This document shows, in pieces, positions 1-20,000 of a stretch of 20,000 bases of DNA; the stretch's first letter is position 1; every line of letters begins with the position of its first letter. The DNA lies in assembly GCA_000934665.2 (NCBI GenBank), contig JYFJ02001690.1:52646-72645 (forward strand), in the 5' to 3' direction. Made by a program: the position numbers and the translations under genes. This DNA comes from Catajapyx aquilonaris (lineage: Eukaryota). The notes under the pieces were generated by a model. That model saw only the letters and a program-made list of their open reading frames with translations, did no database searches and had not been told where the DNA came from.

Positions 1-549
1 ATAAAAATTCTCATTTTTCTCCCATGCCGGCACCATTTATCTGCTGGCAAAATTACTCAAACGGAAATGAAGGTGATTAGGTTTATTGGCGATACAATCT
101 GATATTTAAAAAAAGAAACCTTGTGCAATCTGTAACACTTTCCAATATATTTCTTCCTGTAGCCCACTGTAGCCCAGCATCATTATATGTTCAAAAATTG
201 GGGATTCCCAATATTTTGACACATGCGGATCTCATTTGATTATTATTACTCCTTTAAAATTCAAGCTTCCCCTTTTTATTTGCACTATTATGGACCTTCA
301 CCTTCCCAATATATTCTTGCTCGGTGACAAATGTGCGTCGCAAAAAATTTTTTTCTCATTTTTAAGCATTCTTTTGCTCACCAAATATTCCTGAAACCCG
401 GAGAAAATTTGATGTACTGTAGCTTAGCAAGGGAACAACAGGTCAGCAGCCGAAACAAGGACACATGCAAACGACGCATTTTACCAGGGACACAGTCTGA
501 AATGCGCAGGGTTTTATTGCTTGAGTAAAGAGGATTGTTTCCTACGCAG

Positions 550-892
550 TGACTACATTCACACCGAGTCCACTTTGTTGTCAGGCCTGGCAGCCGTGTT
601 GATCCTTTACGAGATATACGATGCGGTATCAATCGGCAGCAAGTATAAGGTCCGACTTAAGTCCCATGTTTTGTTTTTTTTTACTTTGTCTCTGTCCCAA
701 GGCGTGAGATACGGAAATAGAATAATAAAATAGCGCAGTAGGGAAATCCTTGGTATATTCTGCCACGCAGTTATCCAGCTTTATTTTCAGACACTAAGAA
801 AAGAGAAGCTCGGCCTGGTCTTGATCGATCCAACTTGCCTGATTGCCTGTGGGAGCAGGACATCTACCCACTGCACACTGTACCAAACCTAA
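550..892 (+). CDS. Possible last two exons (550-649, 791-892) of an unidentified upstream gene
   Basis: Acceptors TTTCCTACGCAG and TTATTTTCAG. They join in frame via AAG|GTCCGA to DYIHTESTLLSGLAAVLILYEIYDAVSIGSKYK/TLRKEKLGLVLIDPTCLIACGSRTSTHCTLYQT*, with one hydrophobic stretch. Family not recognised. Confidence 0.25.
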
Positions 893-1442
893 GTGAGAAG
901 AAACAAATATTATGCTAGTAGTTGTTCCTCATTTGATAATAATTACTGCATAGGAATGTGAGGTAGGCTACCATGCCTTATTTTGGGTAAAGCTTTTTGG
1001 AGACCAATGCTCGGAGTGAAATGTCTATAGTCGCTTCTGGACATACGTTCCAGTTTAACCCTCAATTCAGTCTCCGAATTGCCATGTAAATTGACTTTGT
1101 CGCTTCCATTTCCCTTCGCCACCTCACACCCTAGCTTCTTAGCACTCCCAGCGGTGCAGAATTTCTAGTCAGGGTGCCCAAGTTGATCCAAGGGCGACCA
1201 AAGGTTTCTTAGACAAGTTTATAACAGCGCACTTAGTATATTCGGTAGCTGTTTAGCATTAGCATGCTATTATGCTCATTCAAATTTCCAACTTTATTGC
1301 CCATATTAGCGCGATTTGGTCAGCCGAGAATACGACCAGAAAAATTGTTGAGTTTGCTGAGCTTGGAAACGCTTAGCACTTTTGCCCTGTTCAAACAATA
1401 CCTTGACCTACTCGAAGTGAAACCCGATGCCGTGCCTGAAAG

Positions 1443-1695
1443 TATTAGGGCAACCGTGCCGTGGGATCTTTTCGGACCCCATCCATATTTTTATTTTAAT
1501 TAATTATTATATAATACTTTTCAATGTATTTTGACTATATACAATCATTCTTTGAACAATGCCTAAAATGATCGCTAATTCAAAATAAACCTCCACTTCC
1601 TGTTATATACTGTAAAAAAATGGCAAAAGTTCACTGTAATTATCATTTTAATGCATTTTAATTCCTTGGGGTCCAAAAAGTTCCAGGGTTAATAC
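1443..1695. mobile_element. Degenerate MITE-like element
   Basis: TGGGATCTTTTCGGACCCC (1462-1480) is inverted relative to GGGGTCCAAAAAGTTCCA (1668-1685). The right end AGGG-TTAA is piggyBac-like. AT-rich interior. Confidence 0.4.
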
Positions 1696-1958
1696 CTGAG
1701 CTCTATTGAGGTCCCAATACTGCCCCTGTTTTCCAAGCGAAGATAAGGCACACAATCATCTACTTGTAGGTATACAATATTAAAATGCAATTAGGCTATG
1801 CCTTTAGCATAAACATTCATAAACACACTTCCCGATACCGTACTTGAGTTTTTTTTTTTAAATTCGGGCCATGCCATGTTGTAAACTAGACAAGCGAGTC
1901 TAATACATGGTAGATAAATAATATTAACAGCAACACATCGCTCGTGACTGAATTGCTA

Positions 1959-2099
1959 GAATCTCCAAATGGCACAGAGCGCATGTGAGCACCTGTTGGA
2001 CGAACCCCACTGTGTCGTCACCATGGCATCAACATGAGCAGACGTATCTAGCGCCTGTAGCGCCGGATCCTCCTCATTCGTCCTCCTAGTCCTCTCCAG
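1959..2099 (+). other. Possible non-coding 5' exon of the SLC45 gene
   Basis: GC-richer block ending in a consensus donor CAG|GTGAGT at 2100. All three frames contain stops; short uORFs are present. Confidence 0.3.
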
Positions 2100-2889
2100 G
2101 TGAGTCATCCTGGAACGAACATCCCTACTCTCCCCCAATTCTTCCACATCAACAGCAATTTCTACTTGCGATTTTTTGAGACGAGGAAAAAGAAGCAAGC
2201 CGCAGACGCTGTTCCCTCAGGGATAGCTTTTTGCCATTCTCCTAATTGCCTCAACTTCACATTCATTTCTGTGGCGCTATGCTAGTCTGTCGTATTCACC
2301 CATTTTTTACCTTCTTCCTATGTCCGCTTCCTCGGGGGAAAAGTGAACTAATGATTCTGTCCGGAGTTTCCTTTCCTCTCATTTCCCATCACTGACTTAT
2401 TAGCTTGAGACTTTTTTATCCTCGCAATTGCTACGAGTTCAGAGTGAGCAAGTTGTGTTAAGTGGAGCGGACTTTTGAAGTGATTGTTGCGGGAGAGAAG
2501 TCAGATAGGTAGGCAGGCAGGCGATTGGGATTTCGTGTCGGCAAACAGCCTGGAAGGATGGAGGCTTTGTGAAGCCGGGAAGAAAGAAAACTGATTGATT
2601 GCACCGTTGCCGTCTTGACTTGTCAAGTCCTGACTACCTCTCCTGCACCATCCACATTCACTGATCAGGTGGAAGTCCAGCACAGTTGGTGTGGGCAAGA
2701 TGGCTCGTGGTATGGATGTCTATGTGGGCAAAGTGAGGGCCTGGAGGATGAATCTCCAGGAGTGCTACCAGCAGTGGAAGGATAAACCCTGTCAGAGGGC
2801 TAGGGAGCGGCAGAATGAAGATTGGGCTCATCTTATCAGGTAAATAGGGTTCTTTTATTTGGTGCAAATTGAGAACAAAAAAGTGTGTA

Positions 2890-3172
2890 ATGGCGTCTAA
2901 ACATTTCAGACGTAAGACTCTGATTGAGCTGGTGAGGGCTTCGGCTGCTGTAGCTGGTATTGAGTTCTCCTATGCTGCGGAGACGGCGTTTGTGTCACCA
3001 ACTCTACTCAAAATTGGCCTGCCACATCGCAAGATGACATTGCTGTGGTGCCTGAGTCCTCTGATTGGGCTCTTTTTGACGCCTATTCTGGGGTCTCTCA
3101 GTGATGGTTGCCGTTCCAAGTGGGGACGCCGACGGCCCTTCTTGTTGCTGCTGGCAGTAGGAGTCACATTGG
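2890..3172 (+). CDS. Slc45-1: SLC45 coding exon 1
   Basis: First ATG after an in-frame TAG at 2845. MASKHFRRKTLIELVR...WGRRRPFLLLLAVGVTL, donor G|GTGAGT at 3173 (phase 1). Confidence 0.9.
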
Positions 3173-6100
3173 GTGAGTCTCCCTTGAAGGGTTTTCTGCG
3201 TCTTAAGTGCGTGAGTTTGCGAAGGTTGTCTTCTGAATTCTAAAACGTTATTGCTATTTCTACTAATTAAACGAAAGTTTGTGCTAAAAATGACAGTGGA
3301 CTTCAAAATTCCGCGGATTAGGACTGGGTGTCTTCACAAGTTCCACCCTGTTCCTTGCTCCAATAAGTAATGCGGGTGTGGGCCTTGACCTCGTCGCGTA
3401 CGTCCGCATTCTGTAAGAACAAAACAAAACACGTTATATCAAATGTGGATTGTCGAGGATTTTGTCCGGGGTTGGGAAAAGAAGTAGAAAATAAACAAAG
3501 AGATTCGGTGCTACATGGGGAAAGACAGTGTACAACTTATTTAGAAGTTAATGATCTGTGTAGTGTGTGTATGCTAGATTACCCTGGGTGCGTTGAAAAT
3601 TATTTTTTAAATTGATAATTAATTTTAGCAGTCAAAATAATGGTGCTTAAAACTATGACAGGACAGGTTATTCTGCCAGACCTAGGGTGACTAGTAGAGT
3701 CTTCCGAGGAATGAGTGAATAAGACGTTATATTATTGTCGAATTGAGGTCAAGATTCACTTTGAGTTCCACAGATCATTAAGTAAAGAAAACAAGCCAGT
3801 CAACAATATTTTTGAAGCTTCAAGTTACAGTTATGACAGACAGGTTGCGAATTTCATTTTCAATTTTTATGTGGCTTCATTCCCAACTTTTATTTTCTTC
3901 CCCGCTGAATTACAGTGTACATTTGTCATGATGGGCTTCCAGGATATTCCATGAAATAGAATACATGTACAAACAATAATTTTAAAGGGAACTCCTTTTA
4001 AGTAATTTTATGGTAGGCCCTATTGATTGTGTTGAAGTTGATGTAATGAACAAAGAAAAATAAAATGACCCTGTAGAAAAAGCCGAAATCCATTATCATA
4101 ATTATGTGAAACTAGAATAGACTGTGCATGAATATTTGTCTACTATGGTAGCTTGTTCAATCTTATATCGAGTGTGGGATATGAGTAAAAAATTTAGGTT
4201 TGATACACAAAAAAAAAAAATATTCTGAATTCCCTAACCCTTAACGCGGGCTTGTATTCTTAAATTATTATTTCCGACTCTTTGTCCAACATGCAGCTAA
4301 TAAGACTGCTGAGTTTTAAAAACCAATTTATTTCACTTTATATCGTCTTCTTTTGATTAAACCTGCCACGAATTTGAATAGATTGTTTCGTATCACTGTA
4401 GTTGGGGTTGTGTCACGTTATAGCTCTCTGTAGGTGCAATAGCAGTGGCCGCGCATTGGCAGATTTCAGGAATAACTGAAGATGAGATTCCAAACAAGAG
4501 GTAGAAAAATTCCAATTGAGAAAATCTTGACAGATGCAAATGCTCAAAGTAATAAAATTCTTACCCTGGACACAATTTGGCGAAGCAAGGGCCCTAGAGA
4601 CTTGAGATGGACATCCGGAATTTCTCCCATCCATGCTTCGACGAGTAGCCCATTTAGTTCCTGCGAGGAAAAAGCACTTTTAACTCTCGATTTTGTTAAA
4701 AGTAATGTAGCCTAACTTTACTTTTTAAAACCATGATACACCTGCTATGCAGGAGGACAAACACAAATTCTATTGCTTTATGAAACTATACACGTAAGTC
4801 CCATATTAAATTTTTTTTCACTATTTAAAACACGTCTTTACCAATCTCAGCATGCACGAAGCTGACAATTATTATACATGGCGTTGGGTATAGTATAACT
4901 ATAGAGGAAATAAAGAAATATCCTTACATTGCCCCTGAAGCTTGCACTATTATCATCAACAAATACGGTTGTTTTAGGATCAAATCCCAAAGTGGTAAAA
5001 TCTTTGGTGTAGGAACCATCCTCGAAGGTGCAGTGCTCTCGGTGAAAAATATACCTGCAATGAAGAGTGCCGTTAAACGCTATATTTGGACAAAAAAATC
5101 AATGGTTTTTCGGAAGCTCCTGAATCTACAGTTGGTAGCTACTACTGCATATACCGCCAAGTTCATAAGAGCCGGTCATAATCGCTTCCACATTGGATTA
5201 GCACAAGGTTTGTCATTGCTGATTTTGGAATTAGTTCGAACTTCAAATTTGGCCCCGAAATTTTTGGAAATTAAATATGGTGTATATCAGTTAATAATTT
5301 TTCTCGATCAGTAAGTAATTCTTTGGGTAAATGCTTTCATCATGGTTTAAAAAAATTATACGTAGAAAAGGTGCAGTAAGAATTCAAATCTATCAGGAAA
5401 AGTAAACCCTACGGATTTACTTGTTGGATTAAAATTGAGGCCATTTTTTTAACATGGGCCACTTTAAAAACGAATAGTTTAAAACAGGAAAGTGAGAAAT
5501 TTCCCTTGATGCGGATAACAGCTGGCTTCCGTTCCACCCGGTTCCCTATAATTATGACAATAAATATTTGTTAGGCACTTGCTTGATCCTTTTCTTGGTG
5601 GGATCTATCTTGTTAACGATAGGGGAAGCATACGTGGCAGTAGCTGCGGTGAACACATAAATATCATAGATCCGGGCCATTTGCTTCAGGAATTTCTTTG
5701 CCCATGGCCGCAGGTAGGCATCTAGGCCTTCGTGTTCTAATGCGCATATCCACTGTGCTCCCGGTATATTCTCTTCGTTTGTATATATCAAGGTGGAGTC
5801 CTGCAAAATATATAGTGTTAAACAATATTGTTGTGTCGTAACACGATCATTTGAGTCAGAATGAAAACAACAAAGTCTACTCCAGTGTGATACAACTGAT
5901 ATGCCCTTATAGCAGTTATCGATTTTTTTGGTAATAAGCTGCTCATTATTTTAAGCAGTTACTTCTATATGTGACCAAAAATATTAGTTGATAAAACTAT
6001 TTTGAACGGAAGCCCAGGCCCTAAATTGCGATTCGCGCTCGAGAGTTTGTTGTATCACAATCAACTAAAAATTATGGAAGAAAGTCAGATTGTATATTGT

Positions 6101-9100
6101 GAACACCAATACATTTTCCTATTTCCCCTCTTGCCTTAGGGTGAAATGGTGTACCAATTCGACCTAATATTAGCAGCTAATAGATGGTTCGGACAATTAG
6201 GTCAATCTTAGGTGAATCTCCTCCATTGATATAGCGCGAATCCCCACGTCAATTATAAGGAATTTTGAGTGAATCTCGCAAGTTTTTGTCGAAATGTTCA
6301 ACCCTTCGTAACTACTACATTATTTCGACAGCCTCTAGAATTAACTTACCCAAAGTAGCAGCTTAATAATTTATTTATTTATTTATTTTCATTACCCCAC
6401 GGGGGGAGTTATACTACTCCTTAGGGGGGGTGGGTTGCCACCTTTGGAATTTGTTTTGGAGCGAGTTTAAGAATAATCTTTAATTAGTATGCTCCAAGGG
6501 TGGGTGGGAGGGGATGTGCAAAGTGCAAGTGCAATGTCTCTAATCGTCATTTTGTGAACTCCCCCGGGTGGCTTAGTCTGCCGGAAATTGCCACCCGAAA
6601 CGAAGCCAGAGATGGCCCAACTCTGCACGAAAGAAGGTGGGAACCCCGGGTGTGGATTGAACCCGGGACCTTAACTTCCGTGGGCGCGCGCGTTACCGCG
6701 GCGCCACTCCGTCTCCCCTAATAGCAGCTTAATAATAAGCTACTTCATGCAAAGAAATCCCCAACCATTACGGACTACTCAAATCGTCCAGAATAACAAG
6801 ACCACATATTAAAGCTGATGCATTCGCTATGGTCCTATAATTTTTATGTATAGTGTTTCTTTCTTCTCATTGGCTTTTGCTTAACAGCATGCACACCGCC
6901 ATCGTGAATTGATGGTCTTACTGCAACAATGGGTTAATCCGCATTTTGAAAATGAACTCAAACTACAAAAACGCTTCATGTTTTGGCACATGTGCAAAGA
7001 GTTTGTTGCAGGTTGAAGATCACAAAAATAAGGAATCAGAGGGGAGTCGCGGTGGCCGAGACGGTAACGTCTCGGTTTGCTGTGCGGAAGGTCCCGGGTT
7101 CGAACCCTGCCCGGGTACTCCCTCTCGCCTGCGTCCGGAGGGTCTCTGACCCGCGCCTTGGAGGCTTCTGGCAACCTGACCTCCTGGGAGACTTTATTAT
7201 TGATATTAAGGAGGTTGGCCCATCATTGCCTTTCAACCTCCAAGGATAGGGAAGGAAGGAAGCGGCTGTGGCCTATTATATGGAAACAACCCCGGAATTA
7301 TCCTAGGAAGACCGTGGAAAACCACAGAAAACCACGGTCAGGGTTGCCGGCCCCGGGATTCGAACCCAGGACCTCCCGATTAGCAGGCGGACGCCCTATC
7401 CACTATGCCAACCTGCTTCGGTCCTCCTGGGAGACTGCACATGGCCCAACGGTTAAGACATTGCATCTGCACCTGTGTCTCCTCCCCAGAAATCCCCATC
7501 CCCATCCTATATTTTTTCATCCCTGCACGGTGTCTGAAGGAAAATCATAGAAATTGTATGGAAAATGGTGGTAGTCCACCCCCACCCCCCAAGAGGGTAT
7601 CTGGCCCTATCACGGGGTAGCGTAAAAAAATAAAAGTAAATGGTATATCTATTTCTATCATTATGTGGGTTAGCACATTGTTGCAGTAAGCCCTTCAATT
7701 GCTAGTTATTGGCTGATTTAAGTCAGGTAATCAACAGGGTTACCAGTGTCATCTCCGAGGTAAAGAAGGGCTTCAAATACAGTAATCTATAATTAATCTT
7801 GATGTAGGCCTACAAATGATGGTTCTACAGATTAAATACTTTTTACTGACGAATCGCGGGTCAGTGTACTTACGAGATCCAACATGAGCGTGTACTTATG
7901 CTTCTTCAAAGAAACGGCAGGATGAACCGTGGGATTTTCCATTACCGGAGCCATTCTTCAAAGAGCAGCAGCTGCCTCTGATTCGCTAGCTGAAAGTGAC
8001 ACAAAAAGGCACTGATTAATCAACAACTTAATTGACATACTCTGGTGTCAATCCTGGAATAACTGACATCAGAAAGTTTTTGAACATGTGGAGAAGGCCT
8101 GTACATGCCATGTTTTGAAAGTCATTTGACCTTCCATTATCTGCTGTACTGAGACAATAATTGAAGGTAGTGTAGTGACCGTATGGCAGTGACAATGTGC
8201 AGATAGATTCAGTTGTTTTATGCCGCAGCTTGCATTAATGCATAAACCTTCGCATCTCAGAATTTTTTGCTTAGCGAGTAGTCCTTTTTTTCAACTGATA
8301 TGCCATGAACGATAGCCATATTAGTAGCGCCTCATTCAAGGGTAAAAGTTTCGGTAGGTAATGGATTCTCAGAAAGAGACATAAAAGACGAATTATTTTC
8401 TGACTTCTAGGTAGTAGTAGCTACCAGTGTCAACAACTAGTAGTCATGGCAATCCATGACAAAACTAATGGGAGAATCCTCTGATAGAGAGGATTCTGCT
8501 TCGGAATCAAGGTGATTCTGCCATCAACCAGTCCATCGTCTCGGCTGCAGGATCTGCAGACCCCCTGGCTTGCAGCATCCCTTTCTTCGGCCCCTGACGA
8601 TGACGGTCCTCTTGGGCCCTCACCTCCTCTTGGCCCAAACAGTTGTCCCAATCCAGATGCTTTGCCGCTGTCTGGCTGTTGTTCTGGCAACGCCCGCTGC
8701 TGATGTCCAAACAAATAGGATCTCCCACCTCTTGACGAAATGATCTTGCCTGCTATAGCAGTATACTGCTATAGTCTCTGCTATAGAGGATTCTCCCATT
8801 AGTTTTTTCATGGATTGCCATGGTTACTAGTTGTTGACACTGGTACTGCTCCCTATAGAAGTCAGAAAATAATTCGTCTTTTGTGTCTCTTTCTGAGAAT
8901 CCATTACCCATGGGAAGCATGGGAAGCATGACCTAGTGTGACAGGACGAAAATTTCGCCCCAGGTCAGTGCTTCCCAATTTCTTTATTTCGTTGATGACC
9001 CCAAAAAATTGTCTCGTAAAATGCGACCCCCTATATGTGCACATTTCGATCCGCCAACATGAACAGACAGGTAAACAGTGAAATGACCTTACCTTATGGT

Positions 9101-9909
9101 CATGATTTTCAGCAAGATAGCACCATTTTGTGAAAATAATTTGTTACCCTCCCTCGCGACCCCAAATGGGGTCGCGACCCGCAATTTGGGAAGCGCTGCC
9201 CTATGTTAATACCTATTATCTCATGCTACATTATTTCGAGCCGAGCTAGCCAGAAGAAAATTAGTTTAAAAAAATGATGGCTGCATGGAGAGTTCTAAAG
9301 CAATAAGGAACATACTGAAGTAATGCAAATTTACATTACCGGTATTGCAGAAGGCAATACATCATGCGCACTGTTACAGTGTAAGCAGATAGCGTAACTT
9401 AAACCAAGGAGTACACCTTTGTCATTATCTGTAATATTATTGTTAGTAATGTTAGAACAATGGAATTTGAGAGTGGGGCACAATACAGGGTATTATACCA
9501 CTCCTAAAGGTCAACCATGAGGTGGTTGACTCCTTCCCACTGTTTGCTTGATGTATCGTTGTGTTCAGATTGCGCAGTCGAATGAATAACATCCACTATG
9601 TTGGAAAGTGTCCCTTTAATGATCTTGACCTTTCTAATGATATGCAACTATAAATAACTCGGAAATTGGGAGCCACGATCGGTGTCGGTGTTATCTATAT
9701 AGCATGATTCGGAATCAGGCTATATAGATTTCCACCGTCACCGATCAGAAGTGACTCTCGTAATGCAGGGCACATTTTTTATTAATAATGGCTTTCAGAT
9801 GGTTTATTTTCAGGTGATATAATATTCTGACCATTATTTGATTCATATTTTGGGTTACTTGTGGCTCCCGTCATCGCTGACTACCCCTTATAGGGAAATG
9901 TCGTGATGG

Positions 9910-9965
<56 letters not shown>

Positions 9966-12900
9966 CAAGCCAAGATATATAAAATGTACTGTTGTCCATC
10001 GATCACGTCAAGAGTTGTTGGACATCTCGGTCGCAACTATTCCCGTCTTATGCATTTAGATTTTAGAGGCTATGTAATTGCGGGATATTCGATTACTTTC
10101 TTTTTAAAAGTTTTGCTATTTAAAAGTTTTCATGGGATTCCTGGTCCCTGAAGTTAATTATTCGAAAATCAGGGAATTTAGAGTGTCTTTCTGAGGTATA
10201 GTCTGCTCTTCCACAACTACTGTCAAAAATTCTCGCATTAAATTGTGACACACTTTCATTACCCCCATATTATCACGTAGAGTATAATAAACACAATATT
10301 GAAGGGCTCTCTGCAATAAGAAGGCCTGGTATGTGCACTCATGACTTTTTCCCTGTGTTATAAAGCGAAAAGCCTACAAACCAGGTAAGACCACATTGTC
10401 CACGTTGCAGAGAACCCTTACCTGGAAGGGTTCTCTGCAGTAACGAGGTATGTGAACTTACCTGGTTTATAGGCTTTTCGCTTTAAAACACAGTAAAAAG
10501 TCCTAAGTGCACATACCTGCTTATTGCAGAGAGCCCTTCAATTTTGAAATGCTATTTTAAACGGTATTTGCACCATGGTAATTATTTTACTAACTAAATC
10601 ATCATCTATTACCTGGCATAGTAATTACTAACTACTTTTAGTTATCTTCTAGTTATCTTATCTTATACCAGCGCTCGGGCAAGTTCAGCTTCTTTTATTA
10701 CAATATGCTGCTACTGACACTGCGGCTTGGATAACATAGTGATCAGATCACAGTTGGAAAAACATTCAGCAAGATCATAAAGAATATGACCTACTGCACG
10801 TGACTAAGCAAATGTCGGTGTCAAGTTCCGTATTGTGAGTTGGTGGCTAATTTTTTGCATTAAAATGCATGCATATAAATGCGTGCTGACACCGGATAAG
10901 CAAAAATTAAAGCCAGGCCTAAGTGCAATATTCTCATATCAAGAACAAGAACAAGAATTGCAAAAAGTGACCAACACCAGAATAGTTGACCCATGTGAAT
11001 AAGCACCACCTGCAACACTTACCATGTTATCTCATAAAAATTCCCTCATAGACAATTTTAGCCTCATTTATTTCTGTATTCTGCCCAAATAAATTGAATA
11101 ATTATTTCTCTTCCAACCTTCCCATTATTTTGTAACCTTTAGAGTAGTACCGGTACTGTACTGTACAGCAACATCACATCATCAAACTGCCTTACTTCAC
11201 TCGATACACAGCATACTGCAAACTATTTCCTGGACATTTATCAAGAAACTGACTCCAAAACCTTCGAAACTGAAACACGCGTTTTAGAGCTAACCAATAG
11301 GGCAAGGTTCGAAGTCCAGCAAGGTAGAAAATGGTGCTGAGAGTTCCAAATAAAATGAATCAAAACAATGTAGCCTACTGACACCTCTCAAATGCAAAAG
11401 GTGCCAATTAACTGAACAGATGATGCACTTTAATTTTATTAGACCTCGCCCCTTCCCCCTGCTAGGTCATTCAACTGAACCCATGAATTCACACATATCT
11501 ATTGACAAAGCAGGTGACCTGGACGGACCTGGACCTTGTGTAAATTCACGAGTTCAATATTAATCCGATTACTTACAAAATTGCTGGAACTTTGCTGGAT
11601 TCTTGCACTTAACAACACTGGAGGCAATCGCAACGTCTTCACTCACTCGCAACCACAAATAGAATGTGAACAATTTTCACACAATACCCAAGATGCAATG
11701 GGGGATGGCTCTGGATGTCCCGGGACACTTTTTTGCTATGCATCGAAGCCATTGTTTCCTGTCGTAGACACACGCGTCCTGTCCTAAATAGCAGAAATAT
11801 TTTCCGCGAATCGGAAGGCGCCAGCACACAATAGATCACGATTTTTTCCCCCTTCTGAGATGGTTCCAGGTTGCACAGAATATTATTGACACTTGCAAAT
11901 TCCAGTTGTACAAGCACGTAAACACGAACGAATTGAAAATATGCAGGCCAGTTATTGTCTTAGTTCATTGCACTTGCGACACAATGATTTGTGGAGACTT
12001 CCTGGCGACATTCCATTCGGAGGAAGAAACAAAAGCTACATTTTTGATGCTATTAAAATCTGGATTAAACTAGTCTGATATGGTATTTCAGGACATTTGA
12101 CTGTAAAAAATAATAATACTGTGTTTGGTTCCAACTTACAAGTGATTTCCCCCCACTGCACTGTATTAAAATTAGATAAGTAATTTATACTCCAAACGCT
12201 CGCGCTCGCTCCAGACATTCCGATTCCGGATTAATACTAATACTGTAGTACAGTACAAGAAGCATACTGTACGTACTATATACGACAAATTGTTTCATAC
12301 CCCCGGGGTATGAAACAATTTGTCGTATACCTAGGTATAGTGCTATATACGACAAATTGTTTCATACCCCGGGGGTATGAAACAATTTGGCGTATATGTA
12401 CAGTATATGCACATATTTTAACACAAAAAAGTCCAACATATTTTAGCGGAGTCTTAGCTGGACCGCGACGATATTATTTTGGTAATTGTGTTAAACGGAA
12501 TAAGTATTCTCGTAGGCTGAGATACCCTGTGAAATGATAAAATACCTCGTTGCACTTTATTAGGTATAATTCCACTGAATTTGCATGAGCTAAAAGTCAA
12601 GCTCCCTGTGGTATGCAGGTCAAAAATCCCACGATACCCATTGTGTTATTTCATTGTGTTACGTCAAACCTGAAATGACACGAATGAGTTTTTGGTAAAC
12701 AGATGCCCAACTTTGGTTGTATCTTAATATATTTGCCATCTGTTTTCTACGGCATCGCTAATTTCTTGATAAAAACTGGAAACATCTGGCCCGATCAGGC
12801 CTGCAATTTATTACAAAAAGTGGAATAAACAGTCAAATAATTCAGTGCTCAAAAAGTTGAAATAATAGTGTTACTGGACCGGTACTAGAAGTGATTTTCA

Positions 12901-15900
12901 TATCTCAAAATTTAAATTATTACGGTGCTACTGTCATTACTGCAGTACCGGTACTAATAGGCTACAATTATTATCCCGCACTATCTATGGAATGTACTGT
13001 GCAGTCCACTATACTTGACATTCTCCCCAGTCACTATTTTGTCCAAGAAATTAATAAAAGCTACCTAACTCGTATTTTGAAACCGACATTTTAATAATTA
13101 CGGAGCGCATAATTTGCGTATTTAAAAGCTTAGGAAAAGTGATGACAGATGGAAATAGAATCAGGCACGCCACTCAAACGGGAACATTATTATTATCATT
13201 GTATTTAATCACTCTTATGGAGTTTATTATAGCCGCAGTATGCACAGTACCTTTTTGTTATCGTTTTGAAGGTCTTCTGCTGGTGCCGAATGGAGCATAT
13301 TTTGGATATCTACTTGGCGACCCTGCAATGGACACTACTGGAAACATCACCACCTATGTAAGCAGACCATGGGGGGTCTTCTTCACAGTGTTCGGGGCCG
13401 TCTTGCTGGATTTTGATGCGGATGCTTGCCAAAGTCCTGCTAGAGCATACATCCTGGATGTCACTACTGAGGGTAAGGTTTCAACTCCATTGTTACTCAT
13501 TATTCTTCAGCAACTTTAATGATTATCATATCTCGATCTTCTGTGTACTATTTCCCGAATATAAAAATTCCGTACACTCGTTCTTTGGCATATCCTTCCT
13601 AGTACCATAGTATAATCGAGCTCTATCTTCAATTTAGCGGATCATGCTAGAGGTCTAAGCACGTTTACCATCATGGCCGGACTAGGAGGTAGCCTTGGCT
13701 ACACTCTGGGTGGTGTTGATTGGGATTCGACATTATTAGGTGAGTAGCAGTCTACCTTTAAAAAATGGGCTCAAACTGTTGATTTCTTCATTTTTATGCA
13801 GGGTATGTTTTGGGTGGACATGTACGTGCTGTCTTCACACTGGTCACTTTTATTTTTGTGGTTTGCGTATGGATCACTCTGACCAGCTTTCGTGAGAAGC
13901 CTCTCACATCACCCGAGGTAAGCATCAGTTGATAACTTGGATATTTCTTTCCAGAGTTGGAGGACAGAAGTGGCTGGAGCTGGCCTATTTTTGTAAAAAT
14001 CGAAGGCTACTGTTATTCAAACTCTGGCCGCACTTTATGCTGTGTAAATGACGGAGAGATGGGTCGTATTGTGTGCCTGATCCCACCGCATTTCCCCATT
14101 GAAAACTGTGATCCAGCAGCTATAGTGTCGTCAGTTTTGGATTTGCTGCCAATAATATTATATAAAGAAAAACGTGCTCAAACGACAGTCCGCCTGCATA
14201 TCCAGTTCTTCAGATATTCACATAACGTGGGCTTGAAATAGATGTGGTAGATCCAACCCGGTGCGCACTTAATTGGGACCCGGATTAATTTGTTTGGTGC
14301 TTTTGGGGGGATTCTCCCACGATGGGCATATCCCACGGACTGCGGAGACGGATAAGCGGATTGCTCTCCTCCGAAAGAGGATTTCCTGTGAAATTGATTA
14401 CTCTACATTCCAACTTATCGGTGCGATGCTCTGGTCCTCCTGGCTTTATCCAAAATTCCGAATATATTTTGTTTGCAGCTGGCCTCTGGACATAATGGCA
14501 ACACCGGCTACATGCACTTCTCAGATGACGCTGCAGAGGATGATTCTGAAGTCAAGGCTTCCTATGGCACCATGGAAATTATGCGTACCAATCCGGACCT
14601 TCCTCCTCTCCGGACCGGGCCACCACGGGATGATACCCGTCTCTGCCACAACTGCGGTTACGTCAACATTTCCTACGATGAAGACAACGAGGAGAGAAAC
14701 GAGACGTCATTTTCCGTGGAGGACAAGCGTAATGGCACAGTAAGTAAATATGTATGACTTATTAAGAAGTGCCAGGTACAAAAACAAAATGTGACATTGC
14801 AGGGTGAGAAACCAGTTCCGCCCAAGACATTGAGTTTGGCACAATCAGAACCACACCCTGATGACGAAACTCCAAGCTTCTTGCATTACCTGCACTCTAT
14901 CATCAACATGCCCGGCTGCCTGGCCTCATTGTGTCTCACCAACCTTTTCTGCTGGATGTCTCTGGTCTGCTATTCACTTTACTTCACGGACTTTGTGGGC
15001 GAGGCTGTTTTCGGCGGTGATCCACAGGTCAGGTTGACACTTTTAATAGCCCTTTTCAAACGAGTCCGATCACCTAATTCTACACAATACCATGGACAAT
15101 ACGACGACATAATGGAAAAATGAGCTCTTAATGGACAGTGCGAACTTCTTGCCGATTCTTTGGAGATGTGGGCGGTATATAGGTTGGGAGGCATGGTGAC
15201 GGCCAGCGTGTCAAACAATCCATCGTACGCCTTGAGTTGTTATGTAGGCTATTAATGTGCAGTACTGTAGGCCTATATTAGGTGTCTCAATCCCGCAGGC
15301 TGCACCGGAATCCGAATCTCGTCAGAAATATGAAGCAGGAGTGAGACTCGGATGCTGGGGAATGGCCCTGTATTCCCTGTCATGTGCGTTGTACTCCTCC
15401 GCCATTGCCAAGCTGATTGAACGTTTCACGTACGTTACAGATTCTGTCTTGCTTTTACTTCCAGCTCTTCACTAATATTATGTCTTGTACTACGTAGGGC
15501 TCGTCCCGTATACATCGGTGGTCAACTAGTATACAGCATCGGGATGGTTGGGATGTCCTTCATACGTCATCCAGTAGGTGTGGTGCTGTTGTCTTGCACT
15601 GCAGGAGTCATGTATTCGACTCTGTTCACCATGCCGTACATGCTCGTGGCCCGCTACCACACCAACAACGTGGTGAGTAGGCCTAGTAACGCTGATTGGC
15701 AGATTCTTAAAGACTACATGTGGATGGCAAAACAAACTATTCGGTCTGTAAATGAGTGGCACCTTAGTGGCTATCAGTGCGCTATCAATAGGACATTAAA
15801 TTCGACGAAAAATTGCAAAAATGTGTCACAATTTATTTTTTCTATTGTTATGCAAAATTGTACAGGATATAGGCATTATAACCGAATGTTGACATGGATT

Positions 15901-16166
15901 TTCTTCAGATGCCTCCATGCGAGGCTTGGCCTCTGCGCTTGCTGAACTCCAATACTTCTGGAACGACCCAAAGTAGGAACCGAGGATTGGGTACCGACAT
16001 AGCTCTAGTCAGCAGTTGCGTCTTTTTGGCTCAGTTCTTGCTGTCTCTGGCCATGGGGTATCTGGTGACTGCCATCGGAAGCACCGTGGCCGTCGTTGCC
16101 TCAGCTGCTTTCTTGGCTCTGATGGGTGCCCTCTGTGCCACACAGATTCCATATGCTGGTCTGTAA
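2890..16166 (+). CDS. Slc45-1: SLC45-family MFS proton-coupled sugar transporter (proton-associated sugar transporter A / lovit-like), 9 coding exons, 583 aa
   Basis: Exons 2890-3172, 13272-13472, 13638-13739, 13802-13917, 14479-14739, 14803-15027, 15299-15429, 15498-15672, 15909-16166 join through GT-AG introns with consistent phases into 1752 nt (583 aa + TAA). Recognised SLC45/sucrose-transporter motifs: GIEFSYAAETAFVSP, LSDxCxSxWGRRRPF, LLDFDADACQSPARAY, MAGLGGxxGY, LYFTDFVGEAVFGGDP, YxxGVRxGCWG, RGLGTDIA. Family call is firm; exact orthology is inferred. Confidence 0.93.
4327..4332 (-). promoter_or_regulatory. Candidate polyadenylation signal of the nested phosphatase gene
   Basis: AATAAA on the - strand about 80 nt after the TGA. 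Confidence 0.5.
4413..4475 (-). CDS. SCP-like phosphatase terminal exon 5
   Basis: Acceptor CTCATCTTCAG. LFLKSANARPLLLHLQRAIT then TGA. NARPLL resembles the DVRxxL end of the domain. Confidence 0.75.
   Translation of the reverse strand, partial: LFLKSANARPLLLHLQRAIT
4413..7954 (-). CDS. Nested antisense FCP1/SCP (CTD small phosphatase-like, NIF domain, HAD superfamily) phosphatase, 5 coding exons, ~194 aa
   Basis: Exons 7954-7874, 5800-5583, 5054-4928, 4660-4565, 4475-4413 splice in frame to MAPVMENPTVHPAVSLKKHKYTLMLDL/DSTLIYT...AYLRPWAKKFLKQMARIYDIYVFTAATATYASPIVNKIDPTKKRIK/YIFHREHCTFEDGSYTKDFTTLGFDPKTTVFVDDNSASFRGN/ELNGLLVEAWMGEIPDVHLKSLGPLLRQIVSR/LFLKSANARPLLLHLQRAIT*. This is collinear with the SCP consensus (LVLDLDETL, RP, FTA, YA, RExC, YxKDL, VDN, N.ip..W). 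Confidence 0.9.
4565..4660 (-). CDS. SCP-like phosphatase coding exon 4
   Basis: Acceptor TTTTTCCTCGCAG. ELNGLLVEAWMGEIPDVHLKSLGPLLRQIVSR, donor AGG|GTAAGA. Confidence 0.87.
4928..5054 (-). CDS. SCP-like phosphatase coding exon 3
   Basis: Acceptor CTCTTCATTGCAG (phase 2). YIFHREHC...YTKDF...VFVDDN, donor AAT|GTAAGG. Confidence 0.9.
5583..5800 (-). CDS. SCP-like phosphatase coding exon 2
   Basis: Acceptor TATTTTGCAG. DSTLIYT...LRPW...VFTAA...YASPIVNKIDP. Ends at AA|GCAAGT (GC donor, phase 2). Confidence 0.9.
6371..6718 (-). mobile_element. Full-length tRNA-derived SINE with 15 bp TSD
   Basis: Head GGGGAGACGGAGTGGCGCCGCGG (A box), GGTTCAATCC (B box, 6663-6654), (AAAT)n tail. Perfect direct repeat TAGCAGCTTAATAAT at 6356-6370 and 6722-6736. 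Confidence 0.9.
7041..7636 (+). mobile_element. tRNA-derived SINE interrupted by a second SINE
   Basis: A box TGGCCGAGACGG (7053), B box GGTTCGAACCC (7097), A-rich tail at 7624-7636. The 3' body matches the reverse complement of about 18240-18352. Confidence 0.85.
7194..7422 (-). mobile_element. Short tRNA-derived SINE nested in the 7041-7636 SINE, 14 bp TSD
   Basis: Head ACCGAAGCAGGTTGGCATAGTGG...GGTTCGAATCCC, core GGTTTTCTGTGGTTTTCC...GGCCACAGCCGCTTCCTTCC, AATAATAA tail. Direct repeat CCTCCTGGGAGACT at 7180-7193 and 7423-7436. Confidence 0.9.
7874..7954 (-). CDS. SCP-like phosphatase coding exon 1 (exon starts at 7989 including UTR)
   Basis: ATG 7954-7952 in AGAATGG context, in-frame TGA at 7960-7958. 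Ends ...KYTLMLDL with donor CTC|GTAAGT. Acceptor ACTTTCAG at 7990. Confidence 0.88.
8041..8148 (-). other. Probable upstream (5' UTR/uORF) exon of the nested phosphatase
   Basis: Bounded by tandem acceptors TTGTCTCAG/TACAG/CAG and donor AGA|GTATGT. A 51 nt intron (8040-7990) links it to the ATG exon. Confidence 0.5.
8357..8908. mobile_element. Non-autonomous DNA transposon / foldback element with ~125 bp inverted repeats
   Basis: 8357-8482 is the reverse complement of 8785-8908 (about 90% identical by eye), around a GC-rich core. The true ends may extend to about 8339 and 8961 (GGGTAAAAGTTTCG vs CGAAAATTTCGCCC). Confidence 0.8.
8966..9198. mobile_element. hAT-like MITE
   Basis: TIRs CAGTGCTTCCCAA / TTGGGAAGCGCTG, subterminal hairpin GCGACCCCAAATGGGGTCGC, degenerate 8 bp TSD CCCCAGGT / CCCTATGT. 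Confidence 0.75.
9668..9759. repeat. Imperfect palindrome (~70 bp core, 9677-9746)
   Basis: GATCGGTGTCGGTGTTATCTATATAGCATGATTC-G-GAATCAGGCTATATAGATTTCCACCGTCACCGATC. Confidence 0.8.
9911..9964 (+). repeat. (GTT)18 microsatellite
   Basis: Perfect trinucleotide run. Confidence 0.97.
10298..10542. mobile_element. Palindromic MITE-like element
   Basis: Termini ATTGAAGGGCTCTCTGCAATAAG / CTTATTGCAGAGAGCCCTTCAAT. The arms are complementary along almost the whole length, and the central hairpin repeats the terminal motif. Confidence 0.85.
11577..11783 (-). other. Possible further upstream exon of the nested transcript
   Basis: Acceptor TTTCTGCTATTTAG, donors A|GTGAGT (11646) and T|GTAAGT (11576), ATG in AAACAATGG context at 11752. 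No homology recognised. Confidence 0.25.
12265..12405. mobile_element. Double-palindrome MITE-like element
   Basis: Two 51 bp palindromes (12279-12329, 12346-12396) of TATACGACAAATTGTTTCATACCCC-N-GGGGTATGAAACAATTTGTCGTATA, bounded by TACTGTAC...GTACAGTA. Confidence 0.8.
13272..13472 (+). CDS. Slc45-1: SLC45 coding exon 2
   Basis: Acceptor TTTTGAAG. GLLLVPNG...LLDFDADACQSPARAYILDVTTE, donor G|GTAAGG. Confidence 0.93.
13638..13739 (+). CDS. Slc45-1: SLC45 coding exon 3 (not in ORF track)
   Basis: Acceptor AATTTAG. ADHARGLSTFTIMAGLGGSLGYTLGGVDWDSTLL, donor G|GTGAGT. Confidence 0.93.
13802..13917 (+). CDS. Slc45-1: SLC45 coding exon 4 (not in ORF track)
   Basis: Acceptor TTTTTATGCAG. GYVLGGHVRAVFTLVTFIFVVCVWITLTSFREKPLTSPE, donor GAG|GTAAGC. 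Confidence 0.92.
14479..14739 (+). CDS. Slc45-1: SLC45 coding exon 5 (central cytoplasmic loop)
   Basis: Acceptor TTTGTTTGCAG. Acidic loop LASGHNG...SYGTM...EDKRNGT, donor ACA|GTAAGT, phase 0/0. Confidence 0.85.
14803..15027 (+). CDS. Slc45-1: SLC45 coding exon 6
   Basis: Acceptor ATTGCAG with a weak pyrimidine tract. GEKPVPPK...LCLTNLFCWMSLVCYSLYFTDFVGEAVFGGDPQ, donor CAG|GTCAGG. Confidence 0.9.
15299..15429 (+). CDS. Slc45-1: SLC45 coding exon 7
   Basis: Acceptor TCCCGCAG. AAPESESRQKYEAGVRLGCWGMALYSLSC...IERF, donor AC|GTACGT (phase 2). Confidence 0.92.
15498..15672 (+). CDS. Slc45-1: SLC45 coding exon 8
   Basis: Acceptor CTACGTAG. ARPVYIGGQLVYSIG...YSTLFTMPYMLVARYHTNNV, donor GTG|GTGAGT. 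Confidence 0.92.
15909..16166 (+). CDS. Slc45-1: SLC45 terminal coding exon 9
   Basis: Acceptor TTTTCTTCAG. MPPCEAW...RGLGTDIALVSSCVFLAQ...QIPYAGL then TAA. Confidence 0.92.
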   Translation: MPPCEAWPLRLLNSNTSGTTQSRNRGLGTDIALVSSCVFLAQFLLSLAMGYLVTAIGSTVAVVASAAFLALMGALCATQIPYAGL

Positions 16167-16457
16167 GGCGCATTTACATCAAGGCTATAGCTAATACTAT
16201 GATCAAGGCATATTACCAACAGATATGGAAGGTTATGATGTCATTAACAAAGTACTTCTGCACTTGAACCGCGCCCTTTCACCTCCTCTCCTTGACCTCC
16301 ATGTTTCTCATCGAAAGTCGGCAATGTTCGGCTTTGTCCACTTTGTCATGTCCTATTTTGCCTCATCAGTGCAGAACTATTTTGTTAACAACCGCTAAAT
16401 AGGTAGAGTGAATCGATAATTTTTATTATAGTGCAAATCAAATTTATCGATTCAAAT

Positions 16458-16706
16458 CCATTTGAACGATTTATTCCATTCGTAAACTCGCCTAAATGCT
16501 TGTGTATTTGATTATAATAAACTTGTGCGTTTTGTAAACCATAGAGGGGAAGAGATATTCACCCCTTCAATTACTTGTGTTATTTTAATTTAACCTCCCC
16601 GCTTATACAGATGCAGGGAGGAATGGGGGAAAAGATATTATGAAATACGCTTAGTTTGTCTGACTTTCAAATTATTAAGAAAATAAGGTTTAAATCGTTC
16701 ATATGG
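16458..16706. repeat. 16 bp inverted repeat pair (possible old MITE) in or near the SLC45 3' UTR
   Basis: CCATTTGAACGATTTA vs TAAATCGTTCATATGG (one mismatch). Confidence 0.35.
16516..16521 (+). promoter_or_regulatory. Candidate polyadenylation signal of SLC45
   Basis: AATAAA 350 nt after the stop, followed by GT/T-rich sequence. Confidence 0.4.
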
Positions 16707-17658
16707 CGCAATGGCTGTCACAGCAATATACATATAATATGGATACCCTAGAGTTAGTAACTAAATGTATGAGTGAAGTAGAGGCATGTTGTTGTGCCAC
16801 CTAGAGGTTATTTTTTCAACGTGACATATTACAATATTTCAACATGAGTGCATAATATCTTAGTACAGAAACAAGAAATTATATTTTCTGCCAAGATTAA
16901 TACAGTATTACTGGAATGTCAACAATCGCCTCAGTTGACGACGAGTCCGCCCATGACAAATGTTCCAATGATATAATATTATTATATGTCGGTTGGTTCT
17001 CTTGGATGGCAGAGTTGGTGTCTATATTAGGTAGTAAAGTATACTACAACTCTGTTTACAATATTATGGGATGTTTGAACCGTAGGTATATCATGTGCCA
17101 TAAAATGGTAGATTCAAGTGTCTCAGGGCCATTTTCCTTTTCCGCTTTAGTTGATTAATCCAGTCCTAATAATTGTTGTGAAGCCGCCTTTTCATTTTAT
17201 TTTCCACGTAGAGTGTGCTTAGTATTTTTGTTCTCCAGCTGATTTGAAGGTCGTGGGCCAAACGTTTTTGTCTGAATACCATACCATACTTCATCCATCC
17301 AGTATGAGTATATTACTCTTGATGAACGTGAATCAATGACAGGCGAGATCCCGTTACAAGGAAAGATATATAGTTGGCTTCCTTTTATTCGTGTACCTTA
17401 AATTTTGTGTTTCGGTGTTGGACGCGATCGTAATAGAAACACTAAAAGTAATTAATTAACCTAGAAAGCACAATATTACCACAAAAACTGATGTTATGTA
17501 TGTTATGTATTGATGTTTTTGTCTAATATTATGGGCTAAGTTTTATTTATGGTCTCTTCGAAAAATTACTCTCTTTGAAATGCCAAATGCTGAGAGATAG
17601 AGACGTGATTGGTGAACTTCAAATATTGTACTTCTAAACAGCGTGTTCTTAATAGTGA

Positions 17659-17813
17659 TAGTGGGAGATTCATCCTGCCGCCAACGTAATCGTTGGCCCA
17701 AGTCAAAAATGTACGTAGGGGTGAGAAATGTCAACATTTCTTGTAACGAGGGATACGAAAAGCCACATTTGCCAACTCCTATAGACACAGGCTGGCGGCG
17801 GGATCTTCCACTA
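17659..17813. repeat. Small TIR-bounded element
   Basis: TAGTGGGAGATTCATCCTGCCGCCA vs TGGCGGCGGGATCTTCCACTA (imperfect inverted ends). Confidence 0.4.
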
Positions 17814-18230
17814 GTAAGAAGCATTCTGTTAATAATAATTTAATATGAAACAGTCCTACATGAGGAAATAATTCCCAGTACCAAAGTATGGTACGGTACT
17901 GAAAAGAAAACATTTAATTGAAATGTTTATAGCAAGTCACCAATTTCACTAATCTATTGTCACAACAATCGCTGTATTTAATTATTATATGTCTCAAAAA
18001 TAATAACGATACTGATTTTGTTAAGTATAGTGTAACGAGAATTTGTTGAACTCTGTAATTCACTGTATCCAAATCGCGTCAAGTGTTCACCATTGTAACA
18101 TAGGTCGGGTTGAAATATTGCAAAAATATAAAAATGAAACGGTATGAAAATGTTGCTTCGTGCTAGCTTATTGAGAGGCAAAACTGATTTAACTCGTCAG
18201 CACTGTGTAGATAGTAAGTTTTATTTTGCT

Positions 18231-18596
18231 TTTTTTATTTTTAAGATATACCCCGTGCTAGGACCATAGGCCCTCTTAGGGGAGTGGATTACCACTATCG
18301 TGCAGGGACAGGGATCAAGTTGGGGGTCGTGTGCAGTCCCTCAGGGGGCCCGTTCGCCAAGATGATGCCCTAGATGCGAGTCAGATATTCCCCACCGACC
18401 CGCACCTCCTCCAGGGCAGGGAAAGGAAGGAAGCGGCTGTGGCCTATTTTACGGTATGATCCCGGAAATTTTTCCTGGGACGACCTTGGGAAACCACAGA
18501 AAACCAAGGTCAGGATCGCCGGCCTCCGGGATTCGAACCCAGGACCTCCCGATTAGCAGTCGGACACCATATCCACTCCACCACTACTGCTTCGGT
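18231..18596 (-). mobile_element. Full-length tRNA-derived SINE, 8 bp TSD
   Basis: Head and core closely match 7246-7422. A-rich tail. ATTTTGCT at 18223-18230 and 18597-18604. Confidence 0.88.
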
Positions 18597-19046
18597 ATTT
18601 TGCTGAAAATTATGTGTACAAATTATCATCTTCACACTGAAAGTTTCGAATTTAATTAATTTGACTTAATACACTTAGGTCCCACCGAAAGTGCTATAAA
18701 TAGAGCTTAACAGCCTTTGAGGAATGCTTAAACTATAATTATAGCCCATAGTATTATTTTAATCGGCTCTCAATGACAGGTGCTAACGGACTTCGATTAC
18801 TAAATTATTTCCAATCGTCAGTGGTAATTTATTTCTTCAATGGTCAAATTACATTAATTCGCATCGTGCTGTCGTTTACAGACATCTAAACGAGAATTTC
18901 TGTTCTTATGCTGACCTTGTGAAGTTTACTCACAAACCCGTCACACGCACATAATTGTATATAAGGTATATGTCCAATGACTTATTCCCAACAGAAAGCC
19001 GCAACTAATCTTCCGCGTATCCGTCTCACGAGGCTAGCATCAGAAC

Positions 19047-20000
19047 CAGTGGCGTAGCGTGGGGGGGCAGAGGGGCGGTCGCCCGGGGTACAAAATTTCG
19101 TGTCTAAAAAAAATGAAAGATACAGTGGTGGCCATACTTATGTTTTTGGGCGTAGCTTTTTTTCGAGTGATCTGATTGAGCTGAAATTTTAACATGCTAT
19201 GAACAATATTTTCTCATTTTCCTTACTTTTGGCCTCAAACTTAAGAATTGTGATTATTTTTTTTTCACTTCGTCAATGGTCAATCCAAGGGGTGGGGGAC
19301 GGGAGGCGACCCCCCAGTTGGCCGATATGTGAACTGTATATTTCCATGCACATTCCCACTTGCAACTTTTCTACTTACACTTACAACCAAAGTAACTCTT
19401 CTTACCCTCCGGAATTTCGAAATTTTTTGTATTTTCTAATTCTGCTTGGCCTATAGTGCTGAGAAAACATCACCCCCGCTGCTAATTTCCACAGCAGGTG
19501 AAAATACAGCCAAAAGGCGATGTTCCGAAGCCACTACACCTGCATCCGGTCGCGAGTCGCTGGTCCCGGCTGGGCGGTCGTGGTCGCCTTTCACCGCGTC
19601 TGCAGCGCTCTCCGGTGCCGCGAAGGAAAAGCAAGCTGTCTTGCCTTTATTGAGGATGACCCATTCCTATACTGTACCTTTTTAGGTGAAACCAGACAGT
19701 TTAAATATTTTAACCCTTTGATGGCGGAGTTTTTGAGGGATTGCATTACCCCAGGGCCTGAGTTTTTTTTCCCCCTTTTCCGGAAATTTTATGACCTCAC
19801 CAATTTTTTTCAAATTCGGTCCATTGGTAGCCCACACCAAGAGATGCAAAACGCACCTCTACGTAGTTACCTGATCAAAATGACCTCGTGACCCAATTTT
19901 GAGGAGGGCAGAGGTCAAATCATAAAATTTCGACCTCACCGATAGGTAGGGCTGTGCGATATCCGAAATTGCATATCGACTTTCGATACTCAAAAAATAT
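19047..20000. mobile_element. Cluster of DNA-transposon end fragments
   Basis: hAT-like starts CAGTGGCGTAGC (19047) and TAGGGCTGTGCGATAT (19947), and a Tc1/mariner-like end ...CCATTCCTATACTG-TA near 19676. No partner TIRs found in the window. Confidence 0.35.

Follow-up and report, generated by a model that had tools for sequence, protein, structure and literature searches.

A strongly diverged and probably functional FCP1/SCP-type phosphatase gene located antisense in the first intron of an SLC45-type transporter gene of Catajapyx aquilonaris

Introduction

Does the first intron of an SLC45-type transporter gene of Catajapyx aquilonaris contain an intact protein-coding gene on its opposite strand, and if so, what kind of enzyme would this gene encode? 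A first-pass annotation had proposed an FCP1/SCP-type phosphatase gene nested antisense at this place, with five minus-strand exons in consistent phases that together give a stop-free reading frame of 194 amino acids. The gene was said to have its own introns and thus not to be a simple recent retrocopy. Its product was described as a nearly bare catalytic domain with the four HAD motifs DLDST, FTAA, TKD and VDDN, quite diverged from canonical CTDSP1, CTDSPL2 and CTDNEP1. Here, we followed up these proposals in a window of 20,000 nt (assembly GCA_000934665.2, contig JYFJ02001690.1, positions 52,646-72,645 of the forward strand), to which all coordinates below refer.

Results

Gene model and splice sites

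Joining the five minus-strand exons within 4413-7954 by their coordinates yielded a coding sequence of 585 nt, comprising 194 amino acids and a TGA stop codon without any internal stop. The exon coordinates and the length of the frame proposed before were thereby reproduced, and the four introns speak for the earlier view that the gene is not a simple recent retrocopy. From 5' to 3', the model consists of the following features:

7990..8040, minus strand: possible intron of the 5' untranslated region, 51 nt, AGA/GTATGT ... CACTTTCAG, proposed from the sequence only
7874..7954, minus strand: coding exon 1, 27 codons, ATG at 7954-7952; ends with D26 and L27 of motif I
5801..7873, minus strand: intron 1, 2073 nt, GT-AG, phase 0, GTAAGT ... 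TTTTGCAG; splits the DxDxT motif
5583..5800, minus strand: coding exon 2, 218 nt, residues 28-100, with D28, T30, a shortened insertion hairpin, R58-P59 and T78 (motif II)
5055..5582, minus strand: intron 2, 528 nt, GC-AG, phase 2, donor CAA/GCAAGT ... CATTGCAG
4928..5054, minus strand: coding exon 3, 127 nt, residues 100-142, with R105, C108, K117 and D118 (motif III) and D133 and D134 (motif IV)
4661..4927, minus strand: intron 3, 267 nt, GT-AG, phase 0, GTAAGG ... CCTCGCAG
4565..4660, minus strand: coding exon 4, 96 nt, residues 143-174, with N145, D158 and the C-terminal helices of the domain
4476..4564, minus strand: intron 4, 89 nt, GT-AG, phase 0, GTAAGA ... ATCTTCAG
4413..4475, minus strand: coding exon 5, 20 codons and TGA (4415-4413), placed by splice signals and the open frame alone
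4327..4332, minus strand: candidate polyadenylation signal AATAAA, about 80 nt past the stop codon

In exon 1, an in-frame TGA lies two codons 5' of the ATG. The frames of exons 1 and 5 gave no Pfam match when scanned alone. Exon 5 is without homology: among the best 30 of 97 relatives, 29 alignments stop at model residues 155-174 and one extends to residue 185. If intron 4 were retained, the frame would end after six further codons. The GC content at third codon positions is 0.51 in the exons of the gene, compared to 0.32-0.36 in repeat-poor introns and 0.56 in the host exons. In this respect, the exons have stayed apart from the local background.

For intron 2, all nearby GT and GC donors were listed by phase and scored with an approximate matrix built from generic frequencies. 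The GC donor at 5582 carries the full consensus AAGT at positions +3 to +6, in exactly the required phase. An alternative GT donor at 5578, which corresponds to positions +5 and +6 of the GC donor, leads to an exon sum of 589 nt and breaks the frame after 125 amino acids; a weak GT at 5558 would yield 202 amino acids. Thus, the frame closes at 585 nt and the phases are consistent as stated before, but this consistency depends on one non-canonical GC-AG intron, since the GT at 5578 breaks the frame. Use by the spliceosome of this GT, four bases downstream of the GC donor, would frameshift the message. Donors of the GC type that carry AAGT at +3 to +6 belong to a normal class that is spliced by the U2 machinery. 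According to the available parts of two sources, GC donors account for about 1% of human introns (PMC3167603) and for less than 1% of introns in model organisms (PMC7072748).

Family membership and catalytic motifs

The exon frames were scanned one by one against the Pfam NIF profile (PF03031; profile length 160, gathering score 21.8 bits). Exon 2 (E 6.2e-14, 52.4 bits, profile positions 8-83 of 160) and exon 3 (E 4e-9, 36.8 bits, positions 81-126) each exceed the cut-off alone. Exon 4 (E 0.016, 15.4 bits, positions 119-154) stays below it but is colinear, so that the three matches follow one another in order on one strand. No Pfam domain besides NIF was found in the exon frames of the gene. 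In the ESM Atlas, NIF was assigned in 30 out of 30 matches.

All four HAD motifs are present in the spliced sequence and were compared with 97 relatives. Motif I (DLDST; D26, D28 and T30) runs across the junction of exons 1 and 2, and its columns are 93-97% conserved. T78 of motif II (FTAA) lies in a column with 98% T, K117 of motif III (TKD) in one with 96% K and D133 of motif IV (VDDN) in one with 95% D; D134 stands where 75% of the relatives carry N. Of 38 columns with a conservation of at least 70%, the model is identical to the family at 28 and similar at 3; among the 50 middling columns it is identical at 19, and among the 62 variable ones at 12. For 24 of the 97 relatives, the score on the conserved columns is no higher than that of the model. 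Exon 4 keeps the conserved columns N145, D158, L161 and L168. The profile matches to exons 2, 3 and 4 and the complete set of motifs bear out the proposed FCP1/SCP type, and with 194 residues there is indeed little beyond the NIF domain. Judged by these matches, the predicted protein is in essence a bare NIF (FCP1-homology) domain and falls into the SCP/Dullard branch within the HAD superfamily.

Host gene and repeats

The surroundings of the gene contain the following features:

2890/2896..3174, plus strand: first coding exon of the host, an SLC45-type transporter; the protein matches 'proton-associated sugar transporter A' and 'loss of visual transmission'
13271..13465, plus strand: next coding exon of the host, located by tblastn of four arthropod SLC45 proteins
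8357-8908, 10294-10546 and 12278-12397: MITE-like inverted repeats in the host intron

As the next host exon starts at 13271, host intron 1 spans about 3175-13270. Host exons lie on the plus strand on both sides of the phosphatase gene, which is therefore nested antisense in host intron 1, as the first-pass annotation had it. The first host exon matched 424 proteins at E<=1e-5, of which the best 120 are 69-81% identical and none is 100% identical.

Intron 1 of the phosphatase gene holds tRNA-like SINE copies, with a tRNA-like stretch at 7345-7416; the segment 7237-7422 has an 83% copy at 18408-18596. A repeat search revealed no direct or inverted repeat that brackets the gene as a unit. Among 31 other open frames of at least 70 amino acids in the window, none had a Pfam match, so that neither a transposase nor a viral domain came to light. 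A viral-contig scan gave 9 pattern matches and 0 relatives. In a literature search, no published pairing of an SLC45-type host with a NIF phosphatase was found.

Divergence from known relatives

Searched against 1.84 billion representative proteins, exon 2 gave 223 matches at E<=1e-3, none of them more than 55% identical, and the near-top matches span only about 40 residues. A word-index protein search returned 27 candidates, of which 0 were scored, and no relative. Over the domain, the identity to each of the 97 best relatives is at most 38%. In a phylogenetic tree, the gene forms an unplaced long branch (1.13 compared to a median of 0.54), and no supported clade contains it. The 194-residue model scored 83 bits against the SCP-like library protein P0045 (rank 56 of 79, median 109.5). 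P0045 itself, a typical protein of this kind, scored 236 bits against human CTDSPL, whereas the three exon pieces of the gene reached about 30, 24 and less. Among the NCBIfam models, TIGR02251, the model of the dullard-like phosphatase domain, was the best for exons 2 and 3; the single-exon scans gave 47 and 29 bits, a sum well below the cut-off of 139.15. The low PDB and NCBIfam scores and the long branch agree with the divergence that had been claimed and show the gene to be strongly diverged from CTDSP, CTDNEP1, FCP1 and TIM50, and the label 'fast-evolving' would fit the branch length.

Discussion

Overall, the locus appears to hold a real and probably functional, though strongly diverged, SCP/Dullard-like phosphatase gene. 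Based on the sequence, we favour with a probability of roughly 60% an intact protein-coding gene that lies antisense in intron 1 of the SLC45-type host and encodes a bare NIF domain in five exons, with three GT-AG introns and one GC-AG intron.

One alternative to a working gene would be a relic, i.e. a duplicated NIF gene that is unexpressed or missplices, for instance a young pseudogene in which the donor of intron 2 mutated from GT to GC and stops have not yet accumulated. The non-canonical donor sits at the sole junction where the phases otherwise clash, no relative is more than 38% identical over the domain, the branch in the tree is unplaced and long, and the single-exon TIGR02251 scores are far from the cut-off. 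Against this stand 194 codons without a stop or frameshift, the retention of all catalytic motifs, a share of identical conserved columns (28 of 38) inside the range of family members, a third-position GC content still well above that of the introns, and the fact that a GC donor with AAGT belongs to the normal class described above. Divergence to at most 38% identity without a stop, frameshift or loss of a motif would be hard to reach by neutral decay; if function had been lost only quite recently, the sequence would not yet show it. We consider a relic unlikely. That transposon or virus cargo or a chance assembly of open frames should underlie the locus is highly improbable: repeats do abound in the host intron and SINE copies in intron 1 of the gene, but no repeats bracket the gene as a unit, the other open frames gave no Pfam match and the viral scan no relatives, and the Pfam E-values exclude a chance assembly.

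A different question is whether the gene might be an ordinary 1:1 orthologue of a NIF gene already annotated in related arthropods, and hence neither hidden nor lineage-specific. This is compatible with the intact gene favoured here and bears on its novelty only. It would be easier to maintain because the protein databases lack this species and those close to it; even the highly conserved host exon has no match above 81% there. However, the same data source spans many insects and crustaceans, as the 120 host-exon matches listed illustrate, and there exon 2 finds few and distant matches, the word-index search finds no relative at all, and no supported group of the tree holds the gene. An ordinary orthologue is somewhat less improbable than a relic, but still doubtful.

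For the intact gene, the family suggests a phosphomonoesterase that depends on Mg2+; a protein phosphatase acting on phospho-Ser/Thr is most likely. D26 would attack the phosphate to form an aspartyl-phosphate intermediate, with D28 as the general acid/base; T78 and K117 would hold the phosphate, and D133 and D134 would bind the metal. More speculatively, the product may be a lineage-restricted, functional 'minimal SCP' with a rebuilt groove (F106 to Glu, L155 to Thr, short hairpin) and a target other than the CTD. In this unlikely scenario, the gene would have been kept with a conserved GC-AG intron in intron 1 of the SLC45/'lovit'-type host, possibly with tissue-limited (e.g. germline) expression like other fast-evolving NIF paralogues.

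If the gene is expressed, the FCP1/SCP family of arthropods would gain an enzyme that is unusually small and diverged. Its intact catalytic motifs together with a pocket predicted to be altered could make it a compact natural variant for probing substrate choice in this family. The locus could also illustrate why gene finders may miss a real gene: the exons are short, one intron is of the GC-AG type, and the gene lies antisense in an intron rich in repeats and lacks a close homologue. Otherwise the case is an ordinary one and a modest addition to a known family, as insects have many nested genes and many diverged paralogues.

Comparison with known systems

The best structure matches are human SCP1/CTDSP1, CTDSP2 and CTDSPL (PDB 1ta0, 2q5e, 2hhl), with E-values of 2.3e-6 to 2.8e-5 for exon 2 and 2.5e-4 to 1.3e-3 for exon 3. 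For exon 2, CTDSP2 and SCP1 lie at 2e-6 to 4e-6, and for exon 3, CTDSPL, CTDSP2 and CTDNEP1 at 2.5e-4 to 6e-4. The gene shares with the SCPs the DxDxT nucleophile and acid pair, the Thr, the Lys and an acidic motif IV, as well as R-P after the insertion hairpin, the 'RExC' stretch and a catalytic core of similar size. However, the identity is only about 35%, the insertion hairpin is four residues shorter, motif I reads DLDST instead of DLDET and motif IV DD instead of DN, His103 is replaced by Tyr, and an N-terminal extension is missing. Close kinship with SCP orthologues is ruled out by the 83 bits to P0045 and the lack of a supported clade.

CTDNEP1/Dullard (PDB 8ujl) is the third-best structure match for exon 3 (6.1e-4), and the linker length from the 'DP' turn to 'RExC' presumably fits Dullard. 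Dullard bears a hydrophobic N-terminal anchor, which is absent from the 25 residues that precede motif I in the gene, as read from the sequence. FCP1 proper, which carries a BRCT domain at its C-terminus and a large insertion specific to FCP1, was ruled out, as the protein predicted here ends 20 residues past the NIF domain and FCP1 chains reach only 4.8e-4 with exon 2, in an alignment of 42 residues. UBLCP1 has an N-terminal ubiquitin-like domain, CTDSPL2 a long N-terminal region and TIM50 a presequence and a membrane anchor. With no more than these 25 residues before motif I and no further Pfam domain, all three were likewise ruled out. In the PDB search at E<=0.01, no UBLCP1 chain was among the matches, and TIM50 appeared with a match to exon 2 at 3.5e-3 only.

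The available part of PMC7281111 ascribes catalytic roles to Asp96 and Asp98 of SCP1 and names Phe106, Val118, Leu155, Tyr158 and Arg178 as the hydrophobic pocket for the CTD prolines. When mapped through the PDB-chain alignments of exons 2 and 3, these pocket residues correspond to E36, L48, T81, Y84 and R105, with two identities, one conservative change and two replacements by polar residues. Membership of the SCP subfamily as defined by this pocket was rejected on account of the two polar residues. Because of these residues and the hairpin that is four residues shorter, the substrate is probably not the RNA polymerase II CTD in the way SCP1 reads it.

With regard to its location, the gene resembles insect genes nested in introns, e.g. 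2mit in tim2, which is likewise protein-coding and antisense inside the host intron; intronic genes make up about 6% of D. melanogaster genes according to the accessible text of PMC3786989. A precedent in an arthropod for a diverged extra copy of a NIF-family gene is Drosophila ttm2, a testis-specific and fast-evolving paralogue of the NIF-family protein Ttm50/Tim50. As far as the available portion of PMC7465004 goes, the identity of Ttm2 to Ttm50 is 49.8%, and rapid evolution is ascribed to testis paralogues. Ttm2 is a mitochondrial import subunit of the TIM50 type with about 440 residues, whereas the protein predicted here is a bare domain of 194 amino acids and closer to SCP and Dullard than it is to TIM50.

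Gene structure and reading frame

The minus strand between positions 4200 and 8200 was read, its stop-to-stop frames were listed, and exons were joined by coordinates in a script. The minus-strand phosphatase gene of five exons observed in the first-pass annotation is confirmed by this analysis, while its splicing as modelled is a prediction.

Exons, introns and candidate polyadenylation signal of the phosphatase gene (all minus strand; TTTTGCAG, CCTCGCAG and ATCTTCAG stand for the intron ends)
7954-7874, minus strand: exon 1, 81 nt
Intron 1, minus strand: 2073 nt, canonical, GTAAGT...TTTTGCAG
5800-5583, minus strand: exon 2, 218 nt
5054-4928, minus strand: exon 3, 127 nt
Intron 3, minus strand: 267 nt, canonical, GTAAGG...CCTCGCAG
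4660-4565, minus strand: exon 4, 96 nt
Intron 4, minus strand: 89 nt, canonical, GTAAGA...ATCTTCAG
4475-4413, minus strand: exon 5, 63 nt, with TGA at its end
4332-4327, minus strand: AATAAA, about 80 nt past the stop codon

Joined in this way, the five exons amount to 585 nt, that is 194 codons plus the TGA, with zero internal stops, as had been claimed for the reading frame. The small size of the protein (194 aa) and the presence of introns of its own, four between the five exons, three canonical and one of the GC-AG type, were likewise borne out. The start codon, ATG at 7954, is flanked by A at -3 and G at +4, and an in-frame TGA is located two codons 5' of it. No NIF-like pieces besides the five exons were found elsewhere in the window. 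A possible intron of the 5' untranslated region (7990-8040, minus strand, 51 nt, AGA/GTATGT...CACTTTCAG) is located directly before the start-codon exon, and initiator-like TCAGT words occur near it at about 8057 and about 8152.

The donor of intron 2 was considered separately. Since exon 3 begins in phase 2, the last codon of exon 2 must be cut after its second base, and all GT and GC dinucleotides between 5640 and 5545 were listed with their phase as candidates. The 194-aa frame requires the donor CAA/GCAAGT at 5582, which makes intron 2 a GC-AG intron 528 nt long. Positions +5 and +6 of this donor are the GT at 5578; used as a donor itself, this GT leads to a total of 589 nt and to loss of the frame after 125 aa. 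The GT at 5558 (TT/GTCATA) gives 202 aa, is a weak donor and introduces an insertion of six to seven residues that is absent from relatives, making it a minor alternative only, and the GC at 5576 is without consensus. Donor scores were calculated with an approximate matrix of generic frequencies and served as a guide only. GC-AG introns form a normal minority class that is processed by the major spliceosome. As a complete AAGT at +3 to +6 in precisely the required phase would probably not arise by chance, the predicted donor at 5582 is taken as a genuine GC donor. With it the exon phases are consistent as annotated before, the GC donor itself being absent from that account. In extracts from the literature, GC-AG proportions are given as below 1% in model organisms (PMC7072748) and GC donors as present in about 1% of human introns (PMC3167603).

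Family assignment

The exon frames were scanned singly against Pfam NIF (PF03031; profile length 160, gathering score 21.8 bits).

Matches of single exon frames to Pfam NIF
Exon 2 frame: E 6.2e-14, 52.4 bits, profile 8-83
Exon 3 frame: E 4e-9, 36.8 bits, profile 81-126
Exon 4 frame: E 0.016, 15.4 bits, profile 119-154

The frames of exons 1 and 5 gave no match to this profile. The three matches lie on a single strand and in order and span the profile from end to end, and the first Asp of motif I is contributed by exon 1. Scanned as single exons, exon 2 reached 47 bits and exon 3 29 bits with NCBIfam TIGR02251 (dullard-like domain; cut-off 139.15), and 39 bits were obtained with TIGR02250 (FCP1-like). 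Among solved structures, exon 2 matched CTDSP2 (2.3e-6), SCP1 (2.6e-6 to 1e-5) and CTDSPL (2.8e-5) best in HMMER and FCP1 (4.8e-4) and TIM50 (3.5e-3) more weakly, with 15 distinct sequences at E ≤ 0.01. Exon 3 matched CTDSPL (2.5e-4), CTDSP2 (2.9e-4), CTDNEP1 (6.1e-4) and then SCP1, with 10 distinct sequences; a UBLCP1 chain was absent from the solved-structure matches of both exons. In the ESM Atlas, all 30 of 30 matches were NIF clusters (top score 0.92). The assignment to the FCP1/SCP-type family made at first pass is thus upheld.

Distance from known members

When 1.84 billion representative proteins were scanned in full by HMMER with exon 2, 223 had E ≤ 1e-3, a single one had E ≤ 1e-10, and E ≤ 1e-30 was reached by no protein. 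For the 150 relatives listed, identity to exon 2 was 26-55%, values above about 45% being confined to stretches of about 40 residues. A word-index search of longer proteins with exon 2 yielded 27 candidates, none of which scored, and a viral scan gave 9 pattern matches and no relatives. The sole metagenome locus obtained from 198 pattern matches resembles the model over only 22 residues (55%), has none of the other exons and was set aside as irrelevant. The best exon 2 match, P0001 (780 aa), and a further unnamed library protein, P0022 (954 aa), have scores that are sums over domains; with the 194-aa model as local query, the top single-domain score was 97 bits. Both proteins contain four complete NIF domains in tandem, some repeats being without the second Asp of motif I, and may either be genuine multi-domain proteins or stem from gene models in which tandem arrays were fused.

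A quick maximum-likelihood tree comprised 98 rows, which were unnamed and chosen by exon 2 similarity, so that the tree shows isolation and not parentage. In it, the model was placed on the unresolved backbone with an end branch of 1.13 (median 0.54), and no well-supported group contained it. Its highest identity to any row was 38% over 121 columns, in line with the strong divergence noted previously. Against the SCP-like library protein P0045 the model scored 83 bits, 56th of 79 (median 109.5). P0045 itself reached 236 bits against human CTDSPL, and two further near relatives, P0048 and P0081, reached 153 and 116 bits, respectively, against SCP1. Fast-evolving extra copies are known in the NIF family, as with ttm2 and ttm50 at 49.8% identity (PMC7465004, in extract).

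Catalytic motifs and constraint

All four motifs quoted in the first-pass annotation are found in the sequence: motif I as D26-L-D28-S-T30, with intron 1 splitting L27 from D28, and the others as F-T78-A-A, T-K117-D118 and V-D133-D134-N. From the 150 best library relatives, 97 domain segments (each covering at least 110 model positions at i-E < 1e-5) were aligned with the spliced model, and counts were made over the 150 columns in which no fewer than 80% of rows carry a residue. At the 38 conserved columns (commonest residue ≥70%) the model is identical in 28 and similar in 3 more; it carries the commonest residue in 19 of 50 middling and 12 of 62 variable columns. The median family row agreed with the commonest residue at 33 of the 38 conserved columns (range 21-38), and for 24 of the 97 rows the number was 28 or lower. 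The model's misses include E to S in motif I, H to Y33, N to D134, R to I102 and R to F124. With 28 of 38 matches lying within the family range, divergence has spared the family-conserved positions, and judged by this alignment the match pattern is that of a protein evolved under selection. Third-position GC is 0.51 in the phosphatase coding sequence, with repeat-poor introns at a GC of 0.32-0.36 and host exons at 0.56.

Host gene and surroundings

The coding region of an SLC45-type transporter begins within 2890-3174 on the plus strand (E ≤ 1e-5 for 424 of 1502 candidates). Identity of this host exon 1 was 69-81% among the 120 matches listed, of which the named ones are mostly insect and crustacean and include 'proton-associated sugar transporter A', 'membrane-associated transporter protein', 'solute carrier family 45 member 4' and 'loss of visual transmission'. 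The product of the fly 'lovit' gene is a vesicular histamine transporter. Since no host match was 100% identical, the protein database is without the species' own or close relatives' proteomes, and blank searches are correspondingly limited. In tblastn with four of these SLC45-type proteins, host exon 1 mapped to 2896-3174, with the following exon at 13271. Host intron 1 is thus about 10.1 kb long and contains the phosphatase gene entirely, on the opposite strand, which agrees with the antisense nesting described before. At least six further host coding blocks lie in 13271-16163 (plus strand); the block at about 14400-15030, with only 36-50% alignment identity to other arthropod SLC45 proteins, is probably a variable cytoplasmic loop.

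No repeat bracketing the phosphatase gene was found in its surroundings, and 31 other open frames of at least 70 aa gave no Pfam match. A MITE-like element (8357-8908) with two nested inverted-arm pairs (53 nt at 98% and 61 nt at 95% complementarity) is located immediately upstream of the gene, and smaller foldback elements like it occur at 10294-10546 and 12273-12397. A second copy of the repeat at 7237-7422, matching it at 83% over 189 nt, lies 11 kb off at 18408-18596. A tRNA-like core at 7345-7416 (minus strand) was called by ARAGORN as a 72-nt 'tRNA-Ser(GCT)' and scored 31.7 bits with Rfam tRNA (cut-off 29); further stretches resembling tRNA occur near 6640-6720 and 7060-7130. Genuine tRNA-Ser has a long variable arm. 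The repeat pair is probably a tRNA-derived SINE family rather than a functional tRNA gene. Elsewhere in the host intron, about 25 TGT/GTT trinucleotide units form a microsatellite (9895-9969), one frame of which translates to a run of Leu.

Overall, the analysis supports the family assignment and nested position of the phosphatase gene, its intact frame and small size, its divergence and its possession of introns. Nested genes are common in insects, amounting to about 6% of fly genes (PMC3786989, in extract); for an SLC45/NIF nested pair or insect NIF-family expansions, nothing was found in the open-access literature.

Comparison with CTDSP1

According to extracts from a CTDSP1 review (PMC7281111), Asp96 of CTDSP1 is the nucleophile, assisted by Asp98, and the hydrophobic pocket for the prolines of the CTD repeat consists of Phe106, Val118, Leu155, Tyr158 and Arg178. 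This numbering was transferred via the HMMER alignments of exons 2 and 3, with the Asp of 'DETL' taken as Asp98. The pocket residues correspond, in this order, to E36, L48, T81, Y84 and R105 of the model, so that two residues are kept, one is changed conservatively and polar residues stand in place of the other two. In addition, the insertion-domain hairpin of the model is four residues shorter. From the polar replacements and the shorter hairpin we infer that the predicted phosphatase would act on a different substrate from that of CTDSP1, or bind it in a different mode.
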